In this document: piece by piece, positions 1 to 64,000 of the stretch
How the letters are laid out: each line of letters opens with the position of its first letter
Position numbering within the stretch: the stretch's first letter is position 1
Source: Nostoc carneum NIES-2107
Lineage (GTDB): Bacteria > Cyanobacteriota > Cyanobacteriia > Cyanobacteriales > Nostocaceae
Length of the DNA: 64,000 bases
Direction of reading: 5' to 3'
Assembly: GCA_002368155.1 (NCBI GenBank)
Contig: AP018180.1
Span: 4,199,380 to 4,263,379 of the forward strand
Translations under genes and position numbers: made by a program
Notes under the pieces: generated by a model
Database searches by the model: none
What the model was told of the DNA's origin: nothing
Seen by the model: only the letters and a program-made list of their open reading frames with translations

Positions 1-3000
1 CATATTTTCTTTATTGTTCGGGATGACTCAAGTACATCTGATATTCTCTTCCAGACTTCTGATACTACTTGGCAAGCATATAACACCTACGGTGGAGCAA
101 GCCTTTATACTGGTGGGCCAGGCCCCAAAGGTGGTGCTTACAAAGTAAGCTATAACCGTCCGTTCAATACTCGTTCTGTTGATAGTGGTCAGGACTGGGT
201 ATTTAATGCTGAATATCCGATGGTGCGTTGGTTAGAGGCTAATGGTTACAACGTTAGCTATTTTACTGGGGTAGATAGCGATCGCTATGGTGATTTGATC
301 AAAAACCATAAGCTGTTCCTATCAGTAGGTCACGACGAGTATTGGTCAAAGCAGCAACGGGCAAAAGTAGAAGCAGCAAGAGATGCAGGTGTCAATCTGG
401 CATTCTTTAGTGGCAATGAAGTCTACTGGAAAACCCGTTGGGAAAATAGTATTGATAGCTCAGGTACACCCTACCGCACACTTGTTTGTTACAAGGAAAC
501 TCACGCTGGTGCCAAAATTGATCCAACTCCAGAGTGGACTGGTACTTGGCGCGACCCCCGTTTTAGCCCACCTGCCGATGGCGGTCGTCCAGAAAATCCC
601 TTGACTGGCACCTTATTTACGGTCAATGATGGAGCAACTACAGCCATTCAAGTACCAGCTGCAGATGGCAAGATGCGTTTCTGGCGTAATACAACTATTG
701 CTAACCTTGCAGCAGGAAGTACTGCCACATTGCCTAATGGTACTTTGGGTTACGAATGGGACGAAGACATCGATAACGGTTTTCGGGCTGCTGGCGCAAT
801 TCAGATGTCAACAACCACTGTAAATAATGCCCCTGTCCTTACAGACTACGGCTCAACTTTTGGATCTGGTACAGCTATCCATCACTTGATGCTGTACAAA
901 TATAAAGGCAGTACTGGTAAAAATGCCTTAGTATTTGGTTCTGGAACAGTACAGTGGCCCTGGGGATTGGATGCAAATCACGATCGCAGTGGTACTTTAG
1001 TAGATGTGCGGATGCAGCAAGCTACTGTTAACTTGTTTGCTGATATGGGCGTACAACCAGCAACACTCCAATCTGGTCTTGTGCAAGCTTTTGCTTCCGG
1101 TGATGTTCAAGTTCCCACATCAACAATTACTTCTCCCACTAATGGCGCAAATGTAGCCAGTAATACTTCAATTACCATCAATGGTACAGCAACTGATTTT
1201 GGTGGCGGTGTCGTTGGTGGTGTGGAAGTATCAGTTGATGGCGGGACAACATGGCATCCAGCAAATGGTCGCGCTAGTTGGAGTTATAGTTGGCAACCCC
1301 CAACTGATGGCACATATACCATTAAAAGCCGTGCTATTGATGATAGCGGTAATATTCAAGCACCAGAAACACAGATTAATATAACAGTCGCAGCTAGATG
1401 CAGCGCAAATAAACCCTGTAGCAGTATTTGGGATAGTAGTGTTACACCAACTGTGCTGACAGATTCCGAAACTAAAGCAGTAGAAGTAGGGGTAAAATTC
1501 CGCTCTCAAGTCAATGGCTACATTAATGGTATCCGCTTTTATAAAGGGCCGCAAAATACTGGTACACATGAGGGAACTCTGTGGAGTAGTAGTGGAACCC
1601 AATTAGCAAGGGCAACTTTTACCAACGAATCGGCTTCTGGTTGGCAGCAAGTTAATTTTGCTAACCCAGTAGCAATTACGGCAAACACTACTTATGTAGC
1701 TTCCTATCATACTAATGTTGGACGTTATTCCATTAACGAAGGATACTTTACCAATTCCGGTGTAGATAGCTACCCTCTTTATGCCTTGCGTAATGGTGAG
1801 AGTGGTGGTAATGGCGTTTATGCTTATAATGCTAACCCGACTTTCCCCAGTTCCACTTATAACTCCAGCAACTACTGGGTAGATGTTGTTTTCACTACAA
1901 GTACTGTAGCTGACACCACACCGCCAACGGTAACTGTTACAACTCCAAGCAATGGAGCAACAAACGTCAGCACTGCTACAACTGTCACAGCTACCTTTAG
2001 TGAGGCGATAGATGCGGCAACAATCAACACCAATACCTTTGAGTTACGTAGCCCAAACAGTTTAGTAGCTGCTACGGTCACTTATAACTCAGCAAACAAT
2101 ACTGCAACGCTCACACCAAGTGCCGCACTCGCAGCAAGCACTACCTATACTGCCACAGTTAAAGGTGGTACATCTGACCCACGAGTCAAAGACCTAGCAG
2201 GGAATGCTTTAGCAGCAAATTCCATCTGGTCATTTACTACAGCTGCAGCTGACACAACACCGCCAACAGTAACTGCTACAACTCCAAGCAATGGCGCAAC
2301 AAACGTCAGCATTGCTACAACTGTTACAGCCACCTTTAATGAGGCGATAGATGCGGCAACAATTAACAGCAGTACATTGGAATTGAGAAATTCCGCAAAT
2401 TCAGTAGTCACTGCTACTGTGACTTACAATGCTGCAAGCCGTACAGCTACACTCACACCTACCAGCCCACTAGCAACTTCTACTACCTATACTGCTACAG
2501 TCAAAGGTGGTACAACCGACCCACGAGTCAAGGATCTAGCAGGTAATGCTTTAGCAGCAAATTTTAGCTGGACATTTACTACTAGCGCCACATCACCAAT
2601 AATTAGTATCTGGGATAACAGTGCTACGCCTGCTATTATCACAGACCCAGACAACTCACCTGTGGAATTAGGTGTGAAATTCCGCTCTAGTGTCAATGGT
2701 TATATCAAAGGCATCAGGTTCTACAAGAGTCCCCAAAATACTAATACTCATGTGGGAACATTGTGGAGTAGCACTGGTACTCAGTTAGCTCAAGTAACTT
2801 TTACCAGTGAAACAGCTTCCGGATGGCAACAAGTAAATTTTGCTACACCAGTAGCGATTACAGCCAACACTACCTACGTTGCTTCATATCACACTAATGT
2901 CGGTAAGTATTCTGTGACTGAGAATTTCTTCACTTCTGGTGTGGATAAATCTCCATTACGCGCCTTGAGTAGTAGCGAAAGCGGCGGTAATGGTGTTTAT

Positions 3001-3087
3001 ACTTATAATGCCAATCCAGCCTTCCCGACTAACTCTTATGCTGCTAGTAATTATTGGATAGATATATTGTTTAGCATTACTCCTTAG
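1..3087 (+). CDS. 5'-truncated large surface protein (extends upstream of the window). N-terminal N,N-dimethylformamidase-large-subunit-like region, then two Ig-like (Big/SbsA-like) domains and two DUF4082 domains.
   Basis: Frame 1 is open from nt 1 through the annotated ORF, so the gene starts upstream. Duplicated modules TTPPTVT.TTPSNGATNVS...ATF.EAIDAATIN (Ig-like) and IWD.S.TP...VE.GVKFRS.VNGYI.GIRFYK.PQNT.TH.GTLWSS.GTQLA (DUF4082) are seen directly. Confidence 0.6.
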   Translation, partial: HIFFIVRDDSSTSDILFQTSDTTWQAYNTYGGASLYTGGPGPKGGAYKVSYNRPFNTRSVDSGQDWVFNAEYPMVRWLEANGYNVSYFTGVDSDRYGDLIKNHKLFLSVGHDEYWSKQQRAKVEAARDAGVNLAFFSGNEVYWKTRWENSIDSSGTPYRTLVCYKETHAGAKIDPTPEWTGTWRDPRFSPPADGGRPENPLTGTLFTVNDGATTAIQVPAADGKMRFWRNTTIANLAAGSTATLPNGTLGYEWDEDIDNGFRAAGAIQMSTTTVNNAPVLTDYGSTFGSGTAIHHLMLYKYKGSTGKNALVFGSGTVQWPWGLDANHDRSGTLVDVRMQQATVNLFADMGVQPATLQSGLVQAFASGDVQVPTSTITSPTNGANVASNTSITINGTATDFGGGVVGGVEVSVDGGTTWHPANGRASWSYSWQPPTDGTYTIKSRAIDDSGNIQAPETQINITVAARCSANKPCSSIWDSSVTPTVLTDSETKAVEVGVKFRSQVNGYINGIRFYKGPQNTGTHEGTLWSSSGTQLARATFTNESASGWQQVNFANPVAITANTTYVASYHTNVGRYSINEGYFTNSGVDSYPLYALRNGESGGNGVYAYNANPTFPSSTYNSSNYWVDVVFTTSTVADTTPPTVTVTTPSNGATNVSTATTVTATFSEAIDAATINTNTFELRSPNSLVAATVTYNSANNTATLTPSAALAASTTYTATVKGGTSDPRVKDLAGNALAANSIWSFTTAAADTTPPTVTATTPSNGATNVSIATTVTATFNEAIDAATINSSTLELRNSANSVVTATVTYNAASRTATLTPTSPLATSTTYTATVKGGTTDPRVKDLAGNALAANFSWTFTTSATSPIISIWDNSATPAIITDPDNSPVELGVKFRSSVNGYIKGIRFYKSPQNTNTHVGTLWSSTGTQLAQVTFTSETASGWQQVNFATPVAITANTTYVASYHTNVGKYSVTENFFTSGVDKSPLRALSSSESGGNGVYTYNANPAFPTNSYAASNYWIDILFSITP

Positions 3088-3243
3088 AACTAGCGCTAAT
3101 GAGTGTATGTTTGTAAGCACAATTTATGTGGGAGTGTCCTAAATGAATAATTTTTGGTATGCTCCCATTTTGTTTTTCTGTATTCAGAAAAACAAGCAAG
3201 GATAAATCAAAAATAGTTAATTTTTGGAGGTAAAAATTACATT

Positions 3244-3756
3244 ATGCCAATTAATGATGATGTAAAGTTGGGTAGTAACGTTAAAATTTTTCATACTCAA
3301 TTAGTAAACCTCTATGGTTGTACTATTGGCGATGATACAAAAATTGGCACCTTTGTAGAAATCCAAAAAAATGTTGTTGTTGGTAGCAGATGTAAAATTT
3401 CATCACACAGTTTTCTCTGTGAAGGTGTGATTATTGAAGACGAAGTATTTATTGGACATGGGGTAATGTTCACCAATGACATTTATCCTCGTGCAGCCAA
3501 TGATGATGGTAGTTTAAAACTAGAATCTGATTGGGATGTAGTTGAAACTGTTGTCAAACTAGGAGCGTCTATCGGTAGTAATGCTACTGTCTTGCCAGGA
3601 GTAACAATTGGTGAGAAAGCTATTGTTGGAGCTGGAGCAGTAGTGACTCGTGATGTTCCTGATTATGCAATTGTAGTAGGAGTACCAGCTCGTGTCATAG
3701 GTGATATACGCGATGACAAAAGAAACCTAAAAATAGCAACTACAAGTACAAGATAA
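3244..3756 (+). CDS. Left-handed beta-helix (hexapeptide-repeat) sugar N-acetyltransferase, WbpD/PglD-like
   Basis: Repeated [LIV]G..x.I hexapeptides ([37 protein letters not shown]). Sits next to a WbpB-like oxidoreductase and a WbpE-like aminotransferase. Confidence 0.7.
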
Positions 3757-4008
3757 AGCCACAACATACTGAAGTTTCTGCTTACCAAAGTTATGAAGCA
3801 TCAATAAATAATCAATAGTTAGATTACCTGCAAAATGTGGAGCTTGGGATATAGCTAGCACAGATAATTCAAAACTCAAAAATCTCTAAAATCACAAGAA
3901 TTAAGCTTTTATATTGATTCCTAATACTTTAATTTTGCTGAAGTTATTGCTATTGGTTTGATAATTTTTAGATGCTATAGAATATCCAGACTTTGGTATG
4001 AGGTGCAA

Positions 4009-4647
4009 ATGTTTAATCAAATCTACCTGCTCAAAAACCACATTACATCCACAGTTATTTCTCTAGTTTCGGTGTTGAGTATTGCCACTGTTTTTCCTCA
4101 CCCTGCTGCTGCTGTACAAATAAAATATGGTAGTCCAGGTAATGTTAGTAAAATCGAGGACTTAGTTGTTGATGATATCGGTTATGATATAACCTTCAAA
4201 TATGATTCATTTATCAACTTGTTTGGTTCTCCCAATAATGCTGATTTTCAGAAACCGACTTTTTGGGATGATCCGCAAGGGGCAAAAAATCTAGTTGATA
4301 GCATCGCATTATTACTAAACTCTCAACCAAGTATACCAACACAAATTAATAATTATCCATCAGCCTTGGTTCCATATCGAGGAGTAGCTGCCCCTAATGG
4401 TACTCTATTTCTTGTCAGTAAGGTCGATAGTTATATTACTAGGTGGGATAATTATCGAGGAGAAAGTCAAGATATTTTCACCCGAGGGAATGAGCAAGCT
4501 AACTATGCAATAGTTAACATCAATCAATCATCTGATGCAGTCCCTGAAGCTAATATGTTAGCTACTGCAATAGCTGGAGTTTTCTTCGTTGGTGGAATGA
4601 AGATGAAGAAGAAGAAAATTGCAAAATTCAATCAACAACACAAATGA
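4009..4647 (+). CDS. Secreted hypothetical protein with a PEP-CTERM-like C-terminal sorting tail (VPEA - hydrophobic helix - KMKKKKIAK)
   Basis: N-terminal signal-peptide-like segment MFNQIYLLKNHITSTVISLVSVLSIATVFPHPAAA. C-terminus AVPEANMLATAIAGVFFVGGMKMKKKK. The tracked ORF starts at 3958; the internal ATG at 4009 gives a better signal peptide. Confidence 0.45.
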   Translation: MFNQIYLLKNHITSTVISLVSVLSIATVFPHPAAAVQIKYGSPGNVSKIEDLVVDDIGYDITFKYDSFINLFGSPNNADFQKPTFWDDPQGAKNLVDSIALLLNSQPSIPTQINNYPSALVPYRGVAAPNGTLFLVSKVDSYITRWDNYRGESQDIFTRGNEQANYAIVNINQSSDAVPEANMLATAIAGVFFVGGMKMKKKKIAKFNQQHK

Positions 4648-4690
4648 TAAAAAACTGACATCTAATAATTCTTTGTAGATGCTCACAAAT

Positions 4691-4736
4691 ACACCCTTAA
4701 CTACTTTTATTTAAAGTTGAGGGTGTTAACTTTTGG
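4691..4736 (+). terminator. Candidate Rho-independent terminator: 12-bp stem ACACCCTTAACT / AGTTGAGGGTGT followed by a T-rich run
   Basis: Inverted repeat with a single G-U wobble, then TAACTTTTGG, about 45 nt downstream of the stop at 4647. Confidence 0.4.
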
Positions 4737-4798
4737 CATATCTGTAGATAGCTAGAATTTCTATTTCACCTCAAATAAAATTCTTTTAGTTAAGAACA

Positions 4799-5836
4799 AT
4801 GGGAAACAACATTAAAATTGGTGTCATTGGCTATGGTTATTGGGGCCCGAATTTAGTCCGGAATTTTTCGGAAATCCCAGGTGCAGAAATCAAAACAGTC
4901 AGCGATTTTAAACCAGAGTTACTGGCAAAGGTACAGGCAAGATATCCCAAAATTAATGTAACAACAGATTGTCGCGATATCTTCACAGATCCGACGATTG
5001 ATGCGGTGGCGATCGCCACACCAGTCTCCACCCATTTTGATTTAGCTTTAGCTGCATTAAAAGCAGGAAAGCACGTACTGGTAGAAAAACCAATGACCGT
5101 TTCCTCTGAGCAAGCACTGCGTTTGATCGATGAGGCGGAAAAACGCAATTTGGTGCTAATGGTAGATCATACCTTTGTCTACACGGGTGCAGTCCGCAAG
5201 ATGCGGGACTTAGTGGTGACAAATGCTTTAGGTGATATTTATTACTACGACTCTGTACGCGTTAATTTAGGGCTATTCCAGCATGATGTGAACGTGATTT
5301 GGGATTTGGCAGTACATGACCTATCAATTATGAACTATGTTCTGCAATCTCAACCTTATGCAGTGTCAGCAACAGGGATCAGCCATGTTCCTGGCGAACC
5401 AGAAAATATCGCTTATTTAACTTTGTTTTTTGAAAGCAACTTAATAGCTCACATTCATGTCAACTGGCTCGCACCCGTGAAAGTGCGCCGGACTCTGATT
5501 GGTGGTTCTCAAAAGATGATCGTGTTTGATGATTTGGAACCTAGTGAAAAGCTGAAAGTATATGACAAAGGACTGATCCTCAACGGTCATACCGAAAGCG
5601 TTTACCAAATGCTGATTGGTTACCGCACAGGTGATATGTGGTCGCCGCAATTAGACATGACAGAAGCATTGCGAACCGAAGGCTTACATTTCATTAATTG
5701 TATCCAAACAGGCGATCGCCCCATTACTGATGGGGAAGCAGGACTGCGGGTAGTGAGAATTCTCGAAGCTGCAAGCCAGTCCCTCAAGCAACATGGCCGA
5801 TTAGTTGAACTAAATTTAGCAGAGGTGGCAGCGTGA
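4799..5836 (+). CDS. Gfo/Idh/MocA-family NAD-dependent sugar oxidoreductase (WbpB-like UDP-GlcNAcA 3-dehydrogenase)
   Basis: N-terminal Rossmann motif IGVIGYGYWGPN, the EKP motif (VLVEKPM), and overlap with the downstream DegT gene. Confidence 0.75.
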   Translation: MGNNIKIGVIGYGYWGPNLVRNFSEIPGAEIKTVSDFKPELLAKVQARYPKINVTTDCRDIFTDPTIDAVAIATPVSTHFDLALAALKAGKHVLVEKPMTVSSEQALRLIDEAEKRNLVLMVDHTFVYTGAVRKMRDLVVTNALGDIYYYDSVRVNLGLFQHDVNVIWDLAVHDLSIMNYVLQSQPYAVSATGISHVPGEPENIAYLTLFFESNLIAHIHVNWLAPVKVRRTLIGGSQKMIVFDDLEPSEKLKVYDKGLILNGHTESVYQMLIGYRTGDMWSPQLDMTEALRTEGLHFINCIQTGDRPITDGEAGLRVVRILEAASQSLKQHGRLVELNLAEVAA

Positions 5837-6942
5837 TTCCATTCGTAGATCTCAAAGCTCAGTATCTCAGTATCAAAGACGAAATTGATAGCGCTGTTCT
5901 CAAAGTCTTAGAAAGTACTCAATTTGTTTTGGGTAATGAAGTTAAAGCTTTAGAAGCAGAATTTGCTGACTATTGCAATGCAGATTTTGGTATAGCTGTT
6001 AATACTGGTACTAGCGCTCTGCATCTAGCATTATTAGCAGCAGGTATCGGTGCAGGTGATGAAGTGATTACTGTACCTTTTACCTTTGTCGCTACAACCG
6101 CCGCGATTTGTTATACCGGAGCCAGACCAGTTTTTGTTGATATCGATCCGATTACTTACACCATAGATGTCAGCAAAATCGAACAAGCGATTACCGAACG
6201 CACTAAAGCCATTCTGCCTGTACATTTGTACGGTCAACCAGCAGATATGGAACCGATTATGGAAATCGCGCGCCGTCATGGTTTGACAGTAATTGAAGAT
6301 GCTGCCCAAGCTCATGGTGCAGAGTACAAGGGACGGCGGGTAGGTAGTATTGGGGATATTGGCTGCTTTAGTTTTTACCCTGGTAAAAACTTAGGAGCTT
6401 ATGGTGAAGGTGGGATGATCGTTACTAGTAACCCCGAATACACCCACACAATGCAAATGTTACGCGACTGGGGTCAAGAACGCAGATATCACCATGTCCT
6501 CAAAGGTTATAACTACCGCATGGATGGTATCCAAGGGGCGATTTTACGGGTGAAATTACGCTACATCGAAGAGTGGACAGAAGCTAGAAGAACTCACTCC
6601 GCCCAGTACAATCAACTTTTAGCCAATTCTGGTTTAAGTACACCTGTAGCCTTACCTCACAATCGCCACGTTTATCATGTCTATGCAGTGCGGACTTCCC
6701 AAAGGGAATGGCTACAACAACAGCTAAATGCACAAGAAATTCAAACAGGGATTCATTACCCCATCCCAGTTCACCTGCAAACAGCTTACTCTGATTTAGA
6801 TTACAAACCAGGTGATTTTCCCCACTCAGAATTAGCCGCTAGAGAAGTACTTTCCCTACCCATGTATGCTGAACTTACAGCCACACAAGTGAGCAAAGTA
6901 GCTAATAGCCTCCAAAACATTCTCCAGGGAGTGGCTGTTTAA
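5833..6942 (+). CDS. DegT/DnrJ/EryC1/StrS PLP-dependent sugar aminotransferase (WbpE-like)
   Basis: Family-typical segments: FVLGNEV..LE.EFA.Y, ALHLALLAAGIG.GDEVI, IEDAAQAHGA.Y.G..VGS.GD..CFSFYP.KNL. Start overlaps the previous stop (ATGA). Confidence 0.8.
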   Translation: MIPFVDLKAQYLSIKDEIDSAVLKVLESTQFVLGNEVKALEAEFADYCNADFGIAVNTGTSALHLALLAAGIGAGDEVITVPFTFVATTAAICYTGARPVFVDIDPITYTIDVSKIEQAITERTKAILPVHLYGQPADMEPIMEIARRHGLTVIEDAAQAHGAEYKGRRVGSIGDIGCFSFYPGKNLGAYGEGGMIVTSNPEYTHTMQMLRDWGQERRYHHVLKGYNYRMDGIQGAILRVKLRYIEEWTEARRTHSAQYNQLLANSGLSTPVALPHNRHVYHVYAVRTSQREWLQQQLNAQEIQTGIHYPIPVHLQTAYSDLDYKPGDFPHSELAAREVLSLPMYAELTATQVSKVANSLQNILQGVAV

Positions 6943-7949
6943 TGAGCGATCTCCGTCCTGGTTTAAACCCCCATCGCCTTGTTTCCTTGGTACGTCAAGC
7001 TGTTGAACGTTGTGATTTGCAATTGCAAAACGCGATCGTGCTGACAGAAGCCGCAACAGGGGCCTATGCTGTGACACCAATTGTAGCTGCGATCGCTGGA
7101 GCCGAGAAAGTCTTGGCGATCGCCAAGACTACGCGTTATGGTACCGTAGAACAAGTGCAAGCTCTGACAAAGCAACTCGCTGATATTGCAGGAGTGAGTG
7201 ATCGCATTGAATTTATCGCCGAAAAAACTCCAGATATTGTTGCTCAAGCGGATATCATTACCAACAGCGGCCATGTTCGCCCAATTAATGCAGAGATGAT
7301 TGGTTGGATGAAACCGAATGCTGTCATTGGCTTAATGTACGAAGCTTGGGAATTTAGACCAGAAGACTTGGATCTAATTACCTGTCGTCTCAAAGGTATC
7401 CAGGTTGTAGGGGTGAACGAACGTCATCCAGCAGTAGATGTCTTTTCCTTTTTGGGAATTATGGCAGTCAAACAATTGCTGGATGCGGGAATTTCCGTTT
7501 ATACCAGCAATATTTTATTGTTATGTGATAATCCTTTTCAGCGATTTATTGAGCGTGGTTTAGTCCAAGCTGGTGCCACAGTAGATACTGTTGATAGCCT
7601 TGCTACTGCATCTATTAATAAAAACTACGATGCCATTCTCGTAGCTTTACAACCACGCCTAGAACCAATATTAGGCGCTAAAGATGCGGCAATAATTGCT
7701 AAATATTGGCCAGGTACATTAGTTGCTCAATACTGGGGGGACATTGAGCGATCGGGTTTTGCTACTCAGAATATACCCGTATCTCCCGAAGTTGAGCCAA
7801 AACCAGGACACATGGGCATTCTCCCATCAGCCGTGGGGCCAGAACCAATTGTCCGCCTACAAACAGGCGGACTCAAAGCGGCTGAAGTAATTTGGCGGCA
7901 ATCTTTCCAACAGCAAACATCTGGTTTGGAATTTGTGCAACTCCTGTGA
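6942..7949 (+). CDS. Hypothetical protein (possibly Rossmann-like), conserved within the sugar-modification operon
   Basis: Long ORF translationally coupled to the flanking genes (start overlaps the upstream stop). No recognisable motif. Confidence 0.45.
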   Translation: MSDLRPGLNPHRLVSLVRQAVERCDLQLQNAIVLTEAATGAYAVTPIVAAIAGAEKVLAIAKTTRYGTVEQVQALTKQLADIAGVSDRIEFIAEKTPDIVAQADIITNSGHVRPINAEMIGWMKPNAVIGLMYEAWEFRPEDLDLITCRLKGIQVVGVNERHPAVDVFSFLGIMAVKQLLDAGISVYTSNILLLCDNPFQRFIERGLVQAGATVDTVDSLATASINKNYDAILVALQPRLEPILGAKDAAIIAKYWPGTLVAQYWGDIERSGFATQNIPVSPEVEPKPGHMGILPSAVGPEPIVRLQTGGLKAAEVIWRQSFQQQTSGLEFVQLL

Positions 7950-7960
7950 GGAATTAGTCA

Positions 7961-8929
7961 ATGGTCAATGTACTACTAATTGGTATAGGTACCACTACTT
8001 TAACTGCCTTAGAATCCTTAATTTCTCAGTGTCATGTTCAAGGAATAGTGCGTTATACCGATACAGATGATCCTGTAGCTAATTTAGCTCAAACAGCAAA
8101 TATTCCCATATTTACAGATACCTCACAAACAGCAATTAAAGCACTGATTCTCAAACTTCAGCCAGATTGCGTGGTAGTTTCATCCTATAATCAAATTCTG
8201 CCACCTGCACTGATTGAACTGTCTACATTCATCAATGTTCATTATTCTCCTTTACCCCAATATCGAGGACGGGCTAACGTTAATTGGGCAATTATTAATG
8301 ACGAACCTTGTGCGGCAATTAGCATTCATAAAATTTCACCTGATTTAGATGAAGGAAATATTTTATTTCAGCAGCTAATTCCCATTCACCGCAATGACAC
8401 AGTAGCTGATTTGTATGACAGATTAAATGAAATTCAGCAGCAAAATTTAGGCGAGACAGTTGTTAAAGCCTTTAATGCTTACCCAGGAGTTCAGCAAAAT
8501 AACGCCGAAGCTACTTATGGTTGTACTCGCCTACCTGAAGATGGTGAGATTAATTGGTCGGCTTCTACTAGAAGTATAGATTGTTTAATCCGATCATTAG
8601 TGGCACCTTTTCCTGGAGCTTATACATATTTTCAAGGACAGAAACTCACAGTTTGGCAAGCCATGCCTGTTGAGAATCCGCCTGTTTATGTAGGACGCAT
8701 ACCCGGTAGAATTATCAATAGATCTAAAACAGATGGTTTTGTTGATGTGTTGACTGGTAATGGAGTACTGAGAATTTTTGCAGTTCAATTGACTGGAAAA
8801 GAAAAAACAGCAGCAGCTAATATCATTAAGTCTGTGAAAACTACTTTAGGCTTACAAACATCTGATTTACTCAATCGTATTCAAATTTTAGAAGCACAAA
8901 TTAAGCAATTACAAGAAAATGCAAAATAA
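7961..8929 (+). CDS. Formyltransferase-family protein (Fmt/ArnA-N-like), probable sugar N-formyltransferase
   Basis: HYSPLPQYRGRANVNWAII motif (formyl-transferase catalytic region, cf. HxSLLPxxRG). Located between aminotransferase and epimerase genes. Confidence 0.7.
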   Translation: MVNVLLIGIGTTTLTALESLISQCHVQGIVRYTDTDDPVANLAQTANIPIFTDTSQTAIKALILKLQPDCVVVSSYNQILPPALIELSTFINVHYSPLPQYRGRANVNWAIINDEPCAAISIHKISPDLDEGNILFQQLIPIHRNDTVADLYDRLNEIQQQNLGETVVKAFNAYPGVQQNNAEATYGCTRLPEDGEINWSASTRSIDCLIRSLVAPFPGAYTYFQGQKLTVWQAMPVENPPVYVGRIPGRIINRSKTDGFVDVLTGNGVLRIFAVQLTGKEKTAAANIIKSVKTTLGLQTSDLLNRIQILEAQIKQLQENAK

Positions 8930-9893
8930 GCGCGTATTAATTACAGGTGGAGCAGGTTTAGTTGGCTCCCATATTGCCGATTTATTAGTTAAAGAAGGCG
9001 TATCGGAAATTATTATTCTAGATAACTTCACACGCGGACAAATTAAAAATTTGGCATGGGCAAAAGAACAAGGGCCCTTAGTAGTTGTAGAAGGCGATAT
9101 TAGAGACCAAAAACTGCTAGGCGAAGTTATGCAAGGCGTTGATGTTGTCTTTCATCAAGCAGCTATTCGCATTACTCAATGTGCAGAAGAACCACGTTTA
9201 GCTTTAGAAGTTTTAGCAGATGGCACTTTCAACGTATTGGAAGCCGCTGTTAAAGCAGGTGTAAAAAAGGTTGTAGCTGCTTCTTCTGCTTCTATTTACG
9301 GGATGGCAGAGGATTTCCCCACCACAGAATCCCATCACCCATACAATAACCGCACCCTTTATGGTGCAGCCAAGGTCTTTAATGAAGGCTTATTACGCAG
9401 TTTCCATGATATGTATGGGCTAGATTATGTAGGATTACGCTACTTCAATGTCTATGGCCCGCGGATGGATATATACGGTGTTTATACTGAAGTTTTGATT
9501 CGCTGGATGGAACGCATCGCTACAGGTCAACCACCATTAATTTTCGGTGATGGCAAACAAACAATGGACTTTGTATATATCGAAGACATTGCTAGAGCCA
9601 ATATTTTAGCAGCTAAAGCTGATGTTACTGATGAGGTGTTTAACATTGCCAGTGGTGTAGAAAGCAGTTTGAATGACCTCGCTTATAGTTTGGCGAAAGT
9701 CATGGGGTCAGATTTACAGCCAGAATACGGCCCAGAACGCAAAGTCAACCCTGTACAACGTCGATTAGCAGATGTGAGCAAAGCTCAAGAATTATTGGGT
9801 TTTGAAGCCCAAGTATCTTTAGAAGAAGGATTGCAACGGTTGGTAAGTTGGTGGCGCGAGCAAAAGCTGGCAAAGGAAGCAAGCAATGTCTGA
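8919..9893 (+). CDS. NAD-dependent epimerase/dehydratase (SDR family; UDP-sugar 4-epimerase or 4,6-dehydratase-like)
   Basis: TGGAGLVGSHI glycine-rich NAD motif and a YGAAK (YxxxK) catalytic motif. Confidence 0.75.
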   Translation: MQNKRVLITGGAGLVGSHIADLLVKEGVSEIIILDNFTRGQIKNLAWAKEQGPLVVVEGDIRDQKLLGEVMQGVDVVFHQAAIRITQCAEEPRLALEVLADGTFNVLEAAVKAGVKKVVAASSASIYGMAEDFPTTESHHPYNNRTLYGAAKVFNEGLLRSFHDMYGLDYVGLRYFNVYGPRMDIYGVYTEVLIRWMERIATGQPPLIFGDGKQTMDFVYIEDIARANILAAKADVTDEVFNIASGVESSLNDLAYSLAKVMGSDLQPEYGPERKVNPVQRRLADVSKAQELLGFEAQVSLEEGLQRLVSWWREQKLAKEASNV

Positions 9894-11124
9894 AACAATT
9901 CAAACTATCCCTATTGCTAAACCTTGGATGGGTGAAGCAGAAGCAGAAGCAGCAAAGCGCCCGATTTTAGCTGGATGGGTAACCCAGGGGCCAGAAGTTG
10001 CTGCTTTTGAGCAAGAGTTTGCTACCTATGTAGGGGCAAATTATGCTTGTGCTGTGTCCAATTGCACGACAGCACTGCATTTGGCATTATTAGCTGTTGG
10101 TGTACAACCTGGTGATGAAGTAATTACCGTTAGCCATTCCTATATTGCCACCGCTAACAGCATCCGCTACTGTGGTGCGATTCCAGTGTTTGTGGATATT
10201 GAACCGCAAACATACAACATCAACCCGATGTTAATTGAAGACGTAATTAGCGATTCCCTTCGGGATAGCTCCGCTTCACGCACTCGTGCCATTTTGGTAG
10301 TCCATCAAATTGGAATGCCTTGTGACTTAAAAGCAATTTTAGACATTGCCCGTCGTTACAATTTACCAGTAATTGAAGACGCAGCTTGTGCTATTGGTAG
10401 TGAAATTCTCTGGGATGGACAGTGGGAAAAAATCGGTAAGCCACATGGAGACATAGCTTGTTTTTCTTTCCACCCCCGCAAAATCATCTCTACTGGTGAC
10501 GGTGGAATGCTCACCACCAACAACCCAGAGTGGGACAAGCAATTCCGCCTCTGGCGACAGCATGGAATGAGTGTACCTGACACTGTGCGCCACGGAGCCA
10601 AACAGGTAATATTTGAGTCCTACCCCATGCTAGGGTACAACTACCGTATGACCGATATCCAGGCAGCAGTAGGACGGGAACAACTTAAGCGCTTGCCGGA
10701 AATTGTCGAACGTCGGCGTTACTTGGCACAACGATATCAGGAATTACTAGCAGATATACCAGGGTTAAAGTTACCAACAGAACCAACTTGGGCAAAAAGT
10801 AACTGGCAAAGCTTCTGTGTCCGGATACCAGAGAAATGCGATCAAGTGCAAGTGATGCAAGCAATGTTAGATGCTGGAGTGTCTACCCGACGCGGTATTA
10901 TGTGCACTCATCGTGAGCTTGCTTATCAGAAAGAAGCTTGGTCATGTGGTGTTGTGCAGGCAGATTGTAATTGTGACATCGGAACTTGTCAGCGTTTAAC
11001 TGAAAGTGAACAAGCACAAGAACGGGCGGTTATCTTACCACTATTTCATCAAATGACTGAGCCAGAGCAGGATCGTGTAGTTGACGAGTTGAAGAAGGCA
11101 GTTCAGGTTTCAGTGTCAGTTTAG
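9886..11124 (+). CDS. DegT/DnrJ-family PLP-dependent aminotransferase with a Cys-rich C-terminal extension
   Basis: Segments AGWVTQGPEV..FE.EFA.YVGA, ALHLALLAVGVQPGDEVI, IEDAACAIGSE. The C-terminal ~90 aa contains CGVVQADCNCDIGTC. Confidence 0.75.
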   Translation: MSETIQTIPIAKPWMGEAEAEAAKRPILAGWVTQGPEVAAFEQEFATYVGANYACAVSNCTTALHLALLAVGVQPGDEVITVSHSYIATANSIRYCGAIPVFVDIEPQTYNINPMLIEDVISDSLRDSSASRTRAILVVHQIGMPCDLKAILDIARRYNLPVIEDAACAIGSEILWDGQWEKIGKPHGDIACFSFHPRKIISTGDGGMLTTNNPEWDKQFRLWRQHGMSVPDTVRHGAKQVIFESYPMLGYNYRMTDIQAAVGREQLKRLPEIVERRRYLAQRYQELLADIPGLKLPTEPTWAKSNWQSFCVRIPEKCDQVQVMQAMLDAGVSTRRGIMCTHRELAYQKEAWSCGVVQADCNCDIGTCQRLTESEQAQERAVILPLFHQMTEPEQDRVVDELKKAVQVSVSV

Positions 11125-11140
11125 GAAAGATTACTTAGGG

Positions 11141-12802
11141 GTGAGTATGATGGAAACAATGCCTAAGGATACACTGAGCCTTTGGCGAGAAGAAGGCATT
11201 CGGCAGATTCCGCAAAACTTTGAAGTATTCCGCAGTTTAGTAGCACAAGCAAGAGACTTCACACAACGCGGACAGTATGACGCAGCAGCTGTTTATGGAG
11301 AGATGGCAGCTACTTATGCCAACTTTAGACATTGCGGTATTTATACTAGCCCAGAATTAGAGCAAGTTCTTATTGACATCGGTAGAAAAGTCATATCACA
11401 AGCCTCTGATATCAGCAAAAGCAAAGATATATTAGAAATACCAAAGATAAGCAATATACTGCATATAGCAACATCTGTAGAACCTGTTGGTGGGCTTTCC
11501 AAAATGCTTGGTCGTTGGATTCGGCAAGATACCGAGCGTTCCCATTCCCTAGCTTTAACACGGCAGCTACAGACAGTTGAAGAGCCAAAATTTCTCATAG
11601 ATGCGGTTAGAAATAGTGGTGGCAAAATATACAAACTAGACGAAGTTATTGGCAGTCTCACTGCTCGCGCTCAACGACTCAGCAAAATCGCTGCTACCGC
11701 AGATATGGTTGTACTACATATTTACAATCATGATGTTATTCCAATTATTGCCTTTGCTAATCAAGAACAATCTCCGCCAATTATCTTTTTAAATCACGCC
11801 GATCACACATTTTGGCTGGGAGCTAGCATCAGTGATGTTATTGCTAATCTCAGAGAGTCGGGGATGCGTCTTTCACAAAAGCGCAGAGGAATTGAGACAA
11901 AGCAAAACTTACTGCTTCCTACGATCGTGGAGCCTAATCACAGAGTAGTTTCTCGGCAAGAAGCCAAGAAACTACTTGGTCTTCCAGAAAACAGTGTTGT
12001 ATTGCTTTCTATGGCTAGGGCACTGAAGTACAAAACGATGGATGAAATCAGTTATGCTGATGCTCATGTTCCACTGCTAGAAAAATACCCACAAGCCATT
12101 TTAGTTGTAGTTGGTTCGGGTAATCGGCAGGATTGGTCAAATGCTATCCAGCAAACCAAGGGCAGAATTATCCTGCATCCGCAACGTGAAGATACGGATA
12201 TATTTTACCAAGCTGCTGACATTTATGTTGATTCCTTCCCCTTTGTCTCCATTACATCTCTGCTAGAGGCTGGAACTTACGGTATACCCTTAGTCAGTCG
12301 ATACCCCTACTCCTCAGATGCATGTGAAATTCTGGGTGCTGATATGCCTGGTTTAACTGGTAATTTGATTCATGTGCGGGATATTGAGGAATATACAGCA
12401 GTTTTATCTCGTTTGGTAGAAGATGAAGAATATCGACTAACCCTTGGGGAAGCAACCAGAAAAAAAATTGTGGATACACACACAGCAAATCAATGGCAGC
12501 GTTTTTTAGAAAATCTCTATCATTTGGCTGCTACTGTGCCTAGAGTCAAAAAATCTTCGCTGGCAATAGATCAGATGTTTATTGGCGAACCAGATATTTA
12601 TATACCCAGTGTTCATGGCATGAATTTTGATATAGATTCTCTCATGAAGTTTCACTTAACACTTCTGCCTATTAAAGAACGTTGGAGTCAACTATTTAGA
12701 TTAGCCAAAAAACCTAGTTTTTATAATGAAGGCGATCGTTTGAGTCCGTTTAAATATTTGTTGCCTGAATGGCTACTTTACCGCATTAGAAAGATAATAT
12801 AA
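11141..12802 (+). CDS. Two-domain protein: unknown N-terminal domain plus C-terminal GT-B (GT1/GT4-like) glycosyltransferase
   Basis: C-terminal half has GT4-like segments: LLSMARAL.YK, VVVGSG, ADIYVDSFPF.S.TSLLEAGTYGIPLVS. Confidence 0.55.
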   Translation: MSMMETMPKDTLSLWREEGIRQIPQNFEVFRSLVAQARDFTQRGQYDAAAVYGEMAATYANFRHCGIYTSPELEQVLIDIGRKVISQASDISKSKDILEIPKISNILHIATSVEPVGGLSKMLGRWIRQDTERSHSLALTRQLQTVEEPKFLIDAVRNSGGKIYKLDEVIGSLTARAQRLSKIAATADMVVLHIYNHDVIPIIAFANQEQSPPIIFLNHADHTFWLGASISDVIANLRESGMRLSQKRRGIETKQNLLLPTIVEPNHRVVSRQEAKKLLGLPENSVVLLSMARALKYKTMDEISYADAHVPLLEKYPQAILVVVGSGNRQDWSNAIQQTKGRIILHPQREDTDIFYQAADIYVDSFPFVSITSLLEAGTYGIPLVSRYPYSSDACEILGADMPGLTGNLIHVRDIEEYTAVLSRLVEDEEYRLTLGEATRKKIVDTHTANQWQRFLENLYHLAATVPRVKKSSLAIDQMFIGEPDIYIPSVHGMNFDIDSLMKFHLTLLPIKERWSQLFRLAKKPSFYNEGDRLSPFKYLLPEWLLYRIRKII

Positions 12803-12831
12803 AGCTTTTTTAAAATTTAGAATCATTAATT

Positions 12832-13947
12832 ATGATTAAGATTTTTATGCCTTGTTCTGGTCTTGGTCATGTAAAACGTGGCTTTGAATCTTTCACGCGA
12901 GAATGTTTTGATGCATTAGTAGATGAGCCTTCTATTAAGCTAACCCTATTTAAAGGCGCTGGAGAGTCTAGGGAAAACGAAGTTACTTTATGGAATTTAC
13001 GTCGGAATGACTGGAGAGCTATTCAAATAGGTAAATTAACTGGCAGAACTGGCTACATTATAGAAACAGCTTCATTCTTTTTGAGCTTATTAAAACATAT
13101 ATATCGCGAAAAGCCAGACATAATTTATTTCAGTGATATTAACTTAGGTAATGCACTTTGGCATTGGCGGCGGCTGACAAAAACAAAATATAAACTTTTA
13201 TTTTCTAATGGTTCTCCACAATATCCTCCTTTTCCCCGATGGGATTACATTCAACAATTGACTCCTGCCCTATTCCAACTATCTTTAGATGCTGGAGTGG
13301 CTACAGAAAAGCAGAGTTTAGTGCCTTATGGTTTTAACATTGCACCTCAACTAACAATACTTACTTCCCTAGAAAGAAAAACTTTACGCTCTCAACTGAG
13401 ATTACCTGAAGATCAGCCTCTCATACTTTCCGTAGGATTTATTGATAAATCGCATAAGCGGATGGACTATCTCATTCGTGAAGTTGCTAGCTTACCTGAA
13501 CCAAAACCTTATCTTTTATTGTTAGGACAAAAAGACACAGAATCTTCTGAAGTCATCAACCTCGGTCTTGAATTATTAGGTGCAGATAATTTTCAAGTAA
13601 GGAGTATAGAACAGTCTGAAGTTGATGATTACTATAAAGTCGCAGATGCTTTTGTGCTAGCTTCTTTGCGGGAAGGTTTAGGACGAGTCCTAGTAGAAGC
13701 TATGGCTCATGGTCTACCTTGTCTTGTTCATGATTATGCAATTACTCAATTTGTTTTAGGGGAGTATGGTTATTTTGCTGATTTTCAATTAGAAAATAGT
13801 TTATCAAAGTTAATATATCAGGTACTTAATAATCCTGACAGCAAAGATGAATCTTATCTTCGACACAAAAGTGTTTACGAACGATTTAGTTGGGAGCAAC
13901 TCCGCCCAAAGTATGTTGATATGATTCACAAATGTGCTCAGTCTTAA
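12832..13947 (+). CDS. Glycosyltransferase family 1 (GT4-type)
   Basis: VGFIDKSHKRMDYLI... and DAFVLASLREGLGRVLVEAMAHGLPCLV, a GT4 E-x7-E-like region. Confidence 0.65.
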   Translation: MIKIFMPCSGLGHVKRGFESFTRECFDALVDEPSIKLTLFKGAGESRENEVTLWNLRRNDWRAIQIGKLTGRTGYIIETASFFLSLLKHIYREKPDIIYFSDINLGNALWHWRRLTKTKYKLLFSNGSPQYPPFPRWDYIQQLTPALFQLSLDAGVATEKQSLVPYGFNIAPQLTILTSLERKTLRSQLRLPEDQPLILSVGFIDKSHKRMDYLIREVASLPEPKPYLLLLGQKDTESSEVINLGLELLGADNFQVRSIEQSEVDDYYKVADAFVLASLREGLGRVLVEAMAHGLPCLVHDYAITQFVLGEYGYFADFQLENSLSKLIYQVLNNPDSKDESYLRHKSVYERFSWEQLRPKYVDMIHKCAQS

Positions 13948-13962
13948 CCTTTAAATTACTCT

Positions 13963-15150
13963 ATGAAAGTTTGTTGGCTACTGCCTAACGATAAAAGTGG
14001 GGGTATATCTCCTGTTGTATTATCCTGTTGTCGTCAAGCTGCACAAGCTGGACACAAAACCACAATGTTGTTTCTCAATAAACCTTCGTGGCTTACTAGT
14101 AATCAGTTTCAAGTATCATCTTTAGGTTTACCCAATGGTGCGACAGAAACACCAAAAATGCTGCTGCAATGGTTAGAACAAAATCCTCAAGATGTGTTAT
14201 TTTTTAACGGCTGTGAGGAATTTGATGTAATTATTCCTTACGTACCTGCCAAGATTAAATGTGTTTATGTTGTCCATGATACAGCTCCTTCTTACTGGTT
14301 AAGAGCTATAGCACAAGAGGACGATTTAGAAGCAATTGTGGCTGTATCTGAGACTGTAGCAACTAAGTTTCGGCATCAGTTAAAATACCCAGATAAATTA
14401 TCTGTAATTTATAATGGTTGTATTTTTCCGGGAATCGAAAATTTAAATTATGTTAGGCAAGATGATTTAGTTTTTTTAGGTGGTGAAAATCTCACCAAGG
14501 GAGCCTTTGATGTTCTAAATTTATGGAAATATCTGATTAAATTGGGTTTTAAAGGCAAGCTGCACTGGTTTGGCAATATTACACCAAAATTTATTAGTAA
14601 AATTAGGCAATTACCTAATTCTGAGCAAATTAAAATTTATGGTTATGTGCCAAGAGATGTAATTTTCTCCATTGCTGCATCAGCAAAAGTTATCCTGATG
14701 CTAAGTAGAGTTGAACCCTTTGGGATGGCCACTATTGAAGCAATGGGTATGGGATGTATACCAGTTGCTTGGGATGTGGAAACTGGTACTAAAGAAATAG
14801 CTACAGCCAATGAAACAGCATTATTTGCTCCTTTAGGTAACACCCATAATTTAGCTCAGAAAGTTATCTTTGCTTGTGAGAACTATCAAGTTTTCAATGA
14901 TGCTGTGATTGAATGTGCTAGGTCAAAATTTAATGAAACAGTAATGTGGAAAGGCTATGAATCTTTGATTGAGAAAATTTCTACTCTTCCAGCCATAAAT
15001 AGAAATAAACAAGGTCAACAACCAGCTGCTTATCAACCCCCCGTCCGCCGGTTTCAACTGTTACCTACTGGTTTACGTTCTGCAATTAGAGAATTAATTG
15101 GGCGATCGCCTACTCTTGGTTACTTGGTACGTGATTTGCGAGGCTGGTAA
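13963..15150 (+). CDS. Glycosyltransferase family 1 (GT4-type)
   Basis: LMLSRVEPFGMATIEAMGMGCIPVAWD motif. Confidence 0.65.
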   Translation: MKVCWLLPNDKSGGISPVVLSCCRQAAQAGHKTTMLFLNKPSWLTSNQFQVSSLGLPNGATETPKMLLQWLEQNPQDVLFFNGCEEFDVIIPYVPAKIKCVYVVHDTAPSYWLRAIAQEDDLEAIVAVSETVATKFRHQLKYPDKLSVIYNGCIFPGIENLNYVRQDDLVFLGGENLTKGAFDVLNLWKYLIKLGFKGKLHWFGNITPKFISKIRQLPNSEQIKIYGYVPRDVIFSIAASAKVILMLSRVEPFGMATIEAMGMGCIPVAWDVETGTKEIATANETALFAPLGNTHNLAQKVIFACENYQVFNDAVIECARSKFNETVMWKGYESLIEKISTLPAINRNKQGQQPAAYQPPVRRFQLLPTGLRSAIRELIGRSPTLGYLVRDLRGW

Positions 15151-15159
15151 TTTTTTAGA

Positions 15160-16299
15160 TTGAAATTTATGGGAAAACTCAGTTTTCTATATTTAGGTGC
15201 CAATAGTCCTTGGACTTATGGGATGGCAGAAGCTTTAGCTCAAAATCACCTGACCTATGCAGTGCAGTTTTATGATTGGCGCACCTATCGCATCTTACGC
15301 CCCCAGTGGTCTAGCCGTAAACCGCCATCTCTATTAAAGAGGTCAATGCATGTATTACCTGCTGGTTATGCAGGAAGATTAGAAAAAATATTCCGCTTTT
15401 ATCTGCAATATTTAATACATAATTGGTGTCAGCAACTCAAAGGAATTACTGGAGAATATCCTTGGGTGATAGCATCAGAACCTTATTTTACTCCTTGGTT
15501 GCGGAAAGTATTTAGAGAAAAATTAATATATTACAATTTTGATGATTACACGCTTTATCGGCCTGAGCAAAAAGATAAAATTATCGCACAAGAGCAGGAA
15601 TTAATTACAAGGGCAAATATAACCCTATGTGCTTCCTATACTCAAATGGCAACACTAAGAGAACGACATCCTCATCAAGCGTCTCAGATTCATCATTATC
15701 CTCATGGGTTTGTTGAAAACTACCTCAACCCTCAACCGGAAAACTCTCCAGAACCGATGACAGTAGGTTATGTCGGAAACTTAGGTGATCGCTTAAACTG
15801 GCAATTAATTTACCAAATTATTACAGCTTGTCCCGAAGTCACATTTGTGTTTGTGGGTGGTTTAGACGAGCAAATAATGCTAGACCAAGGAAATTGGCAG
15901 ACAACTCGTCAAGCAGTGCTAGCCTTGCCTAATGTTCGCCATATCGGCAAAGTTCCGTCTGACGAAGTAGCAAAACATTACTGGTCTTTTGCTGTCAATT
16001 GGATTCCTTACATAGTGGAACACCCATTTAACCAAGCAGCTTGTCCTACCAAAATCATGGATGGTATAGCCAGTGGTCACCCAATTTTAAGCACTGATAT
16101 ACCAGAGTGTCGTTTATATTCTGACTGGATTAGCATTTTCCACAATGCTGAAGATGCGATCGCTCTCATTCGCCAGCAATTAGCCTGTTCAATGAAGCCA
16201 CAAGCATATGAGAAAGCTTTAAAGCAGCTAGAATTTGCTCAACAACATACCTGGCAACAACGCGCTCATACTCTGGAAAATTTGTTATTGAGATCGTAG
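15160..16299 (+). CDS. Putative glycosyltransferase (GT-B-like), weak assignment
   Basis: Size and position within a run of GT genes. Segments GYVGNLGDRLNW and VTFVFVGG resemble a GT-B C-terminal domain. Confidence 0.4.
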   Translation: MKFMGKLSFLYLGANSPWTYGMAEALAQNHLTYAVQFYDWRTYRILRPQWSSRKPPSLLKRSMHVLPAGYAGRLEKIFRFYLQYLIHNWCQQLKGITGEYPWVIASEPYFTPWLRKVFREKLIYYNFDDYTLYRPEQKDKIIAQEQELITRANITLCASYTQMATLRERHPHQASQIHHYPHGFVENYLNPQPENSPEPMTVGYVGNLGDRLNWQLIYQIITACPEVTFVFVGGLDEQIMLDQGNWQTTRQAVLALPNVRHIGKVPSDEVAKHYWSFAVNWIPYIVEHPFNQAACPTKIMDGIASGHPILSTDIPECRLYSDWISIFHNAEDAIALIRQQLACSMKPQAYEKALKQLEFAQQHTWQQRAHTLENLLLRS

Positions 16300-16308
16300 G
16301 AATAGACT

Positions 16309-17991
16309 ATGCAGCGTCGTAAATTTTTCAGCTTGTTTGGATTAAGCTCTTTGACAAGTCTTTTATCTGTTCTCTTGACAAATTATCTATCAAAAGCAGC
16401 GCAGAGACTTACTCATAAAACTAATATTGCACAAATTGAAAACTTACCAATAAATTACGTAAATGTCAGGGCTTTTGGCCCACTTATTAGTGGTATTACT
16501 AATCTAGACTATATTATTAAAGCTAATACAGAAACTATTCAAATTGCTATCAATACAGTAGGTGCAAATGGTGGAGGAAGTATATATATACCTCAAGGAA
16601 TATATCAAATAGCACCACCTAATTTTAGTACTCAAGAGCCGTGTTCGCTGTTAATTAACTATGACAATATTACTTTGTTTGGTGATGGAATTGGTAAAAC
16701 CATTCTTCAAAGTCGAGGAGATTACTCCTTAATCGCTGGGAAAGTTGTTAGGGGTCATGGAATATTAATTAAAGGAACGCTTGATCCATTTAATCCAAGG
16801 AAAAACGTCAGCATTAAAAATTTAGAATTAAATGGTGGTATTCCAGGATTTACAGGTAATCGCAATTGGCCTGCTGAGCAGAGTAATGGTGATGGTTGGG
16901 ATCTTACCCACAAAGGTATTGCCTTAGATTTTAATACAAATTTAGACAATATAACTTTAGATTCTATTTCCGTACATGACTTTAGAGGGGAATTGATTTA
17001 CGGTGGTGGAGGGGGAATTAGAAAAGTAACTATATCAAAAACTCAATTAAAGAGTTCTAATGCTTCACTACTCAGTCTAGATGCAGACCTGACAGTTACA
17101 GAATGTGAATTTTCTGAAACTGCTACGGCTTGGGTAGAAAATGCTCCGATAGCTCCCAACAAAAGTTATCAATTTTATAAATGTGTTTTTAAAGATTCTA
17201 TTTATCAGGGTTTAGTGATAGGACAGGGAAATTTTCCCGATAATCACAACAAAATTATTACTGAATGTTCATTTTCAAACTCTCCTGATGGTGTTTGTGC
17301 TTTTAATGGAGTAAGTAATTTAGTCATCAAGAACAACAATTTTAATGATTGTAGAAATTGTTTTATTACTAGCGGCAAAAATCAAAATATAGAATTTTCT
17401 TTTAATAAAATAAAAGGTAATGGAGTAACAGCAGCAAATCTTGCTGGTAATTTAACGAATATATTTATTAAAAATAATGTTCTGACTGCTAGTGATATAG
17501 ATAAAAGAGCTTGTATTTATTATTGGGGTGATTTCCAGAATATAGTTATAGAAGACAATATATTTGAAAACTGTCGTACTCCTGAGCAATCCTCTAGTAT
17601 AACCAATGAGCGCCCATTATTTCGTAATAATAAATACTTCAATGTGGACAGAAGAGACTTACAAGGAAAATCTAACTTTTGGCAAGAGCCTCCATATATT
17701 ATAGAGCCAAAATCTGAAGAGGTTTTAGTTGAGAATAATACAAAAAATAGAGTAATTCAAGTCAGCATGAGTATTGATAAATATGTTGACGGACAGGAGG
17801 TGATGATTATGGTTGATGGTAGCCGTGGACAAATTAAATTTCCTAAAAAATCTAGTAAAATCCAATGTCGAAAAGAGAGATACTTAAGCCATAAAGATGA
17901 CAAATTACAATTAAGATTTCAGAAAGCTGACAATAAGTGGTATGAAATCGCTTATTCAAGTCACACTTCTTCAACCGAGAACAATGTTTGA
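16309..17991 (+). CDS. Tat-signal secreted right-handed parallel beta-helix (pectate-lyase-fold) protein; candidate polysaccharide lyase/epimerase/depolymerase
   Basis: Twin-arginine motif QRRKFFSLFGL near the N-terminus. Repeated Asn/Gly-rich beta-helix rungs (NNNFNDCRNCFITSGKNQNIEFSFNKIKGNG...). Confidence 0.55.
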   Translation: MQRRKFFSLFGLSSLTSLLSVLLTNYLSKAAQRLTHKTNIAQIENLPINYVNVRAFGPLISGITNLDYIIKANTETIQIAINTVGANGGGSIYIPQGIYQIAPPNFSTQEPCSLLINYDNITLFGDGIGKTILQSRGDYSLIAGKVVRGHGILIKGTLDPFNPRKNVSIKNLELNGGIPGFTGNRNWPAEQSNGDGWDLTHKGIALDFNTNLDNITLDSISVHDFRGELIYGGGGGIRKVTISKTQLKSSNASLLSLDADLTVTECEFSETATAWVENAPIAPNKSYQFYKCVFKDSIYQGLVIGQGNFPDNHNKIITECSFSNSPDGVCAFNGVSNLVIKNNNFNDCRNCFITSGKNQNIEFSFNKIKGNGVTAANLAGNLTNIFIKNNVLTASDIDKRACIYYWGDFQNIVIEDNIFENCRTPEQSSSITNERPLFRNNKYFNVDRRDLQGKSNFWQEPPYIIEPKSEEVLVENNTKNRVIQVSMSIDKYVDGQEVMIMVDGSRGQIKFPKKSSKIQCRKERYLSHKDDKLQLRFQKADNKWYEIAYSSHTSSTENNV

Positions 17992-19213
17992 CAAATCTTC
18001 ATCCTGGCTGTGCTGCCAAATAGGTGCGCGAGAACATTATGCTCTGCCTAGAGCTTTACACCAAACAGGAGAACTTACTAACCTCATCACAGATGCTTGG
18101 ATTTCACCGAATTCTGTAATTAATAGATTGCCTCAAGGTTGGTTAACAAATTTGCGGGAACGGTTTCATCCAGATTTAGCCACTGCACCTGTAACATCCT
18201 TTACTGACTCTTTAATTAACTTTGAAATAGCTCAACGAATTCAAAAAACTTCTGGATGGCAGCGTGTGATTGCCAGGAATAACTGGTTTCAAAAACTTGC
18301 ATTACAGTCACTCAAAGAAATCAAACCAAAACTCAAATCTCGCACTATATTATTTTCTTATAGTTATGCCGCTTTAGAACTATTTCGCTATGCTAAATCT
18401 CAAGGTTGGTACACTATTCTAGGTCAAATTGATCCTGGAGAAGTGGAAGAGAAATTAGTTCTAGAAGCACATTCTCAATATCCTGCCTATCAATCTAGTT
18501 ACGAGGCTACACCACCCAATTATTGGCAAAATTGGCAAGAAGAATGTTTATTAGCTGACAAGATTTTAGTTAACTCTAATTGGTCAAATCAAGCATTACA
18601 GCAATTAGGTATACCTGAAGATAAAATTAACATCATTCCGCTTGCCTATCAACCACCAATCGAAGCACATAATTTTGTACGTACCTATCCGGCTAACTTT
18701 TCGGCAGAACGTCCTCTGAGAGTGCTATTTTTAGGGCAAGTCATCTTGCGAAAAGGTATTGCTGTACTGTTAGAAGCAGCAGAAATTTTACATAGTGAAC
18801 CAATTGAATTTTGGATAGTTGGTTCTCAGGGTATTCCTCTACCTCCAGATTCTCATTCCAAGATAAATTGGGTAGGTGCAGTGTCTAGAAGTGCCACAGC
18901 CAGGTATTATCAAATGGCAGATGTATTTATATTTCCTACTCTCTCTGATGGATTTGGAATTACACAACTAGAAGCACAGGCTTGGAATCTACCCATAATT
19001 GCTTCCAAATTTTGTGGTGAAGTAGTGAGAGATAACATTAATGGATTAATTTTGCCAGAAGTGACAGCATCTGCGATCGCACAGAAGTTGCGATTTTGCC
19101 TGAATAATCCTCAAAAACTAGAAGCATTATCCCAAAAATCCACCGACACTGCTGTTTTTAATTTGGACAAATTACAGCATTCGCTCCAAATTCTGCCCTA
19201 TGTTGTCTCTTAG
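17942..19213 (+). CDS. Glycosyltransferase family 1 (GT4-type)
   Basis: LRVLFLGQV..RKGI..LLEA and DVFIFPTLSDGFGITQLEAQAWNLPIIAS. An alternative start ATG at 17984 overlaps the upstream stop (ATGTTTGA). Confidence 0.65.
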   Translation: MKSLIQVTLLQPRTMFDKSSSWLCCQIGAREHYALPRALHQTGELTNLITDAWISPNSVINRLPQGWLTNLRERFHPDLATAPVTSFTDSLINFEIAQRIQKTSGWQRVIARNNWFQKLALQSLKEIKPKLKSRTILFSYSYAALELFRYAKSQGWYTILGQIDPGEVEEKLVLEAHSQYPAYQSSYEATPPNYWQNWQEECLLADKILVNSNWSNQALQQLGIPEDKINIIPLAYQPPIEAHNFVRTYPANFSAERPLRVLFLGQVILRKGIAVLLEAAEILHSEPIEFWIVGSQGIPLPPDSHSKINWVGAVSRSATARYYQMADVFIFPTLSDGFGITQLEAQAWNLPIIASKFCGEVVRDNINGLILPEVTASAIAQKLRFCLNNPQKLEALSQKSTDTAVFNLDKLQHSLQILPYVVS

Positions 19214-19320
19214 CTATCAAATTGTACGATTAATTAAAAATCACGATACGTTACAAGAAAAATAACAAAGGGATAAATTTAGCATAATTACTATTAAAGA
19301 AGCATTAATATTAAAATTGC

Positions 19321-20610
19321 ATGGCAGAAGTATATCGAAATATTTTAGTCTGTATATGCTTAGGATTGTTAGTGTGGGGAGTCATTCGCATTGAGCGAAT
19401 TTACCAATACCCATTTTTTATGGGTTGTATGTTTCTTTCCTTTATTTTGCCTCAAGCATTCGCTTTGATAGCAAATCCTGGTACAGGAGTTAGCCCAACA
19501 GTATTAGAAAATGTTTTATTAGTATCATCTATTTGTGCTGCTTCCTGTTGGATAGGCTATCAAATGAAGCCCAATAGGAAGTTGTTAAATTTCATCAATA
19601 TAGAAACCGACGAGCGGAAGTTATTTATAGGGGGAATCATGCTCATGGCAGAGGCATGGTTCTTTAATTTTTTACTTTCTCGGACAACTGTTCAAGTAGC
19701 AGAAAATTATAATTGGACAGGACCTGCCACGATATATCTCTTCTTTATTCAAGCTGGGAATATAGCTTTTGGAATTTTTCTTATACAGGCACTAAAACGT
19801 CCTCGATTTCTAAATATCATTTTTACAGTAATTTCTGGCTGGCCTCTATTTAATAGTGTGCTGATTGGCCGTCGTCAACCAACAATGACATTTGCTATTA
19901 TTATCGGTATTTCATTATTTTTGATTTATCGTTATGTCCCTCCTAGATGGTTAGTTGTCACAGGAATGTTACTAGTAACTTTCCTGATTCCTTTGTTTGG
20001 TGATTTACGTGGAGGTGTTTGGAATTTAATCTTTAGTGGAAATTGGCAGGCAATATTATTTGCAGTAGAGCAATCATTTAGCTCTCAGCAAAAGGGAGAT
20101 TTTTTAGAACTCAGAAATGCAGCATTAATAATTGATGTAGCTAACAAAACAAGTTTATATGGTTTTGGCACTGGATGGTGGGATAGTATAGTTTTTCAAT
20201 TTGTACCAGGACAAATTGTAGGCTTTGACTTTAAAAAATCTCTACAATTTAACTTGTGGGACACCTATGTTATACAACTGAAGAATTTATATGGCTATAT
20301 TCGTCCTAACGGCTCTACAATTACCGGTGTTGGCGATTGCTTTATGGAATTTGGCTACCTGGGATGTTTCATTTATGCGCTAATAGCATATATTTTTAAA
20401 CATCTTTGGATTTGTGGCGTTAATTATAAAAATACTTTCTGCCAAATACTTTATATGGGATTAATTAGCCCAGCTATGATCTGTTTAACGCATGGTGTGG
20501 GAACATTTTTACAACAGGGAATTTTTCAAATTATCTTTATTGGATTAGTAACCTATTACTCGAGGGTTAAATATAAATTACCTACTAGGCTCTATCAGAA
20601 AGCCAGATAA
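19321..20610 (+). CDS. Polytopic membrane protein, probable Wzy-type repeat-unit polymerase / O-antigen ligase-like
   Basis: About 10 or more hydrophobic helices with a large loop. It is the only polytopic membrane protein in the glycan locus. Confidence 0.5.
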   Translation: MAEVYRNILVCICLGLLVWGVIRIERIYQYPFFMGCMFLSFILPQAFALIANPGTGVSPTVLENVLLVSSICAASCWIGYQMKPNRKLLNFINIETDERKLFIGGIMLMAEAWFFNFLLSRTTVQVAENYNWTGPATIYLFFIQAGNIAFGIFLIQALKRPRFLNIIFTVISGWPLFNSVLIGRRQPTMTFAIIIGISLFLIYRYVPPRWLVVTGMLLVTFLIPLFGDLRGGVWNLIFSGNWQAILFAVEQSFSSQQKGDFLELRNAALIIDVANKTSLYGFGTGWWDSIVFQFVPGQIVGFDFKKSLQFNLWDTYVIQLKNLYGYIRPNGSTITGVGDCFMEFGYLGCFIYALIAYIFKHLWICGVNYKNTFCQILYMGLISPAMICLTHGVGTFLQQGIFQIIFIGLVTYYSRVKYKLPTRLYQKAR

Positions 20611-20733
20611 ATCAATATTTATCTAAAAAATTATCTAATTCACAACAATACATTAATATCATTATCTTTTTTGTTAGATAAGATATTTTTTTGTCTTTAC
20701 ATAATTCATTTACAAAAAACTTTCTCATCAAAA

Positions 20734-21891
20734 ATGATTAGTCGTACTGTACTTCTTATAAGTTCTAATTCTAGTGAGCGAGGTGGGGGAGAGCGTTACT
20801 TAGTCTACTTAACTCAAGGTTTACGCTTATTGAACTATGAAGTACATGTATTGCTTTCCACAGTTAGTTATATGGATAATTGGGCTACTTTATTAGCAAC
20901 AGAAAAAGCTCATATACACCGCATAAATCTTACAGGATTGCGTTCTCGACCATTGCGATTTATGCAATCAATTTTAGATAAAAATCAACAATTGAAATTA
21001 GCTCAATTATGTAAAGAAATTTCCCCTGATGCCATTCTGATTAACCAGCAATATGACGAAGATGGATTAGATTATATTGCTGGTGCTTTAATAGCAAATG
21101 TTGCTCCTGTGGGGGGTACAATGCATATGCCAATGACAGCGAACAAACATCAAAGACCTTTGGGCAAACTGCGAGGTCAATTACTACGTCAATGGTATAA
21201 AAAACACCCATACTCTTTAATTCTTGTTTCCCAAGGTAGCCAAAAAGAATTTGAAAATTACTATAGCTATCCACGCCCTACAAAGATAGTTAATTATGGG
21301 TGCCCTTTTCCAAAAATTACCGCATCTCATCCGCCACTTCCTAGTAATTGGGTAGAACCATTACCAATAATTGGCTTCTCTGGTCAGTTTGTTTACCAAA
21401 AAAATCTCTCATTATTGTTAGATGCATGGTTATACACAATAAAACAAGGAGTTCAAAGCCGATTGTTACTTATAGGCGATGGGCCAGAACGAAGAAATTT
21501 AGAACAATATTTGCGTAATCATGCTCCTGAAAATACATGGTATATCGCAGGCTGGCAGCAACATCCAGAGGCATACTTATCTGTATTAGATATTTACGCC
21601 ATGACCAGCCATTTTGAGGGTTTACCTCTAGCGCTGCTAGAAGCGGTGGGAAGGGGAGTACCTACTGTAGTTACCAATTTTAATGGTGCTGTGGATGTTG
21701 CTGAACGTGCTTCATGGGTAAGTATTGCGACTAATCCTAGTCCTGAATCAGTAGGTCAAGCATTAATCAAGTCAATTAATAACCTTTCCTGGCTCAAGCA
21801 AGAAGCCAGAAATGGAAAAGAAGATTTTCAGAAATATTTTTCTTTAGAAAGAATGGCAAGTGAAACCCTAGCTGCACTTGGGATAGCTTAG
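20734..21891 (+). CDS. Glycosyltransferase family 1 (GT4-type)
   Basis: IGFSGQFVYQKN..LL and IYAMTSHFEGLPLALLEAVGRGVPTV. The tracked ORF begins at 20671; the start at 20734 (MISRTVLLISS) is more plausible. Confidence 0.65.
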   Translation: MISRTVLLISSNSSERGGGERYLVYLTQGLRLLNYEVHVLLSTVSYMDNWATLLATEKAHIHRINLTGLRSRPLRFMQSILDKNQQLKLAQLCKEISPDAILINQQYDEDGLDYIAGALIANVAPVGGTMHMPMTANKHQRPLGKLRGQLLRQWYKKHPYSLILVSQGSQKEFENYYSYPRPTKIVNYGCPFPKITASHPPLPSNWVEPLPIIGFSGQFVYQKNLSLLLDAWLYTIKQGVQSRLLLIGDGPERRNLEQYLRNHAPENTWYIAGWQQHPEAYLSVLDIYAMTSHFEGLPLALLEAVGRGVPTVVTNFNGAVDVAERASWVSIATNPSPESVGQALIKSINNLSWLKQEARNGKEDFQKYFSLERMASETLAALGIA

Positions 21892-21902
21892 GTACTAAAC
21901 AA

Positions 21903-23063
21903 ATGCATATTGTTGTAATTTTTATCAACGTGGGCAGTTATCATGCTGCACGCTTACGTGCTGCTTATTCTGCTTGTCAAGAAAAAGGTTGGCAGTTTAC
22001 AGCTATTCAAGTCACAGATGATACCTTAGAACATCCTTGGGGGGATTTAGAGCGAGAAATTACATTTCCGCTAAAAACCTTACTGCCTAAGAATGATAAG
22101 TCTTCATATGCAGAACAGGCGGCGGCTGTACTTCCTAGTTTTTTAGACAACTTACAACCAAGTGCTGTTGTGATCCCTGGTTGGGGTTTTCCAGTATCCC
22201 GTGCTGCGCTTTCTTGGTGTAAGCGCCATCAAGTACCAGCTATTTTGATGAGTGAAACCAAGTGGGATGATGAAAAACGTCTCTGGTGGAAAGAGAAAAT
22301 CAAGTTTTGGCTACTGATTGGCAAATTTGATGCAGCTTTAGTGGGGGGTAAACTACATCGTGATTATTTGATTGAGTTAGGTTTTCCTAGCGATCGCATT
22401 TTTCTGGGCTACGATGCTGTTGATAACGATTATTTTGCCAAACAAGCTGAGATAGCAAGGTTCGATCCGGTTGAGACAAGACGGCGAAATCCCCAGATAC
22501 CGACTAAACCTTATTTCATTGCTGTCACTCGTCTACTCAAACGGAAAAATGTCTTTGGTCTTGTACAAGCATTTGCAGCTTATCACCAACAAATGGGAAA
22601 TGAGCGAGCATGGGATTTAGTAATTTGTGGTAGCGGTGAAGAAGAACCGGAAATTCGCAATTTTATTATGGAACAAAAATTGCAAGATGCTGTACATTTA
22701 CCAGGTTTTATCCCTTACCAAAATATTGGTGATTGGTATGGATTAGCTAATGCTTTTGTCCATCCTGCTTTGCAAGAACAGTGGGGTCTAGTACTGAACG
22801 AAGCTTGTGCTGCTGGGCTACCAGTACTCTGTAGCCAAACTGTAGGAGCTCGTTATGAACTTATCGATCATGGTCGAAATGGCCTGCTATTCGATCCAGA
22901 AAGTATTTTAGATATGACTGATGCTTTGAAAGCTATTCATCAGATGGATGCAAATTCAAGAATAAAAATGGGCAGGCTCAGCCAAGAAATTGTAGAAAAT
23001 TTTAGCCCACAAGTTTTTGCAGATGGCTTATTAAAATCAATTCAAGCATCATTAAATGGGTAA
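21903..23063 (+). CDS. Glycosyltransferase family 1 (GT4-type)
   Basis: YFIAVTRLLKRKN...L and NAFVHPALQEQWGLVLNEACAAGLPVL. Confidence 0.65.
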   Translation: MHIVVIFINVGSYHAARLRAAYSACQEKGWQFTAIQVTDDTLEHPWGDLEREITFPLKTLLPKNDKSSYAEQAAAVLPSFLDNLQPSAVVIPGWGFPVSRAALSWCKRHQVPAILMSETKWDDEKRLWWKEKIKFWLLIGKFDAALVGGKLHRDYLIELGFPSDRIFLGYDAVDNDYFAKQAEIARFDPVETRRRNPQIPTKPYFIAVTRLLKRKNVFGLVQAFAAYHQQMGNERAWDLVICGSGEEEPEIRNFIMEQKLQDAVHLPGFIPYQNIGDWYGLANAFVHPALQEQWGLVLNEACAAGLPVLCSQTVGARYELIDHGRNGLLFDPESILDMTDALKAIHQMDANSRIKMGRLSQEIVENFSPQVFADGLLKSIQASLNG

Positions 23064-23286
23064 TTACAAAATATCTTGTGCCTCTAGAAGATATATCTCT
23101 GAAAATCATTGAATTTAACTGCTGCAAAAGTTTACTAAATTAACTTACAGCAAATATTTCAACTACTGACTTAGTAAATATAGGTTCAATCACTTCTGCA
23201 GATTTTTTGTGGAAGTGATTTGGGCTGCTTAGTTACATAAAGTTAGCAATTTTGATTTGTCTAATTTCCTTTCTTCATAGCCTCAC

Positions 23287-24501
23287 ATGAAAGTACTAAT
23301 TTTTATACCTTATGTTGGTTCACATTATGGTGGAACTTCAAAGGCAACTAGAGAATTCGCTGATACTCTTAGTAGCTTAGGAGCTAATGTAGATTTAATT
23401 ACTACTGATGCGAATGGATCTGATAAATTAGACGTACCATTAAATAAATGGATATATCAAAAATCTTATAGAATTAGATATTTCTCTTGCTGGCATCACC
23501 ATGATTTTATTGTTAGCTTATCTTTAATTTACTGGCTGATTAAGCATATTAAGGATTATGATATCGTCCACACTAATACAGTCTTTTCACCACTGGTTTC
23601 CTTAGTGCATTTACTTTGCCAATGGCGCAAAATTCCCTATGCAATCACACCGCACGGAATGCTTGAGCCTTGGGCTTTGTCTTATAAAGCCTGGAAGAAA
23701 AGAATCTACTATAATTTATTGGAAAAACCAGCTTTAAAAAAAGCTAGCGTTATTCAAGTAATTGCTAATGCTGAAGCTAGTAACGTCAAAAAATTAGGAT
23801 TTCGTAATTTAGTTGTTGTTCCTAACGGAATTCATCACCAAGAATTTGAAAATCTACCAACATCTGAGATTTTCTATGAGCAATTTCCAGAAACAAGAAA
23901 TAAAACTCTACTGCTATTTTTAGGACGGATTGATCCTAAAAAAGGTTTAGATTTACTTGCTCCTGCTTTTGGCAAAATTCATAAAAAGTTTCCCCAAACT
24001 CATTTAGTAGTAGCAGGGCCAGATTCTACCGGATTTTTGGCAATAGTTCGGCGCTACTTTGCCCAAGCAGGTTGTTTAGAAGCTGTTACTTTTACAGGTA
24101 TGCTCACAGGTAAATTGAAACAAGCAGCTTTGGTAGCAGCTGATTTATATGTTGCACCTTCTTATTCAGAAGGTTTTAGTATGTCTGTCTTAGAAGGTAT
24201 GGCTTCAGGTTTACCCTGTGTAATTACTACCGGATGTAATTTTCCCGAAGCTGCTCAGGCTCAGGCAGCACATATTGTTGACACTAATCCTGATGAAATT
24301 GCTAATGCATTAATTGACTGTTTAAGCAATCCAGCACAGGCACAAGCAATGGGCGATCGCGCTCGTAAATTAATTTTCCGCAATTATACTTGGGAGCGTG
24401 CTGCTGAAAAGTTAGTTAAAGTTTATCAAGCAATTGTCGATAAAAAAGTCTTGCCAGAATACCAAGATTTTATTCCAGCCAAATCTGGTAAAGAAATCTA
24501 A
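23287..24501 (+). CDS. Glycosyltransferase family 1 (GT4-type)
   Basis: LLLFLGRIDPKKGLDLL and DLYVAPSYSEGFSMSVLEGMASGLPCV. Confidence 0.7.
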   Translation: MKVLIFIPYVGSHYGGTSKATREFADTLSSLGANVDLITTDANGSDKLDVPLNKWIYQKSYRIRYFSCWHHHDFIVSLSLIYWLIKHIKDYDIVHTNTVFSPLVSLVHLLCQWRKIPYAITPHGMLEPWALSYKAWKKRIYYNLLEKPALKKASVIQVIANAEASNVKKLGFRNLVVVPNGIHHQEFENLPTSEIFYEQFPETRNKTLLLFLGRIDPKKGLDLLAPAFGKIHKKFPQTHLVVAGPDSTGFLAIVRRYFAQAGCLEAVTFTGMLTGKLKQAALVAADLYVAPSYSEGFSMSVLEGMASGLPCVITTGCNFPEAAQAQAAHIVDTNPDEIANALIDCLSNPAQAQAMGDRARKLIFRNYTWERAAEKLVKVYQAIVDKKVLPEYQDFIPAKSGKEI

Positions 24502-24612
24502 TTTTTAAATTAATCAGAGTCAAGATTTGTTGGCTGCTTAATTTAACACTAAACAGAGCCAAAAATTGGTAAAAATGTAGATTTCAAAAGCTGGAATGCG
24601 CCTATTGGTAAA

Positions 24613-25167
24613 ATGTATAGTCGTCGTAAACTGAAAAAATATAAGTTTTTGGCTGTAGCGAGTTTGATTCTTACCCTGTTAGCGATCATTCCTTTGCGTT
24701 TGGCGATCGCAACAACTCAAACACCACACCCTCAAGCCTTTCTTACCTTAGGTGGCGATCCTCCTAGGGAACAATATACTGCTGAACTAGCTAAATGGTA
24801 TCCATCTTTAGAAGTTTGGGTGTCTTCTCCTCCAGAACCAGATAAGACATATGCATTGTTTCAAGCTGCAAATATCGCTACTCGGTTACATATAGATAAT
24901 CGTGCTACTGATACGGTTACTAACTTTACTACCTTAGTTTCAGATTTTAAGCAACGCCAGATTCAACATCTTTACCTCATCACTTCTAAAAATCATATGC
25001 CTAGAGCTCAAGCGATCGCTTTTTTTGTTCTAGGTAGTCAAGGAATCGTTTTCACTCCACTTTCTGTACCATCCGATCAACCTCAAGAATCGGTAATTCG
25101 TATTCTGCGAGATATTGCTCGCTCTTTACTCTGGATAATCACAGGTTATACAGGAGCCAAACTTTAG
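24613..25167 (+). CDS. DUF218 (YdcF/SanA/ElyC-like) domain membrane-anchored protein
   Basis: N-terminal transmembrane helix, then an AFLTLGGDPPRE...VWVS core resembling DUF218. Confidence 0.5.
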   Translation: MYSRRKLKKYKFLAVASLILTLLAIIPLRLAIATTQTPHPQAFLTLGGDPPREQYTAELAKWYPSLEVWVSSPPEPDKTYALFQAANIATRLHIDNRATDTVTNFTTLVSDFKQRQIQHLYLITSKNHMPRAQAIAFFVLGSQGIVFTPLSVPSDQPQESVIRILRDIARSLLWIITGYTGAKL

Positions 25168-25190
25168 TATCCTTTTGGCATATATAAATT

Positions 25191-25733
25191 ATGCGTCTAG
25201 ATCAATATACAGTCGGTACTTACACCCCAGGTGCACCATATTGGAAACAACTTCTCTGGTATTTTATCGGGTCGCCTTTGCTTGAAAGTTATTGGCTTCC
25301 CATGTCATCGTTAAAAGTTTGGATACTACGAAGTTTTGGTGCCAATATTGGTCAACAAGTCAGGATTAAACCAGGAGTAAAGGTCAAGTTTCCTTGGCGA
25401 TTAAGCATTGGTGATTTTGCTTGGATTGGGGAAAATGCTTGGATTGATAACCTAGCACCTGTGATTATTGAAAGTCATGTTTGTTTATCTCAAGGAGTCT
25501 ATCTCTGCACTGGCAATCATAACTGGAATCATCCTGATTTTAAACTGATGCCTGCTCCTATCTACATTCAAGAAAGTAGTTGGATTGCAGCCAAGTGTAT
25601 AATTGGCCCGGGAGTAACAGTTGGTAGAGGTGCAGTGCTAACCTTGGGTGGCGTAACTGGGTCTTCCTTAGATCCAATGATTATTTATGCTGGTAATCCG
25701 GCTCAACCCATCAAAAAAAGATTCAATTATTAA
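25191..25733 (+). CDS. WcaF-like hexapeptide-repeat polysaccharide O-acetyltransferase
   Basis: N-terminal helix region typical of WcaF, then a hexapeptide beta-helix (IGQQVRIKPGVKV, IGDFAWIGENAWI, IGPGVTVGRGAVL). Confidence 0.65.
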   Translation: MRLDQYTVGTYTPGAPYWKQLLWYFIGSPLLESYWLPMSSLKVWILRSFGANIGQQVRIKPGVKVKFPWRLSIGDFAWIGENAWIDNLAPVIIESHVCLSQGVYLCTGNHNWNHPDFKLMPAPIYIQESSWIAAKCIIGPGVTVGRGAVLTLGGVTGSSLDPMIIYAGNPAQPIKKRFNY

Positions 25734-26757
25734 TATTAAGATATTAATATTAAGAGGTTGTTTACTCTCCAAAAATTATCATTGCTGCCCAAGTTTGAGA
25801 ATGTTATTTAAGCCAATTATAAGGCTTTATTTTCGCTGCAAAAACTAAAATTAGACAAAAAGTGAAACTAAGACTGGTGACTTTGTAGGCTATGGTATTT
25901 TATAAAATTGCTAAAATACTGTGATAAAATTCCTTTTTTAAGCGGATTGGAAAAGAAGCTGTTTCTCTTCACATATCTGGAAGAATTAGTTACTGGCAAT
26001 TTAGAGTAGCTTTGATATCTGATACATCGTTTATCGCAAAACTTTGAGTTTTAGGTAATAATTTGCTTTTTGCAAACTCCAAGTTTCACGATGGACTGAT
26101 TTACAGCAGATTGCCAGTTGGATGGATAATTGTAAGGGCATGGTAGTGCCATGCCCCGCGTACCTCATTTACTTAAAATATGCTGTAGATTTATAATTAC
26201 ATATACATTAATTACTTGTTTTTATTTAACTATTTTTCTCTTAAAAAATAAAAACAACAGACTGAATATCCTAAAAATTACCTGCTATAAATGGCGCACT
26301 CGAATATGTGAGATTAATTATTCTTTGGTTAAGAAGGAAGTAATCCCTTCTATATCATGCAACTAGCAGATATCTAGTCAAGCATTGATGTTAGTTGCTG
26401 AATTTCGCAAATGCATCAAATATACTGTTATATAAAGTTTTTAATGTCAAAATTTAAATATTTATCGCTAAAAGCGGCAACAGCAGCAGTTTAAGACCTA
26501 AAATACATAGACTAATACTATTACCACTGTTTCCAGTGTTAACATTGAGATTAGATTTGTAAAATTTCCTAGTATCGATGTTCTACTGGTTTGTTTTTCA
26601 GCAGTTAAATCAGCAAACTCCATCTGCAAACTTTGATATTACTTACTAATGTAAGGACTGGAATATGAGACACAGGATAAAAACTTAGAACTATATCCAG
26701 CAACGATTCGGTGCTTTACCACTAAAACAAAATCATATATAGCTAAGTATAACAAAA

Positions 26758-28353
26758 ATGCTAATCTCTTCAGAAAGTCCTCCACAAGATTTAGTTCTAC
26801 TCAAATCTGATAATTCTCCGTTAGAGGTACACTCTGATGAATGGGAATCACGAATAGCACAATTAGTTGGTTTTGAAGATGAATCTGCATCTGTTGATAC
26901 GGAAGCAGTATCAGAAGTTGCTGAATTGCAGCCTTCATTACCTGAACCATCAGAAGTTAAAACTGAACAGTCACTTTCATCTAATCCCTTCGCTAAGTTA
27001 GGTGTGGTAAGTACTGCAACTTTAGCTATAGTGTTAGTTGCTGGTGCATTTTTATCGCAGTTGATGGGTAGTAATCAAAAGCCCAAAAAGAATATTATTG
27101 TTTCTCCAGAAATCCAACCGACAACCACAAAAGACTCCATTTCTGAAGATTTAGCAGCGGAAGTAGAAACTCTCAAAACTAAATTAGCCCTTACAGAACA
27201 AGCAGACGCTATCAAATTAGCACAACAAAAGTTAAGAAGCGGAAAACTCATATCTGCTTCTCAGGTAGCCAATCAACGAAATTCGCAACCAGATACTTTT
27301 CCAGATAGACGAACTGTGTTACCTATAATACCAACACCCCCATTACCACCATCAGCAGTGAATGCACCCCGTGTAGTCACTGTTGAGCGCATTGTCAGAC
27401 CTCTCTATCCTCAACAAACGCCTTTTCCTCTACCTTCGCTGTTACCACAACCAATAGTTACTAACCCAAATCCTCAGCCATTAATTAATGTAACTCCATC
27501 ACCAACACCGAACCCGCTTCAAGAATGGGCAAAGTTAGCAAAGTTAGGTAGCTATGGACAGGTTGCTGTCACTAATACATCTAATGTGAATGCAACTACT
27601 CCGATCAACCAAAGAAATGAGCCAGTACCGCAACAGGCTAATAATCCTCAGTCGGAACAACCCAGACAGCAAACTTCCGTGGTTAGTCAAGTATCATCGC
27701 AGAGTCCAAAATCCATAGCCATTGGTAGTAGTGCTAAAGCTGTTTTGGCGACAGCGGTATTTGGAGAAACCAGTAAATCTTCTAATAACGATGACAAAAA
27801 TGTTTTTGTAGTACGTTTGAAAGAGCCATTAAAAGCAGTGGATGGCGCGATCGCTATTCCTGCAAATACCGAGTTGTTGGCTGAAATTGGTTCTCTTTCT
27901 GAACAAGGCTTGCTGCAACTGAATGTAGTAAAAATTATTGCTAAAGATAGTGGTAATCTTACGGAAAGAAGTTTACCAGAAAATGCGATGATGGTGCGTG
28001 CGCCCCAAGGTAGACCTTTAATCGCCAACCAATTTCCTAATAGAGGTTCATCTATTTTAGGTATGGATATAGGGCTATTTGTCTTAGGTGGCCTTGGCAA
28101 AGCAGCAGAGTTAACTAACCGTACAGAATCTCAAGTTGTGACTACAAATGCTGGTGGTACGATCATTAGCAATACCAACCCACAACGTAACATTTGGGCG
28201 GGAGTTTTAGAAGGTGGGATGAATACTGTAGTACCCCAAATTACCCAACGCAATCAACAAGCGATCGCCCAAATGAGCCAAAGATCTAATGTTTGGTTTT
28301 TACCTGCGGGTACAGCAGTTGAAATCTACGTTAATCAATTGATGCAATTGTAA
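26758..28353 (+). CDS. Pro-rich membrane-anchored protein whose C-terminal domain resembles TrbI/VirB10
   Basis: Single transmembrane helix (LGVVSTATLAIVLVAGAFL), a long Pro/Gln-rich linker, and a C-terminal ~200-aa beta-rich domain. The architecture matches the stand-alone 'TrbI-like' proteins of cyanobacteria. Confidence 0.4.
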   Translation: MLISSESPPQDLVLLKSDNSPLEVHSDEWESRIAQLVGFEDESASVDTEAVSEVAELQPSLPEPSEVKTEQSLSSNPFAKLGVVSTATLAIVLVAGAFLSQLMGSNQKPKKNIIVSPEIQPTTTKDSISEDLAAEVETLKTKLALTEQADAIKLAQQKLRSGKLISASQVANQRNSQPDTFPDRRTVLPIIPTPPLPPSAVNAPRVVTVERIVRPLYPQQTPFPLPSLLPQPIVTNPNPQPLINVTPSPTPNPLQEWAKLAKLGSYGQVAVTNTSNVNATTPINQRNEPVPQQANNPQSEQPRQQTSVVSQVSSQSPKSIAIGSSAKAVLATAVFGETSKSSNNDDKNVFVVRLKEPLKAVDGAIAIPANTELLAEIGSLSEQGLLQLNVVKIIAKDSGNLTERSLPENAMMVRAPQGRPLIANQFPNRGSSILGMDIGLFVLGGLGKAAELTNRTESQVVTTNAGGTIISNTNPQRNIWAGVLEGGMNTVVPQITQRNQQAIAQMSQRSNVWFLPAGTAVEIYVNQLMQL

Positions 28354-28577
28354 GTAGGTCGGCGAAATTAAAGATAACTGGCTGAGGCTGTCATTCGTCC
28401 TTGGCCATTTGTCCTTGGTCATTTGTCATTGGTAAGGATTGCAAACCTATTGCCTAAAGAAAGGTTGAATCTCTTTGTAGTATTACGAGATTCAGCCCAA
28501 AAAGTTTTCAAGGCATAACAATGTTGTGTGCCCCTACTCATCTGTTGTATTGTGTTTTTAAATTGGGATAAAAAAAC

Positions 28578-29492
28578 TTATTTCACAGTAAATTTATAAG
28601 TTTCACCGTGATTTAAGTATCTCACCTGAGTTTCTAACCCTGCTGCTGTAACCGCCTGCATAAAGTCTTCAAGCGGTGACTTGAAAACTGTGTAATCGTT
28701 ATAGTGAATCGGTATGGCAGTATGGGGAGCAATAATTTTAATTGCCTGTACTCCCTGCATTGCATCCATAGTTAGGAGAATGCCAAATATTTTTGTTCCT
28801 CCTAGGTGCAGTAGTGCAAGGTCAATGTCAGGGTACTTTTGGGGAATTTCTTTTAACTCTTCATACAAAAGTGTATCGCCAGTAATGTAGAGGCGGTATA
28901 GAGTTTCTTTGGTAGAATTTTGAAACTCTAACATACTGCCCATTACAGGCGGAAGTAAAGCATTAATCGCGCCAGGGCCATGTCTTCCTGGCATAGCGCT
29001 AATTCGTAGTGAATTATTGCCCTTGGTAACAGTCAAACTTTCCCATGTCTCAAGTGCTTGCGTTGCTTTAAATCCTTTTTGTTTTAGCTTATTTGCTGCA
29101 TGAGGGGTTGTGATAATTGGTAAGTTTTTGTCGAGTTTTTGCTCGACAACGCGGTCAAAATGGTCCTCATGCATATGCGACAGCACAATTAAATCCAGGG
29201 GTGGTAACTCCGTCATTTCTATTGCTGGATTAGTTTTCCGAGCCGAGCGGATGCCATAATGCAGATGCACGTGTTCTCCTTTATGGAGAAAGTTCGGGTC
29301 GGTAAGTATTGTGAATCCTGCATAGCGCAAAAGCACAGTTGCAGTGCCAATAAAGAAGATTTCACCCGTTTCAATATCTGCTTTGTCGCTGTCTGTAGGC
29401 AAGACAAGTTGAGTAGGGTTGTCCATCATATGGTGTTCAGCTAAAGACTGATTGTGAAGGCAGCACAGGAGAGGATTTTCAGCTTTTTGCAC
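28578..29492 (-). CDS. MBL-fold metallo-hydrolase
   Basis: HxHxDH motif (LSHMHEDHFD). The true start may be an internal Met (MMDNP...). Confidence 0.7.
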   Translation of the reverse strand: MQKAENPLLCCLHNQSLAEHHMMDNPTQLVLPTDSDKADIETGEIFFIGTATVLLRYAGFTILTDPNFLHKGEHVHLHYGIRSARKTNPAIEMTELPPLDLIVLSHMHEDHFDRVVEQKLDKNLPIITTPHAANKLKQKGFKATQALETWESLTVTKGNNSLRISAMPGRHGPGAINALLPPVMGSMLEFQNSTKETLYRLYITGDTLLYEELKEIPQKYPDIDLALLHLGGTKIFGILLTMDAMQGVQAIKIIAPHTAIPIHYNDYTVFKSPLEDFMQAVTAAGLETQVRYLNHGETYKFTVK

Positions 29493-29635
29493 GGAGGTGA
29501 ATAAATCTCACGTGCAATTCTTGATTGTTTGACTACTAGTTCACCTCAGTACTTGGGAGCATTCATCGTCCTAAAGACACAGTTACACTTAGTGCTGCCT
29601 CAAATTAAACTGTAATTTTTATCTGGGCAGTCTAC

Positions 29636-30259
29636 ATGATTATTGATCCTTCACAAATTGATCCTAGAAATAGCTACCAATTACTGATTGGCTCGATTGT
29701 TCCCCGGCCGATCGCTTGGGTGTCTACAATTGCTAGCGATGGTACGTTAAATCTTGCGCCTTTCAGTTTCTTTATGGGTGTGGCTGCAAACCCACCAACT
29801 TTAGCTATCTCTTGCGGTTCTCGTCGTGGGACAAAAAAAGATACCCTAGCGAATGTAGAGCAGTCAGGAGAATTAGTAGTCAATATTGTTGCAGAAGAAT
29901 TAGGCGATCGCATGAACCTCACTAGCGGTGAGTTTCCACCTGATGTTGATGAATTTCAAATTGCAGGGCTAACCCCTGCACCTTGCAAACGCGTGCGTGC
30001 GCCGCGAGTTGCTGAGTCACCAATTAATATTGAGTGTGTACTCAAACAAGTAGTTTATGTTGGTAATGAAGGTAGTGAATCGGGATTAATTATCGCTGAA
30101 GCAGTGATGTGGCACGTCCGCGGCGATTTACTTACACCTGAAAACACCATTGATATTCGCAAACTAAATGCGATCGGTCGTCTCTCGGGGAATTGGTATA
30201 CAAGCACTCACGATTTATATCAAATTACTCGTCCTGATACCCAGCAGCCTAAAACTTGA
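29636..30259 (+). CDS. Flavin reductase-like (FMN-binding split-barrel) domain protein
   Basis: SIVPRPIAWVST...DGTLNLAPFSFF motif typical of the flavin reductase family. Confidence 0.7.
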   Translation: MIIDPSQIDPRNSYQLLIGSIVPRPIAWVSTIASDGTLNLAPFSFFMGVAANPPTLAISCGSRRGTKKDTLANVEQSGELVVNIVAEELGDRMNLTSGEFPPDVDEFQIAGLTPAPCKRVRAPRVAESPINIECVLKQVVYVGNEGSESGLIIAEAVMWHVRGDLLTPENTIDIRKLNAIGRLSGNWYTSTHDLYQITRPDTQQPKT

Positions 30260-30435
30260 GCCACGCCGTACTTGGTATAAGTAATTATTCACTACCACCT
30301 GATAAATACTTGTGCTACATTAAGTAGTGGAATAGTAATACATAGCAAAGCTATGGTTCGGGTTCTGTATGCCCGTCTGGTGCGCCAAACTCTGGATTGA
30401 GCGTATACCGCCGAGCAATGCGTCACTAATCCACC

Positions 30436-30501
30436 GTTTGATTAGCTCAGTGGTAGAGCAGCCGAAGAGGTCGGACGTAGGTTCGAGTCCTACATCAAAC
30501 A
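30436..30501 (+). tRNA. tRNA-like pseudogene: intact acceptor/D/T arms but a truncated anticodon arm (4-bp stem, 5-nt loop) and almost no variable loop
   Basis: Folded by hand. Acceptor GTTTGAT/ATCAAAC, D-arm GCTC-AGTGGTA-GAGC, T-arm GTAGG-TTCGAGT-CCTAC. Only 16 nt between D and T arms, against 21-22 expected. No CCA encoded. Confidence 0.4.
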
Positions 30502-30504
30502 CCC

Positions 30505-30579
30505 AGGAAGTTAGCTCATTGGTAGAGCAATCGACTCATAATCGATGTGTTACAGGTTCGATTCCTGTACTTTCAACCA
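30505..30579 (+). tRNA. tRNA with anticodon CAT (Met elongator or Ile2-lysidine type). Encodes CCA. Position 1:72 is an A-A mismatch.
   Basis: Folded by hand. D-arm GCTC-ATTGGTA-GAGC; anticodon stem ATCGA/TCGAT with loop CTCATAA; T-arm ACAGG-TTCGATT-CCTGT; acceptor AGGAAGT/ACTTTCA; discriminator A; CCA. Confidence 0.55.
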
Positions 30580-30604
30580 CCCTGTCTGGGTCAAAAGACA
30601 AATT

Positions 30605-30678
30605 TGCGGAATAGAGCAGCGGTAGCTCGTTGGAATTAGTATCCAAAGATCAGTGGTTCAAATCCACTTTCTGCCCCA
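30605..30678 (+). tRNA. Unusual tRNA-like gene: class-I (short variable arm) structure with anticodon UAG, T at position 37, and a T-C mismatch at 1:72
   Basis: Folded by hand. D-arm GAGC-AGCGGTA-GCTC; anticodon stem TTGGA/TCCAA with loop ATTAGTA; T-arm AGTGG-TTCAAAT-CCACT; acceptor TGCGGAA/TTCTGCC. Flanked by direct repeats GTCYGGGTCAAAAGACA. Confidence 0.4.
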
Positions 30679-31225
30679 AAAACCCCGTCCGGGTCAAAAG
30701 ACACTACCCTGTCACGGTAGCCCATGTAACTTAATGCAAAACTCTGCGGTGTAGGTGCTTACTACTAGCGATCGCTCTGCGATCCGAAGTAGTAACAGTG
30801 AAGGAGCTAGAGCAAATGTTCTCTCCCTAACTTGAGTATGTCCCTTCCTTTGTTACATCTGGTTTCTCTAGGGAGATTCTGGAATTGGCAAGGAGAACGG
30901 CGTATCTGAGCGCTGTTTTTTCTAGGTTACCTTAGGGTAATTTAGGGAATTTAGCAGTTCTCTTAATCCAGTTTTGGAGATGCTATTTGCCCGCAAATGA
31001 ACTGTAAACACCTACATTTGCAGAGTTTTAAAATATAATGTAGTATATGTAATACAAAACAATTAAGCTTATAACTGACTGAAGTAGGTAATGTAACACA
31101 AAAGTATTTTTCTCTTGGCTTTACAAAAAATTAGCTCAACGAAAATAGAGGGTAAATTTTCTCAGCCAAAGTTATAAATATTGTTATCAAACCTGCTGCG
31201 GCAGCTATGACTACCTCAATTAACT

Positions 31226-32764
31226 ATGCAATTTTCTATGTGGAAGACTTTCTATATCAAACCTAATGAAATTGGTATTTTATATCATCGTAGTGATTTT
31301 AAAAGAATCTTACAGCCTGGTACCCATACTTATTTAGGTTGGCATTGGCAAGTAAAAACCTTTGACCTGAATCAACCAGAAGCTAATATTAATAACTTAG
31401 AATTGTTACTTAGAAATCACAGTTCACAATTACAGGAATATTTATTAGTAGTAAGAACTGCATTTAATCAAGTTGCTTTAGTACGCGTGGGGCAAACTTG
31501 GGTGAGCGTTCTACCCAATCAACTGCGGGCTTTTTGGCGTGGTTTTATTGAAGTAGAATCTCATATCTTCAACTTGGATGAAAGTTTAGAATTGCCTGCT
31601 GAATTTGTACAGCAAGTACGCCTAACTACGATCAATGGGCTAAAAAAGTTCATAATTTCTGAGTATGAAATTGGGTTGCTGTATGAGCAAAATAACTTTG
31701 TGCGTCCTTTAGAACCAGGAGATTATGCTTTTTGGACTGTGAATCGAGATGTTTCGGTTCGCTCTTTAAGTCGAATTGTTCCTAATCCTAGCTTTCCTTT
31801 AGAAGATGTACTAATCGAAAAACATCCTGAATTTGTAGCGGCTTACTGCGAGATAGTACAATTACAGAACCAGCAAGTAGCAATTGTACGCTATCAAGGA
31901 AAAGTAATTGCTATTTTAGCACCATGCGATCGCAAACTTTTCTGGCAAGGTGTTGCAGTAGAAGTGATTGACATCAGCACCGATGCGAAGTTGCCTTCTC
32001 GCTTAGTTGCAGAGTTAGTAGCAGGTTTACCAGAGGCTTTATCTTTGAGCCGCAATAGTTTGCATATTTGCGATGTACCAACACAGCACGTAGGCTTACT
32101 GTATATTGATCAAGAATTTCAAACTCAACTCCAGCCTGGAAAGCACGCATGGTGGGTATTTGGGCGTTCTTGGCAAACGCAAGTCTTTGATTTGCGTCAG
32201 CAAACTCTCGAAGTATCTGGCCAAGATATCCTTTCTAAGGATAAAGTGCCTTTGCGTTTAAACTTAACTGCTGGTTATCGCATTCTCGACCCCCTGAGAG
32301 CCAAAAACGCTTTAGTAGATATTACTGGCTACTTATACAAAGAGTTACAGTTTGCTTTGCGTGGCGCAGTTGGGGAAAAAACTCTGGATGCGTTGCTAGA
32401 GGATAAAGGTGCAATTGATAGAAGCATCTCTGAATATATTCGCCAGAAAACCGCAGACTATGGAATAGAAGTAGATTCCGTAGGGGTGAAAGATATTATT
32501 CTTCCTGGTGAAATCAAGACGATTTTGAGCAAGGTAGTAGAAGCGGAAAAAGCTGCTCAAGCTAACGTAGTTCGTCGTCGTGAAGAAACTGCTGCTACTC
32601 GCAGTATGTTGAATACTGCCAAGGTAATGGAAGATAATCCCGTAGCGTTGCGGTTGAAGGAATTGGAAGTACTAGAGCGAATTGCTGAGAAAATTGAAAA
32701 AATTCAAGTTAATGGCAGTTTGGATAGTATTTTAACTGAGCTAATTCGGATTAATAGGGAGTAG
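31226..32764 (+). CDS. SPFH/band-7 (stomatin/slipin-like) protein with three tandem N-terminal beta-modules
   Basis: C-terminal ~200 aa shows the SPFH signature (GIEVDSVGVKDIILPGEIK...AEKAAQANVVRRREE, coiled-coil tail). The N-terminus repeats (QPGTHTYLGWHWQVKTFDL / EPGDYAFWTVNRDVSVRSL / QPGKHAWWVFGRSWQTQVFDL). Confidence 0.7.
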   Translation: MQFSMWKTFYIKPNEIGILYHRSDFKRILQPGTHTYLGWHWQVKTFDLNQPEANINNLELLLRNHSSQLQEYLLVVRTAFNQVALVRVGQTWVSVLPNQLRAFWRGFIEVESHIFNLDESLELPAEFVQQVRLTTINGLKKFIISEYEIGLLYEQNNFVRPLEPGDYAFWTVNRDVSVRSLSRIVPNPSFPLEDVLIEKHPEFVAAYCEIVQLQNQQVAIVRYQGKVIAILAPCDRKLFWQGVAVEVIDISTDAKLPSRLVAELVAGLPEALSLSRNSLHICDVPTQHVGLLYIDQEFQTQLQPGKHAWWVFGRSWQTQVFDLRQQTLEVSGQDILSKDKVPLRLNLTAGYRILDPLRAKNALVDITGYLYKELQFALRGAVGEKTLDALLEDKGAIDRSISEYIRQKTADYGIEVDSVGVKDIILPGEIKTILSKVVEAEKAAQANVVRRREETAATRSMLNTAKVMEDNPVALRLKELEVLERIAEKIEKIQVNGSLDSILTELIRINRE

Positions 32765-32976
32765 GGACTGGGGATTGGGAAATGGGTAAATTACAACCTG
32801 TTTTCTTTTCCCTTTTCCTTTTTGTAATACTGCATCGATTTTGGATTTTTAAGACCAAATCGAATAATGTTTGCGGCACATCAATAATATTCTAGAGGGC
32901 AAGGCACTGCCTTGCCCCTACAATCTTTCGCATGATTTTTTCAAATTGGCATAGTTTCAAATTTCGCTTGGCGTTA

Positions 32977-33261
32977 TTAGTATTTATAAAGCTGCTCAAT
33001 CCACATAGATACATCAGCTTCGGAGCCGGAAGAGAAAGATTTGCCTGTAGCGGGATCGTAAGCTCGCCAATAGGTATTACCTTGGCGGTCAGACTTTTGT
33101 ACTACTTGTAATTCGTTGGGATCGGCCGTTAGTGTTGCGATCACATTTTTGCAGAAATCAGAAAAGGCTTGGACAACAGATTTGAAAATATCACTTCTGA
33201 ACTTTCTATTAAAAATTATTTTGCTGGTTTGCAATGATCTAATTTCATTTTTCATAACCAT
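32977..33261 (-). CDS. Small hypothetical protein (94 aa)
   Basis: Isolated ORF in an otherwise empty intergenic region. No recognisable motif. Confidence 0.3.
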   Translation of the reverse strand: MVMKNEIRSLQTSKIIFNRKFRSDIFKSVVQAFSDFCKNVIATLTADPNELQVVQKSDRQGNTYWRAYDPATGKSFSSGSEADVSMWIEQLYKY

Positions 33262-33360
33262 TTCTCGATAGATGCTCTCTATAACAGCAACTCTAACAAC
33301 ACCTGAGTAAACAATCCAATAATGGCTTGCATAGTTTCTATAAATGCCATTTATAGTCGG

Positions 33361-33500
33361 GGATTAGGGATTGGGGACTAGGGACTGGGGATTGGGGTGA
33401 TGAGGGAACAAGGGGAAAATTACAATTACCAATTACCAATTACCAATTACCAATTACCAATTACCAATTACCAATTACCCAATGCCCAATGCCACAATTT
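33361..33500. repeat. STRR block: (GGGGATT/GGGGACT)n followed by (CCAATTA)n and (CCAATGC)n heptamers
   Basis: Tandem heptamers visible directly (ggggattagggattggggactagggactgggg ... ccaattaccaattacc x7 ... cccaatgcccaatgcc). Confidence 0.85.
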
Positions 33501-33527
33501 AAGATGTTCTAAAAGCGATCGCATCAA

Positions 33528-34427
33528 TTGACCATGAAACTCTTTCAACTTCGAGCTGTAGTTGCAGTAGCAGATTGCGGTAACTTTAGTGAGGCTGCTT
33601 TGACATTGCAACTTTCTCAACCAGCAGTGAGCCACGCCATTGCTACCTTAGAAGAAGAATTGGGTGTACCTCTATTTGCTAGGGGTCGTCATGGTGCTGT
33701 ACTTACGCCTGCGGGAGAGCGCATTTTATACCACGCGCGGCAGGCATTGCAACATTTGGAGATGATGGAACGGGAAGCTGATTTACATAAAGGCTTGCAT
33801 GGTGGCCATGTAAGGATTGCAGCTTTTCGCAGTGTGGCTACTCATTTACTACCAAAAGCGATCGCACAATTTCACGAAAAATTTCCAGAAGTAGCTGTCA
33901 CAATCATAGAATGTCCAGCTTTCCCGGATGTAGAACAATGCTTGCGAGACGGACGTGCTGATATTGGGATTACTTGTCTCCCTACTAGTGATGAATTTGA
34001 AGCCTGGGAAATTTTCCGGGATGATTATGTAGCTTTGATTCCGCCACAGACAACAACTAAAAGGGAGGAAATTACCTGGGAAGAAATCGCCGCCTATCCA
34101 CCAGTATTGCTTCCCTGTACACCTTGCGGACGGATTCTGCACAATCACCTCAAAGTTGTAGAAATCCCCATTCATACCGCTAGCGACATTCAAGAAGATT
34201 CTACTGTTGTGAGTATGGTTAACCAAGGGCTGAGAGCCGCTATTATGCCTCGGCTAGCAGCTGTTCCGATTCCCCCAAAGGTGCAAGTATACAGTTTACC
34301 TGTACCTTTAGAAAGAATTATTGGCGTTGCCATTTTATCAAAGGCTCTCCATGTACCGGCAGTATTCACTTTTTTAGAAATGCTGAGAAAATTTGATTTT
34401 TATAGTTTGGCTCAATTTATTTATTGA
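33528..34427 (+). CDS. LysR-family transcriptional regulator
   Basis: N-terminal HTH (LFQLRAVVAVADCGNFSEAALTLQLSQPAVSHAIATLEEELGVPLF) and a LysR substrate-binding fold. Confidence 0.85.
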   Translation: MTMKLFQLRAVVAVADCGNFSEAALTLQLSQPAVSHAIATLEEELGVPLFARGRHGAVLTPAGERILYHARQALQHLEMMEREADLHKGLHGGHVRIAAFRSVATHLLPKAIAQFHEKFPEVAVTIIECPAFPDVEQCLRDGRADIGITCLPTSDEFEAWEIFRDDYVALIPPQTTTKREEITWEEIAAYPPVLLPCTPCGRILHNHLKVVEIPIHTASDIQEDSTVVSMVNQGLRAAIMPRLAAVPIPPKVQVYSLPVPLERIIGVAILSKALHVPAVFTFLEMLRKFDFYSLAQFIY

Positions 34428-34521
34428 TAATTGGGCGATTTTATAGCAATCCGATTTGATTTGTGAGAAAATACTGAGACGGCAATAAAGTATGATTTAT
34501 AACAAGTTTTGAGTTGTAGCG

Positions 34522-35013
34522 ATGTGGATGCAATTATTAGAAGATTTTATCAGACAAAGCTTGGATAAACGTGAAATTACACGGGCAATGGCAGTCAAAA
34601 TGCTGCTGTGTGGATATAAACATAAAGAGATAATGCCAATATTGGGGGTTTCATCAGGCTTTATAAGTACATGGAAAAAAGCATTTTTTCAAAACGGAGT
34701 TGAGGGTTTAAAGTTAGCACATAAAGGCAGCAAGGGATTTTTGGATGCACAACAACATCGGTCTGTCATTGAATGGTTGCAAACCAAGGAGCAATGGACT
34801 CTTAATGAGTTGGAGTATCAAATTGCATCTAAGTATGGAGTGATATTTGAGTCCAAACAAAGCTACTATGATTTGTTTAAAGAAGCACGTATTAGTTGGA
34901 AGAAAGCTCAAGCTAATAATCCAAAGCATGATCCAGAATTAGTTGCCTTAAAAAAAAAGAAATTAGTAAATTGTTGGAGACGCGAAGAGCCGAAATCGAG
35001 TCTGGCAAACTAG
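34522..35013 (+). CDS. IS630-family transposase, N-terminal HTH/DNA-binding part (orfA)
   Basis: Helix-turn-helix-like N-terminus. Ends just after the slippery run AAAAAAAAAG. Confidence 0.6.
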   Translation: MWMQLLEDFIRQSLDKREITRAMAVKMLLCGYKHKEIMPILGVSSGFISTWKKAFFQNGVEGLKLAHKGSKGFLDAQQHRSVIEWLQTKEQWTLNELEYQIASKYGVIFESKQSYYDLFKEARISWKKAQANNPKHDPELVALKKKKLVNCWRREEPKSSLAN

Positions 35014-35546
35014 TTGTGTTCATGGTTGATGAATGCCATTTACTCTGGGGAGATATCTGTGGATATATCTGGGGTCAAATGAGTGAGCGCATATTAATTC
35101 CAGTTGTCAATGCTCGTGATAAACAAACATACTTTGGTGCATTAGACTATAAAACAAAGGAATTTCTCACCTATTCTGCCAATAAAGGTAACTCGGAAAA
35201 CACAATTAATTTCTTGGATTATCTTCGTTCACAACGCCCTGGTGCAAAACTTTTAATCATTTGGGATGGAGCTAGTTATCATCGGTCGCAAAAAATCAAA
35301 GATTATTTAGACTCTTTGAATGCGGATTTAGAAAAAGAAGAATGGGTGATAACTTGTGAAAGATTTGCCCCACATGCACCCCAACAAAATCCTGTAGAAG
35401 ATATTTGGTTACAAGGAAAAAGACTGATTCGAGAGTTTTATTTTCTCTGTCATTCTTTTTCTGTTGTTAAGGCCTTATTTGAGTTGTCAGTGCATGGTCA
35501 AATTTTTAACTTCCCTAAGCTTCATGAATATGGTGTTTTCTCATGA
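34971..35546 (+). CDS. IS630-family transposase, DDE catalytic part (orfB), probably expressed by programmed frameshift from orfA
   Basis: DDE_3-like segments (VFMVDECHL, LIIWDGASYHRS, APHAPQQNPVEDIW). The frame is reachable by a -1 shift in the A9 run. Confidence 0.6.
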   Translation: MLETRRAEIESGKLVVFMVDECHLLWGDICGYIWGQMSERILIPVVNARDKQTYFGALDYKTKEFLTYSANKGNSENTINFLDYLRSQRPGAKLLIIWDGASYHRSQKIKDYLDSLNADLEKEEWVITCERFAPHAPQQNPVEDIWLQGKRLIREFYFLCHSFSVVKALFELSVHGQIFNFPKLHEYGVFS

Positions 35547-36180
35547 ATGATTTAGGATTGCTATATATTATTTTGTGTACTGCTGCGATAATAAGATTCT
35601 TTTCAGTTTTATATCAAATTGCTACAAGTTTTATCTTTTAATTATCATGCCAAAGCTTGTGAAGAATTGATACAAATCTAGATACATAAGACTACAGTAA
35701 ATAGTATCTTTAACAGAAGTAATTCAATTCAATAAAACATAAAACCTAAATAGGGAGGCAAAAAGCAAGGAAATTTTGTTTCCAAGTTTTGTGGAAGTTG
35801 CTACCGCTTTAGACACCTCCACATTGAACTTGCATACAGCCAACCGCCAGAATAACTATCAACAAATTAGTTTTTCATTTTCACAGCGAACTCTTAACAG
35901 GTAATCCCAAATTAGTATAGCCAGCATTGTTTGAGAATCCGTAAACAGCCAGATGTTCAAGATTTTCAATCTACAATTTGGATCACAGGTGTTCAAGGGA
36001 CTGCCCAACAATATTTTCTTTTTCCCCCTGCCCCCTGCCCCTCTGCCCCTCTGCCTACTTCAAGAGTTCCCTACCCCGTTGGCACAGCCTCTCATCAGGG
36101 GTTTGTTGAATGAGCGAATTTTGAATTGCTTCACGTTTCTTTTTTCTGGGAAACTCAGCTAAATCAAAAGGAGAAGACCC

Positions 36181-37764
36181 ATGAAGGTTGGTATCCCCAA
36201 GGAAGTTTACCCTGGCGAACAGCGTGTAGCTGTCACGCCAGACACAGCCAAGCGGCTACAAAAACTTGGCTTTGATGTACTTGTAGAAACGAGCGCAGGT
36301 TGCGGGGCAAATTTTGCCGATGATGCCTATAGGCAAGCCCAATGCCACATTATTGCTGATGCTGCAACTCTTTGGGCAGAGGCAGATATTGTACTCAAGG
36401 TACGCCCACCCCAAATGCATCCCGAGTTAGGCAAAGATGAAACAGATTTGTTGCGTGAGGGCAGCACAATCATTGGTTTTATCTGGCCTGCCCAAAATGC
36501 CCAACTACTGCAAAAACTGCTAGAACGCAAAGCTACAGCGCTGGCGATGGATGCAATCCCACGCATTAGCCGCGCCCAAAAAATGGATGCTTTGAGTTCT
36601 ATGGCCAATCTTGCTGGGTACCGGGCTGTAATTGAAGCTGCTAACCACTTTGGACGCTTCTTTAACGGTCAAATTACAGCCGCGGGTAAAGTTCCACCAG
36701 CGAAGATATTGGTGATTGGTGTGGGTGTAGCTGGGCTAGCCGCCATTGGTACAGCTAAAGGATTGGGGGCAATTGTGCGGGCATTTGATACCCGCTTGGT
36801 GGTAAAAGAACAAGTAGAAAGCCTGGGCGCAGAGTTTCTCGAACTCAACTTTGCTGAGGATGGTACTGGTGAAGGTGGCTACGCCAAGGTAATGAGCGAT
36901 GAATTTATCAAAGCAGAGATGGAACTGTTTGCAGAGCAAGCAAAGGATGTTGACATCATCATTACCACAGCCTTGATTCCTGGGAGAACAGCACCCATAC
37001 TGATTACTCAAGCAATGGTTGAGAGTATGAAAGAGGGTTCTGTAGTCGTTGATTTGGCAGCAGAACAGGGAGGTAATTGCGCTTGTACCCATCCTCATGA
37101 AATTTACCGTCATCACGGAGTCACAATTGTTGGGTTAACTGACTTACCCAGCCGCATGGCGCAACAAGCCAGTCAGCTTTACGGGACAAATCTTTGCCAT
37201 CTGTTAGAAGAAATGGGAGGGGCGAGTAAATACCAAGTAAATCTGGAAGATGAGGTAGTGCGCGGTGCTTTAGTTGCCTATGCGGGTGAGATTACTTGGC
37301 CACCACCAAAATTTGAGAAAAAGGTGGAGGTAAAAGTCGAGAAAGTAGTAGAACAAGTTAAAGAAACGCCGCCAGTATTAGCAACTACACCTACAGCACC
37401 AATTTCTCAAACTTCCCAAGGAGGGGGCGGAGTTAACTTTTTTTGGCTATTAATAGTGGCTTTAGCTTTAGTAGGTATTGGAATCACTGCCCCGCCAGAA
37501 TTCCTAGCCCATTTCACCGTATTTGTTTTAGCTTGCTTTATTGGTTGGCAAGTCATTTGGAATGTGAAACCTGCTTTGCACACACCACTGATGAGCGTTA
37601 CTAATGCCATTAGCGGCATCATTATTATTGGCGGTATGGTGCAAATATCCGGTGCCAACTCAGCTACTACCATCCTAGGCGCGATCGCAATTTTAGTAGG
37701 CACGATTAATATTTCCGGTGGTTTCCTCGTCACCCAACGAATGCTCAAGATGTTCCAAAAATAG
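36181..37764 (+). CDS. pntA: NAD(P) transhydrogenase subunit alpha (fused alpha1+alpha2 form)
   Basis: [14 protein letters not shown] start; AlaDH/PNT NAD-binding domain ([16 protein letters not shown]); C-terminal transmembrane helices. Confidence 0.85.
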
Positions 37765-37773
37765 AAGAAATTT

Positions 37774-39216
37774 ATGTCAAATAATTTACTGACAGTGGCG
37801 TACATTGTAGCTAGCGCCTTATTCATTCTCAGTTTGGGAGGGCTTTCTGACCAGGAAACCGCTCGTAAAGGCAATATTTACGGCATTGTGGGGATGTTGA
37901 TTGCTTTTGTTGCCACTACACTTACCCTAAATACCAACGCCTACGCTATCTTAGCTACTGTCGCGATTCCCGGAGCGATTGTAGGTGCCATTGTCGCCTC
38001 ACGGGTAGCAATGACATCTATGCCAGAACTCGTGGCAATTCTCCATAGTTTTGTAGGGATGGCAGCAGTTTTGGTAGGCGTTGCTAATTATCTCCAAGAA
38101 ACGCCACTGACTGCCGTAGAAGCAACTATCCACCAAGTAGAAATTTATATTGGGGTGTTTATTGGGGCAGTTACCTTTACAGGTTCAATAGTTGCCTTTG
38201 GAAAACTGCGAGGCATCATCAGCAGCAAACCACTATTACTTCCAGGGCGGCACATCCTCAATCTAGGGATGCTAACAGCTGTTCTGTGGTTAGGTAGCCA
38301 GTTTCTCGGCACAGCATCCCTCCCTGGATTGCAACTACTACTAATCATGTCTGCAATTGCCTGCGTTTTAGGCGTTCATCTCGTCATGGCAATTGGTGGT
38401 GCAGATATGCCAGTGGTAATTTCTATGCTCAACAGCTACTCTGGTTGGGCGGCTGCGGCGGCTGGTTTCATGCTATCCAACGATTTGCTGATTATTACAG
38501 GTGCATTGGTGGGCAGTAGTGGCGCTATCCTCAGCTACATCATGTGTAAAGCCATGAACCGTTCCTTTATCAGCGTCATTTTGGGAGGTTTTGGCGCTCA
38601 AACCACAACTGCGGAAGCTGGCGAACAACCTACAGGCAAATTCACCGCCACCACAATAGAAGACACAGTAGAACTCTTATACCGCGCCAAGAGTGTAATT
38701 ATCGTCCCTGGCTATGGCATGGCGGTAGCTCAAGCGCAACATGGAGTTTCCGAAATTGTCAAACAACTGCGCGATCGCGGCGTTAAAATTCGCTTTGGTA
38801 TCCATCCCGTAGCTGGCAGAATGCCCGGACACATGAACGTGCTATTAGCAGAGGCGAAAGTGCCTTACGACATCGTTTTAGAAATGGATGAAATTAATCA
38901 CGACTTCCCCGAAACAGATGTAGTTTTGGTAATTGGCGCTAACGACACCGTCAACCCCAGCGCCTTAGAAAACCCCAACAGTCCCATAGCCGGAATGCCA
39001 GTCTTAGAAGTTTGGAAAGCTGGCACAGTCATCGTCATGAAACGCAGCATGGCTAGCGGCTACGCTGGCGTAGAAAATCCCCTCTTCTACAAAGACAACA
39101 CCCTAATGTTGTTTGGCGATGCCAAGAAAAACATTGACGCGACGGTTGCCAAACTCACCCAATTAAAAGCAGATGCAGCAAGTCTGAATTTGGCAGCGAC
39201 AAGGGTATTAACTTAA
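37774..39216 (+). CDS. pntB: NAD(P) transhydrogenase subunit beta
   Basis: Polytopic N-terminal domain plus a C-terminal dIII NADP(H)-binding domain ([16 protein letters not shown]; [12 protein letters not shown]). Confidence 0.9.
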
Positions 39217-39224
39217 TAGGCATG

Positions 39225-39345
39225 GGGCATTGGGCATTGGGCATGGGGTAATGGGAATTTCTCCTCTACCCCCTCTGCTCCCTCATCCCCCTCATCCAAT
39301 CCCCAATCCCCAGTCCCCAATCCCCAATCCCCCATCCATGAGAAA
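39225..39345. repeat. STRR block (GGGCATT/GGGCATG heptamers, then CCCCAAT/CCCCAGT heptamers)
   Basis: Tandem heptamers visible directly. They generate spurious ORFs on both strands. Confidence 0.85.
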
Positions 39346-39407
39346 AGTAGCAGTTTGGGAAGAGCAGCCAAACTGCTACTGGGAGCAGAAAGAATCAAGA
39401 TTATGCG

Positions 39408-39971
39408 CTAGTTGGCGTGAGCGACTTCTTTTGTAGCGGCAGAAATATCGATCACTTTGGCGAAATCAGACAGTACATCCTGTAATCTCTGGGCAATTTC
39501 TGCATCTAGCTGAATACTGCCATCAGCTTGTACTTGAATTTGCTTATCGATACTGTAGATAGTACTGAGGATGTGCCGCGCTCCTAATTCGGATAGCACG
39601 GGTTTTAACGCATATTCTATTGCTAATAAATGGGCGATTGTTCCGCCTGTAGCTAGAGGAAGTACAACTTTTCCGGCTAAAGATTTCTGGGGTAACAAAT
39701 CCAAGAATGCTTTTAAGACACCTGTGTAAGCGGCTTTATAAATAGGTGTAGCAATAATTACCCCATCAGCTTTTTCTAAAAGAGCTTTTGGTTTTTCTAA
39801 AGCTGAACTATCGTAACGTCCATAAGCTAAATCTTCCGCCGGAATATCGCGCACTGAGATAATATCTACCGTTACGCCTTGCTGTACAAGCAGTTTGCTA
39901 GCATACTCCAGTAAAGAGTAGGTACGGGAAGGATGGGAAGGACTACCTGCCATCGCTAAAATATGAGCCAT
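39408..39971 (-). CDS. ssuE: NADPH-dependent FMN reductase (SsuE-like)
   Basis: ILAMAGSPSHPSRT flavodoxin-like NADPH-dependent FMN reductase fold. Lies immediately downstream of the ssuD-like gene. Confidence 0.65.
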   Translation of the reverse strand: MAHILAMAGSPSHPSRTYSLLEYASKLLVQQGVTVDIISVRDIPAEDLAYGRYDSSALEKPKALLEKADGVIIATPIYKAAYTGVLKAFLDLLPQKSLAGKVVLPLATGGTIAHLLAIEYALKPVLSELGARHILSTIYSIDKQIQVQADGSIQLDAEIAQRLQDVLSDFAKVIDISAATKEVAHAN

Positions 39972-40002
39972 GTTCTGAAGTTCTCCTGAGAATATTTTGC
40001 TA

Positions 40003-41163
40003 TTAATCTACAGTCGCAGCTGTTGGCTGATTAATTTGTGGTTTGGGAAATTCCTGATTAGCAACGATTTCGCCAAACGGACTTGTGAATTGTGGTTCAA
40101 TCGCAGGTAAGTTTTCTAAAGGCAAGCGTGGGAATAGTAATTCAGCCACACGATAGGCTTCCTCTAGATGGGGATAACCAGAGAAGATGAAGGTATCAAT
40201 CCCCAAGTCTGTATACTCCAACATTCTTTGAGCAACAGTATCGGGATCGCCTACTAAAGCAGTCCCCGCACCACCTCTCACTAAACCAATTCCCGCCCAT
40301 AAATTGGGACTAATTTCTAAAGCGTCGCGGCTACCCTTGTGTAATTCTTGCATCCGGCGCTGTCCTTCTGAATCCATACGGGCGTATGCTTCTTGAGTTT
40401 TAGCGATCGCATCTTCGTCTACATAGCGAATTAAATTATTCGCTGCATCCCAAGCTTGACTTTCAGTTTCCCTCACAATGACGTGCAGGCGAATACCAAA
40501 GCGGATTGTCCGTCCTTGCGCTTCTGCTAGCCGACGCACTGAGGCAATTTTTTGGGCAACTTGTGCAGGTGTTTCACCCCAAGTTAAGTAAACATCTACG
40601 TGCTTGGCAGCAATTTCTTGCGCGATGGGTGAAGAACCACCAAACCACAACGGCGGATAAGGTTTCTGCACAGGCGGAAATAGAATCTTACCGTCTTGGA
40701 TGTTGAGATAATCGCCTTGGAAGTTACTAACTTCATTAGCTGCGATTTGTCGCCAAACTGTCAAAAATTCATCGGTGAGTTTATAGCGATCATTATGGGA
40801 AAGATGCAAACCATCACCCGCCAACTCTACGGGATCGCCACCTGTAACCACATTAATTAGCAAGCGTCCACCAGAAATCCGGTCAAACGTCGCAGCCATC
40901 CGCGCCGCAACTCCTGGTGACATCAACCCTGGGCGAATCGCCACCAGAAACCGCATTTTTTTTGTATGGGTGACTAGCGTTGATGCCAAAATCCACGCAT
41001 CTTCACAAGAACGCCCTGTTGGTAACAAAGCACCTGTAAAACCCAAGTGATCGACGGCTTGGGCAATTTGTCGCCAATAATCAAAATTTACTGCCCTCCC
41101 GCCGATAGTAGTACCCAGATAGCGCCCTTCTCCGTGTGTGGGGATAAACCAAAGTAGTTGCAT
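40003..41163 (-). CDS. ssuD: Alkanesulfonate monooxygenase (FMNH2-dependent, LLM class)
   Basis: Strong recalled similarity to E. coli SsuD ([11 protein letters not shown]; [20 protein letters not shown]; [18 protein letters not shown]). Confidence 0.8.
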
Positions 41164-41310
41164 AATCCCTATTTAATATGGCTGCAAAATCAGATTTACA
41201 TAAAACTACGGTAATTCTATGTGTATACCGTATTTATTTGTCATCTAAGAGTATTGCATAGGTATGCAGGGAAAGCAACAGGTTGAAAAGTCAATTGTAG
41301 AGACGCGATT

Positions 41311-41445
41311 AACTTAAGGGTCAAGGGTCAAGGGTCAAAGGTCAAAAGTAATTTGCCCCATTACCCATTACCCATTACCCATTACCCATTATCCATTACC
41401 CATTACCCATTCCCCATTCCCCATTACCCATTCCCCAACGCCCTC
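41311..41445. repeat. STRR block ((AAGGGTC)n, then (CCATTAC/CCATTCC)n)
   Basis: Tandem heptamers visible directly. It overlaps the 3' end of the SfnB-like ORF. Confidence 0.85.
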
Positions 41446-42599
41446 TTACCCAACGACATACAAATTGCATCATTCTGCGGGGTATGGATGCGGCTGCATA
41501 GAACGTCACGATAGTATCTTTCTAAAGGGTTATGGCGTGATAAACCAGGATTACCAATTAGTTCTAGTCCTGTTTCAACGGCGCGAATGGCGTTACTTGT
41601 AGTGATGTATTTTACGGAGTGCGCCTGTAATGCTACGGTGTTATCATACTCAGCGCGGTCGATATCGTGGGCTAAACCGTAAATTAGGCGATCGCTTGCG
41701 TAGAGTAAAGCTTCTATTTCACCCATCGCAGTTTGAAAGCGAGGTAGAGTGGCTAAACTAGCTCCTAAGTTAGAAGGCGATCGCTCATTTAAATAACCTA
41801 CTAACCAATCACGGGCGGCTTTGGCTACACCTTGATACAAAGCACTCAGCCACAGGCTATTACCAGCTAATTGCAGGGGGTCTGCTAATGACCAAGCTGA
41901 CAATGGACGAATATCTAAAGCGTATTCTAAAGGAATCAAGACATTTTCTATAATTAGGTCGTGGCTACCAGTAGCCCGCATTCCCAAATGATCCCAAGTC
42001 TCTGCAATTCTTACACCAGGCACATCACGAGGTACGAGAAAATTCCCTACTCGCGGTTCTGGCTCTGTGGTACGCGCCCAAACAACGAAGTAGCTTAAAA
42101 TTGGGCTACCTGTAGTGTATATTTTATGACCATTTAACAGCCAACCATCTGGGGTTTGTTGGGCTGTGCTTGCAGGTAATCCACCCCTCGCTGGTGTACC
42201 TAATTCTGGTTCGACACGGGCAGCATTTAATAAAGCAATACCTGCCACCGATTCCCGACACAACCGTTGATAAATCTCATCTGGCCAGCGACGCGAACGG
42301 CTAGCATTAGCGTGTTGGAGATAATGCATCGTCAACACTAAAGCCGTAGCAGCATCCCCAGTAGCTATAGTTTCAATCACCCGACTGACAGCAGCATATC
42401 CTAAAGCCTGTCCGCCGAACTCTTTAGGAACAGTCAAATTCAAAAGCTGCGCTTGCTGGAGAGCAGTAAAATTCTCAAATGGAAAAGAACCATCGCGATC
42501 GTGAACTGCAGCGCGAGTAGCAAAGTCAGCAGCCAGAGAAGCCACACGCTCAAATAAATCGGTGCTAGGTGTCACTGGAGATGTATTAAGTTTGACCAT
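41424..42599 (-). CDS. Acyl-CoA dehydrogenase-fold flavoprotein, SfnB/DszC-like sulfur-acquisition oxidoreductase
   Basis: Acyl-CoA dehydrogenase-like architecture and size. Sits next to ssuDE. Confidence 0.6.
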   Translation of the reverse strand: MVKLNTSPVTPSTDLFERVASLAADFATRAAVHDRDGSFPFENFTALQQAQLLNLTVPKEFGGQALGYAAVSRVIETIATGDAATALVLTMHYLQHANASRSRRWPDEIYQRLCRESVAGIALLNAARVEPELGTPARGGLPASTAQQTPDGWLLNGHKIYTTGSPILSYFVVWARTTEPEPRVGNFLVPRDVPGVRIAETWDHLGMRATGSHDLIIENVLIPLEYALDIRPLSAWSLADPLQLAGNSLWLSALYQGVAKAARDWLVGYLNERSPSNLGASLATLPRFQTAMGEIEALLYASDRLIYGLAHDIDRAEYDNTVALQAHSVKYITTSNAIRAVETGLELIGNPGLSRHNPLERYYRDVLCSRIHTPQNDAICMSLGKRALGNG

Positions 42600-42654
42600 A
42601 TTTACTTCTTCTGCGTTTACAAAGTACAGCAGGGCGGCAATTTATTTATTGTCA

Positions 42655-42790
42655 TATAAATGGGGATTGGGGATTAGGGACTGGGGACTGGGTGAAAGAG
42701 ATGAGAGAGATGAGGGGGATGAGGAGGCACGGAGAAATATCTATTACCAATTACCCAATGCCCAATGCCCCATGCCCAATGCCCCTTATA
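42655..42790. repeat. STRR block (GGGGATT/GGGGACT ... CCAATTA/CCAATGC)
   Basis: Tandem heptamers visible directly. Confidence 0.85.
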
Positions 42791-42881
42791 ATTCTGCCAA
42801 TAGAAGTAACAATCGAGGTAGAGGTAATCACAGAAAGCTTTCACTAGAGTAGAAGCACTAAAGTAACCTAAAAGATTTGCA

Positions 42882-43568
42882 ATGGCATACCAAGGTGTAA
42901 TTCTAGATGTAGATGGGACACTGGTTCTCAGTAATAATGCTCATGCTGAAGCTTGGGTAGAAGCATTTGCAGAATTTGGCTATGAGGTAAAGTTTACACA
43001 AGTCCGGCCGTTAATTGGCATGGGAGGCGACCAGATTATTCCTAAATTTGTGCCAGGGCTTTCGGATGAACAAGGTAAAGGTAAGCAAATTGCCGATAAA
43101 CGCAAAGAACTAATCATTAACAAGTTTAGTAAAGAGCTGACTCCTACCAATGGTGCTCGGGAACTCATCTTGAAAATGCAATCTGTGGGATTACGCCTGA
43201 TTATCGCTAGTTCAGCCAGCAGTCAAGAACTTTCGGTATTGCTGAAAGCAGCACACATTGACGACTTACTCAGTCAAGATGAAGCCACAACATCTAACGA
43301 TGCTGAATCTTCTAAACCAGATCCAGATATTGTGCAAGCGGCTTTGGATAGGTTGAACATTCCCCCATCCCAGGTAGTAATGCTGGGTGATACTCCTTAT
43401 GATATTGAGTCGGCAAATAAAGCTGGTATTGATGTGATTGCGCTGCGTTGCGGTGGCTTTGATGATCGTCAATTAGAAAATGCGATCGCTATTTACAATG
43501 ACCCAGCTGAGTTGTTAACAAACTTTGATAGTTCACCTTTAGCCATTCAAGCAATTACAACAGCATAG
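42882..43568 (+). CDS. HAD-superfamily hydrolase (subfamily IA, phosphatase-like)
   Basis: DVDGTL motif I; LGDTPYDIESANKAGI motif III/IV. Confidence 0.75.
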   Translation: MAYQGVILDVDGTLVLSNNAHAEAWVEAFAEFGYEVKFTQVRPLIGMGGDQIIPKFVPGLSDEQGKGKQIADKRKELIINKFSKELTPTNGARELILKMQSVGLRLIIASSASSQELSVLLKAAHIDDLLSQDEATTSNDAESSKPDPDIVQAALDRLNIPPSQVVMLGDTPYDIESANKAGIDVIALRCGGFDDRQLENAIAIYNDPAELLTNFDSSPLAIQAITTA

Positions 43569-43729
43569 TATCAATTCAAAATTAACAAAGCCAAATTTCC
43601 ATTGGTGAATTGGGATTACTATAAGGGAACTCCAAAAAATAAATTATTCCGTTCAAGTCGTTGACTGTTGACTGTTGACAGTTAACAATAGCAATGGAAT
43701 ATTTTTTTACTTGGAAGTCCTGCTTGTTG

Positions 43730-43749
43730 AGACGCGATTAATCGCGTCT
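43730..43749. terminator. Perfect 20-bp palindrome AGACGCGATTAATCGCGTCT (hairpin; copy 1 of a dispersed element)
   Basis: Perfect inverted repeat in the convergent intergenic region between the HAD gene (+) and the deaminase gene (-). Confidence 0.4.
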
Positions 43750-43830
43750 TAAGTTTGCTATACCCTGGTGATGACGCTAGCAATAATTTATGATTTTTTG
43801 AATTCGCGTACCAGATGTTGAGCTTGGTAT

Positions 43831-44256
43831 TTACTTAAATAATGCCAAGCATTCTGTTTTTAAAACCCCTGTAATCACATTGATGTTTCTAAATGATTTA
43901 GCAATCACCTCTTCACAAGAAATCTCAATTTGTGATTGATTGATGGAAATTAAATCTTGAATTGAAGCACCATAAATAATCTCAGAGATACCCGTCCAAA
44001 CACAAGCCGTTGCACACATAGGACAAGGTTCACCAGTCGTATATATGCTATACCCTGTCAAAGAAGGATTTTGAATTTTAGCTGTTAAACTACGAATAAC
44101 ATTGATTTCTGCATGAGCAGATGGATCGTTATCTCGTCTTACAGTATTATGACCTACGGCAACAACTTCGTTATCTTTCACAATTACTGCGCCATAAGGT
44201 GCATCACCTTTTTTTGCTTCTGCGATCGCTAGCCGCATAAAATATTCACGATCCAT
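43831..44256 (-). CDS. CMP/dCMP-type zinc nucleoside deaminase (guanine deaminase / TadA-like)
   Basis: HAE...PCPMC zinc-binding signature (SAHAEINVI; GEPCPMCATAC). Confidence 0.75.
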   Translation of the reverse strand: MDREYFMRLAIAEAKKGDAPYGAVIVKDNEVVAVGHNTVRRDNDPSAHAEINVIRSLTAKIQNPSLTGYSIYTTGEPCPMCATACVWTGISEIIYGASIQDLISINQSQIEISCEEVIAKSFRNINVITGVLKTECLALFK

Positions 44257-44347
44257 ATTCCTGAAGGAGTTGAAAAAGATACTTGCTAAGAATATCGCAT
44301 TTTAAATGTTGTTTCTACGAAATACTGAAAAATAGTTAGGGTTAAAT

Positions 44348-45139
44348 ATGTTACTTAGTAGAGAAAAAGCCGAATTCTATTTAACAGACATAGAAACACC
44401 ACTGGGACAAATAATTAACTTAACTATTGCCGGATTGGTTCTTTTGTCTTCAGGAATTTTCGTAGCAGAAACTTATAATATTCCTGATTCTCTCCGGTGC
44501 CAATTACAAATTATTGATACTGCTATATTTATAGTTTTTGCAGTTGAATATGCTATTCGTCTATGGAGTGCGGAAAATAAAGTTAGGTACTTTTTCAGCT
44601 TATATTCCATTATCGACTTAATAGCTATCTTGCCATTTTTTCTAGGAGCCGTAGATTTAAGCTTTATTCGTTTATTAAGATGGTTTCGGATTTTAAGACT
44701 AATCAGGTTTATCGATAAAAGATTTTTCTTTGGTAGTGTGAGTACTGAAGATGGTGTCATATTCGCGCGAATATTATTTACCTTATTTGCGATTATATTT
44801 GTTTACTCTGGCTTAATTTATCAAGTTGAACATCCTGTTAATCCCCAAGGTTTTGCCACTTTTTTAGATGCATTGTATTTTTCGATTGTCACTATGACAA
44901 CTGTAGGTTTTGGGGATGTAACACCCGCTTCTGAATTAGGCCGCTGGTTAACAGTATTGATGATTTTGACAGGTATTGCCCTAATTCCTTGGCAAGTTGG
45001 TGATTTAATTAAGCGATTAGTAAAAACTGCAAACCAAATAGAAGCAAATTGTTCTGGGTGCGGTTTGGCTTACCACGATGCGGATGCTGGGTTTTGTAAA
45101 AGATGCGGAACCAAGTTACCTGTGATGAGGGCTGATTAA
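44348..45139 (+). CDS. Ion-transport family K+ channel (voltage-sensor-like S4 plus a pore with a TTVGFGD filter) and a C-terminal zinc-ribbon
   Basis: S4-like RLLRWFRILRLIRF; selectivity filter TMTTVGFGDV; C-terminal CSGCG...CKRCG. Confidence 0.7.
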   Translation: MLLSREKAEFYLTDIETPLGQIINLTIAGLVLLSSGIFVAETYNIPDSLRCQLQIIDTAIFIVFAVEYAIRLWSAENKVRYFFSLYSIIDLIAILPFFLGAVDLSFIRLLRWFRILRLIRFIDKRFFFGSVSTEDGVIFARILFTLFAIIFVYSGLIYQVEHPVNPQGFATFLDALYFSIVTMTTVGFGDVTPASELGRWLTVLMILTGIALIPWQVGDLIKRLVKTANQIEANCSGCGLAYHDADAGFCKRCGTKLPVMRAD

Positions 45140-45392
45140 TTTGTGTTTGGGGATTGGGGTTTTTCATTCGTCAAAAGTCAAAAGTCAAAATAGCAGTGGT
45201 AGGGTGCGTTATGGAGGAAAACCTGACGCACCGTTGATATTAATATCAAAGTTTTCCGTAAACACGATAACTAGTGTTGTTTATGTATATGGGGCTAATA
45301 TCTCTAGTCCCTTCTGTTCTATAAATTCATGGGTATTCATAATTTTGAATACTCATAAAGACTAGTGGTGTGATGATTTGGAGTAAAACCTT

Positions 45393-46325
45393 ATGGAAGC
45401 CTTGCTACATAACCCAATTGCAGATATGTACGGGCCAAACTTCTTACTGTTGTATGGTATTGTCATTAGCTTGACACTTTTAGGTTGCTGGAAACTTGTA
45501 CAAGATCCGACAACAAATCAACCCTTACCTTTAATCCCTAGCGAACCAGATCCTTATGAAGTTGCTTACTTCCGTGAGGGAGCATTAGAAGTAGTAAAGG
45601 TAGCAATTTTGAGTTTAATTCAAAAGAATTATTTACAGATTACTGGAGAGAAAATTAGCCAAACCTTAGAGCATGGAGATGTATTGCAATTGCATCCTAT
45701 AGAGAGGGAAGTCTTTTTTAGCTATTCAACTACTCCAGAAGCAAAATCTCTCTGGTTAATAGCCTCGAAAGTACAATCATATTGCGATAATTTTGAAGAA
45801 AAACTACGCAATGAGCAACTATTATATGCTCAAGAATGGCAAAGATGGAATTATAAAGTTGGCTTAATTGCAGCCACAATTATTTGCAGTTTAGGTAGTT
45901 ATAAGCTCCTGATTGCCTTAGAGAATAACCATCATAATGTCAACCTGCTCATATATATGGCTGTCATATCGATAATGTGTATTTTATGGCTTAGCCGGAT
46001 GCGATCGCGTCTTAGCTATCGAGGACAAGCTTACCTCAAACAACTCCAAGATACATTTGCTCAATTGAAGACCAAGGCAAAGAATTCTAGCTTCCTTTCA
46101 GTATTTAATTACAACTTGCTAGTAGCACTCTTTGGCGTAGAAGCACTCGCTGGTACTGAATACGATTCATACTACAAAGTTTTCTATCCTGCTACATCTA
46201 GAACAAGTAGCCAAAGAAGTAATTCCTCTGATAGTGGTTGCAGTAGTGGAAGTTCCTGCGGTGGTGGGAGTTCCTGCGGTGGCGGTTGCGGCGGTGGCTG
46301 CGGTGGCTGCGGTGGTGGTGATTAA
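45393..46325 (+). CDS. TIGR04222-type polytopic membrane protein with a C-terminal Ser/Cys/Gly-rich tail; candidate substrate of the downstream DUF692 enzyme
   Basis: Several transmembrane helices. C-terminus SRTSSQRSNSSDSGCSSGSSCGGGSSCGGGCGGGCGGCGGGD. The stop lies 6 bp before the DUF692 gene start. Confidence 0.65.
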   Translation: MEALLHNPIADMYGPNFLLLYGIVISLTLLGCWKLVQDPTTNQPLPLIPSEPDPYEVAYFREGALEVVKVAILSLIQKNYLQITGEKISQTLEHGDVLQLHPIEREVFFSYSTTPEAKSLWLIASKVQSYCDNFEEKLRNEQLLYAQEWQRWNYKVGLIAATIICSLGSYKLLIALENNHHNVNLLIYMAVISIMCILWLSRMRSRLSYRGQAYLKQLQDTFAQLKTKAKNSSFLSVFNYNLLVALFGVEALAGTEYDSYYKVFYPATSRTSSQRSNSSDSGCSSGSSCGGGSSCGGGCGGGCGGCGGGD

Positions 46326-46331
46326 GAAATT

Positions 46332-47165
46332 ATGCTATCTCATCTCCCTAATTTAGGTGTGGGGTTAGGCTTTAGAGAGCTATTTAAAAGTGACTTGTTT
46401 CTCAATCGTCAGCCAGTAGACTTTTTGGAAATTGTTGCTGAACATTATTTAGATGCGCCAGTAGCAAAACAGCAGGAATTAGAATTGCTGGCGGCGCATT
46501 TTCCCCTAATTCCCCATGCAATTAATCTGTCTTTGGGTAGCGCTGAAGGTTTGGATAGAGATTATTTAGCTAAACTAGCAGAACTAATTAAGCAGCTTAA
46601 CCCGCCTTGGTGGAGTGAACATCTTAGTTTTACTAAAGCAGGGGGAATTGATATCGGACATTTATCACCGCTACCATATACCCAGGAAGCTGTGGAAGTA
46701 GTTTGTCGCAACATAGCTGAGGTACGTCGCTGGATTGATGTGCCATTAATACTGGAAAATATTACTTATATGGTGGCGCTTCCTGGTGCGGAGATGACAG
46801 AAGCCCAATTTTTAGCAGAAGTTGCAGAACGTGCTGATTGCGGGTTGCTTTTAGATGTGACGAATCTCTACACTAATGCTGTCAACCACGGTTATGATGT
46901 GCAGCAGTTTCTCCAACAATTACCACTAGAACGTATTGTACAGTTGCATTTCGTCGGCGGACATTGGCATGATGGCGTTTTGCTTGATAGCCATTCCCAC
47001 TCAACACCAGTAGAAATTTGGCAACTGATGGATGATGTTGTCGCCAAGTTTCCAGTTAAAGGAATTGTTCTCGAACGAGATGAAAATTTGCCAGCCTTTG
47101 CAGAATTAGTAGCAGAACTGCAACAAGCACGACATATCGCCAGGAGTCATGGTAAATGGGTTTAG
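46332..47165 (+). CDS. DUF692-family multinuclear non-heme iron oxidative enzyme (MNIO; MbnB/TglH-like), TIM-barrel xylose-isomerase-like fold
   Basis: Characteristic N-terminus LGVGLGFR....L......VDFLE...E.Y, ~277 aa. Downstream overlap with a DUF2063 gene. Confidence 0.8.
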   Translation: MLSHLPNLGVGLGFRELFKSDLFLNRQPVDFLEIVAEHYLDAPVAKQQELELLAAHFPLIPHAINLSLGSAEGLDRDYLAKLAELIKQLNPPWWSEHLSFTKAGGIDIGHLSPLPYTQEAVEVVCRNIAEVRRWIDVPLILENITYMVALPGAEMTEAQFLAEVAERADCGLLLDVTNLYTNAVNHGYDVQQFLQQLPLERIVQLHFVGGHWHDGVLLDSHSHSTPVEIWQLMDDVVAKFPVKGIVLERDENLPAFAELVAELQQARHIARSHGKWV

Positions 47166-47737
47166 CACAAACGCAGCAGGTTTTAGCCCAACTGTATACT
47201 AATACTGAATTTAGGAACAGTTTCTTTGTTAACCCAAAAGTCGTTGGTGCAGAATTGGGATTAAGCGATGCCGAAATAGAGAATTTATCTCAACTTGCTG
47301 CCTCACAAGTCAACCTATTTGCCAGTTCTCTTAAGTGGAAGCGATTAAATTTATTGTCAAAATTATTACCTCGTGCAACAAGCGCTCTGGGTAAAAACTT
47401 CAAAACTTTATTTTGGCAGTATGCAGAAACTTATATACCCCAGGGTATCAAGAAACATCGACAAGATGCGATCGCCTTTGCTGACTTTATCGTCAAAACC
47501 TCTCAGTTAGAAGAGTTAGAACCAATTTGGCTGAGTGATTTAGTACGCTACGAACAAGCCTGGCTATTAGCCGAGGAACTAAATCACGGCTTGAAAGTAT
47601 ATTGGTTTCGTTATCCCGTTGACAAACTAGGGACTAGTGACGAGAAAATTGCTCCGCAATTCACAATCGCTGTATGGTGGCGTTTCACGATGCGATCGCC
47701 TCTACATCATACTGTGCAATCGCTATTTATCAAGTAA
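47156..47737 (+). CDS. DUF2063-like partner protein of the MNIO (MbnC/TglI-like)
   Basis: Start overlaps the DUF692 stop (translational coupling). N-terminus TQQVLAQLYTNTEFRNSFFVNP resembles the DUF2063 'putative DNA-binding domain'. Confidence 0.6.
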   Translation: MGLAQTQQVLAQLYTNTEFRNSFFVNPKVVGAELGLSDAEIENLSQLAASQVNLFASSLKWKRLNLLSKLLPRATSALGKNFKTLFWQYAETYIPQGIKKHRQDAIAFADFIVKTSQLEELEPIWLSDLVRYEQAWLLAEELNHGLKVYWFRYPVDKLGTSDEKIAPQFTIAVWWRFTMRSPLHHTVQSLFIK

Positions 47738-48313
47738 AAATGCTGGAATCGGACATTTACTTTAATAAGTAGATTTTAAAGTCTTTATCAAAAATCAGTA
47801 AAACTTCTCTGATTTACACTGATTTTAGCAGCCGAAATATTTCGACTGCTAATTTTTTATTATTACTTTTACGTCGAAATATCATCTATCTAAAGCAGTA
47901 ATTATTCTGATGTTTTCGATTGATAATTGGTTTTTAATCTAAAGAGAATTGGTTAACTCATCACAGTATTTCCGAGAGACTTGGTTAGTTTAAGGAGAAA
48001 ACAAAAGTCTGAGAATTTGTTAAAAAATCGATTCTTTTAAATCTAAGCGCATCGTTAATTCGCTAAACATAGCGACAAGTAAAAGATTGTGTTTGCTAGT
48101 TATTTGATATTTATGGCGGAAAAACTAGAGCTAAAAAATAATTAATCGTTCAGCTTTATTCCCTGTAAATAACAGGAATCATGAAATTTATCATTTGGTT
48201 TACTTCATAAAAGAACCCAACTAAAAATACAGGAACAAGAGTAAAACTGCTGCAATAAATATTGTTAGCAATCAAATTTTATTTTTTTTACCGCTGCTCA
48301 CGAGGATAAGATA

Positions 48314-51300
48314 ATGGTGAAGAAAACAGTTTTTTTAACAAGCAATGCTGATGTTTGGGGAGGCTGGGAAAACGGTATTGAATATGAGGTTTCCGCCTTC
48401 GAGGGTAACGATAAACTGTACGGCTATATTGGCAATGACACTCTAGATGGTGGCGATGGTGACGACCAAATTTATAGCGGTGCTGGAGATGATATTTTAA
48501 TCGGTGGATTAGGCAACGATTTATTAGATGGTGGCGATGGCAATGACATTTTAGATGGTGGATTAGGTGACGATACACTGATTGGTGGCAACGGGGATGA
48601 TATCGTTTTTGGCGGTGATGGTAACGATCAGATTAGCGGTGGTGCTGGGAATGATATCCTCAACGGGGACAACGGTAATGATGTAATTAATGGTGGTGCA
48701 GGATACGACATCATCACTGGCGGTATGGGTAATGACGTGATTGATGGCGGCGATGGCAATGATACCATCTATGGTGGTGATGGGGATGATGGCTGGATAT
48801 TTGGTGGTTTAGGGAATGACAGCATTGATGGCGGAACGGGAAATGACACCATAGATGGTGGCGATGGTAATGATACCCTCACAGGTGGCGATGGTATTGA
48901 CCTACTCATGGGTAATAATGGCAATGATTCCATCTCTGGTGGTGCTGGGAATGACAACATCGATGGTGGAGCAGGCAATGATACCATCTCTGGTGGTGAA
49001 GGCGACGATAGAATTAATGGCGGCGCTGACAATGACACCATCTGGGGCGATATAGGCAATGACTACATTATCGGTGGACTAGGCTTTGACACCATTGCTG
49101 GCGGTATGGGTAATGACACCATTGATGGTGGTGATGGTAATGATGTGATTGCTGGTGGCGATGGTGATGACAGCTGGTTATTCGGTGGTTTAGGGAATGA
49201 CAGCATTGATGGTGGTGCAGGGAACGACACCCTAGATGGTGGCGATGGCGATGATACCTTGAGAGGCGGTGATGGGATTGATGTCCTCACAGGTAATAAT
49301 GGCAATGATGCCATTTCTGGTGGAGAAGGCGACGATAAAATTTATGGCGGCGCAGATAATGACATTATCTGGGGCGATGCTGGTAATGATTACATTAGCG
49401 GTGGTACAGGGAATGACACTATCTATGGCGGTATCGGCAATGATGTGATTGATGGTGGTGATGGCAATGACGTGATTGCGGCTGGTGATGGCGATGATGG
49501 CTGGTTATTTGGCGGTTTAGGGAATGACAACATTGATGGTGGTACAGGTAATGACACCTTAGATGGTGGCGAAGGTGATGATACCCTTACAGGTGGTGAT
49601 GGTATTGACCTACTCATGGGTAATAATGGCAATGATTCCATCTCCGGTGGTGCTGGCAATGACAACATTGATGGTGGAGCAGGTAATGATGTCATCTCTG
49701 GTGGTGAAGGCGACGATAAAATTAATGGCGGCGCTGATAATGACACCATTTGGGGTGATCTTGGTAATGATTACCTCAGCGGTGGTTTAGGTTTTGACAC
49801 CATTTATGGCGGTATCGGCAATGACACTATTGATGGTGGCGATGGCAATGATGTGATTGCTGGTGGCGATGGTGATGACAGCTGGTTATTCGGTGGTTTA
49901 GGGAATGACAGCATTGATGGTGGTTTAGGAAATGACACCCTAGATGGTGGCGATGGCGATGATACCTTGACAGGCGGTGATGGGATTGATGTCCTCACAG
50001 GTAATAATGGCAATGATTTCATTGCTGGTGGAGAAGGCGACGATAAAATTTATGGCGGCGCTGACAACGATACCATCTGGGGCGATGCTGGCAATGATTA
50101 CATTAGCGGTGGTACAGGGAATGACACCATATATGGTGGCATCGGTAATGACGTGATTGATGGTGGTGATGGCAATGATGTGATTGCTGGTGGTGATGGT
50201 GATGATAGCTGGTTGTTCGGTGGTTTAGGTGCAGACAACATCGATGGTGGTGTAGGGAACGATACCCTAGATGGCGGCGAAGGTGATGATACCCTCACAG
50301 GCGGTGATGGTAATGATCTACTCATGGGCAATAATGGCAACGATCTCCTCTCTGGTGGTACTGGCAATGACACCATCTATGGAGGAGACGGGAATGATAC
50401 CATTTGGGCTGATGCTGGCAATGATGTGATTGCTGGTGGTGCCGGAAATGACACCATTGGTGGTGGTGCTGGAATTGACAACATTGATGGTGGCGATGGT
50501 AATGATTTCATTTATGGTGGTGACGGTGATGATGTTTGGTTATTTGGTGGTTTAGGCGCAGACAGGATAGATGGTGGTGCAGGGAACGATACCCTAGATG
50601 GTGGAGAAGGTGATGATACTCTCACAGGTGGTGATGATAATGATGTTCTCCGGGGTGGAAATGGTAATGATGCCCTTTATGGTGAAGCTGGAAATGACAA
50701 CATTGAAGGTGGTTTTGGGCTAGATACCATTGGTGGTGGTGACGGCGACGATAAAATCAATGGCGGCGCTGATGACGATACCATCTGGGGCGATGCTGGT
50801 AATGATTACATTAGTGGTGGAACAGGTAATGACAACATTAGTGGTGGAACAGGTAATGACACCATTAGTGGCGGTGACGGCGATGATAAAATCAATGGTG
50901 GCGCTGATGACGATACCATCTGGGGCGATGCTGGCAATGATTACATTAACGGCGGTACTGGTAATGACATTCTTGCTGGAGGTGCAGGTAATGACATCAT
51001 CGATGGTGGTGATGGTAATGATGTAATTAATGGTGGCGAAGGTGATGATAGTTGGTTATTCGGTGGTTTAGGTAATGACAAAATAGATGGCGACTTGGGG
51101 AATGACACCATTGATGGTGGAGAAGGTGATGATACGCTCCTCGGTGGTGATGGTAATGATATCCTCACTGGTGGCAATGGTAATGATTCCCTCATTGGTG
51201 GTGCTGGGATTAACGTCCTTGATGGGGGTGAAGGCGATGATACCCTCATCGGTGGTGACAGTACTGATGTGATCAAAGCTGGGAATGGTAATGACATCAT

Positions 51301-53086
51301 TGATGGTGGCGCTGGTAATGACATCATTAATGGTGGTGCTGGCAATGATTACCTTAAGGGTGGTAATGGTAGTGATACCCTTGATGGCGCTGGCGCAGCC
51401 ATCTTGAGCATTAACTCAATAGATACTCTAGTAGGTGGGTTAAATGCTGATATCTTTATCTTGGGTGACAGCCTCAAGAGTTACTACGATGATGAAGACG
51501 CTACCACTAACGGCGTAAAAGATTACGCTATCATCGACGATTTCAATCGTTTTGAAGATGTAATTCGCCTGCATGGTTCACTCGGTGAATATGTTGTTGG
51601 TGGCATTTCGGATCAATTGACAACTGTATTTAATACTAGTAATGCATCAGGTATTTATGTAGATACCGACAAAAATGGAAGCTGGAATGATACAGACGAA
51701 TTAATCGCAGTGGTGAAGAATTTAACTCCCGGTAAATTAGTGCTGAGTGGCGATTATTTTCAATACACCGATACACCAAATGCAACTGCTTGGCATCCCA
51801 GTAAAGATGCTGGCTGGGAACTAGTATTTAGCGATGAATTTAACGGTACAAGCCTATCTTTAGATAAGTGGAATACACGCTATACTCTGCAAAATTTATA
51901 TGGCGGTAGAAACAATCCCTGGAATCAGGAATTGCAATACTACGTTGGTGATAATGAAGTCATCAATGGCACAGTTTATGACGGGTTTGAATTTAAGAAT
52001 GGCACTGTCAGCATTGTTGGCAAAAAAGTTAGCACACCCATTACCGCTGCAATTGGTGAATTTGCCCTTGGTTTTGATGAGGTGAAAACATTCAATTACA
52101 CCTCCGGAATGCTTAACACTGAAAATAAAGAAGCATTCACCTATGGCTATATGGAAATTCGCGCTAAAGCACCTAGTGGACAAGGACTTTGGCCTGCCTT
52201 TTGGATGTTACCTTCTTCAGGAAAATGGCCCCCAGAAATTGATGTCATGGAGACAGTGGGGCAAAAAACAGACACTGTAATTAACTCGTTCCATTCTTTG
52301 GGTGCTGACGGTTTAAATAACGATACAGCATCTCAAAATTTCACTGGAGTTGATTTCTCTCAAGATTTCCATACCTATGGAGTTAAATGGGAAACAGACA
52401 AATTAACTTGGTACATCGATCAACACGCTGTATTTGAAACTAAAAATAATATTCCTGATGTACCAATGTACTTGTTAGCTAATCTGGCAATTGGTGGTAA
52501 ATTCCCCGGTTCTCCAGATGCAAGTACTCCCGCAATCAACAATTATGATATAGATTACGTTCGTGTTTACCAAGATGCATCGGGTAGCCTTTACGGTGGC
52601 TCTAACGATGATGTATTAGAAAAACAATTGGGCAGCATTTTTGGGTTATCAGGGAATGATGTGATCAAAGGCGGAATTGGCAATAACACCCTAGATGGTG
52701 GCGATGGCAATGATATCTTAATTGGCGTAAATACTACAGTTGCTCAACCTGGTGCTGGTGAAGTAGATACGTTAATAGGTGGTGCAGGTCAAGATAAATT
52801 CGTCTTAGGCGACAGTACCAAGTTCTATTATGACGATCGCAATAATTTAGTGACTGGTTTAGGCGGCTATGCTGTGATCAAAGATTTCAATGCAGCCCAA
52901 GATGTCATCCAGTTAAATGGTAAAGCTAGTGACTATGTACTTGGCGCAGTATCTTCTCTCAATGGTACGGGAATTTATCGCGATATTAACGGCGATCGCA
53001 CTCTCGGTTCCACAGATGAGTTAATTGCAGTCGTCCAAGGAGATACAGGATTGAATTTGACGCAGAATTCTTTCTTGTACGTTTAG
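48314..53086 (+). CDS. Giant secreted RTX (hemolysin-type calcium-binding repeat) protein with an embedded GH16 beta-glucanase (laminarinase-like) domain and additional C-terminal RTX repeats; probable T1SS substrate
   Basis: More than 100 GGxGxDxLxGG nonapeptide repeats. GH16 catalytic motif EIDVME (within [13 protein letters not shown]), plus WPAFWML. Confidence 0.8.
48420..51400. repeat. Intragenic tandem array of RTX nonapeptide units organised into higher-order repeats of roughly 350-380 bp (~120 aa); about 8 copies
   Basis: The block [48 protein letters not shown] recurs with near identity at the DNA level. Confidence 0.8.
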
Positions 53087-53087
53087 G

Positions 53088-53235
53088 TTGGGGATTGGGG
53101 ATTGGGGATTGGGGACTGGGGACTGGGGACTGGGGACTGGGGACTGGGGACTGGGGATTGGGGACTGGGGACTGGGAATGAAGGAGAAATGTCTATTACC
53201 AATTACCAATTACCCATTACCAATTACCAATTACC
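53088..53235. repeat. STRR block ((GGGGATT/GGGGACT)n ... (CCAATTA/CCCATTA)n)
   Basis: Tandem heptamers visible directly. Confidence 0.85.
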
Positions 53236-53333
53236 AATTACCCATTCCCCAAACTTTGTATAAATCGTGAACATCTGGCTGACAAAGAGCGACAATTATC
53301 TTGCTTTTGTTAATGTCACATAAATAAATAACA

Positions 53334-54365
53334 ATGAAGTTCAGCGAAATTGTCAGCCGATTTGGTGATATTGTTACTGACCACAGCCTCAACAGCAACC
53401 CCAACAGCGATCCAGAGATTTCAGGGTTAGCATCTATTGATGAAGCGAATAGTAGCACTCTTAGCTATATAGAAGGGCCAAAATTCTTTTCTTGGGTGGG
53501 TAAAACTAATGCTGGTGCGTTGATTTTACCCGAGGACAAAACCTTACAGGCGCAAGCACAAGAACGGAATATTGTTTGGGTAGCCACCAAAGAACCGCGC
53601 TTGTTGTTTGCTAAAGCGATCGCAGTTTATTATCAACCATACCGCCCCAGCCCGGAAATTCATCCTACAGCGGTAATTGACCCCACCGCCGAAATTGGTA
53701 GTGATGTTTACATTGGCCCCCATGTAGTCATTCAGCAGCGAGTAAAAATTGGCAATGGTGCGATTATTCACCCAAATGTCGTCATTTATCCCGATGTCAC
53801 CATTGGCGATCGCACTACCTTACACGCTAACTGTACCATCCACGAACGCAGCCAAATTGGTGCAGATTGTTTTATTCATAGCGGTGTCGTCATTGGTGCT
53901 GAAGGGTTTGGCTATGTACCTACCCGCACTGGTTGGGTAAAAATGCAACAATCCGGCTACACTGTTTTAGAAGACCGCGTAGAAGTTGGTTCTAACAGTG
54001 CCATTGACCGCCCCGCAGTGGGAGAAACTAGGATAGGTCACGATACAATCATTGATAACTTAGTGCAAATTGGTCACGGTTGCAAAATTGGCTATGGTTG
54101 CGCGATCGCTGGGCAAGCTGGAATGGCTGGTGGCGTACAAATTGGTAATCGCGTCATCCTAGCTGGACAAACTGGAATCGCCAATCAAGTCAAAATTGGA
54201 GACGGTGCGATCGCATCAGCGCAAGCAGGAGTTCATAATGATGTTGCACCAGGAGAAATTGTCTCTGGTACTCCCGCCATTCCCCACAAACTATATCTCA
54301 AGGTATGTGCGATTTATAATCGACTACCAGAAATGTATAAAGCGCTGAAGCAATTTCAACGTTAA
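53334..54365 (+). CDS. lpxD: UDP-3-O-(3-hydroxyacyl)glucosamine N-acyltransferase
   Basis: N-terminal LpxD domain plus a long left-handed beta-helix (IGDRTTLHANCTI, IGADCFIHSGVVIG, IGHGCKIGYGCAIAG). Confidence 0.85.
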   Translation: MKFSEIVSRFGDIVTDHSLNSNPNSDPEISGLASIDEANSSTLSYIEGPKFFSWVGKTNAGALILPEDKTLQAQAQERNIVWVATKEPRLLFAKAIAVYYQPYRPSPEIHPTAVIDPTAEIGSDVYIGPHVVIQQRVKIGNGAIIHPNVVIYPDVTIGDRTTLHANCTIHERSQIGADCFIHSGVVIGAEGFGYVPTRTGWVKMQQSGYTVLEDRVEVGSNSAIDRPAVGETRIGHDTIIDNLVQIGHGCKIGYGCAIAGQAGMAGGVQIGNRVILAGQTGIANQVKIGDGAIASAQAGVHNDVAPGEIVSGTPAIPHKLYLKVCAIYNRLPEMYKALKQFQR

Positions 54366-54400
54366 GAACAAAAATAAACAATTTACGAGGCTATTAGCTT

Positions 54401-54690
54401 CGTGAATGAGGCTTTTATCCTCGTGAATGAGCTTTTTATCCTCGTGAATGAGCTTTTTATCCTCGTGAATGAGGCTTTTATCCTCATTAATGAGCTTTTT
54501 ATCCTCGTGAATGAGGCTATTATCCTCGTGAATGAGCTTTTTATCCTCGTGAATGAGGCTTTTATCCTCATTAATGAGCTTTTTATCCTCGTGAATGAGG
54601 CTATTATCCTCGTGAATGAGCTTTTTATCCTCGTGAATGAGGCTTTTATCCTCATTAATGAGCTTTTTATCCTCATTAACCAATATCAAA
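54401..54690. repeat. Tandem repeat with a 21-bp unit (CGTGAATGAGSYTWTTATCCT) in ~14 copies, arranged as a higher-order 84-bp repeat in 3 copies
   Basis: Unit variants A/B/C/D visible directly. The order A-C-D-B recurs three times. Both strands are stop-free across the array. Confidence 0.85.
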
Positions 54691-54925
54691 TCTTGACTCT
54701 CGATACAAACTAGTCATTGCAGGTGAAGCGATCGCAATAACTGTAAATATTTTTGCACCTGTACCGGCTTAAAGTGGGAAAATATCCAAAAAATCATCAA
54801 GGCGTTCGCGAAGCGTGTGCGAAGCACTCTCGCATCTTCCTTATCTTCATCGCCTTTCTTCTCTAGGTAACCAAACAAAAATCATCCTGTGCAACAATAG
54901 CTGTAACTTTGTACAAGTAAAAATT

Positions 54926-55120
54926 ATGGACTGGCAACAGTACATTCATTCAGACCCAAAAATTTTGCTGGGTAAGCCGACTGTCAAAGGAACTCGTTTA
55001 TCTGTAGAGTTCTTGTTGGGTTTGTTTGCAGCGGGATGGACAGAACAACAAGTGCTAGAAAACTATCCCACCTTGACAAAAGAAGCATTAAGGGCAGTGT
55101 TCGCTTTTACAGCAGAGTGA
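54926..55120 (+). CDS. DUF433-domain protein (antitoxin-like), orphan copy
   Basis: MDWQQYIHSDPKILLGKPTVKGTRLSVEFLL matches the DUF433 core (G.P...GTR). The tracked ORF starts at 54815; the internal ATG at 54926 is likelier. Confidence 0.5.
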   Translation: MDWQQYIHSDPKILLGKPTVKGTRLSVEFLLGLFAAGWTEQQVLENYPTLTKEALRAVFAFTAE

Positions 55121-55130
55121 TTTCGGGAAT

Positions 55131-55451
55131 TTATAGTGTAATTTTAACTACATTACCCTTTTGAATTGTTGCCAAAGCTTCTTGAACTTTGGGCATTAAA
55201 GGTTTCAGAACTTCTAAACGATTGCTGGGAGATACCAGTACGATAATAGCTAGGTCGATATTATTCAAATTTTGTTGCGCTGTTAGATTTTGATCAATGG
55301 TGATGAAGACATCAAACTCTGTCTTTGCTGACCCCAGTAACTCACCATTCTTTTTACCTGCCCATCCTTGCTCCGATACAGTGACAATCTCATGACCTGT
55401 GATTTCCCGCTTTAATTTTTTGGGTAGGCATTCATCAAGCAGCACTTTCAT
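55131..55451 (-). CDS. DUF5615-family PIN-like protein (putative toxin partner of DUF433)
   Basis: MKVLLDECLP start typical of DUF5615. Overlaps the upstream DUF433 gene by 17 nt. Confidence 0.6.
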   Translation of the reverse strand: MKVLLDECLPKKLKREITGHEIVTVSEQGWAGKKNGELLGSAKTEFDVFITIDQNLTAQQNLNNIDLAIIVLVSPSNRLEVLKPLMPKVQEALATIQKGNVVKITL

Positions 55452-55656
55452 AAGAAGATAATACCTTTTTCAGAGCTAGCTTGAGAAAAGTTGTTGCCTG
55501 TACGCGGCTCACAGTGGGAAAATCTTCTAAAAATTCATCAAGGCGATCGCCTGCTTCGAGATAATCAATTAATGTTTGTATCGGTACACGAGTTCCATAA
55601 AAGACGGGTGTACCCGAAAGAATTTCCGGAGAAGTCTGTATTAGTTGAGATTCCAT
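55435..55656 (-). CDS. DUF433-domain protein (putative antitoxin)
   Basis: ILSGTPVFYGTRVPIQTLIDYLEAG matches the DUF433 core. Forms an overlapping pair with the DUF5615 gene. Confidence 0.65.
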   Translation of the reverse strand: MESQLIQTSPEILSGTPVFYGTRVPIQTLIDYLEAGDRLDEFLEDFPTVSRVQATTFLKLALKKVLSSYESAA

Positions 55657-55748
55657 ATCACACCTAGCTGTTTGATATTAAAGGACTGCCTTGTCAGCCA
55701 TTAATTTAAGATTAACGCGATCGCACTCCCTCATCGCCTTCATCGCCC

Positions 55749-58700
55749 TCATCCCTCCACAAATTGACTGCGGTCAAACAACCACCCATCGCCGACAATC
55801 TCCTCTAGGCGTTGATTGAGTCGGGGAAGGAAATATTCTGGATCGTTCAGCCGTTGCTTGACAAACCAAGCAGTATTAGCTTGTTGTCTTTCAATGCCTT
55901 GGGCTTCTGCCAATGCTATTATCATACTGCCACCAAGAATTTGGAGTTCTTTAAACTGGGGATGATCTTTGTCTAGCTGATCGCAAAAAAGCAAAGTAGT
56001 TGCTGTTAGCAAGGCTTGAAGTTCATTTCCTTGAGGTAAAGCCTCATAGAGATGAGAGAAGATGGTCATTGTATTTGGTAAGGGTACCTGAATTTTGAGA
56101 CAGAGCCAAGTCGCTTGAGCAAAGTAAATTAAACCTTTGCTTTTATCTGCTTCACCTAAATTAGTTATTACTGTAACCACATGCCTATAAGCTCGAATCT
56201 TTACAAATAACTGGAGTGCTTGTAGATTTAAATCTAACTGTCTATCTTTATCTCCTGTCTTGCCTGCAATATAAGCAAGATTTGTTAGAATTTCGCCTTG
56301 AGATCTAAAGTCACCAATACCCTGACTTATTTTTAAAGATTCGTGCCACAAAGACACTGCTCGTTGAATATCTCCTAAATCAGCAATTGCCTTTGCTATG
56401 TTGTTCAGTGTGGCAGATTTGTTACTAAAATCGCCAACAGATTCTAATAGCTCTAAAGTTTGTTGATACAAGAAAAGCGCTCGTTCAATGTCTCCTTGTT
56501 GGGCTATTACTCCTGCCATGTTGTGGAGAGTGATAGCTTTTCCTTGGTCATCACCAATGTGCTCACTTATTTCCAAAGACTGCTGGTACAAGGAAAGCGC
56601 TCGTTCAATGTCTCCTTGTTGGGCTATTACCCATGCTAAATTGCCTAGGGTTCCGGCTTTTTCCGTGAAATCATCATCAGGGCAAAGGTTTAAGGCTTGC
56701 TGATAGTGACTAACAGCATATTCAACGAAGCCCAAAAAGTATTCCGCACGAGCGATGGTTCCTAAGATGCGGTAGTCCTGAAAAACTGCCAAAACTTGCT
56801 GGCATAGCTGTACAGCTTCCAAAAAGCGAGAATTGTTTACCCAATCAGTAGCAACAATATCGCTAACTTTGGCAGCAATCTCTTGTTCTCCAGCTATTAG
56901 TCCTAAACGCAAAACCTCTAATGCCTGTTCGTCCGTACATGAGTGATTAGACTCCTCCCACCAAGCTTGATGAATTTTCTTCACCGCTTGCTGTCGAGTT
57001 GCTTGCCATTCCTCCTCAGTTAACACTGGTGCTAACAACGGTTCTAAAATTGTCGTCACCCGGTAATTAACTGGCTGGTTGGGGTGAGTGGTAGCAGATT
57101 CAACTAAACTAAGGCTGGTTAACTTGCCCAAAACTGCCAAGTCATTGACGGGAGAAATTACCCGCACAATCTCCTCACTCACCGGCAAATTAAACACACT
57201 CAACCGCGCCAGAAACTTTTGCTCCTCCACCTCCAACGCATCCAGCAGAGTTTGCGCCAACACATCCTCGCGGAATTTCTCCTCAGTCGCTTCCAACCGA
57301 TTCAGCAATTCATCCTTTGCCAATCCTGGCTGCTGCATCACCTCCAAAAGCCACTTCAACAACCGGGGATTTCCATCCGCAATCTTGAGAATCCGTTGCG
57401 TTCTTAACTGCTGCTTGACTTCCTTATCTAAAGCAAAGCAAATTTTATCAATATCACTGCTACTCATCCCCGCCAAAGATTCCAAGTGCAGGCGATGGGG
57501 TGGTAAAACATCTGGCTTTAAATAACGACAGGTAACAATCAGCCGACTTTCTCCCCCATTCTCCGCCAATGCCGCACAAATCGCCGCTAAAATCTCATAA
57601 GCCTGTGCCGTCATCCGCAGCGAACCATCCTCAATATTAGCTTTAGGGATATTTTGCTCAAAGTCGTCCAGCACCAGCAGCAAAGGTTGATTGTGTTCTT
57701 GTTCAATCGCCGCAAAAAAGTTTTGCAACCGCCCTTCAAGAGATACATTTGGTTCATTCAACAGTGCGGGAACATCAGCAAACCGCTGAAACTTACGAGA
57801 AAGCTGATTCAGCAAACCGCTTTCATCCAAAGGGCCAATCAACACTACCCGCGCCAAGTTGTTACGCTGCGCCTCAACCCGCGTACATAACCGCGCCGCC
57901 AGGGTACTTTTCCCCAGCCCCCCCATCCCCGCAATAAATACGCCGATATAGTCGCTAGTTTCCCGCAAAGCCTGCAAACACCGTTGCAAAGCGCGTCTGC
58001 GTCCCACAAATTCAAACCTACTAGCAACTTTCACTAGATTATTCTCATCCAGAAATTCTTGCTCTGGGACTGTAAATCTCAGCTTTTCGCGCTTTGGCGT
58101 TCTCAGTGGTGTTACTAGTTCCGCAATCTCTCGCGTATCTCTATACACCCGCAATAAATGCCAGTCCGTGCATTCTTGAGCAATCATCTCCTGCTGTGCC
58201 GCTTTCACAGCCGCTTCCACCGTCGCCCCCGTCGCCAAAGCTTGATATAGTGACTGTGCCGCCACAATACCCGTAGTATCTAACACCGGACGCGCCCAGC
58301 CTAAAACCATACCCGCCCCCGCCTTCACCAAAGCCTGCGCCATTGAAGGTACAGTTCCTTTGTTAGAAACCTGTCCCGTATGACAGCCCGAAAGAAAAGT
58401 TACCCGCGGCCAGCGTCCCCGAAAGGCTCTAGCTAAATCATTGACGGTAGTAAGTTGCACATTCCCCACCTCATCCTCAGTAATAAAGCAGGGAGTATTA
58501 TCTGGAAGGGTTTTCCCCTTTGGCAGCAAATTGGGAAAATCTTTTTGGGTATAAATTATCCCGTGTCCCGTGAGGTGAAAGACATCAAAATAATCTTCGG
58601 GGTAAGACTTCACCAAATTCGCCAACTCAGCCACCGAGCCACTTTCCTCAACAATCAACGCCAAGGGCTGATCCTTAGTAGCTTGTAAAATATTCGCTTC

Positions 58701-59219
58701 CTCGCGCTCAAACCCCAAAGGCGGAACTCTGGGATCTTCCGGCGCAGTCGCCATAAACAGCAACCGCAACGGGCGATTTTGCACACCAATCACCTGAGTT
58801 TGACGCTGCTGCACAGCACGCACAGGTAACACAGAAATATCCTGGCGTTGCAGTAAAAACCCATTGCCATCATGTAACAATTCCCAAGGTAAATGCGCCA
58901 ATCCCAACGCCACCCGTTCTGTATCTGCGTTTAAGCCTTGGGCTTCACTAGTTTGAATCAAATCTAAATAAATAGTCTGCTCATCCGCCTCATCCAGCGC
59001 TTTTCTCAGCCACCCTTCCTTCCCATCCAGCCATTGATAAAGTCGCCGTCCCAACTGAGTGAGATAAGATAAGCGGTCTACTTGTTGCGTGTAATAATTT
59101 TGCTCAGACAAATCTATCAGTGCTGCTAACTCCGTCTTATCCAAGCGCCGCGAACCATAATTACAGCGCAATTCAAAAGTTTGCTGTTGACTCAGGGCAA
59201 AGGTGAAAGTCAAAGACAT
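55749..59219 (-). CDS. CHAT (caspase-like protease) - NB-ARC/AAA ATPase - TPR tripartite STAND protein
   Basis: CHAT His/Cys dyad (FHLTGHG ... FLSGCHTG); P-loop GMGGLGKSTLA; seven or more TPR-like repeats (LGNLAWVIAQQGDIERALSLYQQSLEI...). The tracked ORF extends to 59303 but the first 28 codons translate an STRR block; the start is more likely at 59219 (MSLTF...). Confidence 0.8.
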   Translation of the reverse strand: MSLTFTFALSQQQTFELRCNYGSRRLDKTELAALIDLSEQNYYTQQVDRLSYLTQLGRRLYQWLDGKEGWLRKALDEADEQTIYLDLIQTSEAQGLNADTERVALGLAHLPWELLHDGNGFLLQRQDISVLPVRAVQQRQTQVIGVQNRPLRLLFMATAPEDPRVPPLGFEREEANILQATKDQPLALIVEESGSVAELANLVKSYPEDYFDVFHLTGHGIIYTQKDFPNLLPKGKTLPDNTPCFITEDEVGNVQLTTVNDLARAFRGRWPRVTFLSGCHTGQVSNKGTVPSMAQALVKAGAGMVLGWARPVLDTTGIVAAQSLYQALATGATVEAAVKAAQQEMIAQECTDWHLLRVYRDTREIAELVTPLRTPKREKLRFTVPEQEFLDENNLVKVASRFEFVGRRRALQRCLQALRETSDYIGVFIAGMGGLGKSTLAARLCTRVEAQRNNLARVVLIGPLDESGLLNQLSRKFQRFADVPALLNEPNVSLEGRLQNFFAAIEQEHNQPLLLVLDDFEQNIPKANIEDGSLRMTAQAYEILAAICAALAENGGESRLIVTCRYLKPDVLPPHRLHLESLAGMSSSDIDKICFALDKEVKQQLRTQRILKIADGNPRLLKWLLEVMQQPGLAKDELLNRLEATEEKFREDVLAQTLLDALEVEEQKFLARLSVFNLPVSEEIVRVISPVNDLAVLGKLTSLSLVESATTHPNQPVNYRVTTILEPLLAPVLTEEEWQATRQQAVKKIHQAWWEESNHSCTDEQALEVLRLGLIAGEQEIAAKVSDIVATDWVNNSRFLEAVQLCQQVLAVFQDYRILGTIARAEYFLGFVEYAVSHYQQALNLCPDDDFTEKAGTLGNLAWVIAQQGDIERALSLYQQSLEISEHIGDDQGKAITLHNMAGVIAQQGDIERALFLYQQTLELLESVGDFSNKSATLNNIAKAIADLGDIQRAVSLWHESLKISQGIGDFRSQGEILTNLAYIAGKTGDKDRQLDLNLQALQLFVKIRAYRHVVTVITNLGEADKSKGLIYFAQATWLCLKIQVPLPNTMTIFSHLYEALPQGNELQALLTATTLLFCDQLDKDHPQFKELQILGGSMIIALAEAQGIERQQANTAWFVKQRLNDPEYFLPRLNQRLEEIVGDGWLFDRSQFVEG

Positions 59220-59220
59220 A

Positions 59221-59290
59221 GGGATTGGGGATTGGGGACTGGGGATTGGGGATTGGGGACTGGGGATTTGGGATTTGGGACTGGGACAAG
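59221..59290. repeat. STRR block (GGGGATT/GGGGACT/GGGATTT heptamers)
   Basis: Tandem heptamers visible directly. Confidence 0.85.
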
Positions 59291-59325
59291 GGGGAGAAAT
59301 CATTAATGACTAATGACTTTTGAGT

Positions 59326-59349
59326 AAAGACGCGATTAATCGCGTCTTT
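59326..59349. terminator. Perfect 24-bp palindrome AAAGACGCGATTAATCGCGTCTTT (copy 2 of the dispersed palindrome), flanked by (GTCAAAA)n heptamers; candidate bidirectional intrinsic terminator
   Basis: Perfect inverted repeat with T-rich flanks, ~45 nt downstream of the stop of the minus-strand HdrB-like gene. Confidence 0.45.
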
Positions 59350-59393
59350 GTGACTTTTGACTTTTGACTTTTGACCCTTGACTCTTGACCTTA

Positions 59394-60323
59394 CTAAAAT
59401 CCTAATTTCTCCAAAACTGGCTTTGTCGAAACAATATGTTTATCTAAACCTAATTCTTTAGGACTAACGCCTAAAGCCAAAGCAATTAATTGCGGTAAAT
59501 GTAATACTGGCAAACCTAGCTGTTTCTCAATTACCTTTTCTACCTCTGGCTGACGAGAATCTAAATTTAGGTGACACAAAGGACAAGGAGTAACCATACA
59601 ATCAGCACCAGAGGCTAAAGCATCTTGAATATGTTTCCCCGCCATTTGGAAAGATTCAGTAGTGGCGTAACTGGATAAAGGCCAGCCACAACATTGTGTG
59701 CGACCTCGGTAATAAACTGGTTCTGCACCTACAGCCCTAAATACATTTTCCATTGCTTCTGGGTTGAAGGGATCATCATAAGGCATAGATTTTTGGGCGC
59801 GCAGGAGATAGCAACCGTAAAAAGCCGCGCATTTTAAACCGCTTAACTTGCGGGTGACGCGTTTGGTAATCTCTTCTATACCGTAATCTGTAACTAAGGC
59901 ATAAAGCAGATGTTTAACTTCTGTATTACCGCGATAAGGTAAACAGCCTTCTTTTGCCAATAATCCATTCACTTGCTCAATATATGCTGGGTTTTTGGTC
60001 TGACATTCTTTTAACCGTTCATCAACATGACCGATAACACCTTGGCAAGTGCTGCAATGAGTAAGTAAAGGTAAATTCAACTCTTCTGCTAAAGCAATAT
60101 TGCGCGCATTAACTGTATCTTCTAACAGTTGGGAATCTTCTTTAAAAGTACCCGAACCACAGCAAGCAGCTTTTTTCAGTTCAATTAATTCAATACCTAA
60201 AGCTTTGGTTAATGCTTGAGTTGATTGGTACAGTTCCCGACAAGCACCTTGAGCAACACAACCAGGAAAGTAAGCGTATTTTAGACTTTGAGATAGCATA
60301 GAACTATAGCAGGTTGAGAACAA
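59394..60323 (-). CDS. Heterodisulfide-reductase-subunit-B-like protein with two CCG domains (HdrB/SdhC-type)
   Basis: Two CX(n)CCX(n)CXXC cysteine-rich motifs (FPGC...CCGSG...C.TC and AAFYGC...CCGWP...PCPLC). An alternative start at 60299 is possible. Confidence 0.7.
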   Translation of the reverse strand: MFSTCYSSMLSQSLKYAYFPGCVAQGACRELYQSTQALTKALGIELIELKKAACCGSGTFKEDSQLLEDTVNARNIALAEELNLPLLTHCSTCQGVIGHVDERLKECQTKNPAYIEQVNGLLAKEGCLPYRGNTEVKHLLYALVTDYGIEEITKRVTRKLSGLKCAAFYGCYLLRAQKSMPYDDPFNPEAMENVFRAVGAEPVYYRGRTQCCGWPLSSYATTESFQMAGKHIQDALASGADCMVTPCPLCHLNLDSRQPEVEKVIEKQLGLPVLHLPQLIALALGVSPKELGLDKHIVSTKPVLEKLGF

Positions 60324-60734
60324 TTGCCCTCAACAATAAATTTTTGATTCCCTTGCCAGTGTACATTGCAAGGCTATGTATCGGGATTTGGACATTGTAA
60401 AAAAAATCAGTAAGAATTGCAAAACAGACAAATGTTGAGAGTAGATACAATTGCTTTGCGGATTCTGTTGCCCTAGCTTGCTCCTCAGGAGCGAGTTGAG
60501 CGATTTTCACGCAGAAAATGCCTCAGTAACATCCCCAGCATTATCTAGCGGAGTTTGGTGCCTAAATGCTCATTAAGAGTTATTTTATGCCGCAAATACA
60601 CTTGTTCAGGTTTTGTTTTGGGAAAACTCTGTGGCAGTATACGGGCGATCGCGCTTTCCGATAAGATGTATATGCTCAAAACAATGTCGCCTACAAAGAA
60701 CAGATCATAGCAACTGGTTAAGGAAATTTTATCT

Positions 60735-60986
60735 ATGAGCCAAGCGGAAACTTTTGAAAGAGTCAAGAAAGTCGTTGTCGATCAACTAGGTGTTGAGGCC
60801 GATACTATCAAACCACAATCTACATTTATTGATGATTTAGGAGCTGACTCCTTAGATATCGTGGAGTTAGTAATGGCTTTTGAAGAAGAATTTGATATTG
60901 AAATTCCCGATGAATCCGCTGAAAAGATTTTATCGGTTCAAGATGCAGTGGATTATATCAACAGCAAGGCTGCTGCTTCTGCCTGA
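60735..60986 (+). CDS. acpP: Acyl carrier protein
   Basis: [19 protein letters not shown] phosphopantetheine-attachment motif; 83 aa. Confidence 0.9.
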
Positions 60987-61000
60987 AAAGTGTTTGGGTA

Positions 61001-61130
61001 TCGGGGATTGGGGATTAGGGATCGGGGATTAGGGATTGGGGATCAGGAAAAATTTAACTTAAATCTTTTACCCAGTCCCCATTACCCAGTCCCCATTACC
61101 CAGTCCCCAACCCCCAGTCCCTAATTCCTA
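61001..61130. repeat. STRR block forming a long imperfect hairpin (GGGGATT/GGGATYG heptamers, then CCCAGTC/CCCATTA heptamers) between acpP and fabF
   Basis: The two halves are complementary in sequence class, which predicts a long stem-loop in the acpP-fabF transcript. Confidence 0.8.
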
Positions 61131-61170
61131 GTCACCTTTTTGCTGCTTTCTCGCCACCTTTAACTGAGTC

Positions 61171-62418
61171 ATGACAGATTATAAACGTAAACGCGTTGTG
61201 GTAACTGGTGTTGGCGCGATTACACCAATTGGCAATACACCAGCACAGTATTGGGAAGGATTGTTAAGTGGTCGTAATGGCATAGATTTCATCACCGCTT
61301 TTGATGCATCTCGCCATGATTGCCGCATTGCTGGTGAAGTCAAAAACTTCGATCCACATATTTATTTAGAGCGCAAAGAAGCCAAGCGCATGGATCGGTT
61401 TTCCCAATTTGGGGTTTCGGCGGCAAAACAAGCTATATCTGACGCGCGTTTAGAGATTAATGAACTGAATGCAGAACAGGTCGGTGTAATTATTGGTTCC
61501 GGTATTGGCGGTTTGAAGGTTTTAGAAGACCAGCAAACAGTCTACCTAAACCGCGGCCCCGATCGCTGTAGTCCGTTCATGATTCCGATGATGATCGCTA
61601 ATATGGCGGCTGGATTAACAGCTATTCATACGGGAGCTAAAGGGCCGAATTCCTGCTCTGTAACCGCTTGTGCAGCGGGTTCCAATGCCATCGGCGATGC
61701 TTTTCGCCAAATTCAATGGGGTTATGCCAAAGCCATGATTTGCGGCGGCTGTGAAGCAGCAATTACACCGTTGGGTGTAGCTGGATTCGCTGCAGCTCGG
61801 GCACTTTCAACCCGCAATGACCCAGCTAATGCTTGCCGTCCATTTGACCGCGATCGCGATGGATTTGTCATGGGTGAAGGTGCGGGAATTTTGGTGCTAG
61901 AAGAACTCGAACACGCTTTGAGTCGAGGCGCTCGCATTTACGCAGAAATTGTCGGTTATGGGATGACCTGTGATGCCTATCACATGACTTCCCCAGTTCC
62001 CGGTGGATTAGGAGCAGCCAGAGCCATAGAAATAGCACTGAAAGATGGGGAGCTAACCCCAGAGATGGTGAGCTATATCAATGCTCACGGCACAAGTACC
62101 CCAGCTAATGATTCCACGGAAACAGCTGCGATGAAAAAGGCTCTGGGCGATTCTGCCTATAAAGTAGCCATCAGCTCTACCAAATCGATGACAGGTCATC
62201 TTTTGGGTGGTTCTGGAGGTATTGAAGCCGTAGCAACAGTACTGGCCGTCGCTAACGATCAAGTTCCACCAACAATTAATCTTCAAAATCCCGATCCAGA
62301 GTGTGACCTGGATTATATTCCTCACACCAGCCGCGCTCAAGAAGTCAACGTGGCATTATCTAATTCTTTTGGGTTTGGCGGCCACAATGTGACGCTAGCC
62401 TTTAAGAAATACGTCTAA
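61171..62418 (+). CDS. fabF: 3-oxoacyl-[ACP] synthase II
   Basis: KAS II architecture; active-site Cys in NSCSVTACAAGS; catalytic His residues in YHMTSP and NAHGTSTP. Confidence 0.9.
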   Translation: MTDYKRKRVVVTGVGAITPIGNTPAQYWEGLLSGRNGIDFITAFDASRHDCRIAGEVKNFDPHIYLERKEAKRMDRFSQFGVSAAKQAISDARLEINELNAEQVGVIIGSGIGGLKVLEDQQTVYLNRGPDRCSPFMIPMMIANMAAGLTAIHTGAKGPNSCSVTACAAGSNAIGDAFRQIQWGYAKAMICGGCEAAITPLGVAGFAAARALSTRNDPANACRPFDRDRDGFVMGEGAGILVLEELEHALSRGARIYAEIVGYGMTCDAYHMTSPVPGGLGAARAIEIALKDGELTPEMVSYINAHGTSTPANDSTETAAMKKALGDSAYKVAISSTKSMTGHLLGGSGGIEAVATVLAVANDQVPPTINLQNPDPECDLDYIPHTSRAQEVNVALSNSFGFGGHNVTLAFKKYV

Positions 62419-63004
62419 GGGATTCCTAGTAAATCAATTATCCTTTCGCTGTGGGAGCAGAGGAAGCAGAGGAAGCAGAGGAAGCAGTCCCAATAAAACA
62501 TTTCATCACCATGTATGAAAGTCTTAATGGGATTTTTACTCAGCACTTTCAAGTCAGTCAATCACCCCAAGTTTTGGACAAGCATGAAAATCTTTCTCCC
62601 CCATGCCCAATGCCCCATGCCCCATGCCCTTTTTCAAGCTAGAAACAGCAAATTTTGCCTATGATCTTGGCTCTCAAAATCGGATAATTTAATTGCTGGA
62701 ATTCTTTGGAAAATCACCAATTTATCTGCTGGTCGCTCTGCCGCAAGTTGGTGGTAACAGTATCATCGATTTCATTTCCAACTAAATCAACGGTTCAAAA
62801 CAACCCAATTATTAGCTGGATTTATCACAGTCATCACTAAATATCCCGCTTGTCCATCAACAATTGGCAGTGGGATGATAAGAATAGGGGGAATGTAAAA
62901 ACAATCAGGCAATCAATTTGGACAAAATCCAAGCTTTTTTTGCCTCCCCGGTAACTGTGTAAGCTACCAAGAGTGCTAACCCGTCGTTAAAAACAATCTT
63001 ATTT

Positions 63005-64000
63005 ATGGCTGTTGCAACCCAATCCCTCGAAGAACTATCTATTAACTCGATTCGCTTCTTGGCTATTGATGCCGTAGAAAAAGCAAAATCGGGACACCCA
63101 GGGCTGCCGATGGGCGCTGCTCCGATGGCTTTTGTACTTTGGGATCGCTTTATGCGGTTTAACCCCAAAAATCCCAAATGGTTTAACCGCGATCGCTTCA
63201 TCCTGTCTGCTGGTCATGGCTCGATGTTGCAGTATGCTCTGCTGTACCTTTTTGGTTACGACAGTGTAACTATTGAGGACATCAAGCAATTCCGTCAGTG
63301 GGAATCCAAAACCCCCGGACACCCAGAAAACTTCATGACTGCTGGTGTAGAAGTGACTACCGGGCCTCTGGGTCAAGGGATTGCCAATGGAGTTGGTTTT
63401 GCGATCGCAGAAGCCCACCTAGCTGCTAAATACAACAAACCCGATGCCAACATTGTTGACCATTACACCTACGTAATTTTAGGTGATGGTTGTAACATGG
63501 AAGGTGTTTCTGGTGAAGCTTGTTCTTTCGCAGGGCACTTGGGATTAGGCAAACTGATTGCTCTGTACGATGATAACCACATCTCCATTGATGGTTCTAC
63601 AGATGTAGCCTTCACCGAAGATGTTTCTAAGCGATTTGAAGCTTACGGCTGGCACGTTCAACACGTAGAGAACGGCAACACCGACCTAGATGCGATCGCC
63701 AAAGCAATTGAAGCAGCAAAAGCTGTTACCGATAAGCCTTCTTTCATTAAGGTTACAACCACCATCGGTTATGGTTCCCCCAACAAAGCCAACACCGCTG
63801 GTGTTCACGGTGCGGCTTTGGGTACAGATGAAGTTGCATTAACCCGCAAAAACTTGGGTTGGGAATACGAACCTTTCGTAGTTCCCCAAGATGTCCTCAA
63901 CCACACTCACAAAGCTGTTGAGCGTGGCGCAGGTTACGAATCTGAGTGGAACAAAGCTTTTGCTGATTACAAAGCTAAGTATCCCCAAGAGGCAGCTGAA
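63005..64000 (+). CDS. tkt: Transketolase, 5' part (runs off the window end)
   Basis: [38 protein letters not shown] start; [13 protein letters not shown]; TTGPLGQGI thiamine-diphosphate motif. Open frame to nt 64000. Confidence 0.85.

Follow-up and report, generated by a model that had tools for sequence, protein, structure and literature searches.

A trio of tRNA-like cloverleaves in Nostoc carneum appears to belong to a conserved non-coding RNA cassette with retron-like relatives

Three consecutive sequences in an intergenic region of Nostoc carneum NIES-2107 can be folded into tRNA cloverleaves (t1, t2 and t3; Table 1). Are these tRNA genes and, if not, of what are they a part? The stretch of DNA analysed, 64 kb in length and called the window below, contains no other tRNAs according to ARAGORN and the Rfam tRNA model. 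All three cloverleaves which a preliminary description had proposed in tandem are present. Each scored far above the 29-bit gathering score of the Rfam tRNA family RF00005 and none fell below it. The folds were also as described. The module t1 has complete acceptor, D and T arms and a shorter variable region than usual; its anticodon arm is cut to CCGA-AGAGG-TCGG (4-bp stem, 5-nt loop), with 5 nt in place of the 11 of the Rfam model. The module t2 is a canonical cloverleaf with the loop CUCAUAA (anticodon CAU), an A1.A72 mismatch that was flagged as non-canonical, discriminator A and an encoded CCA. In t3 the loop AUUAGUA (anticodon UAG, U37) is combined with a U1.C72 mismatch and a variable loop of 5 nt. 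Whereas t2 and t3 were called by ARAGORN, t1 was not. Only t2 has the anticodon loop of a decoding tRNA, i.e. 7 nt with U33 and a purine as residue 37.

Comparison of about 30 cyanobacterial loci demonstrated that the trio is embedded in a far larger conserved non-coding unit, which the preliminary description had missed. This intergenic unit of ~0.75 kb (about 30310-31060; homologues in 7 genomes and 19 metagenome contigs) consists, in this order, of a promoter-like motif, a structured 5' domain of ~100 nt, one to three cloverleaf modules, a GTCCGGGTCAAAAGACA motif and a rod-like RNA of ~290 nt. Beyond the unit, the non-conserved flanks of these loci can no longer be aligned. Judged from these alignments, the trio is made up of conserved parts of a larger non-coding RNA cassette; it represents neither ordinary tRNA genes nor a free-standing mini-array. 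At permissive E-values a comparison of the unit and of the double unit from Argonema with Rfam identified tRNA only; weak matches of the unit to YrlA, Plastid-ycf2 and SprX were far under threshold. A description of the cassette was found neither in Rfam nor in the literature searched, and we could not find described the combination of a cloverleaf cassette, a retron-type reverse transcriptase (RT) and a stomatin-like protein.

Table 1. Features of the unit and its downstream gene (window coordinates). The two promoter-like elements and the small hairpin were read from the sequence.
Feature	Position	Strand	Properties
Promoter-like segment	30310-30339	+	-35-like TTGTGC 30310-30315; 17-nt spacer with palindrome CTACATTAAGTAG; -10-like TAGTAA 30333-30338
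5' domain, structured RNA of ~100 nt	30340-30435	+	hairpin 30359-30375; helix 30378-30385 with 30401-30410
tRNA-like module t1	30436-30501	+	Rfam tRNA 53.2 bits; own covariance model 55.1 bits
tRNA-like module t2	30505-30579	+	Rfam tRNA 62.9 bits over 30505-30576; encoded CCA 30577-30579
Trailer motif, copy 1	30574-30600	+	core GTCTGGGTCAAAAGACA 30584-30600; directly behind the CCA of t2; same position in all A-type units
tRNA-like module t3	30605-30677	+	Rfam tRNA 51.4 bits over 30605-30676
Trailer motif, copy 2	30677-30703	+	core GTCCGGGTCAAAAGACA 30687-30703; directly behind t3
Small hairpin CTACC-CTGTCAC-GGTAG	30704-30720	+	compensatory change CTACT/AGTAG in Argonema
3' domain, rod-like RNA, retron msr/msd-like architecture	30738-31030	+	MFE -115 kcal/mol, z = -7.53 vs 200 shuffles
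Second promoter-like motif ATAATGTAGTATATGTAATAC	31036-31057	+	upstream of the Band_7 gene; related to 30316-30339
SPFH/Band_7 (stomatin-like) protein, 512 aa	31226-32764	+	Pfam Band_7 E = 3e-32

Which parts of the cloverleaves are conserved? Among the 67 modules found (55 distinct), 96.0% of the cloverleaf cells were paired, compared to 74% after shuffling and 34-46% when the partners were slid. For 17 of 21 cloverleaf pairs, changes on both sides were observed in the distinct modules. In t1 (19 distinct orthologues) the mean entropy of acceptor, D and T arms was 0.04-0.34 bit and the anticodon loop was the most variable part (1.61 bit). The anticodon was truncated or read CAT, ATG, GCG, CTA, CCA, AAG, CGA, GTA, GCA or TAT; U33 is not conserved and missing in most orthologues, and a usable anticodon loop is usually absent. 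In t3 (7 distinct orthologues) T arm and D stem had zero entropy and the anticodon loop 1.21 bit (TAG, TGG, AAT and 6-nt loops; TAG in the window versus TGG in N. linckia). Over t1 and t3, the entropies of acceptor stem, D stem and T arm spanned 0-0.34 bit. The anticodon loop of t2 is conserved (0.33 bit) and mostly contains CAT; exceptions are AAT in a 97%-identical, RT-less locus of T. tenuis PCC 7101 and GAT, TAT, CAG and TCT in others. Taken together, an anticodon conserved among orthologues, as expected for decoding tRNAs, was not found. The 1-72 mismatches of t2 and t3 are conserved. Of 18 distinct t2 variants, 17 retain the CCA despite varying N72 and N73, with an invariant trailer behind it. 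In copy B the four-arm cloverleaf is kept via compensatory changes, the consensus of T and D loops being lost.

Identity elements were considered as well. An alanine identity of t2 by G3.U70 was rejected because of an A3-U70 pair in Argonema and others, and an initiator identity by a C1.A72 mismatch because the three G-C pairs are missing from the anticodon stem. A kissing loop was not substantiated within the unit; complements to the t1 loop were 4.6 nt in its own unit versus 4.4 nt in mismatched units. Automated callers label the modules Met, Leu, Ile, His, Arg, Pyl etc. according to the drifting loop.

The module t3 is flanked by direct repeats of 17 nt, GTCYGGGTCAAAAGACA, which the preliminary description had placed with an error of 1-2 nt. 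There are exactly two copies in 64 kb (expected from shuffles, 0.03), and the similarity extends over 27 nt at 85% identity. Mobility via these repeats, as suggested earlier, was not borne out. In every lineage this sequence is conserved as a trailer motif 3' of the CCA of t2 and of t3, and no integrase or transposase is linked to the unit. Many units lack t3, and such loci contain exactly one trailer copy. Because the trailer follows both CCAs in all lineages and is single where t3 is missing, the pattern fits a repeat-mediated loss or gain of t3 rather than a transposition footprint. A hairpin within the 17-nt repeat was rejected; the TGTCT/AGACA pairing of copy 1 is broken in copy 2.

Upstream of the modules, the promoter-like block is common to all unit copies in the alignments. 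A strict sigma-70 scan did not flag it, and we only infer that it may serve as a promoter. The second promoter-like motif is kept 3' of the closing stem of the rod wherever Band_7 or another unit comes next and is a putative promoter, too. In the 5' domain 15 homologues share 13 consensus pairs, four of them with compensatory changes (CG/UA/UG at the base of the hairpin, UA to CG in helix 2). It did not correspond to any Rfam family. A T-box-like pairing of its UGGU with NCCA was rejected on the basis of the alignments since the discriminator varies (A, C, G) and UGGU is constant.

The 3' domain is a rod of ~290 nt, closed by a covarying 19-bp stem (a1, 30740-30755; a2, 31011-31027). It contains hairpin 1 at 30760-30795, an inner helix (30831-30847 with 30895-30910) and a hairpin at 30925-30942. 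The a1/a2 stem covaries in 27 homologues (e.g. CG:11 UA:10 UG:5 and AU:10 GC:7 GU:5). Complementary a1/a2 ends around hairpins are a hallmark of retron ncRNAs and are present here; adjacency to an RT is seen in homologous loci only. There, a2 ends 0-60 nt upstream of the RT start. A branching G or an msd boundary could not be assigned from the sequence in the 3' domain.

The classical order of a retron is msr-msd-ret. In at least 12 loci, among them Nostoc PCC 7107, Nostoc T09 and Argonema, a retron-type RT gene is located beside the unit, the msr/msd-like RNA coming first and the RT second (L012, L015, L024, L026/L031, L027, L029, L033, L035, L038, L041 from Nostoc PCC 7107, L042 and L043). 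In Argonema-type loci the unit is located downstream of the RT, not upstream, and often it is doubled with one copy on each side; in Nostoc PCC 7107 the order is A-RT-B-Band_7. The RTs of L012 and L015 matched the PADLOC profile RT_XIII at 1.4e-161 and 2.2e-200, respectively, contain the retron motifs NAxxH and VTG and have retron families as best NCBIfam matches. A short RT form without N-terminal extension exists as well. No RT was detected in the window by tblastn; therefore, the retron link rests on the homologous loci, at least 12 of which encode a retron-clade RT. The window represents an RT-less form in which unit A is directly followed by Band_7. Most likely this form arose by recombination between two repeated units, because in L040 the A unit of L026 is fused to the sequence behind unit B. 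In eight RT-less loci the rod has kept its structure, with 92 pairs, 13 of them compensatory. This points to an RNA-level role without an RT in cis.

A Band_7 gene is located behind the cassette nearly always (about 20 loci) and is missing downstream in three (L024, L035, L042). Residues 319-489 of the protein matched stomatin in a PDB profile search (6e-23), and no membrane segment was predicted by eye. A single-sequence AlphaFold model had a pLDDT of 37 and was unusable; from its repeats, SPFH domain and helix the protein might be vault-like. The neighbours of the cassette are Band_7 with or without OmdA; the partners which define retron type XIII, WH-SWIM (cluster 114) and HEAT/ARM (cluster 216) proteins, were not found. 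Vice versa, the canonical type XIII loci L016 and L020 have WGR/HEAT genes and lack the cloverleaf unit. In L016, L018 and L020, which carry the most similar long RTs, neither cloverleaves nor any sequence similarity to the unit were detected. Hence, the modules are not a general requirement of retrons.

How can these data be reconciled? With about an even chance of being correct, we propose that the cloverleaves are tRNA-derived modules of a unit which acts as the ncRNA partner of a cyanobacterial retron-like system, consisting of a clade-XIII-type RT, one or two units and an SPFH/Band_7 protein. The modules would be structural or processing parts of a retron-like ncRNA precursor and not decoders. 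This is close to the alternative of tRNA-derived elements or tRNA-like regulatory RNAs already considered in the preliminary description. The promoter-like site near 30310-30338 may drive transcription of the whole unit as a single precursor. Cuts at the cloverleaves, made by RNase P and by 3' processing at the CCA-plus-trailer, would then set free the RNA of the 5' domain, products of tRNA size and an msr/msd-like species whose ends are defined. If cleavage occurs in this manner, what counts in the modules would be the tRNA body (acceptor arm, T arm and elbow), which would punctuate the transcript or serve as a handle; decoding would play no part. The 3' domain would be the template of msDNA in those relatives that have an RT. 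In Nostoc carneum the RNA would have to act without an RT in cis, either via an RT in trans or at the RNA level together with the SPFH protein. Because a mere processing signal requires neither a CAU loop nor CCA, their conservation in t2 hints at a tRNA-like product with a role of its own.

The modules might instead be ordinary supernumerary tRNA genes, i.e. a short operon of tRNA-Met/Ile(CAU), tRNA-Leu(UAG) and one pseudogene that feeds translation like the Anabaena trn operon under translational stress. In favour of this, all three score above the Rfam threshold, and t2 is canonical, its CUCAUAA loop being conserved and its CCA encoded. Most t2 variants (CAU, GAU, AAU, UAU) would read AUN codons, t2 is similar to phage and enterobacterial tRNA-Ile genes, and extra cyanobacterial tRNA operons are documented and aminoacylated (PMC8421152). 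We consider this explanation unlikely, however. A 7-nt anticodon loop is missing from t1 in this genome, as is U33 from t1 in most others; t1 and t3 anticodons shift between orthologues and include the stop-reading CTA and 6-nt loops; the Leu anticodon of t3 is followed by U37 and sits on a class I body; and 1-72 mismatches are conserved in t2 and t3. Even t2 has changed its anticodon in the 97%-identical relative and has a 30-nt T-loop insertion in one orthologue. Further, the 5' and 3' domains covary structurally and travel with the modules; a plain tRNA operon explains neither. Could the cloverleaves then be decaying relics, tRNA genes beside which a retron island once integrated, without present function and conserved merely through the youth or horizontal spread of the island? 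Retron islands often are near tRNA genes, the RT is missing from the window, locus L009 is a remnant of 5' domain, t1 and a broken t2 only, t2 has suffered insertions, a group II intron is located between t1 and t2 among the homologous loci, and t3 is frequently absent. Yet the flanks of the same loci are unalignable, and neutral decay would have wiped out the stems as well. Instead, the 55 distinct sequences hold 96% of the pairs and display many changes on both sides, the body of t3 is unchanged from Nostocales to Oculatellaceae while adjacent loop positions are saturated, the four arms of copy B were retained by compensatory substitutions, and CCA of t2 and trailer motif are kept. This makes relics quite improbable.

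Alternatively, the modules may be functional tRNA mimics, either baits, decoys or sensors in a conflict system (e.g. targets of phage or host tRNA-directed enzymes, with diversifying loops) or protein-binding handles of an RT/SPFH ribonucleoprotein. The variation is mostly confined to 4-5 loop nucleotides of t1 and t3 on a frozen body. Between the window and its two closest relatives there are three differences inside the modules, two of them in anticodons, and copy B has a conserved, non-tRNA loop, UGUAUCG. A preprint on retron Ec78 points to a retron-phage conflict that involves tRNAs (bioRxiv 10.1101/2023.03.15.532788). Nevertheless, lack of constraint explains loop variability equally well, and the t1 loop has no covarying partner inside the unit. 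The Band_7 and flavin reductase proteins did not match any PADLOC defence model. Collections of phages, plasmids and viral contigs did not contain the cassette: with 30380-30760 as the BLAST query, plasmids and phages yielded only generic tRNA similarity (tRNA-Val/Ile pairs), and the motif of the 3' domain did not occur in viral contigs. Finally, the long RT family looks vertically inherited, not island-like. We assign only a small chance to mimicry in this sense. Last, tRNA-like 3' ends might prime reverse transcription, either in place of the 2'-OH priming known from classical retrons or in addition to it. Retroviral tRNA primers and the tRNA-like CCA end of the Mauriceville plasmid prime in this way. 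The modules are physically linked to an RT, the encoded CCA is conserved on t2, and on t3 a CCA is within one register. In opposition, no complement of at least 8 nt to the 3' ends of t1, t2, t3 or the trailer motif exists anywhere in the unit, the RT is of the retron clade with NAxxH and VTG motifs, and the a1/a2 geometry of the 3' domain is that of 2'-OH priming. Priming by the modules therefore appears highly improbable.

To our knowledge, retron ncRNAs are currently thought to be an msr/msd fold alone. tRNA-shaped modules and an extra structured domain fused upstream of an msr/msd-like RNA would constitute a new retron architecture. It would suggest that tRNA-processing enzymes or proteins which bind the tRNA body participate in the maturation or function of retron RNA. 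A stomatin-like SPFH partner in place of the known type XIII accessories would lengthen the list of retron partners. Tentatively, and with less than an even chance, the cassette might define a new subtype of retrons in filamentous cyanobacteria, made up of an RT, one or two chimeric RNAs in which tRNA-shaped modules are fused to an msr/msd-like rod, and an SPFH protein that is soluble and has multiple repeats. Here t2 would mimic a tRNA(CAU) with a CCA end; t1 and t3, tRNA bodies without an anticodon, would serve as sensors, baits or handles for proteins; and the RNA would be functional even after loss of the RT, as in the window. For practical purposes, these "tRNA genes" should be left out of the decoding sets of the host genomes.

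The cassette can be compared with several known systems. Like the tRNA-like domain of YrlA, a bacterial Y RNA (Rfam RF02553), it is a ncRNA with a tRNA-mimicking module, in the case of YrlA within a ribonucleoprotein. However, the YrlA match was at chance level (21.9 bits; gathering score, 69), each cloverleaf of the present unit is a complete structure of tRNA size and not a split mimic, and no Ro/Rsr gene is near the unit. Another comparison is that with the long tRNA arrays of cyanobacteria. An array is defined by at least 20 tRNA genes at two or more per kb (Tran et al. 2015; PMC4758250). L-arrays contain up to 43 genes and supply aminoacylated tRNAs (Santamaria-Gomez et al. 2021; PMC8421152); in the trn operon of Anabaena PCC 7120, 23 of 26 tRNAs are aminoacylated, and arrays are spread by horizontal gene transfer (PMC8421152, PMC10272220, PMC4758250). 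Common features are the occurrence in filamentous cyanobacteria, closely spaced genes on the same strand, an encoded CCA in some and aberrant members. The earlier view of the trio as a small version of such an array was not sustained: compared to 20-43 genes, there are three modules in the 64-kb window and one to three per unit elsewhere, orthologous anticodons drift, t1 usually has no usable loop, and the modules have a set place, with a structured RNA domain on either side, and are linked to RT/SPFH genes.

The closest relatives with respect to the RT are retrons of type XIII / clade 10 (Mx162, Mx65, Ne144, Sa163), which have WH-SWIM (cluster 114) and HEAT/ARM (cluster 216) accessory proteins (Mestre et al. 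2020, PMC7736814). The RTs of the homologous loci match the RT_XIII profile best and possess NAxxH and VTG. Similarly, the ncRNA is long (~290 nt), has complementary ends, internal hairpins and a 3' arm that abuts the RT start; a canonical cyanobacterial type XIII ncRNA is of similar size and shape (255 nt, 14-bp closing stem). In contrast to type XIII, ~400 nt of conserved structured RNA, i.e. 5' domain and modules, precede a1, the unit often is present twice around the RT, a short RT form without N-terminal extension occurs, SPFH/Band_7 with or without OmdA replaces the WH-SWIM and HEAT/ARM proteins, and the copy in the window is without any RT. The modules themselves are reminiscent of plant mitochondrial t-elements and of mascRNA at the 3' end of MALAT1. 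These are mimics of a cloverleaf or of acceptor and T arms in a longer transcript, in which the anticodon is irrelevant; their presumed task is the recruitment of RNase P and RNase Z, by which the ends of flanking RNAs are defined. Likewise, t1 and t3 combine a conserved tRNA body with an unconstrained anticodon. Entropies, pair counts and flanking domains concur in a conserved acceptor stem, T arm and elbow, a dispensable anticodon arm and a longer conserved element around them. t-elements and mascRNA, however, are organellar or eukaryotic. The present modules are bacterial, up to three in tandem and putatively cleaved, and t2 keeps the full CAU anticodon loop and an encoded CCA.

The three cloverleaves reported in the preliminary description, t1 to t3, were borne out by the Rfam tRNA covariance model, in which each scored well above the gathering score of 29 bits. 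The Rfam alignments agreed with every anatomical detail described. The anticodon arm of t1 has 5 nt versus 11 in the model. t2 carries CAU in its loop, encodes its CCA and has a non-canonical pair at 1-72. The 1-72 pair of t3 is likewise non-canonical; its anticodon loop is AUUAGUA (anticodon UAG, U37) and its variable loop is short. ARAGORN called t2 and t3 and passed over t1. Besides the trio the 64-kb window contained no tRNAs.

Features of the window, with positions relative to its start
Feature	Position	Strand	Remark
Flavin reductase gene	29636-30259		upstream flank of the unit
Motif CTACATTAAGTAGTGGAATAGTAATAC	30310-30339		before the 5' domain
t1	30436-30501	+	Rfam, 53.2 bits
t2	30505-30576	+	Rfam, 62.9 bits
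GTCYGGGTCAAAAGACA, copy 1	30584-30600		directly after the t2 CCA
t3	30605-30676	+	Rfam, 51.4 bits
GTCYGGGTCAAAAGACA, copy 2	30687-30703		after t3
3' domain	30738-31030		rod-like RNA
Closing stem	30740-30755 with 31011-31027		ends of the 3' domain
HIP1 octamer GCGATCGC (cyanobacterial)	30770-30777		top of 3' domain hairpin 1
Inner helix	30831-30847 with 30895-30910		3' domain
Motif ATAATGTAGTATATGTAATAC	31036-31057		before the Band_7 gene
SPFH/Band_7 gene	31226-32764		downstream flank of the unit
IS630-like transposase	34522-35546		two overlapping ORFs (163 and 191 aa)

The flavin reductase, by its nearest homologues, assigns the organism to the Nostocales. In Aulosira sp. DedQUE10 and Calothrix sp. 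NIES-2100 the intergenic region at the syntenic position was conserved over its full length, several hundred bases on either side of the tRNA-like genes included. Further copies were gathered with two pattern scans and via homologues of a reverse transcriptase (RT). An upstream 19-mer retrieved seven genomes (Tolypothrix tenuis PCC 7101, Nostoc linckia, Nostoc sp. T09, Argonema antarcticum, an uncultured cyanobacterial MAG, Aulosira and Calothrix NIES-2100); the T. tenuis locus is 97% identical to the window across 1.1 kb. A downstream 21-mer retrieved 19 metagenome contigs. Together, about 30 loci have one modular unit in common: a promoter-like block, a 5' domain of ~100 nt, one to three cloverleaves, a trailer motif with a small hairpin, and a 3' domain of ~290 nt. 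The trio very probably belongs to a conserved cassette linked to RT and SPFH genes. The motifs CTACATTAAGTAGTGGAATAGTAATAC and ATAATGTAGTATATGTAATAC are related; the former holds the palindrome CTAC-N5-GTAG, a possible operator or promoter element common to the unit and its neighbour. A lone remnant in an uncultured cyanobacterium MAG (L009, 5786-6010) consists of the 5' domain, a t1-like module whose loop was called as TAT and the broken beginning of a t2; a 3' domain, RT or Band_7 gene was absent from it.

Both flanking domains are structured, and neither has a family in Rfam 15. The 5' domain forms a hairpin and a second helix, with compensatory changes in both (15 sequences). For the 3' domain of the window the predicted fold is a rod of -115 kcal/mol (z = -7.5 versus dinucleotide shuffles), the two ends of which pair as a closing stem of 19-20 bp. 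This stem covaries among 27 homologues, e.g. CG:11/UA:10/UG:5 and AU:10/GC:7/GU:5, and the comparison also supported an inner helix and several hairpins. At the top of hairpin 1, orthologues have unrelated sequence in place of the HIP1 octamer and retain the pairing. The Aulosira 3' domain carries a GC-rich insertion of ~90 nt (L002, about 2865-2955), and copy B of Nostoc T09 one of ~35 nt at the same site (L012, A5 columns 234-322); the site tolerates insertions, as expected for a loop that caps a long hairpin.

The unit is doubled in Nostoc sp. T09 and Argonema. Copy A carries the trio, copy B a single altered cloverleaf, and both adjoin an RT gene. These two RTs matched PADLOC RT_XIII (1.4e-161 and 2.2e-200), had retron families as top NCBIfam matches and contain NAQPH/NATPH and VTG, i.e. 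the retron NAxxH and VTG motifs (PMC7736814). Together these results place them in the retron clade. Three arrangements were found. The order A, RT, B, Band_7 is present in T09, Nostoc PCC 7107, L026/L031 and L029; Aulosira FACHB-615 (L042) has A, RT, B and no Band_7 gene in the stretch fetched. In this arrangement the closing stem has its 3' arm end 0-60 nt upstream of the RT start, which is the classical msr-msd-ret order. The order RT, B, A, optional OmdA and usually Band_7 is that of Argonema, L024, L035 and L043; in L024 and L035 no Band_7 gene follows OmdA. In L043, an Oculatellaceae MAG, a group II intron ORF (7552-9228; RVT_N, RVT_1, GIIM, HNH) lies between t1 and t2 of copy A, within 6838-9386, and the remaining unit and the Band_7 gene downstream are intact. 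The third arrangement is RT-less (A, optional OmdA, Band_7) and comprises the window, T. tenuis, N. linckia, Aulosira DedQUE10, Calothrix NIES-2100 and several metagenome contigs.

As tblastn detected no RT in the 64-kb window, it falls outside the retron definition. Since the 5' and 3' domains of copy A recur in copy B as direct repeats, recombination between the copies would delete the RT and copy B, and A would then be followed by Band_7. One such locus (L040) has a unit A whose t1 and t2 are the same as those of L026, which has A, RT and B; after the 3' arm of its closing stem L040 continues with sequence otherwise found after copy B (as in L031 and L029; L040 and L026/L031 are metagenome contigs NNBV/NNBU). 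L040 appears to have lost the RT and copy B recently, through recombination between the two copies of the unit. Four genera have the RT-less arrangement in common, together with the same flavin reductase upstream. In eight apparently RT-less loci the 3' domain retained 92 consensus pairs, 13 of them via double changes, which argues that the RNA is still under selection without an RT in cis.

Which features of the cloverleaves are constrained was read from their variation. A covariance model of our own, built from 14 cloverleaves, found 67 modules in the cassettes, with no match in the remaining sequence of the cassette loci. Standard pairs occupied 96.0% of cloverleaf cells (55 distinct sequences), versus 74% with partners shuffled and 34-46% with partners slid. 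Both sides changed in 17 of 21 pairs, part of this covariation coming from the pooling of three paralogous classes. Mean entropy in t1 was 0.11 bits in the acceptor stem, 0.04 in the D stem, 0.34 in the T arm and 1.61 in the anticodon loop; the respective values in t3 were 0.06, 0.00, 0.00 and 1.21. The anticodon loop had 0.33 bits in t2 and 0.14 in copy B, the D and T loops of which had about 0.95. Anticodon calls were CAT, ATG, GCG, CTA, CCA, AAG, CGA, GTA, GCA and TAT for t1, and TAG, TGG, AAT and 6-nt loops for t3. The t1 anticodon arm of most lineages is a conserved CCGA/UCGG stem enclosing 5-6 unconstrained nucleotides, with no conserved U33; in the window the arm is shorter still. In Aulosira DedQUE10 the arms of t1 and t2 are identical, which suggests gene conversion, and t1 of a second unit family (L025, L026, L032, L038) also has the t2 arm. 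t2 itself retained CUCAUAA in most units and CCA in 17 of 18 distinct variants, with N72 and N73 varying. Conservation extends to the 1-72 mismatches of t2 and t3. The window differs from its two closest relatives at few positions, and two of the changes fall in anticodons (t2 CAT to AAT, t3 TAG to TGG). By these patterns, selection acts on the tRNA body alone in t1 and t3, on a near-complete tRNA(CAU)-like molecule with a CCA end in t2, and on a four-way junction plus a particular loop in copy B. Calothrix sp. NIES-2100 has a 30-nt hairpin-forming insertion in the t2 T loop (L008, about 4936-4965) and its t2 still scored 68.6 bits in the local model.

The direct repeats around t3 had been proposed as a means of mobility. 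GTCYGGGTCAAAAGACA occurs twice in the window (0.03 expected) and is the core of a 27-nt repeat with 85% identity. Because it follows the t2 CCA directly and t3 again, because the two copies hardly vary between Nostoc and Argonema, and because units without t3 have a single copy, the repeat is a conserved 3' trailer. It is not a transposition scar, and mobility was not borne out. Hairpin potential within the motif, read from the sequence, was not conserved. The repeats would provide an easy route for loss or gain of t3.

The Band_7 gene lies downstream of the cassette in about 20 loci. Residues 319-489 of its product are stomatin-like (PDB profile, E = 6e-23). The N-terminal 300 residues contain further partial SPFH-like repeats. 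Three N-terminal copies of an EIGxLYxxxxFxxxLxPG-like motif precede the stomatin-like domain, and the C-terminus is a long helix; the putative architecture is repeats, SPFH, helix. No membrane segment was apparent, and PADLOC models did not match. From gene order we guess that it is a retron effector. Further downstream, the two ORFs of the IS630-like transposase suggest a frameshifted or programmed-frameshift gene.

How might the cassette work? Transcription would start at the promoter-like site (about 30310-30338), RNase P would cleave 5' of each cloverleaf, and 3' maturation would take place at CCA and trailer. The products would be a 5' domain RNA, tRNA-sized RNAs and an msr/msd-like RNA, in RT-bearing relatives the putative template of msDNA. 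The constraint seen on t1 and t3, independent of the anticodon, is of the kind that recognition by RNase P, RNase Z or the CCA-adding enzyme would impose; the additional constraint on t2 hints at a separate role for its product. Alternatively, the cloverleaves may be a bait, decoy or handle. Of other roles considered, tRNA-primed reverse transcription lacked a complementary site, and neither a loop-loop interaction nor T-box-like CCA pairing showed co-variation. In the cloverleaves as processing modules we have moderate confidence; for cassette membership and this mechanism combined, belief and doubt are evenly balanced.

Literature searches (retron and tRNA-like; RT, SPFH and cyanobacteria; retron, cyanobacteria and msDNA) retrieved no description of the cassette. 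The unit lies outside the tRNA-array class (PMC4758250, PMC8421152), which the preliminary description had offered as one of its options. The long RT family (~466 aa; L016, L018, L020 and others) has 73-89% identity across Nostocales, Oscillatoriales and unicellular cyanobacteria, unusually high conservation for a retron RT, and its neighbours in L016 and L020 are WGR/HEAT genes, the canonical type XIII setting. One canonical cyanobacterial type XIII locus, L016, consists of a WGR-HEAT protein, a 546-aa protein, an ncRNA and the RT, and its ncRNA resembles the 3' domain of the unit in size and shape. L016, L018 and L020 have no cloverleaves and no sequence similarity to the unit. Therefore, the cloverleaf-bearing unit is a particular variant rather than a trait of type XIII retrons in general. 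It is most like a retron msr/msd RNA with tRNA-like processing elements in front.

Follow-up and report, generated by a model that had tools for sequence, protein, structure and literature searches.

To our knowledge, all characterised MNIOs take small peptides or small-protein precursors as their substrates. BufB and HvfB produce Cu-binding 5-thiooxazoles on Cys-Gly motifs, and thiooxazole formation has so far been tied to PME-type 1 partners. Clusters in which a TIGR04222 gene is combined with an MNIO gene and a PME-type 2 partner gene were described in silico in 2025 (Microb Genom, PMC12452194). These clusters are devoid of DUF2063, and the C-terminal Cys-rich segment of their TIGR04222 proteins was considered to be probably modified. 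In that study, more than 1,000 Cys proteins lacking a signal peptide had their genes in front of an MNIO gene, and 40% of them were TIGR04222 proteins. A third of the genomes with TIGR04222 had no MNIO, and C-proximal Cys were absent from more than a quarter of the TIGR04222 proteins (PMC12452194), which indicates a separate function for the TIGR04222 membrane domain.

The locus described here lies in a window of 64,000 nucleotides (the whole stretch of DNA analysed) from Nostoc carneum NIES-2107, and is a new cyanobacterial member of this already predicted cluster type. An earlier note on this DNA had presented the architecture as apparently distinct from characterised MNIO systems. Its novelty was overstated, since the cluster type had been described and the tail modification proposed in PMC12452194. 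With the hypothesis already published, the locus has its value as a well-defined test case and not as a discovery. As a minimal three-gene system, which should express easily, it makes the published hypothesis directly testable.

Gene layout and surroundings

The three ORFs, their coordinates, their strand and the operon layout were confirmed as previously proposed:

45393-46325, + strand: ORF A, 310-aa TIGR04222-domain polytopic membrane protein, putative substrate (TIGR04222, 83.3 bits)
46239..46322, + strand: core of the Cys-rich ORF A tail (aa 283-310, CSSGSSCGGGSSCGGGCGGGCGGCGGGD; direct sequence reading)
46332-47165, + strand: ORF B, 277-aa MNIO (DUF692), NIES2107_34350 (PF05114, 305.9 bits)
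47156-47737, + strand: ORF C, 193-aa 'PME-type 2' MNIO partner, NIES2107_34360 (fold comparison)

The gap between the ORF A stop and the ORF B start is 6 nt, and the end of ORF B and the start of ORF C have 10 nt in common, so that the intergenic spacings (6 nt for A/B and -10 nt for B/C) leave no room for a hidden gene. A scan of 45.1-48.4 kb for promoters and terminators gave nothing beyond shuffled expectation, and Rfam over the whole window returned tRNAs only and no regulatory RNA. A palindrome 5' of ORF A was rejected as a conserved operator because, besides the Nostoc locus, it is present only in the nearest relative. The giant RTX-GH16 gene downstream was excluded from the system because it is missing in Tolypothrix tenuis, where LpxD lies directly 3' of ORF C. 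The upstream K+ channel was excluded as well because it is conserved in Nostocales only. No copper-related gene was found near the Nostoc module.

ORF A and its Cys-rich tail

The assignment of ORF A to TIGR04222 in the earlier note was correct, as the NCBIfam model matches residues 20-253 with 83.3 bits (cutoff 43). Pfam DUF2207_C matches residues 70-219 weakly (26.5 bits, under the cutoff of 33 bits), and many of the more than 3,000 ORF A homologues carry a precomputed DUF2207_C annotation. In the hydropathy analysis, three segments are strongly hydrophobic (about aa 17-36, 156-176 and 183-203) and a fourth is weaker (about aa 233-254) and is followed by a disordered tail. The hydrophobicity of segment 4 is no more than moderate (mean best 19-aa Kyte-Doolittle score of 1.49), and in the AlphaFold model it consists of short kinked helices. 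The mean pLDDT of the AlphaFold2 model is 82, with residues 272-306 below 50. According to hydropathy and charge analysis, the N-terminus has no K/R n-region and leads directly into TM1. The combination of a Sec signal peptide and a small precursor that marks captophorins and bufferins is not found in the 310-aa ORF A. If segment 4 spans the membrane, the positive-inside rule suggests that the tail lies outside, in which case a cytoplasmic enzyme must act on it prior to translocation.

ORF A ends in ...SGCSSGSSCGGGSSCGGGCGGGCGGCGGGD, and its S/G/C tail (residues 257-310) contains six Cys (positions 283, 289, 295, 299, 303 and 306), which are the candidate sites for modification by the MNIO. 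A Cys tail with the same S/G spacing ends 119 of the best 120 among the more than 3,000 database homologues and is kept in 68 of the 71 ORF A copies from related genomes, with drift in length and S/G content; the homologues and copies without it are truncations or fragments. Nearly all tail Cys (about 99%) have G or S on both sides, and the Cys spacing is mostly 2-5 residues. A terminal CGGGCGGCGG-type motif recurs within Nostocales, and the Acidobacteriota homologue in locus L057 ends in the identical ...CGGGCGGCGGGD. With this conservation, the tail is no chance low-complexity read-through. The DNA encoding it is an imperfect 9/12/18-nt repeat. A conserved LAGTxYDxY segment precedes the hypervariable tail. 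A C-terminal sorting signal of the PEP-CTERM or MYXO-CTERM style was also considered, and was dropped because the motif is not followed by a TM helix and a basic cluster.

ORF B and its partner ORF C

ORF B proved to be a DUF692 MNIO as claimed: PF05114 (MbnB_TglH_ChrH) matches it with 305.9 bits (cutoff 25) over profile positions 1-262 of 263, and the LGVGLGFR motif is present near its N-terminus. The iron-site residues H62, H97, E142, D175/N178, H206, D219/H221 and E248 are present and align with those of 3bww, TglH and MbnB, and their spacing presumably agrees with the MbnB ligand set. Among them, N178, D219 and H221 are the counterparts of N175, D242 and H244, which are essential in HvfB. 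As read from these alignments, the MNIO metal site of ORF B is intact. The PDB matches are 3bww (E=2e-40), TglH (E=2e-31) and MbnB (E=1e-9). The top NCBIfam models are BufB (NF050167, 248 bits) and HvfB (NF003818, 223 bits), both under their equivalog cutoffs (310 and 360 bits, respectively). By these scores ORF B is the closest neighbour of the BufB/HvfB families and a non-member, and its chemistry could differ from theirs because it stays under both cutoffs. A literature search with DUF692/UPF0276 and cyanobacterial names returned nothing relevant.

In ORF C, which contains no Cys, the first part is a helical domain similar to DUF2063, and the part after it is what is left of an RRE-like domain, with three strands. 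The earlier identification of ORF C as DUF2063 (PF09836) did not hold, as Pfam gave no match to it even at E<=10, an outcome that the earlier note had itself named as refuting. DUF2063 also had no match at E<=1 among the 28 family members (ORF C and 27 relatives). Pfam matches of the family are sub-threshold only (LigA and NHase_alpha, on the N-terminal helices), and the precomputed label PF26136 ("SCO6045-like C-terminal domain") was not reproduced by Pfam profile search; a literature search for "SCO6045" gave a single passing mention, in a table of RNA-seq data. When ORF C was compared with the PDB by sequence and by profile, nothing significant came up, and the relationship is visible by fold comparison only, with TglI as the best full-length structural match. 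PME-type 1 proteins have the DUF2063 signature and a full RRE and are about 250-260 aa long, which does not describe the 193-aa ORF C. Its gene follows directly after the MNIO gene, the DUF2063 signature is absent, and the protein is structural kin of NGO1945 (3dee) and TglI (8hi7), as defined for PME-type 2. Judged from the fold comparison, ORF C is a structural relative only of the DUF2063/TglI partners, i.e., a 'PME-type 2' protein. A partner of PME-type 2, like the TglI of Cys beta-carbon excision, and not of PME-type 1 runs counter to thiooxazole formation.

Among the chemistries listed in the earlier note, 5-thiooxazole formation stands as the current best guess because BufB, HvfB and FonB, all of the characterised close relatives, make this product; oxazolone/thioamide formation and excision are less favoured. 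By analogy, 5-thiooxazole may thus be the product of ORF B, an assignment that we make tentatively and with somewhat less than even confidence. It seems unlikely that the tail is a substrate for another chemistry, be it oxazolone-thioamide formation as by MbnB, excision of the beta-carbon from a Cys located at the C-terminus or close to it as by TglH, or a new reaction. The full-length structural match of the partner to TglI and the scores of ORF B under the BufB and HvfB equivalog cutoffs would be consistent with it, as would the additional SAM methyltransferase of the acidobacterial module versions, which hints at extra tailoring. But ORF B is far nearer to BufB and HvfB (248 and 223 bits; 142 bits for 3bww) than to ApyH (127), TglH (112), ChrH (69) or MbnB (49), and PMC12452194 places the TIGR04222-linked MNIOs beside the bufferin enzymes.

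Conservation of the module

Searching with ORF C retrieved 65 genome loci. Of these, 61 have B and 56 have A, the latter in 71 copies, and the genes invariably share one orientation and follow the order A-B-C. This order is found in about 57 of the 60 assessable loci, i.e., those with a contig reaching far enough upstream, and in at least three phyla; the loci include Acidobacteriota, a Chloroflexia-labelled MAG and Cytophagales. The conserved synteny of the Cys-tail protein with the MNIO in related genomes, on which the earlier note had made its proposal depend, is therefore observed. As in the predicted cluster type, a Cys-containing TIGR04222 gene adjoins the MNIO gene and the association is conserved. 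Two to three tandem A copies, nearly always Cys-tailed, occur in about 13 loci. No gene besides A, B and C is conserved around the module; on the upstream side, a K+ channel gene, a deaminase gene and two-component genes are confined to Nostocales, and the downstream genes vary. In locus L006, a single deletion takes the A tail and the B N-terminus together, and in L035 a deletion fuses A to C with the loss of B. The recurrence of the trio, the retention of the Cys tail and the lack of any other conserved gene nearby make the tail the most likely MNIO substrate, and we consider it a probable one. The cis-encoded Cys-Gly tail, proposed as substrate in the earlier note, thus finds support in the synteny across phyla, in the A copies in tandem and in the joint decay.

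Alternatively, ORF A may be no substrate: the unmodified tail would bind metal in a metallothionein-like manner, serve as a flexible linker or have some other role, ORF A would be an accessory membrane protein like DoxX in bufferin operons, and the target of B and C would be an unrecognised peptide or protein encoded elsewhere. This would fit with the wide occurrence of TIGR04222 without an MNIO, with the more than a quarter of its members that are Cys-less, with the kinship of ORF A to DUF2207_C membrane proteins, and with the tail-less A paralogue directly before B at some loci (e.g., the second A copy of L009, immediately upstream of B). We nevertheless regard it as improbable, as the module has no other conserved Cys-containing ORF, its intergenic spacings are 6 nt and -10 nt, ORF C is Cys-free, the tail Cys are kept across phyla in the exact G/S-C-G/S context preferred by related MNIOs, and L006 loses the A tail and B together.

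Neither the window nor the 65 loci showed a conserved small ORF, protease or transporter/exporter near the module, which bears out the claim that conventional leader-peptide, protease and exporter genes are not nearby. The short leader-core gene with a protease and/or exporter of a conventional RiPP cluster is not found at this locus. ORF A could still be a giant membrane-anchored leader, whose modified tail would be cleaved and secreted as a small metallophore (a RiPP with an unusual leader). The conserved LAGTxYDxY would then stand ahead of a hypervariable 'core', the tandem A copies look like multiple precursor genes, and methanobactins and captophorins are released peptides. But none of the 65 loci shows a protease or an exporter conserved alongside the module, and the 250-aa TIGR04222 domain, which occurs also without an MNIO, is far more conserved than a leader requires. 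We consider such a leader very unlikely.

Proposed function of the module

With the tail as an uncleaved substrate, we lean slightly towards a reading of the sequences in which B and C oxidatively modify Cys of the Gly/Ser-spaced ORF A tail and the three genes act as one module. This reading is supported by the three families and folds, the intact metal site, the tight gene coupling and the cross-phylum conservation of trio and tail. ORF A would insert via TM1-3, placing a ~120-aa domain and a K/R-rich loop (aa 203-232) in the cytoplasm. A cytoplasmic B-C heterodimer would dock on it by analogy with TglHI, MbnBC, BufBC and HvfBC, and the conserved LAGTxYDxY just before the tail may be the docking site. 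Using an Fe(II)/Fe(III) cluster and O2, B would convert up to six cysteines in the G/S-C-G/S context, most probably to 5-thiooxazole, with a predicted mass change of -4 Da per Cys. The modified tail would remain attached to ORF A and either reach the periplasm or thylakoid lumen upon insertion of segment 4, or else stay at the cytoplasmic face, as a putative membrane-tethered chelator of Cu or another soft metal.

That ORF A is an unprocessed polytopic membrane protein with several Cys-derived metal-binding heterocycles, i.e., a tethered metallophore at the periplasmic or thylakoid-lumen face, is conceivable, but our confidence in it is well short of even, and a specifically copper-related function is doubtful. 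If an MNIO does mature the tail of an integral membrane protein, RiPP-type chemistry would reach ordinary proteins, and the modified tail would be a new kind of membrane-anchored metal ligand. With a membrane-tethered metallophore, maturation of a full-size membrane protein by this family of RiPP enzymes would become accessible to experiment for the first time, and a cytoplasmic enzyme would act on the C-terminal tail before it crosses the membrane. Cyanobacteria must route copper to the thylakoid lumen, and a membrane-anchored ligand could bear on their metal homeostasis.

Comparison with known systems

The likeness of ORF A to DUF2207 membrane proteins consists of the weak DUF2207_C match, which falls under the Pfam cutoff, and the annotation of many homologues; we know of no link between DUF2207 and MNIOs. 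The tandem A copies resemble multi-precursor RiPP clusters. The methanobactin system (MbnA/MbnB/MbnC) resembles the module as proposed here in that an MNIO and its partner turn Cys into copper-binding heterocycle and sulfur ligands. The TglH/TglI system (3-thiaglutamate/pearlin) shares the partner fold, TglI being the top full-length structural match of ORF C, and would resemble the module in that an MNIO-partner heterodimer acts on a C-terminal Cys of the substrate. Its substrate, however, is a small peptide to which the Cys is added by a PEARL enzyme, its reaction is beta-carbon excision at a single Cys, and ORF B matches TglH with 112 bits, less well than the HvfB-like 3bww with its 142 bits.

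The bufferins and captophorins (BufABC, HvfABC and FonABC) have the closest enzymes by HMM, target Cys beside Gly in short repeats and a partner with a DUF2063-type fold. They differ in their small precursors with Sec signal peptides, whereas the candidate substrate here is a 310-aa polytopic protein with no such peptide. Their partners are of PME-type 1 (true DUF2063 and full RRE), as opposed to the short PME-type 2 protein here, and DoxX, often present with them, is absent from the module.

The clusters of PMC12452194 have these features in common with the Nostoc module: a TIGR04222 protein with a Ser/Gly/Cys C-terminal region precedes the MNIO, the MNIO is close to bufferin enzymes, and the partner has no DUF2063 signature and is recognisable only by structural similarity to NGO1945/TglI. 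That survey is dominated by Actinomycetota, with cyanobacteria absent from its main text, whereas the Nostoc locus is cyanobacterial. It reports the partner in at least 10% of clusters, whereas the subfamily here, retrieved via ORF C, is a compact trio. Observed in the present analysis were the conserved CGGGCGGCGG motif at the terminus, the occurrence of A in tandem and the joint decay.

Gene layout and domain assignments of the module

Three co-oriented genes, whose positions in the earlier note were all exact, encode a TIGR04222 membrane protein (ORF A), an MNIO enzyme of the DUF692 family (ORF B) and an MNIO partner protein (ORF C):

Genes of the three-gene module
45393-46325, + strand: ORF A, 310 aa, TIGR04222
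46332-47165, + strand: ORF B, 277 aa, PF05114
47156-47737, + strand: ORF C, 193 aa, PME-type 2 partner

Six nucleotides separate the ORF A stop from the ORF B start, and ORF B and ORF C overlap by 10 nt. BAY31574.1 and BAY31575.1 are identical in sequence to ORF B and ORF C, respectively, and both records are labelled "hypothetical protein". The exact ORF A sequence is absent from a 15-billion-protein collection in which ORF B and ORF C of the same genome are present; ORF A may be uncalled, or given another start, in the deposited annotation.

The family assignments proposed in the earlier note hold for the first two genes. ORF A matches TIGR04222 in NCBIfam with 83.3 bits (cutoff 43); its match to Pfam DUF2207_C is weak and falls below threshold. 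ORF B is covered end to end by Pfam PF05114 (MbnB_TglH_ChrH) with 305.9 bits, and all metal-site motifs are aligned in it: H62, H97, E142, D175-x-x-N178, H206, D219-x-H221 and E248. In HvfB, the residues corresponding to N178, D219 and H221 are indispensable for activity (bioRxiv 10.64898/2026.07.17.739211). Among curated MNIO subfamilies, the nearest to ORF B are BufB (248 bits) and HvfB (223 bits), although ORF B lies below the equivalog cutoffs of both; ApyH (127), ChrH (69) and MbnB (49 bits) score much lower. Among solved structures, 3bww, an HvfB-like MNIO, ranks first (142 bits), ahead of TglH (112 bits) and then MbnB.

The third gene had been called a DUF2063 protein, and this call fails at the HMM level: Pfam gave zero matches to ORF C even at E<=10, and DUF2063 was matched by none of 28 ORF C family members at E<=1, so that membership by sequence is ruled out. 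HMMER searches of the PDB with the ORF C sequence and with its family profile likewise gave no significant match. The family is large (1,683 representative clusters at 50% identity, E<=1e-3). PME-type 2 partners have been defined as products of the gene after the MNIO that are without the DUF2063 signature and have an NGO1945/TglI-like structure and an often truncated RRE domain (PMC12452194); ORF C is an exact fit to this definition.

The Cys-rich tail of ORF A

ORF A ends in ...SGCSSGSSCGGGSSCGGGCGGGCGGCGGGD, with cysteines at residues 283, 289, 295, 299, 303 and 306. Of the 120 best homologues of ORF A, 119 end in S/G-spaced Cys repeats, as do 68 of 71 ORF A copies across the loci examined below; the sequences that do not are truncated or fragmented and include the Mojavia deletion at locus L006. 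Each tail carries 3-11 Cys, 6.2 on average; G or S stands on both sides of about 99% of these cysteines, whose spacing is mostly 2-5 residues. The cysteines are retained even though tails drift in their length and Ser/Gly content and the tail-coding DNA is an imperfect short repeat. AlphaFold predicts the tail to be disordered (pLDDT <50 at residues 272-306).

Three segments of ORF A are strongly hydrophobic, at about 17-36, 156-176 and 183-203. A fourth, at about 233-254, is less so: its mean best 19-aa Kyte-Doolittle score is 1.49 vs 1.9-2.5 for the other three. Across 42 homologues the N-terminus is almost without K/R, and the loop 203-232 has a mean of 6.5 K/R vs 1.5 D/E. By the positive-inside rule, this loop and the ~120-aa domain would therefore be cytoplasmic; for the tail to lie outside, segment 4 would have to cross the membrane. 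In the AlphaFold model, segment 4 consists of short, kinked helices at 237-247 and at 249-252, so the tail could be placed on either side; a periplasmic tail is favoured by PMC12452194. ORF B and ORF C, without signal peptides by inspection, should be cytoplasmic. An external tail would have to be modified before its translocation, just as Sec-dependent bufferin precursors are modified before export.

Conservation of the module across genomes

Searching one genome per GTDB species with a profile of ORF C gave 65 loci. An ORF B relative stands immediately upstream of ORF C in 61 of them, and at least one TIGR04222 gene upstream of the ORF B relative in 56 (71 copies), with A-B-C order and co-orientation in all such loci and two or three tandem A copies in about 13. 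Five loci without A stop at a contig edge. Other irregular loci are L032 (3860-5100), with a transposase-like ORF where A would stand; L035 (5596-6186), with an A(1-21)::C(14-190) fusion and B lost; L065, a distant ORF C-like gene on its own; and L006 (5040-6010, Mojavia pulchra), in which a single deletion takes both the tail of A and the N-terminus of B. The loci come from many Nostocales, Aliterella, Xenococcaceae, several Acidobacteriota (Pyrinomonadaceae, Blastocatellia), a Chloroflexia-labelled MAG and a Cytophagaceae MAG.

No further gene is conserved with the trio across the 65 loci. The upstream K+ channel, deaminase, response regulator and kinase are found in Nostocales only (25-34 loci), and the downstream genes vary. 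In five Acidobacteriota loci (L057 at 1850-6573, L058, L060, L061 and L062) the module is expanded: a gene for a class I SAM methyltransferase separates A from B, and B is separated from C by genes for a zinc-ribbon membrane protein, an HbpS-like protein (haem-degrading family) or both. These interleaved genes may encode extra tailoring or redox components; despite them, the acidobacterial versions retain an identical terminus, ...CGGGCGGCGGGD.

Surroundings of the module

Features flanking the module
44348-45139, + strand: homologue of voltage-gated K+ channels (Ion_trans, Ion_trans_2), its C-terminal end resembling a zinc ribbon (CxxC...CxxC)
45234-45249: perfect 16-bp palindrome TTGATATTAATATCAA, within the 254-bp region upstream of ORF A
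48314-53086, + strand: RTX/GH16 protein, 1,590 aa, in which 37 RTX nonapeptide stretches accompany a GH16 glycoside hydrolase domain

The K+ channel homologue precedes ORF A in 34 of the 65 loci and, because these are all Nostocales, the neighbourhood is probably vertical synteny and not a functional link. The palindrome, common only to the closest relative, Tolypothrix tenuis PCC 7101, may be a local operator. The RTX/GH16 gene is unrelated to the module: it sits in a segment of roughly 5.6 kb (flanks about 47750-53330) that looks like an insertion, because it is missing from T. tenuis, where the next gene, about 80 bp beyond ORF C, is LpxD, with 95% identity to window 53334-54365. The strong GC skew found at 48-52 kb (0.32-0.35) and a large number of spurious minus-strand ORFs rich in Pro and Ser are also explained by this segment.

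Elsewhere in the window, Rfam places a third tRNA (53 bits) at 30436-30501 (+), just upstream of a tRNA-Met and tRNA-Leu pair, where ARAGORN reported none. About 20 co-oriented ORFs of 320-560 aa at about 4800-25700 (+), where GC falls to 0.34-0.38, may form a large biosynthetic or polysaccharide gene cluster.

Proposed function and relation to known MNIO systems

Most likely, a cytoplasmic B-C complex would recognise ORF A and oxidise its tail cysteines with the help of iron and O2. What these cysteines would become is suggested by analogy: all characterised close relatives of ORF B (BufB, HvfB, FonB and the gonococcal enzyme) make copper-binding 5-thiooxazoles, "captophorins", from cysteines in Gly-flanked repeats (PMC13097082). 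The main caveats are that ORF B scores under the BufB and HvfB equivalog cutoffs and that ORF C is TglI-like and not PME-type 1 (DUF2063 plus a full RRE). In addition, no copper gene is near the module, and TIGR04222 proteins also occur without Cys or without an MNIO (PMC12452194).

The architecture, described as apparently distinct in the earlier note, is already in the literature (PMC12452194, Microb Genom 2025; preprint January 2025). There, more than 1,000 Cys-containing proteins that lack a signal peptide are reported to be encoded ahead of MNIO genes, and TIGR04222 proteins account for 40% of them; the TIGR04222-MNIO clusters are without DUF2063 genes, and the associated MNIOs adjoin bufferin enzymes. 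That study states that the C-terminal Cys-rich segment "might be modified" and considers these "bona fide proteins" as possible MNIO substrates; its main text makes no mention of cyanobacteria, and literature searches turned up no experimental study. The core idea of the earlier note, that the tail is a candidate MNIO substrate, is thus reasonable, and it is backed by synteny across loci. We class the Nostoc module as a cyanobacterial case of this published, biochemically uncharacterised cluster type.

Follow-up and report, generated by a model that had tools for sequence, protein, structure and literature searches.

The cyanobacterium Nostoc carneum NIES-2107 encodes a polytopic membrane protein that ends in a low-complexity run of serine, glycine and cysteine, and the next gene on the chromosome codes for an MNIO (DUF692) enzyme. 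Does this enzyme act on the cysteines of the tail and, if so, what is made of them? The question was addressed by computational analysis of a window of 64,000 nucleotides (assembly GCA_002368155.1, AP018180.1:4199380-4263379), to which all coordinates without a locus prefix refer, and of related loci (prefix L) from other genomes. Our analysis favours, with moderate confidence, an interpretation of the region 45393..47737 as a self-contained cassette, in which the MNIO and its partner modify the tail cysteines, most likely to 5-thiooxazoles serving as membrane-tethered copper ligands.

TIGR04222-MNIO-PME-type 2 clusters, together with the proposal that their Cys-bearing tails are substrates, have been described by Leprevost et al. 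(Microb Genom 2025; PMC12452194) without experiments. The substrate hypothesis for the tail was reached independently in that work and hence is not new, and the present locus is a cyanobacterial addition to the published clusters. It shares with them the order of a TIGR04222 gene, an MNIO gene and a partner gene without DUF2063 signature, as well as a Ser/Gly tail with interspersed cysteines. The published survey is mostly concerned with Actinomycetota and leaves cyanobacteria unmentioned, whereas the locus described here is cyanobacterial. A C-G3-C-G-G-C-G-G terminus, tandem paralogues and a radical SAM alternative are absent from PMC12452194; our analysis adds this terminal motif, the finding that the partner is nearly always present in the subfamily, tandem precursor paralogues and the replacement of the MNIO by radical SAM/SPASM enzymes. 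Our search of the literature, including papers that appeared after the survey, found no report of modification of any TIGR04222 protein.

The TIGR04222 membrane protein and its tail

The first gene of the cassette (45393..46325, + strand) codes for a TIGR04222 domain-containing membrane protein of 310 aa, the putative precursor or substrate. It belongs to NCBIfam family TIGR04222 with 83.3 bits, above the curated cutoff of 43, residues 20-253 covering profile positions 3-229 of 229; a weak match to PF20990 (DUF2207_C) was also found. Sixty-two homologues of the protein were recovered, the nearest of them in Tolypothrix tenuis PCC 7101 with 93% identity. The AF2 model (pLDDT 82) shows residues 1-265 as confidently folded, with helices at 14-36, 147-178 and 183-202 and strands at 81-84 and 87-90. 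Three clear transmembrane helices (aa 14-36, 156-176 and 183-203; 45432..46001, +) were delimited by hydropathy windows above 1.4, and a soluble domain with a helix-helix-beta-hairpin element (aa 37-155) lies between them. Alignment and hydropathy further revealed a conserved short hydrophobic segment, h4 (aa 237-253, NLLVALFGVEALAGT; 46101..46151, +), of 17 aa with a mean hydropathy of 1.48, which may be a fourth membrane span. Residues V244, G248, L252 and T255 in or near h4 are invariant in 19 sequences. The protein therefore has the family trait of several transmembrane segments and an unstructured Ser/Gly-rich C-terminus, with three clear hydrophobic helices and one borderline.

The folded part is followed by a disordered Ser/Gly/Cys tail (aa 266-310; 46188..46322, +), the putative core region, which is delimited by composition, pLDDT and comparison with homologues. 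Its 45 residues, the last of the protein (ATSRTSSQRSNSSDSGCSSGSSCGGGSSCGGGCGGGCGGCGGGD), comprise 16 Gly, 13 Ser and 6 Cys (35/45, 78%), and pLDDT falls below 50 over residues 270-310. A low-complexity tail over the last ~45 codons, grading from Ser-rich to Gly-rich, had been recognized in the sequence-only reading; both features are borne out, the gradient recurs in the homologue consensus, the quoted peptide is the exact end of the ORF and the quoted DNA string was found at 46274-46319. Two of its details had to be corrected. Position 46190, given as the tail start, falls on the last base of a Pro codon, and in frame the tail begins at 46188 (P266) or 46191 (A267). The tail also holds six cysteines and not seven, which is likewise the number in the peptide string that accompanied the claim.

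The six cysteines (C283, C289, C295, C299, C303 and C306 of the translation; 46239..46310, +) all fall within the last 28 residues, forming a Cys-rich segment near the C-terminus with spacings of 6, 6, 4, 4 and 3 residues. Gly follows the cysteine in 5/6 cases and Ser in 1/6. The tail closes with the stretch CGGGCGGCGGGD, and alignment defines a conserved C-terminal motif C-G-G-G-C-G-G-C-G-G-G (46287..46319, +). At the DNA level, short tandem repeats underlie the tail (46246..46320, +), as indicated by in-frame indels and by Tandem Repeats Finder, which reported short overlapping arrays with periods of 9, 12, 15, 18 and 24 nt and scores of 41-67. Elsewhere in the window, the intergenic segments 41353-41514 and 42562-42852 carry short tandem heptamer-type repeats, HYPLPIT-like when translated, which are typical of Nostocales repetitive DNA and unrelated to the tail cassette.

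Conservation of the tail among relatives

Homologues were searched with the TIGR04222 protein deprived of its tail, and the tail-less alignment led to a sample of 79 related genome loci with 90 tails, tandem paralogues included. A Cys/Gly/Ser tail was present in 60/60 full-length homologues of 31-93% identity. In a 44-sequence alignment (34-93% identity), G304, G305 and C306 never vary, and conservation reaches at least 90% at C283, C299, G301, G302, C303 and G307; these tail positions are as conserved as the best-conserved ones of the membrane domain. No tail among the 90 has fewer than 3 Cys (median 7, maximum 14), and the cysteines are spaced mainly 3-6 residues apart. Gly occupies the position behind 69% of the cysteines and Ser that behind 29%, together 98%, so that the earlier argument from "Cys followed by a small residue" holds across the sample, and a Cys-Gly preference is experimental for a related MNIO, the dyad being the preferred context of FonBC. 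The arrangement C-G(2-5)-C-G-G-C-G occurs inside the final 16 residues of 65/90 tails, 77/90 tails end 1-3 residues past the last Cys, and most finish with C-G3-C-G-G-C-G-G.

Repetitive DNA of this kind raises the possibility that the tail is a low-complexity linker made by slippage and devoid of a specific role, its Cys and Gly residues being a by-product of a TGC-GGT-GGC repeat. Detectable short tandem repeats agree with such an origin, and so does the four-fold range of tail length between relatives, from 25 to 106 aa. Comparison with the three closest relatives (L001, L002 and L003) revealed in-frame indels of 18, 6 and 3 nt in the tail, together with synonymous TGC/TGT and GGC/GGT changes that keep the peptide. 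Tail length therefore does vary between strains, as the sequence-only reading had suggested, and so does the number of cysteines, by in-frame indels of repeat units. Since every indel is in frame and the codon changes are synonymous, repeat units are gained and lost under protein-level selection. Invariant Cys and Gly positions across 34-93% identity and conservation of the terminal motif over five phyla likewise contradict slippage without function, which is strongly disfavoured and, in our estimation, very improbable. Judged by these alignments, the tail is more than chance low complexity. Its interpretation as a core region draws on the fact that a query lacking the tail still recovered Cys/Gly/Ser tails with a shared terminal motif in 90/90 cases.

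The MNIO enzyme and its partner

The MNIO gene (46332..47165, +; 277 aa) starts 6 nt past the TIGR04222 stop codon. The enzyme matches PF05114 with 306 bits (cutoff 25), and its best NCBIfam matches are BufB (248 bits, cutoff 310) and HvfB (223 bits, cutoff 360), below the equivalog cutoff in both cases; ApyH (127 bits), ChrH (69) and MbnB (49) score lower. A sequence search of the PDB gave 3BWW (2e-40) and TglH (2e-31) as the nearest solved structures. Residues H62, H97, E142, D175, N178, H206, D219, H221 and E248 lie in motifs that align with 3BWW and TglH and, by analogy with the MbnB and TglH structures, are candidate iron ligands. The motif LERDEN (residues 247-252) includes LERD with the proposed catalytic Asp, and the Glu that follows this Asp is near-invariant in TIGR04222-linked MNIOs. 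This specificity position is taken by Phe in characterised thiooxazole-forming MNIOs with Lys-Cys substrates and by Asp in those with Cys-Lys substrates.

The third gene (47156..47737, +), which overlaps the MNIO gene by 10 nt, codes for a partner protein of 193 aa, which is 100% identical to a protein of Nostoc carneum NIES-2107 and so agrees with the origin of the window. No family match, DUF2063 included, was found for it in the local Pfam copy, whereas its predicted fold matches NGO1945 and TglI, which are equally good structural matches. The fold and the lack of a Pfam DUF2063 signature led us to assign the protein to "PME-type 2" as defined in PMC12452194. Judged from the predicted model, the partner is structurally akin to proven or accepted MNIO partners.

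Gene order across loci

The three genes form a compact unit (45393..47737) with a 6-nt gap followed by a 10-nt overlap. Among the 79 loci retrieved, 78 could be assessed for the neighbourhood of the tail gene, and 69 of these (88%) have an MNIO gene immediately downstream of it in the same orientation. The partner follows the MNIO in 66/79 loci, whereas PME-type 2 proteins occur in only about 10% or more of the TIGR04222 clusters surveyed in PMC12452194. Loci with the cassette span Cyanobacteria, Acidobacteriota, Armatimonadota, Planctomycetota and Verrucomicrobiota. Among more distant members (26-29% identity), 3/4 tested have the MNIO next door, and those keep the tail too.

Tail loss in orthologues that retain the MNIO, proposed earlier as a check, was not encountered: every intact TIGR04222 gene adjoining an MNIO has the tail. 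The sole exception among MNIO-adjacent genes is found in a Mojavia pulchra MAG (L014:7001-7962), where the tail was removed by a deletion of ~750 bp that fuses TIGR04222 at ~residue 243 to the MNIO at ~residue 181. Along with the tail, the first ~180 MNIO residues are gone, and the partner gene is intact. The fusion may represent a pseudogene or have arisen as an artefact in assembly; since one deletion takes both the tail and the MNIO N-terminus, it is in line with the two forming parts of one cassette.

Eleven loci (L021, L023, L024, L027, L028, L029, L030, L034, L039, L047 and L050) have 2-3 tandem TIGR04222 paralogues, each Cys-tailed with up to 14 Cys, before a single MNIO, an arrangement seen in many Nostocales. 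The paralogues of L034, for example, lie at 5789-6895, 7001-7954 and 8103-9047, and the Nostoc carneum locus has one copy. Tandem paralogues ahead of one MNIO are typical of multiple precursor genes.

Clustering of the neighbouring ORFs of all loci showed that a K+ channel, a deaminase and other neighbours are common only within Nostocales, for which reason the cassette was delimited to three genes. Outside Nostocales, no protease, exporter or copper gene is conserved beyond the three-gene module. A hidden small precursor was considered and ruled out, as the spacers measure 6 nt and -10 nt and the flanking ORFs are short and Cys-poor; no other Cys-rich ORF is present in or around the cassette. 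Promoter and terminator scans performed no better than on shuffled sequence. No Rfam regulatory element was detected near the cassette, the only hits being distant tRNAs. The latter belong to a cluster at 30436-30677 (+), in which Rfam calls three genes (30436-30501, 30505-30576 and 30605-30676) and ARAGORN only tRNA-Met(cat) and tRNA-Leu(tag); the first Rfam tRNA (30436-30501) may be degenerate.

Several further arrangements were observed around the cassette and its relatives. In Nostocales, inserts separate the TIGR04222 and MNIO genes at L004:8110-8946, L009:8003-8839, L011:8026-8916, L005:8230-8822 and L006:8230-8526, consisting of small HNH-nuclease-like/antitoxin-like or ParD/ParE-like pairs, and the insert at L008:7997-8788 is a truncated, tail-less TIGR04222 paralogue. 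Being toxin-antitoxin-like/HNH modules or a truncated paralogue, these inserts were rejected as members of the system. An Acidobacteriota locus has a class I methyltransferase-like ORF between the two genes (L076:8128-8973), and in L066, L069, L070 and L077 the partner homologue does not adjoin the MNIO but is found 0.5-2 kb further downstream; extra tailoring genes are possible in such Acidobacteriota loci. On a metagenome contig, a MerR-family regulator gene (L081:3259-3828) stands immediately upstream of a distant TIGR04222-MNIO pair, which in this one locus hints at metal-responsive control.

In the Nostoc carneum window, a gene 0.6 kb downstream of the cassette (48314-53086, +) encodes a protein of 1590 aa that is built mostly from calcium-binding nonapeptide repeats of the GGxGxD type (RTX-like), with a domain resembling a glycoside hydrolase at the C-terminus; its position next to the cassette is not conserved (1/79 loci). 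Farther upstream, an unbroken run of ~18 closely packed ORFs of 229-560 aa on one strand (3958-24501, +) apparently forms one very long operon.

Radical SAM/SPASM enzymes in place of the MNIO

The tail is found without an MNIO in 9/78 assessable loci, and in 7/9 of these a radical SAM/SPASM gene occupies the place of the MNIO. These genes (L044:4244-5350, L046:7951-9030, L051:7945-9021, L061:5966-7030, L068:8089-9108, L074:1791-2972 and L079:7933-9024) come directly after the tail gene, starting right at the tail end, and stand for both MNIO and partner. They encode proteins of ~350-390 aa that share a CNLRCxHC motif and, with the L046 enzyme as search query, show 54-69% identity to it. The hosts comprise Pirellulaceae, a delta proteobacterium MAG, Desulfomonile, Verrucomicrobiota and Syntrophobacteraceae; in a rough NJ tree without support values, the rSAM-linked proteins are not monophyletic. 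No homologue of these enzymes was found within the window.

The best NCBIfam family of the enzymes from L044, L046, L074 and L079 is SbtM (TIGR04082), with 125-157 bits against a cutoff of 350; only the C-terminal part of the profile (190-515) is matched, and other SPASM maturase families score similarly. The swap is for these reasons no proof of identical chemistry. With 9/78 such loci, the tail is far from being equally present without DUF692, another point on which the sequence-only reading could be checked, and the replacement of one maturase by another strengthens the view of the tail as a modification substrate. Tail conservation, MNIO adjacency and radical SAM replacement all support the earlier proposal of the tail as core region.

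A further explanation to be weighed is that the Cys cluster works unmodified, as a metallothionein-like, Fe-S-binding or redox-active element, and that the MNIO acts elsewhere or loosely co-occurs. Cys-Gly-rich peptides are able to bind soft metals without modification. L052, L075 and the separately retrieved L084 keep the tail without a maturase within 4-7 kb, and they are the only loci to do so. In the literature, a third of the genomes that encode TIGR04222 proteins are reported to lack any MNIO (PMC12452194). Against this stand the position of the MNIO directly behind the tail gene in the large majority of loci and of a radical SAM/SPASM enzyme in most of the others, the lack of an alternative small Cys-containing ORF in the cassette, and the joint deletion of tail and MNIO in L014. 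An unmodified cluster is thus rated as quite improbable, and a modified tail remains our preferred interpretation.

The lineages with the MNIO include Cyanobacteria, Pyrinomonadaceae and Chthonomonadaceae, and those with the radical SAM enzyme include Desulfomonile and Syntrophobacteraceae. The maturase swap may be linked to oxygen lifestyle: MNIOs would depend on O2, radical SAM/SPASM enzymes would be O2-sensitive, and the lineages with the latter include strict anaerobes. As a tentative extension, to which we give less credence than to the cassette itself, lifestyle could decide which of two unrelated enzyme families matures the same tail, MNIO and partner in aerobes or radical SAM/SPASM enzymes in anaerobe-containing lineages, both yielding a membrane-displayed string of thiooxazole ligands. 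The product would then be a membrane-anchored captophorin that is never released and that might, in the plasma or thylakoid membrane of cyanobacteria, buffer copper or hand it over.

Proposed mechanism and comparison with known systems

From the gene arrangement and the conservation described above we infer that the tail is the substrate of the cassette enzymes, and we propose the following mechanism. The O2-dependent multinuclear iron enzyme and its DUF2063/TglI-like partner would modify the cysteines of the tail post-translationally, in the cytoplasm. Leader and anchor would be the folded membrane part at the N-terminus, and the tail would be the core. Each Cys would be converted to a 5-thiooxazole by four-electron oxidation, and the modified tail would form a membrane-tethered string of soft-metal (Cu) ligands. 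Since no protease or exporter gene accompanies the cassette, the product probably stays attached to the membrane and is not released as a peptide.

Thiooxazole chemistry is suggested by the products of the closest families. BufB and HvfB are reported to place 5-thiooxazoles on Cys residues of copper-binding peptides (PMC11626156), and FonB likewise converts Cys to thiooxazole; all three use oxygen. SbtM, the best match of the radical SAM enzymes, turns Cys or Sec into thio(seleno)oxazole. By analogy with these enzymes, the chemistry of the cassette is probably 5-thiooxazole formation and its function probably copper binding.

The bufferins, oxazolin and fontiphorin ("captophorins") offer the closest parallel, with BufB and HvfB as the nearest MNIO families by sequence. 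Captophorin substrates are Cys-rich and repetitive, with a small residue behind Cys, and are encoded in clusters of few genes without a protease; the tail studied here shares the Gly or small residue after the target Cys. Several Cys are converted per captophorin substrate, six in oxazolin and seven in fontiphorin. Captophorin precursors, in contrast, are small and secreted, with Sec signal peptides and EGKCG-like motifs, whereas the putative precursor here is a polytopic membrane protein of 310 aa whose Cys stand in S/G-C-G/S contexts, and BufB, HvfB and FonB use DUF2063 (PME-type 1) partners, whereas the partner here has no DUF2063 signature. The protein is thus neither a small precursor nor provided with a PME-type 1 partner.

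Other characterised systems are less similar. In methanobactin synthesis (MbnA/MbnB/MbnC), an MNIO and its partner also act on a Cys before a small residue to make a copper ligand; neither an equivalog-level MbnB score nor an MbnC partner was found here. In the TglHI (3-thiaglutamate) pathway, a carrier peptide is extended by one C-terminal Cys, whose beta-carbon is then excised by TglH, whereas the tail has six internal Cys, the last of them 4 residues from the C-terminus. The SbtM radical SAM system is related through the best family of the enzymes found beside the same tail type in seven relatives; it has no occurrence in this window, and the relatives score below the TIGR04082 cutoff.

As this MNIO does not reach the equivalog cutoffs of BufB and HvfB, its chemistry may differ from theirs, and two further features count against identical chemistry: the tail has no Lys or Glu flanking its Cys as in EGKCG-type substrates, and the enzyme has Glu where the characterised groups have Phe or Asp. 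The MNIO might therefore modify the tail to something other than thiooxazoles, such as oxazolone-thioamide, the product of a TglH-type beta-carbon excision or Cys-derived crosslinks, with a copper role being optional. MNIO reactions are very diverse, and the characterised thiooxazole systems use PME-type 1 partners and not a type 2 partner as here. The MNIO falls short of every equivalog cutoff, TglI matches the predicted structure of the partner as well as NGO1945 does, and thioether crosslinks are common among SPASM enzymes, to judge by family names. On the other side, the enzyme is far nearer to BufB and HvfB than to ApyH, ChrH or MbnB in bit score, and TIGR04222-linked MNIOs have been placed near the bufferin and oxazolin enzymes (PMC12452194). 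A different product is considered unlikely, and 5-thiooxazoles remain the favoured one.

Position of the tail relative to the membrane

The side of the membrane on which the tail may sit was assessed by positive-inside counts. The loop between TM3 and h4 has a mean of 6.8 Lys+Arg, and this richness in Lys/Arg indicates a cytoplasmic location. Since the loop is taken as cytoplasmic, h4 decides the side of the tail, which would lie outside only if h4 spans the membrane and would otherwise stay cytoplasmic. Published TIGR04222 models assume that h4 crosses the membrane and that the tail is outside (PMC12452194). If h4 does span the membrane, modification of the tail must precede its translocation. 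The charge counts would also place the domain at aa 37-155 in the cytoplasm, whereas other TIGR04222 family members have been described with "large periplasmic domains" (PMC12452194).

Implications

The characterised MNIO substrates are all small soluble peptides, and the question whether bona fide membrane proteins can be MNIO substrates as well has been posed in PMC12452194. The Nostoc carneum cassette is compact and hence provides a convenient test case, as its three genes include a single putative precursor with six well-defined Cys and a partner with a recognized fold. Its sharply conserved terminal motif defines the likely core, and the radical SAM alternative in seven relatives, several of them from anaerobic lineages, is an independent pointer to the chemistry. 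If the proposed modification proves true, thiooxazole metallophores would extend from secreted peptides to membrane-anchored proteins.
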